5,972 nt of DNA, taken from NCBI GenBank assembly GCA_037447605.1, contig JBBHKD010000078.1:1-5972 (forward strand). The letters are read 5' to 3'. The DNA comes from Zygnema circumcarinatum SAG 698-1b (taxonomy: Eukaryota > Plantae > Zygnematophyceae). Under the pieces are notes generated by a model that did not search any database, was not told the DNA's origin, and saw only the letters and a list, made by a program, of their open reading frames with translations. Position numbers and translations under genes: made by a program. This document shows positions 1 through 5,972 of this stretch, one piece after another; the stretch's first letter is position 1; every line of letters starts with the position of its first letter.

Positions 1-1110
1 CAACCTGGTTTTGAATTGGTTGAACTCTGGGTTATCTTTGTTTTTGACCCCGGTTTTGTTGTGGGTGGGTGGTTGTAGGTCTGTTGTGGCTCATGTTGAT
101 GATGGTGATCTTCCGTTTCAGGTTGCATTGCGTGACGCCCATGGTTTGCTTCTGCTAGTGCTTTTCGGTACCGTGCGCCCCAGGTTTGTTTAAACTGCTT
201 GAGTAAATTACGTACGTGTCGACTCACTTTTGGCCAGTAAGGGTTATTTCTTAAGCTGAGAGTTCTCTACCCTTATTGCGGCTCTTCCTTCGATTATTTC
301 TTGGCGTGCTGGCAGCTCTTATGCGGGTCCTGGAAATTTTGGGGCTTGGTTGCATTTTACCCATTACCCGTCCTTTTCCACGCCGTTTTGACCCGGGCCG
401 GTTTATTTCATGTGGTATGTTCCGTCTCGGGCTCCCCATCCGCCATTCGCGGGGGTTCTCCTCGTTGTGTTTGTGGTGATTCGATTGATCGCGGGGCGTT
501 CATCTGCGCCGATATTATTGCACCTGCGAGGCGAGCGCGTACGGCTCATAATGTTGTCGCGCCAATCACGTTCGCTGCTTGATTGGCTCAAGAAGCTAAC
601 TACCTTACAATGCGGCGGGGCCGAGCCACCTGTAGTGTCCCCATGACGACTATTAGGTGGCGGCCTTGAGTTAAATACGATTTGGCTCTTATGGATGGTG
701 CGTATTTTTGGGGATATTGTGTTGGCCGATCCAACTGACCATAATTTATTGTCACATTGACACATCATGAAGGCGTGGCTGCTGGCGTCGCGACCCCTTC
801 GCCAAGGAAGCGTGCACGCCCAGCCTTCACCGTGATGCGGCGGCGAGTTTGTTCCTATGGCTATTGAGATTTTTGGGCGCCTGCGACACGTTTGGATACC
901 TTCCTTAGCGGTCGCCCATCGCTCTTTTCGAGATGCCTGCGGCCCGGAAGCCCTCCTCCGGCGATCTTGGCTACCTTTGATCGACACCGTATTTCGGTCG
1001 CCCTTCGGCGTTGCCTGCGCTTACGCTTCGCCGGCGTCTTTGCAGTTGTTAGTGACGCGTTGGTGAACTCCGCCCGCTCCCTCCTCGCGACGTGCCTCAC
1101 ATCGGTGACC

Positions 1111-2078
1111 TGTTGAAGTAGGGGTTTGCTCCCCACTTCCGGCGCCACCTTGGGTGTCGCCCTCCATTGGAACTTGAGTTCCCGCGGACAAGACATTCAA
1201 ACACTCAAAGCTCTATCTTACTTCACTCATAAGCCCATAACAACGGAATGAAGCTACAAGACAAGCACAGCGGAAATCACAATGAGAGAGTGTTACGAGA
1301 AAGCTCACGGCTCTAAAACTCCTTATAATAAAACTGTCTTCCCACAATGAAGTTCTCCCACTACTTCAAGGTCCCTCTCACTCACTACCTCACGACACAA
1401 GTTTAGGCAGCCTAGCAGCACTAGCAGGCACAGAATAAGACCCGAGACTATGAAAAAGTAGTGTGGGTGGGTTACTTCCATAATAAAACTATGCACTATA
1501 TAATATGGCGTCTGTGACGTGACACACATGTCACGTCGCGTCCGCCATTGCAAACCCATGCACTTGAGTGAGGTAGGCACTTTCCGGGAATAGCGGTTTC
1601 GGCTAAAATTTGCCTCGTAAACCTCACGGCGACCTAGTTCTTGTCGGCTCGTACACTGTCGCGTCTGATTTTAGCCGTTTCGCCCGGCGCTCCTTCGATC
1701 TTAGCCGCCGACACCTGCGGCGGAGTACACACTTTCGAACTTCGCGGACCCACATTGCGAGTGGTCCGCGTCGCGCATTCGGTTGTAGCCAAAATATATC
1801 TTAATATGGTTTCAGCGCCAACTTTAGCGGCTCAGCGTTCAGCGCCAGCGCCCGCGTACAAATCAAAGTTAAATCCGTTCTCTCCAGCGCACATGTGTCG
1901 GCGCCAATGTCAGCCGCCGCTTCGTTAGGTACTCCAGCGCACTTCGCGGCCTCACATGGTCGAGCACGGCGTTCCTAAATCTAAGAGCACTTCGCTGCTT
2001 GATCTCATGTTCTACAAAGTACCACAACAAGTTAGTGTGTGCCATACAATGTCTAACTATCATACACTAACACTAACA
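1111..2078 (-). mobile_element. Putative 3' LTR (~968 bp) of a minus-strand LTR retrotransposon, Ty1/copia-like boundary
   Basis: On the minus strand it begins TGTTAG at 2078, right after a purine tract, and can end TTCAACA at 1111, giving a TGTT...AACA terminal inverted repeat. It contains palindromes, a TATA-like TATTATATAG (1496-1505) and a T/G-rich distal part typical of R/U5. The right boundary is well supported. The left boundary could instead be 1151 (see findings). No partner LTR is present in the window. Confidence 0.55.
1496..1548 (-). promoter_or_regulatory. TATA-like box next to a 44-bp palindrome containing two ACGT cores
   Basis: Plus strand CTATATAATA (1496-1505) abuts ATGGCG-TC-TGT-GACGTGACA-CACA-TGTCACGTC-GCG-TC-CGCCAT (1505-1548). 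The position inside the LTR-like segment fits a U3 promoter. Confidence 0.45.
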
Positions 2079-2079
2079 A

Positions 2080-2089
2080 TCCCCCTCTT
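2080..2089 (-). other. Polypurine tract (plus-strand primer site)
   Basis: The minus strand reads AAGAGGGGGA-T-TGTTAG: a 10-nt purine run, a 1-nt spacer, then TG. This is the classic PPT/3'-LTR junction (plus strand ctaacaatccccctctt). Confidence 0.6.
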
Positions 2090-2148
2090 GGGACTCAGTT
2101 CCTCATGGGCCCTAGCCCAATCAATCTGCTGTTCACTAGTAGTGTCTC

Positions 2149-3488
2149 TGTAGCGAAACGCTACAGTCACCCCAAGGGGGAAGGGTTACTTAGGGCCCGG
2201 CGTGGCTTTATGTTTTCATCCAATGCAGTACCTAACGGTTAGGGCATCGGATACCCTATAGGACCACGGAGGTCCTAGGTTGAGCAAGTAGGCCTTTGGT
2301 TCCTGCGTGGGGGGAGCACCACATAGTCGCGGTCGCCCCACACGTGACAGGTCCCCTCCTGGCTTAAGGAGGTCAGGGGAATTCACCAGAGCTTTCTGGG
2401 ACCAATCGGTCCAGCGATTGGATCTCGGGCATGGCAGTCCCAGAGTCGCCCGTTCGTCCAGGTACAATTCACGGGTACGTTGATGCAGACGGTATGTCGA
2501 ACCGCGTAGCGCATGAGATCAGCCAGGTGTTCTGCCCAGCGTCTGGCCGGCCCAGCGCCCTTTACATCGCCCGGCCCAGCCATGAAATACGGTGGCGTTA
2601 AATGCGTTATGCGCTTCGACCCATTGAATGGGGGAGGAACAAATGGCGGTTGCCATTGGGCGACCACCACTTCCAATCCTCCATCTTCGGTAGGAGGTTC
2701 AGCGGGGAAGCGTAAAGAGGCGTGGGTATTTATGCGTCACCCAACCGGCATCTCTGGCATTCAGTTTTGACGAGGGGCTGCGCCCACCCTCGGAAGCTCT
2801 CTCTCTCTCTCTCTCTCACGCCCTCCTCATTGAACTTCAGTCTTTGGTGTGTGATTCCGCCCTTGAGGCCCGGCGTTTTTGATTTATTACATTGAGTATG
2901 GCGAGAGCCGGGTTCGCGGCCTTCTCTTTTGTGTGAGAGAACACCAGCGGGTCATAGTGAACCACTTTCAGCAGGGCCGGGAGGACGGGAGCCCACCGGG
3001 GCGCCACCTCCACCACTGTCCCTCGGGGCGGTGATGGAGGGAAGAACTTCGAGGCTAGTCCACTATGGAGGGCCGGTCAGAGCCTGAGATGACCAAGATG
3101 CATCCGGTGGCTAGCGCCCACCCTCCCGGCGTCACGGGGTAGGCGGCTCGGCAGACATCGCCGATCCCATGGTCGGGGCCCACATCCGCGGTAGGCGTCT
3201 ACGAAGATGAAGAAGAGGATCGGCAGGCTGGGGAGGCGGATGCCAAGCGGCCGGTAGCGTCGCCCTGCCTTTGTCAGAGGCGGTGGAGCTGACATGGAGC
3301 TCGCAGTCCGCCGCTGAGGTGGACAGCTCCAAATGGAGTTCGGGGCCTTTGGACGAGCTCACGGGGATCGAGGAAGGTATGCCCCGAACCCCCCCTCAGG
3401 CTGTAGAGGCAGTGGATGCAGCAGGTCCTGGGGAAGGGGTTAGGCAAATCACTCCGGTAGCGTCGTGCATCCCGGCGTAACCCGGTAC
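2149..3488 (+). mobile_element. LTR-like copy A (related to copy B; orphan or interrupted)
   Basis: Starts TGTAGC and is homologous to copy B end to end. It ends ...taacccggtac, versus ...taaccggctac in B. The 5-bp flanks (gtctc / gccga) do not match, so there is no clean target-site duplication. Confidence 0.55.
2797..2817 (+). repeat. (CT)10 microsatellite in copy A
   Basis: Direct reading. The homologous position in copy B carries (CT)7. Confidence 0.95.
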
Positions 3489-3495
3489 GCCGAAA

Positions 3496-4795
3496 TGTAG
3501 CTGGCAGCTCTGATCACCCCAGGGGAAGAGGTTACTTAGGGCGGCGTGGCACATGTTTCCATCCAATGCGGTACTAGCGGTTGGGGCAGCCGGATACCTA
3601 CTATGGGACCACGGAGGTCTAGGTTGGTAAGTAGAAGCGCGTGGGGGGCACCACGCATAGTCACGGTCGCCCCACACGGCGACCAAAAGGTCCCCTCCTG
3701 CGGCTTAAGGGAGGGATTGGGGATTAAAACCCGCGGGACCAATCGGTCCAGCGATTGAATCTCGGGCATGGCCCGGATCCCCCGGAATTCGCCGTTACGT
3801 CAGGTACGAATTCACGGGTACCGTTAGTGCAGACAGTAACTTCGTGTCGAACCGCGTAGCGTAGGATCCAGCAGATGCATTAATACTTGGCCCGGCGCGC
3901 AGCGTCGCGGCCCAGCGCCCAGCCAGAATCTGTTGATGGCGTTAGATGCGTTGTACACCTGCGGCCCATTGGTCGAGAGAGGTTTTAACGTGTGATGCGC
4001 CATTGGAGCCGGCCACCTTCCAATCCTCCATCTTTGGTAGGAGGTTACCGTGAGCGTAAAGGGGGCGTGGGTATTTGTCGTCCGCAACCAACATCTGCGG
4101 CATTCGGTTGCACCCACGCACTGAAACGCGCGACCCTCGAAGCTCTCTCTCTCTCTGAATCCCTCCCGGGCGTCGAACTCTGTTTTCGAGTCGCGTTGAT
4201 TCAGCGTAAATTTGGCCGGATCTCGGTATTACATTGGTATCGAGCAGCGTTCGCGACCTTCTCTTCAACCGAGAGAACTGCGGGTCATAGTGACCGCCGC
4301 GCCCGGGCGGAGGGACGGGGCCGGGGCCGCCACCTCCCTCCGGATTCCGGGGCGAGGAGATGGAGAGAGAACTTCGCGTCACATGGAGGGGCCGAGTCGA
4401 GCCCGCAGTGATCAAGGTCCTGCCCGGAGACCACCACGCCCCTCCCCACGCGGCGGGGCGTGACCGTGGCCTCAAACGTTTTGCCGCGTCGGGGCCCACA
4501 TCACACCGTGGTAGCCCGGCCCGGAAGATGAGGATTGAGAGTCGGGGAAGCCGTGAGGCGAGCATTAGGCTCGTTAAAGGCTGCTCAGGAAGGTGGACGA
4601 CATGGAGCTCATGATCCGGCCAGATGCGGTGGACACGCTCAAATGGAGTTCAGACCTTTTCGGACCGGGGCTCAGAATCCCGAAGAAGGTATGCCCCGAA
4701 CCCCAGTTTTGTAGGGGTGGATGCGGTCTGGGGAAGGGGGTTAGAAGCAGGCTCTCTCGGTAGCGTGAAGTACATCCGCGACGCTAACCGGCTAC
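3496..4795 (+). mobile_element. Putative 5' LTR (~1300 bp) of a Ty3/gypsy element (copy B)
   Basis: Starts TGTAGC and ends GCTAC, one base short of the inverse GCTACA. It is followed directly by a TGG-initial PBS-like motif and then gag. It contains clustered CCAAT boxes, a GC-box/TATA-like block and a CT tract in U3-R-like order. Confidence 0.65.
4143..4156 (+). repeat. (CT)7 microsatellite in copy B
   Basis: Direct reading. Confidence 0.95.
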
Positions 4796-4810
4796 TGGCG
4801 GCGGCGAGAT
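4796..4810 (+). other. Primer-binding-site-like motif (tRNA-Leu-like architecture, CCA-pairing TGG apparently lost)
   Basis: TGGCGGCGGCGAGAT lies immediately after the LTR-like end. It parses as T + 7-nt acceptor complement + 5-nt T-stem complement (GCGAG) + AT. It matches the last 15 nt of the tRNA-Leu PBS TGGTGGCAGCGGTGGGAT (recalled from memory) at 12/15, and all three differences are transitions. Confidence 0.45.
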
Positions 4811-4903
4811 CCGGGCCCCTGGTTTTCCACCAGTCACCAGGGGTGGCGAACCACCAGCGATGGGGACCCGTCGAGAGCGTGGCGGCGGCCCGGAGAAGGG
4901 TCG

Positions 4904-5745
4904 ATGCGGGGCTGCTCCCCGCAACCTCTTGGCGAGGTACCCGGCGAGGTCCGGGCCAGAGGTGGCCTGCTTTCCTTTTGGGAGGCAAATACCCCACCGG
5001 TTGCTTTCGATTGGCAGCGTGGATTTGGAGTCAAGCGAAGGGGCTACCGCCCGGCGACCAACATCCCCCCTCGATGGGTAAGCTTTGCTTACCCAGCACT
5101 CAGAGGAGCCGCATACCGTGTGTATGAGGGTCTCTCTGATGAGATTGGGGACGATTGGGATAAGTTTAGAGATGAACTTATCAAACACTTTGGGGCCCTG
5201 GATCCCGGATTGGAGGCCCGGGATAAATTTCAGAACATGGTCCAAACCCGGCGTGGCGGGTTTACGCGAGGACACGCGTGATGCCCAAATCACCTCCACA
5301 AAGCACAGACCCGGGCTGAGGTTCTTTTCACTTTAGGAATGGCACGGCCTGAGGGGCGACTAAGAACTAACCCACGGACTCACGGCGAGTGGACCGGCTG
5401 ACTTCAAAGGCATTGCTTTGATGCAGCCATTCGGTACGGACACGCCCACTGCGGGCGATCTTGAGGCCCTTCCAGAACTTGGCGAGGTGGGCGTCGACAG
5501 AGATTAAAATTGAAGGGACCCTCGGCTCTGCCAATGGCGAGGGAAAGGGCTCTATGGAAGCGGCCGGAGTATTTTGCGAAAGCCCCTCCAACTTACCTGA
5601 CGCGAGTTGACTCGCGAGGAGGAAATGGAGATACGGGAGAACAAAGTGACTGCGCTGCAGGGGCACAGGCCCGTGATTGCCCTCCCCGAACACCAAGGAC
5701 AAGAAGGGCAAGGGGCCGGAAAACCCCAACCCACCAGCAGCTTAG
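4904..5745 (+). pseudogene. gag: Degenerate Ty3/gypsy gag (Retrotrans_gag-like capsid core plus broken CCHC zinc knuckle)
   Basis: 5075-5245 encodes WVSFAYPALRGAAYRVYEGLSDEIGDDWDKFRDELIKHFGALDPGLEARDKFQNMVQ, matching the L-x-G-x-A...W-x-x-F...F...AR-x-x-L-x-x-L-x-Q pattern of retrotransposon gag. Downstream pieces sit in shifting frames: FHFRNG, RPE, DAAIRY, then LTREEEMEIRENKV..LRC..GH(x)ARDCP at 5607-5683 (CX2CX4HX4C remnant), ending KDKKGKGPENPNPPAA* with TAG at 5743-5745. There are several frameshifts and stops. The true start is unclear. Confidence 0.8.
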
Positions 5746-5761
5746 GGGTCGTTGCTGGTGG
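5718..5761 (+). other. -1 programmed ribosomal frameshift signal at the gag/pol junction
   Basis: Slippery heptamer G_GAA_AAC (5718-5724) is in phase with the terminal gag frame. It is followed by a 6-nt spacer (cccaac) and an 11-bp stem CCACCAGCAGC (5731-5741) / GTTGCTGGTGG (5751-5761) with one G-U pair. The -1 frame is open to 5930. Confidence 0.7.
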
Positions 5762-5972
5762 ACATGCTAGGCTAGGGGGAGGGAATGGGGCTGCCATCAG
5801 GGATAAAAGACTCTTGTTTCTTAGAACCCTGGACATTCTTGACTTGGTGGACAGGCCTCTGGAAGTGCAAGATCTCTTTGTGTTTGATGTACTCCCTTCT
5901 TCCATTTCTCTCTCTCACTTGCTTCTGTAGTACAGGCCTGCTCCGGGTTTTATGGATGTAAGAGTGATGAAT
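5722..5972 (+). pseudogene. Probable 5' end of pol (pre-protease spacer), one in-frame stop, continuing out of the window
   Basis: This is the frame reached by the -1 slip. It is open to TAG 5928-5930 and then continues YRPAPGFMDVRVMN to the window edge. No protease DSG/DTG motif is visible, so the call is positional only. Confidence 0.45.

Follow-up and report, generated by a model that had tools for sequence, protein, structure and literature searches.

Two Diverged Head-to-Tail Units in DNA of Zygnema circumcarinatum as a Probable Nested Pair of Decayed LTR Retrotransposons

Two diverged units of about 1.3 kb, referred to as A and B, lie head to tail in the window (the whole stretch of 5,972 nucleotides analysed here). 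They are probably the 5′ half of an ordinary nest of decayed retrotransposons, in which the 5′ leader of A, the older element, would have received B, a younger relative, by integration; a reading of the two units as a double LTR is not supported. Judged from its sequence, each unit most likely comprises an LTR, a primer-binding site (PBS) and a non-coding leader of about 600 bases, the parts with which an LTR retrotransposon begins on its 5′ side. Nested LTR retrotransposons are a common and well-described arrangement, and the locus fits it. The features of the window are collated below.

1–2148, unstranded: upstream flank, unrelated to A and B; presumably the DNA that received A.
2149–2891, plus strand: element A, putative 5′ LTR of 743 bases (TG...CA ends, 4-base inverted repeat, alignment to the LTR of B).
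2892–3495, plus strand: element A, PBS region and putative untranslated leader, ended by the start of B (homology to B 4234–4795).
2893–2909, plus strand: element A, PBS-like stretch, probably decayed (position homologous to the PBS of B).
3496–4233, plus strand: element B, putative 5′ LTR of 738 bases, TGTAGC...TATTACA (same first base as the LTR of A).
4235–4245, plus strand: element B, PBS of the tRNA-Met type (edit distance 1 from the published 12-mer).
4246–4903, plus strand: element B, putative untranslated leader (mismatches without periodicity; homology with A ends at 4795).
4904–5770, plus strand: element B, broken gag-like gene in one part (Pfam-like match; 3′ bound approximate, from the composition change near 5780).
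5771–5972, unstranded: tail of different composition (shift in GC and CpG; outside the repeat).

Two colinear units

The window was compared with itself by blastn at a word size of 7, and a single significant repeat was obtained: 2167–3488 against 3514–4795, colinear and in the same orientation, with 67.6% identity over 1382 columns (E=4e-128). In a global MAFFT alignment of 2149–3495 with 3496–4810, 823 of 1397 columns were identical, and identity amounted to 65% of the ungapped columns. The two units share the opening TGTAGC (2149 in A, 3496 in B), and a gap of 7 bases (3489–3495) lies between the end of the homology and the start of unit B. The flanks upstream of the two units bear no similarity to each other, and no purine-rich tract was seen by eye directly before either of them. 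The preliminary description, in which two colinear copies of about 1.3 kb were estimated to be 65–75% identical, to share the TGTAGC start, to lie 7 bp apart and, in the case of A, to lack a preceding PPT-like tract, is borne out by these measurements.

Neither 1–2148 nor the 1177 bases after unit B have significant similarity to the units (blastn, and local alignment against shuffles). A third, partial unit at 4790–4860, considered for its by-eye likeness to the unit start, reached z values of only 0.4–1.5 against shuffles and was rejected. A long-period satellite array was likewise discarded: the units number two only, and nothing similar is found before A or after B. Only short repeats were reported by TRF on the window. 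One of these is a (CT)n run present at corresponding places in both units (2797–2817 in A and 4143–4156 in B), about 35 bases past the presumed transcription start; with 10.5 copies, the run in A exceeds that in B.

Units A and B are non-coding, because the mismatches between them are without codon (3-base) periodicity in every 150-base window of the comparison. No Pfam match was obtained for the ORFs inside the units, and a search with the 207-residue chance ORF of unit B found no relatives.

LTR ends and primer-binding sites

About 740 bases into each unit the heptamer TATTACA is conserved (last base 2891 in A, 4233 in B); on one side of it conservation in the alignment is at its lowest, and on the other it is high. 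An LTR that ends there measures 743 bases in A and 738 bases in B, has TG...CA ends and runs TGTA...TACA in both copies, which amounts to a 4-base terminal inverted repeat. The 3′ end of the LTR would accordingly fall at TATTACA, a placement taken from these motifs rather than from comparison of a 5′/3′ LTR pair. So delimited, the LTRs of A and B are identical in 61% of all columns and 67% of ungapped columns; for the remainder of the units (A 2892–3495 against B 4234–4795) the corresponding values are 56% and 63%.

A 12-mer is conserved as the PBS of LTR retrotransposons (PMC7215508), and the same 12-mer, complementary to tRNA-Met, follows the LTR after 0–2 spacer bases in jatropha elements (PMC3852365). 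The test motif for the PBS was the 12-/13-base tRNA-Met form given in these two plant papers, which may differ from that of the host. On both strands of the window, a single site within edit distance 1 of the 12-mer was found (4235–4245, plus strand), and it begins one base past the terminal CA of the LTR of B. Such a site, with at most one edit, occurred anywhere on either strand in 14 of 300 shuffled windows, and 4 of 5000 random 25-mers came as near to the 13-mer PBS as B does. In A, the PBS-like stretch at 2893–2909 stands at edit distance 4 from the 13-base PBS, a value equalled by about 10% of random 25-mers; its position, homologous to the PBS of B, suggests that it is a decayed PBS. 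Just past the PBS a putative hairpin is formed in which the stems are identical in A and B and the loop is variable, as far as two sequences tell.

One further string, at 3507–3519 on the minus strand and thus just inside the start of the LTR of B, stands at edit distance 2 from the tRNA-Met PBS. It is taken for a chance occurrence, its order relative to CA being wrong for a PBS.

In the preliminary description the LTR was taken to extend over the whole 1.3 kb of each unit. A would then be a solo LTR or the 5′ LTR of a sister family, B would begin 7 bases past it, and the PBS of B would lie at 4796. The alignment of A with B up to 3488/4795 and the TGG directly after 4795 agree with such a layout, and large genomes commonly contain LTRs of 1.3 kb. 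The ends of the units speak otherwise: CA and a terminal inverted repeat are missing where the 1.3 kb units end on the 3′ side, and both are present about 740 bases in. The near-perfect tRNA-Met PBS is found inside B after this internal, TG...CA-compatible end, whereas the stretch after 4795 stands at edit distance 5 from the tRNA-Met PBS (the only motif compared), the distance commonest among random 25-mers and hence that expected by chance. A literature search for the PBS string proposed after 4795 returned no paper. The common termination of the two units, finally, is predicted equally by nesting. LTRs of 1.3 kb, with a PBS after 4795, are therefore unlikely, and neither of these earlier assignments is confirmed.

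Conserved islands, gag-like gene and flanks

Identity between A and B is unevenly distributed. The variance of identity among 30-column bins corresponds to z=7.5 against shuffled columns, a level reached by none of 2000 shuffles, and the longest exact run shared by the two units is 23 bases (shuffle mean 12.5). Three islands stand out: 2398–2435/3735–3772 (38 bases, 97%), which includes a CCAAT box, joined in A by an inverted copy; 2670–2699/4017–4046 (30 bases, 97%), which includes another CCAAT; and 3369–3392/4681–4704 (24 bases, 96%). For the two best conserved blocks, exact 23- and 25-base patterns had 0 matches in collections of metagenome and prokaryotic genome contigs. CCAAT occurs at 23 sites in the window against 12.4 expected, a count reached by no shuffle, and four CCAAT boxes stand at corresponding places in A and B. 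The patchiness points to constrained cis-elements rather than to uniform decay in place.

A TATA-like TATTTAT is located at 2727–2733 in A and is weaker in B; about 30 bases past it TCAGTT follows (2761–2766 in A), and then the (CT)n run, which is retained in both units. The stretch of CCAAT, TATTTAT and TCAGTT would represent a promoter region, with a transcription start and a division of the LTR into U3, R and U5 assigned conditionally on these motifs. No canonical AATAAA is present on the plus strand of units A and B.

This pattern bears on a second explanation, according to which the LTR-plus-leader was duplicated in tandem and in place, by unequal exchange or replication slippage, and both copies then decayed over a long time. 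Head-to-tail copies of the same orientation and of similar length would be expected from such an event. Neutral decay, however, should be roughly uniform, and this does not fit two blocks at 97% (38 and 30 bases) in a background of 65% (z=7.5, as given above). Roughly one third of the positions differ, which would call for a very old event, yet CpG is not depleted. The junction, moreover, falls exactly on the first base of the LTR, which is unlikely for a breakpoint; this speaks for integration and against a duplication with random breakpoints. Duplication in place is for these reasons judged quite improbable.

Downstream of the leader of B, the ORF beginning at 4904 was matched to Retrotrans_gag (PF03732) over nt 5093–5248 (profile positions 5–59 of 97; E=1.3e-3; 19.3 bits against a cut-off of 24.1). 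An exhaustive comparison with 1.84 billion representative proteins gave two weak matches for this ORF. One of these (E=9.2e-4) is a protein that itself bears Retrotrans_gag; the other, a protein with homing-endonuclease-associated (HNH) repeats, was matched through a short repeat motif and was dismissed as spurious. No close relative of the gag-like ORF was found among the 1.84 billion representatives, nor was there a sequence match in the PDB or a match in NCBIfam, and its AlphaFold model, with a pLDDT of 43.8, is too poor for use. The gag call of the preliminary description is thus retained in part: a Retrotrans_gag-like match exists, at a score below the Pfam cut-off and with one weak supporting protein, and the assignment as a putative gag is weak.

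The gag-like gene of B is broken: a stop closes the reading frame within the expected domain, and a recognisable continuation is found in no frame; the three forward frames of 4796–5972 contain 8, 7 and 19 stops. On both strands, the ORFs of the window were without a Pfam match to protease, reverse transcriptase, RNase H or integrase. The absence of pol may be due to the end of the window, about 1 kb past the start of gag, or to truncation of the copy. A search with the 171-residue chance ORF opposite gag found no relatives, and the ten ATG-start ORFs of the window are absent from the protein collection.

The last bases of the window (5771–5972) have a GC content of 0.45–0.49 and a CpG observed/expected ratio of 0.09, against about 1 elsewhere in the window. 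This change suggests a junction near 5780 with different, CpG-depleted DNA, at which B would be truncated; 5771–5972 may be the end of the remnant of B, or other DNA.

In the upstream flank (1–2148), no tRNA or Rfam match and no Pfam match worth noting (ORFs on both strands) were obtained, and the tRNA and Rfam scans of the whole window gave no match. Within this flank, 1191–2148 is richer in AT and unlike 1–1190 in composition, and possibly represents a piece of another repeat. A short ATAATAAAACT string is found twice, at 1325–1337 and 1480–1492, 155 bases apart. Just past a TATATAAT-like string, a near-perfect palindrome of 44 bases with TGACGT-type cores is located at 1505–1548 (−17.5 kcal/mol as single-stranded DNA, z=−5.2 against shuffles). 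Lying in the unrelated upstream flank, it may belong to another repeat as a regulatory element.

Nesting of B in A and its alternatives

The arrangement can be accounted for as follows. A and B would be the 5′ parts of two LTR retrotransposons, related yet distinct, of which A was presumably present first. B would have integrated later, in the same orientation and by the action of an integrase, into the leader of A at 3495/3496, so that the intact LTR tip of B came to abut this leader; the rest of A would be expected beyond the 3′ end of B, outside the window. The identity of 65–68% with islands of 85–97% would reflect the divergence of two lineages under constraint on cis-elements, namely the LTR tips, the CCAAT/TATA promoter region, the PBS and the hairpin past it. 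Both copies would be dead by now, B through its broken gag-like gene and A through the decay of its PBS.

The first base of the LTR of B (3496) lies within recognisable leader of A, and the bases that precede it continue that leader. On this account the homology ends at 4795 because B interrupts A at the corresponding place, not because an LTR ends there, and 4795 is the boundary of nothing in B. Since A can be aligned to B only up to the interruption, the common termination of the two units needs no special explanation. Of the proposal in the preliminary description that B had inserted just past the end of a sister LTR, one part stands, in that B appears to be a separate, related element that landed beside A. 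The position does not: as each unit consists of LTR, PBS and leader, B is not at an LTR/PBS junction, nor 7 bp past a sister LTR, and would sit about 600 bases past the end of the LTR of A, in the untranslated leader of that element.

Comparable arrangements are on record. A survey of 12 plant genomes covered 1491 nested pairs of LTR retrotransposons; the 5′UTR was among the regions often occupied, and some families preferred older copies of their own family ("autoinsertion") (PMC6911290). The present locus resembles those pairs in that the inner element starts at the exact LTR tip within non-coding 5′ sequence of the older one, and in that A and B are related and of the same orientation. It differs in that only the 5′ half is present here, whereas the 3′ LTR of B, its target-site duplication and the resumption of A, which would be the defining proofs of nesting, lie outside the window. 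With respect to same-family nesting, it differs in that an identity of about 67% makes A and B sister lineages rather than members of one family. Element B has further features in common with tRNA-Met-primed elements that carry a PF03732 gag: LTRs of about 740 bases with TG...CA ends, a PBS one base on, a long leader and a gag-like ORF. Unlike in those, the gag match is below threshold, and protease, reverse transcriptase and integrase are absent from the window.

Tandem arrays and two-LTR junctions likewise present LTR-bearing units head to tail and in one orientation. Tandem LTR arrays arise from one element, however, and their LTRs are near-identical; here 604 bases separate the end of the LTR of A from the start of the LTR of B, and the two LTRs are 61–67% identical. 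A two-LTR junction or a tandem array with a shared LTR was rejected on these grounds.

A recurrent doublet was also considered, in which two promoter/leader modules are propagated in tandem, or in which elements of the B type target one spot in leaders of the A type. Nothing at the locus speaks directly for it, and family-biased nesting and a preference for the 5′UTR do exist in plants. A working composite would be expected to keep its modules similar via reverse transcription, or to keep both PBS intact, yet that of A has decayed; for nested pairs, joint retrotransposition has been judged improbable (PMC6911290). Recurrence is consequently considered very unlikely, and one locus only permits no statement on targeting.

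Very unlikely, too, is an assembly artefact in which related copies of a repeat were wrongly joined. Misassembly does tend to affect regions rich in repeats, but the join at 3495/3496 lies outside the sequence common to both copies, and an identity of about 67% is too low to confuse an assembler.

Taken as a nested pair, the locus would correctly be annotated with two decayed elements, one inside the other, whose LTRs measure about 740 bases, instead of a double LTR of 1.3 kb. It also calls for caution in similar cases: when a relative is nested in the same orientation, the homology of the outer element to the inner one necessarily stops where the latter was inserted, and the outcome looks like two whole units in succession. 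If the junction between the leader of A and the LTR of B proved to be recurrent in the source genome, and only then, it would have a bearing on target choice among related retrotransposons.
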